Shown: one piece after another, positions 1-1,105 of the stretch | Layout of the letters: every line of letters starts with the position of its first letter | Position numbering within the stretch: the stretch's first letter is position 1 | Assembly: GCA_000004985.1 (NCBI GenBank) | Contig: GG739561.1 | Reading direction: 5' to 3' (one strand) | From: Naegleria gruberi | Taxonomy: Eukaryota | DNA: 1,105 nucleotides | The notes under the pieces: generated by a model | Database searches by the model: none | What the model saw: only the letters and a program-made list of their open reading frames with translations | Told to the model about the DNA's origin: nothing | Made by a program: the position numbers and the translations under genes

Positions 1-134
1 TAGATGATGTTTTGGCGAGGTGAATGTAGTAATGGCTGGTGAGGAAGGAAGCAAAGGGAGAACTCTCCTCATGGTGGCTTCTCAAGGTAGCATGCTGAAG
101 GTGGGAATACCAACCAATATACCTATTTAGCAGG

Positions 135-156
135 GTGATGATGAATTCATGATGAG
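135..156. promoter_or_regulatory. Cluster of three TGATGA hexamers (136..141, 139..144, 150..155) around a perfect 10-bp palindrome ATGAATTCAT (141..150). Candidate protein-binding or RNA-motif site, function unknown.
   Basis: Direct reading of GTGATGATGAATTCATGATGAG. ATGAATTCAT is its own reverse complement. Confidence 0.25.
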
Positions 157-159
157 TAA

Positions 160-186
160 TTGTTGTTTGTTGTTTTTTTTTGTTGA
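160..186. repeat. T/G-rich low-complexity tract (tgttgtttgttgtttttttttt gttg) containing a T10 homopolymer (A10 on the minus strand).
   Basis: Direct reading. Poly(dA:dT) tracts of this length are known nucleosome-excluding elements in yeast intergenic DNA. Any role here is inference. Confidence 0.6.
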
Positions 187-229
187 ATATTTAACGGTCA
201 GAACAGACAACTTTCAGCGGTTTTTGGTT

Positions 230-314
230 GGCGCGAATTTACCGTGATGTAACATTTTTTAGCTCACCTCCCTCGGTCTATTGTTAAATAAATACTTTTT
301 TAATTTTTCTTAGA
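230..314 (-). terminator. Probable 3' UTR / polyadenylation region of the BTB gene (yeast-type A/U-rich elements).
   Basis: The minus strand immediately after the TAA reads TCTAAGAAAAATTAAAAAAGTATTTATTTAACAATAGACC...AAAAAATGTTACATCACGG. The A-rich AAGAAAAA/AAAAAAG stretch resembles a yeast positioning element. TATTTATTTAA and TGTTACATC resemble UA-rich efficiency elements (TATATA/TACATA family). This is an inference from known yeast 3'-end signal classes, and the cleavage site is not determinable from sequence. Confidence 0.35.
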
Positions 315-329
315 TTATTTCTTAGATTT
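306..329. repeat. 12-bp tandem direct repeat x2 (tttcttagatta / tttcttagattt, 11/12 identical) straddling the stop codon. Degenerate echoes (cttttcagcttt, cttttca) continue to about 348.
   Basis: Direct reading: 306..317 and 318..329. On the coding strand this spans the ...KSKK TAA end of the ORF and the first 9 nt of the 3' UTR. Confidence 0.7.
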
Positions 330-1105
330 CTTTTCAGCTTTCTTTTCATATAATTGTTTAATCTTAATTCTGGTCAGTTCTGGTAAATTCAAGAAACCAG
401 CAGCACCACGAAGCTTTTCGAAATTATTTAAAATGTAATGTTCACATTCAGATTCCAAAGTCTTGTCATTATAGAGCATGGCAATGTCAATAACAGACCA
501 AACAATAGAATCTTCCAAAAGTGAAACGACCATTCTTCTACAAACACTAGCCATATCAACCAAATCCAACATGATACAATAAACTAAAATACCAAGACAA
601 TTTCTTGGTGAAAGTCTAATAGTATCAGTGTACAAATAGCTCAAGACTTCAAGCATAACTTCAGTGGAATAATCGGTCAAGTGAACAACTCTTTCCTTTG
701 ATTCCATCATACCAGAAGTAACAAACATTCTTGAGAAGAATGGAGATCTTGACATGATTAATCTGTGAACTGCAATACCACCTGTTGGAACAGTATTTCT
801 AGTCAATGGTGACATGATTTCGTGTTCTAATTCAGCAGTAGCATCATTAGTTTCAAAGCTAGTTTCTGGAATTTCAAATGGTTCCTCTTCGAAAATTTCC
901 TCTGTTGGTCCTCCGACATGTTGAGCTACAGCATCACCTTGATCCAAAACAACAATCAAATCGCTGTATGAATGATCATTGATGAGAGTGGAGAAATCTT
1001 TGTGAATTTGAGATAGAACAAGCTTGGTAACTTCCAAATCCTTTTGTTCTTCCGCGGTACAAATCTTTACAATAGCTGGATAATGATTATCTGGTGATAT
1101 TGTCT
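315..1105 (-). CDS. BTB/POZ-domain protein, C-terminal portion (5'-partial; the N-terminus lies beyond position 1105). Stop codon TAA at 315..317.
   Basis: Seen in sequence: a 240-codon open frame plus 22 further in-frame sense codons upstream of the TTG at 1035..1037. These read TISPDNHYPAIVKICTAEEQKD then LEVTKL..., with no stop before the window edge. Codon usage is uniform and yeast-like (Arg=AGA x3 in HRLIMSRSPFFSRMF). The protein carries BTB hallmark motifs: DLIVVLD (strand B1), IAVHRLIMSRSPFFSRMF (the H-x-x-x-L-x-x-x-S-P-Y/F-F helix) and EVMLEVLSYLYTDTIRL (the LL-FiYTG motif). The product call rests on established knowledge of the Pfam BTB (PF00651) consensus, recalled from memory rather than searched. 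Confidence 0.85.
   Translation of the reverse strand, partial: TISPDNHYPAIVKICTAEEQKDLEVTKLVLSQIHKDFSTLINDHSYSDLIVVLDQGDAVAQHVGGPTEEIFEEEPFEIPETSFETNDATAELEHEIMSPLTRNTVPTGGIAVHRLIMSRSPFFSRMFVTSGMMESKERVVHLTDYSTEVMLEVLSYLYTDTIRLSPRNCLGILVYCIMLDLVDMASVCRRMVVSLLEDSIVWSVIDIAMLYNDKTLESECEHYILNNFEKLRGAAGFLNLPELTRIKIKQLYEKKAEKKSKK
345..515 (-). other. BACK-like / 3-box-like helical segment following the BTB domain (EDSIVWSVIDIAMLYNDKTLESECEHYILNNFEKLRGAAGFLNLPELTRIKIKQLYE), apparently truncated after the first helices.
   Basis: It resembles the start of the BACK domain consensus (...A..y....L...c..fi..nf..v.....F..L....l..ll..d.L). The protein ends about 10 residues later, so only a partial BACK-like region can be present. 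Confidence 0.45.
516..995 (-). other. BTB/POZ domain core (about residues F15..L174 of the displayed 240-aa translation).
   Basis: Alignment by eye to the BTB consensus: DvtlvVgdg...efkaHkavLaarSpyFkalf...ielddvspeafeallefiYtg...lleLLaaAd.l. All three conserved blocks are present in the right order and spacing apart from one loop insertion. Confidence 0.75.
777..932 (-). other. Acidic low-complexity insertion loop inside the BTB domain (AVAQHVGGPTEEIFEEEPFEIPETSFETNDATAELEHEIMSPLTRNTVPTGG), probably disordered.
   Basis: In canonical BTB domains strand B1 (DvtlvVgdg) is followed within a few residues by the ...efkaHkavLaarSpyF helix. Here about 50 residues rich in E/D/P/T lie between DLIVVLDQGD and IAVHRL. 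Confidence 0.6.

Follow-up and report, generated by a model that had tools for sequence, protein, structure and literature searches.

A predicted-disordered acidic insertion in the B1-B2 hairpin of BTB2 in a Naegleria gruberi protein with LZTR1-like Kelch-BTB-BTB architecture

The DNA analysed here (the window) is a stretch of 1,105 nucleotides from contig GG739561.1 of the Naegleria gruberi assembly GCA_000004985.1. Its sole long open reading frame lies on the minus strand at 318..1103, encodes 262 amino acids, extends beyond the window on the right, and is followed by a TAA stop codon at 315..317 on the same strand. We assign the remaining bases, 1..314, to 3′ untranslated or intergenic DNA; scans of this segment detected no RNA family (Rfam), tRNA or meaningful repeat. 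A 14-nt inverted repeat in the non-coding part of the window looks like a chance occurrence. The predicted protein is the database entry EFC35216.1 (‘predicted protein, partial [Naegleria gruberi]’; P0151 in our set), and it is identical over all 262 residues to the C-terminus of N. gruberi NAEGRDRAFT_50587 (EFC42092.1/D2VLP0; P0152). Positions 318..1103 thus carry a partial coding sequence for the C-terminal 262 residues of this 979-residue Kelch-BTB-BTB protein, as the reading frame and the 100% protein identity indicate. From this identity we conclude that the window is a short N. gruberi scaffold carrying a second copy of the gene's 3′ end.

An exhaustive HMMER scan recovered a 95%-identical protein and several relatives of 800–1000 residues. 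All close relatives that carry an organism name come from Naegleria or Willaertia, and the remainder are metagenome or read-archive sequences. This defines a previously uncharacterised heterolobosean family with at least four N. gruberi paralogues, in addition to the Willaertia and metagenomic members. A preliminary description of this DNA had instead assumed a budding-yeast or other fungal BTB protein, whose role would be unclear since budding-yeast Cul3 is usually described as working through elongin-C-type adaptors (Elc1/Ela1) rather than BTB adaptors. Only the AT-rich, yeast-like codon usage (GC 0.30–0.40) is in keeping with that idea; given the exact protein match to N. gruberi entries and the purely Naegleria and Willaertia origin of the named close homologues, we regard the chance of a fungal source as practically nil. 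N. gruberi is an amoeboflagellate placed by taxonomy in Heterolobosea (Discoba), and since it is not a fungus, the argument from yeast Cul3 and Elc1 and the suggested comparison with Saccharomycetales do not apply to it.

Full-length relatives share a layout in which a disordered acidic/Lys-rich head of ~120 residues is followed by a Kelch propeller, a first BTB domain (BTB1), and a second BTB domain (BTB2) with a 3-box and partial BACK. In the paralogues and close relatives P0003–P0007 and P0010, Pfam identifies the Kelch propeller (PF24681 and PF24981, the ATRN/LZTR1 beta-propeller) and then two BTB stretches. The full-length AlphaFold2 (AF2) model of NAEGRDRAFT_50587 agrees with this Kelch-BTB-BTB arrangement; the window itself covers BTB2 and the preceding linker only.

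The window protein contains a genuine BTB/POZ domain, as had been proposed: Pfam BTB (PF00651) matches with 45.8 bits (E = 7.6e-12; cut-off 20.5), and the AF2 model and Foldseek agree. All features described below lie on the minus strand. The part of the domain matched by Pfam/HMMER comprises residues 110–192 (528..776) and profile positions 23–106 of 110, so the unaided match starts past an insert that HMMER did not bridge. Towards the N-terminus, BTB2 begins with the helix LEVTKLVLSQIHKDFSTLIN (residues 23–42 in the AF2 model; 978..1037). Strand B1, DLIVVLD (residues 48–54; 942..962), is modelled by AF2 as a strand at 49–52, and its counterpart in family members that lack the insert is the YSDxxLxL/V block. 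D48 is nearly invariant in the family. Strand B2, GIAV (residues 109–112, also the AF2 strand; 768..779), belongs to a GIAVH segment kept in all close orthologues. Helices A1/A2, HRLIMSRSPFFSRMF (residues 113–127; 723..767), were placed by the family alignment and AF2, and include the invariant H113 and R119. The three signature blocks named in the preliminary description are all present as quoted; besides DLIVVLD, they are IAVHRLIMSRSPFFSRMF (IAVHRL…RMF; residues 110–127, 723..776) and EVMLEVLSYLYTDTIRL (EVML…IRL; residues 148–164, 612..662).

Downstream of the BTB fold, residues 203–242 (378..497) probably correspond to a 3-box or the first part of a BACK domain, as judged from Foldseek and a Pfam match just below threshold. 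The hmmscan check proposed earlier thus returned a significant BTB and a marginal BACK, whose score of 19.9 bits falls short of the 20.9-bit cut-off and whose match covers profile positions 3–42 of 103, that is, the 3-box part only. When the insert was deleted in silico, the BACK match reached 20.9 bits. The protein ends in a C-terminal helix (242–261 in the AF2 model) with a Lys-rich tail (residues 242–262; 318..380).

The AF2 model of the window protein, computed from a 16-sequence alignment, has a mean pLDDT of 77 and contains strands at 49–52, 109–112 and 139–141 together with five helices. The model predicts the BTB core fold, in which the three-stranded sheet B1-B2-B3 packs against helices A1–A5. 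Foldseek matched this model to solved BTB-BACK structures of KBTBD4, KBTBD2, SPOP, vaccinia A55, KLHL3 and KEAP1 (E ~1e-6 to 1e-8), with a probability of 1.00 for the BTB domains of SPOP, KLHL3, KEAP1 and KBTBD4 and a TM-score of 0.79–0.83 when normalised to the SPOP BTB. The alignments to BTB-BACK chains span ~230 columns and run through the 3-box/BACK region. At the sequence level, phmmer matched the protein to BTB-BACK-Kelch adaptors and SPOP with E-values down to 4e-9.

The feature that sets this domain apart is the linker between strands B1 and B2 (residues 55–108, ~54 residues; 780..941), which was delimited by pLDDT and the family alignment and holds an acidic, predicted-disordered insertion of ~50 residues. 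The 52-residue stretch AVAQHV...PTGG singled out in the preliminary description occupies residues 58–109 (777..932), exactly as given there. That DLIVVLD belongs to the fold and forms its strand B1 follows from four independent tests, namely in-silico deletion, the family alignment, a sample of 212 domains and structure prediction. Upon deletion of residues 58–107, the Pfam BTB match begins at residue 41 and extends to profile positions 5–106, with a score of 52.3 bits; in the paralogue P0007, whose span from B1 to the conserved His is only 18 residues, Pfam bridges the gap unaided and starts from profile position 14. In the 16-sequence family alignment, the span from D54 (the end of B1) to H113 is 58 residues in the window, as opposed to 6–8 in insert-free members, and 6–8 residues is also the spacing at this position in most BTB domains of the retrieved homologues (137/212). 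These results confirm that the acidic insert sits in the B1-B2 hairpin, within the BTB fold rather than outside it, as the alignment and AF2 also agree. The earlier placement between B1 and the HR…SPFF helix was right in that the insert follows B1, but strand B2 (GIAV) separates the insert from the helix.

The linker is strongly acidic, with 11 Glu and 2 Asp against 1 Arg and 0 Lys in residues 55–109, for a net charge of −12; the same residues include 7 Thr and 5 Pro. AF2 predicts the insert to be disordered, as had been suspected, with pLDDT below 50 for residues 57–98 in the model of the window protein. In the full-length model of NAEGRDRAFT_50587, the same loop has a pLDDT of 36–46 and is docked nowhere. 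We also considered whether the loop docks onto the Kelch propeller; these low pLDDT values give no support for that, although the 14-sequence alignment behind the full-length model makes this a weak test.

Loop length varies with lineage, which had also been raised as a possibility. The span from B1 to the conserved His measures 58 residues in both the window and P0002, 72 in P0001, 52 in P0154, 32 in P0005, and 42 and 50 in the Willaertia proteins; among N. gruberi paralogues it is 37 (P0004), 27 (P0010) and 18 (P0007). Heterolobosean relatives thus range from 18 to 72 residues, and every version of at least 27 residues retains its acidic character. Most of the loop cannot be aligned among relatives, but two short islands persist in the alignment of orthologues. 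Island 1, EEIFEEEPFEIPETSF (residues 68–83; 855..902), has the core E-P-x-E-I-P-E-x-x-F with a Phe or Tyr and acidic residues ahead of it, and its residues I70, E73, E74, P75, E77, I78, P79 and F83 are invariant in three orthologues. It is present in five of nine heterolobosean sequences and degenerate in the others. Island 2, EIMSPL (residues 95–100; 804..821), contains an S-P dipeptide; E95, S98 and P99 are invariant in orthologues, and an SPL/SPI motif (consensus [LIM]-S-P-[LI]) occurs in 6/9 sequences. In P0005, the paralogue P0004 and the Willaertia proteins, the islands are eroded.

Nucleotide comparisons reveal how the loop has been constrained. Against L004, the locus of the 95%-identical relative, the loop is unchanged in length and has pN = 0.039 and pS = 0.164, whereas the 3′ flank is unalignable. 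The pN/pS ratio is ~0.24 in the loop versus ~0.09 in the fold, so the loop evolves faster and under relaxed constraint. Residues 66–84, which include island 1, show zero substitutions relative to L004, and island 1 differs from the orthologous locus L001 by three synonymous changes and one conservative change.

We asked what these patterns say about the nature of the loop. An in-frame pair of splice-like sites, AAG/GTGATG … CAACAG/GT, brackets exactly the 156 nt of 777..932, and removal of this segment would restore a canonical linker and a mature hairpin reading VLDQ-GGIAVH, as expected if the segment were an unannotated or optional in-frame intron (‘exitron’). However, the orthologue L001 has no such pair, and L003 has it at another place; the introns seen in L001 start with GTAAGT, whereas the donor in the window lacks +3A, +5G and +6T; and chance alone puts 10 of the region's 41 GT..AG pairs in frame. 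The frame and length of the segment are kept with pN < pS relative to L004, next to a non-coding flank that cannot be aligned, and both GenBank gene models translate 777..932. The loop also stays in frame at nine different lengths in nine orthologues and paralogues. On the strength of the chance pairs, the mismatch in L001 and L003, the GTAAGT donors, the constraint relative to L004, the frame kept in nine relatives and the gene models, we consider the bracketing pair a coincidence and the loop translated. We rejected the intron, which had unconserved sites, a weak donor and coding-type constraint to contend with, as very improbable. A translated loop could still be a disordered expansion of low complexity that has no functional effect and is simply tolerated at a surface hairpin, with islands that merely reflect recent shared ancestry. 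This is the main rival to a functional loop and a real possibility, if on the unlikely side. It accommodates the 18–72-residue range of the span, the poor alignability outside the islands, the higher pN/pS in the loop than in the fold (0.24 vs. 0.09) and the lack of predicted docking in AF2; unrelated BTB proteins carry inserts of 39–63 residues and other composition at the same hairpin, and the first BTB of RhoBTB likewise has an insertion of unknown function (PMC4931677). It accounts less readily for the survival of EPxEIPExxF and SPL amid scrambled surroundings in sequences that are 61–69% identical overall, for the EIP/IP core still visible in P0005 and in Willaertia P0006/P0153, and for the acidity that every version of at least 27 residues retains. 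Because two short islands are conserved, we tentatively favour a loop that is not a pure spacer, the islands most likely serving as linear motifs, for docking, phosphorylation or both, along a flexible acidic arm. That the loop might be phosphoregulated is speculation, prompted only by the conserved S-P dipeptide and the few Ser and Thr residues beside acidic ones.

A parallel question concerns what BTB2 does. By alignment to KLHL3 M83-S84-E85, BTB2 carries a phi-x-E Cul3-contact motif at M132-M133-E134 (702..710), within a segment, RMFVTSGMMESKE, that aligns with KLHL3 AMF-TGDMSESKA. Only eight columns are invariant across the 16-sequence family, E134 among them; M132 and S130 come close to invariance. 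In KLHL3, M83-S84-E85 inserts into Cul3, and the E85A substitution abolishes Cul3 binding (PMC3616122). The four Cul3-contact regions listed for KLHL3 exclude the hairpin that matches B1-B2 (PMC3616122), so an insert at this place should be compatible with cullin binding. Nine cullin genes have been reported in Naegleria (PMC9928731). Given the phi-x-E motif and the invariance of its Glu in the family, we infer that the N. gruberi Kelch-BTB-BTB protein most likely serves a cullin-3 RING ligase (CRL3) as substrate adaptor, in which the Kelch propeller, encoded outside the window, would bind the substrate and BTB2 would bind Cul3. Alternatively, BTB2 might serve in oligomerisation or localisation only, and any Cul3 binding would then fall to BTB1. 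In favour of this alternative, the assignment of CUL3 binding and of dimerisation to the two BTB/BACK modules of human LZTR1 is still under debate; BACK2-BACK2 dimerisation has been proposed, and variants or deletion of BTB2 cause mislocalisation (bioRxiv 10.1101/2023.01.10.523203). BTB2 of the N. gruberi protein, however, retains an intact phi-x-E motif and the MF ahead of it, positions that rank among the best conserved of this domain across the family, and a 3-box-like helical hairpin follows the domain, which leaves a BTB2 without a cullin-binding role unlikely. A role that the preliminary description had called unclear can thus be narrowed to that of BTB2 in a Kelch-BTB-BTB protein with LZTR1-like architecture and an intact phi-x-E motif. 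Overall, we think it rather probable that the window encodes the BTB2 and 3-box/BACK of an LZTR1-like Kelch-BTB-BTB putative CRL3 adaptor, and that the B1-B2 hairpin forms a disordered acidic arm with linear motifs.

The comparison with LZTR1, the human CUL3 adaptor for RIT1, MRAS and KRAS, comes from the propeller as well as the domain order. Among solved structures, the best match to the N. gruberi propeller is the Kelch domain of LZTR1, both by sequence (9mey_B, E = 2.4e-22) and by fold (9mey, 9mez and 9mf0, its complexes with RIT1, MRAS and KRAS; TM ~0.73). The lead of LZTR1 over KLHDC2 and KLHDC3 is narrow in both kinds of match, and a word-indexed profile search of homologues returned heterolobosean full-length relatives and generic Kelch proteins, none of which is named LZTR1. 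The domain order of LZTR1, an N-terminal six-bladed Kelch propeller, then BTB1 and then a C-terminal BTB2-BACK, is also that of the N. gruberi protein, in which the BACK is partial, and BTB2 of the N. gruberi protein has the phi-x-E motif. On the other hand, the two are only 15–16% identical in fold alignments, and the N. gruberi protein has an extra disordered acidic/Lys-rich head, the acidic insert in BTB2 and a smaller insert in BTB1. We therefore describe the architecture of NAEGRDRAFT_50587 as LZTR1-like and make no claim of orthology to metazoan LZTR1, owing to the small margin over KLHDC2/KLHDC3 and the failure to recover a named LZTR1. In the literature searched, we found no paper linking Naegleria with LZTR1 or with Cul3/BTB, nor one linking LZTR1 with Dictyostelium. 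LZTR1 controls the levels of RAS proteins and is of clinical importance. Should the heterolobosean family prove truly related to it, this layout would be older than animals, with Naegleria as a remote point of comparison. The main value of the present analysis lies in correction and classification, and its interest chiefly in an LZTR1-like family within Heterolobosea.

Kelch propellers are known to read acidic degrons, such as EPEEPEADQH of WNK for KLHL3 and ETGE for KEAP1, and we take island 1 to resemble such sequences. On a more daring reading, EEIFEEEPFEIPETSF on its flexible arm would be a degron-like, pseudo-substrate or partner-docking motif that, together with the nearby S-P site, gates how a heterolobosean LZTR1-type ligase of ancient, pre-metazoan origin is assembled or how active it is; we rate this as a long shot.

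Among better-known BTB proteins, KLHL3, KLHL22, KEAP1, KBTBD2/4 and SPOP have the BTB and 3-box fold that is predicted for the window protein. BTB-BACK-Kelch adaptors also conserve the MFxxxMxESK segment with its phi-x-E motif, but the N. gruberi protein reverses their domain order, with the Kelch propeller first, and has two BTB domains. RhoBTB is a tandem-BTB, Cul3-binding protein whose first BTB is bipartite and contains a long insert of variable length (PMC4931677). The N. gruberi protein resembles it in having tandem BTBs, one of which is interrupted by a long, variable insert; in contrast, the N-terminal domain of RhoBTB is a Rho GTPase rather than a Kelch propeller, and its insert lies in the first BTB. 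Seen in this company, the acidic loop is probably a modest and fairly ordinary lineage-variable decoration of a well-known fold, whether regulatory or neutral. Insertions recur at the B1-B2 hairpin of BTB domains: the inserts of 39–63 residues mentioned above occur at this hairpin in several unrelated BTB proteins among the homologue matches, and the smaller insert in BTB1 of the N. gruberi protein lies at the equivalent place.

The stretch that the preliminary description delimited as the insert in the second BTB domain (BTB2), 777..932 on the minus strand, is exactly 156 nt long and is flanked by an in-frame GT..AG pair (AAG/GTGATG ... CAACAG/GT, where slashes mark the splice boundaries). 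Excision of these 156 nt would yield a canonical BTB hairpin, as expected if the insert were an unrecognized intron. Given the lack of conservation of the pair, its weak donor, and a coding-type substitution pattern within the stretch, we judged the GT..AG pair to be coincidental and rejected splicing at this position. Inserts in the B1-B2 hairpin also occur in six more distant BTB proteins (P0132, P0031, P0145, P0133, P0147, and P0102), where they span 39-63 residues and are Ser-rich, acidic, or mixed in composition. These sequences suggest that the hairpin is a general insertion hot spot of the BTB fold.

The Kelch-BTB-BTB layout is common to many metagenomic relatives of 800-1000 aa, with at least four paralogues in N. 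gruberi (NAEGRDRAFT_50587, _51566, _71106, and _81606) and at least two family members in Willaertia magna. Across the family, the propeller is preceded by an acidic/Lys-rich N-terminal head of ~120 residues that is predicted to be disordered (residues 1-123 of P0152, the full-length NAEGRDRAFT_50587 protein), and a conserved block, NFKLDVLQSSKMFFESV, lies between head and propeller (P0152 residues about 125-150). The B1-B2 hairpin of the first BTB domain (BTB1) of P0152 is enlarged too (DVVFRVRDVLGQEIDSLSYVLAHK, residues about 616-638, outside the window).

On the metagenome-derived contig L001, the orthologous gene is interrupted by GTAAGT…TAG introns, at 2746..2880 and about 1413..1510, one such intron lying within BTB1; prokaryote-style gene calling thus cut it into four ‘genes’. 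Within 2049..2753 of L001, the BTB1 B1-B2 hairpin of this orthologue (…RLRDHKQSEQNGQGGVDSLSYVLAHK) is even longer than that of P0152. Genes nearby encode, among others, a Q/H-rich CCCH zinc-finger protein and a DUF4116 protein.

The window (1..1105) is an entire N. gruberi mini-scaffold of 1,105 bp. At the protein level, its ORF matches the C-terminus of NAEGRDRAFT_50587, a gene on a 380-kb scaffold, with 100% identity, so the mini-scaffold seems to be either a haplotig or a redundant piece of the assembly. In GenBank, the partial CDS (EFC35216.1, 215 aa) begins at D48, the first residue of strand B1 (window 962), and the reading frame is open beyond this start to 1103. An imperfect 14-nt inverted repeat (163..176, TTGTTTGTTGTTTT; 946..959, AAAACAACAATCAA; 769 nt apart) appears to be low-complexity sequence that matches by chance. 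In the 3′ flank, it adjoins a T-rich run that spans roughly 160-185.
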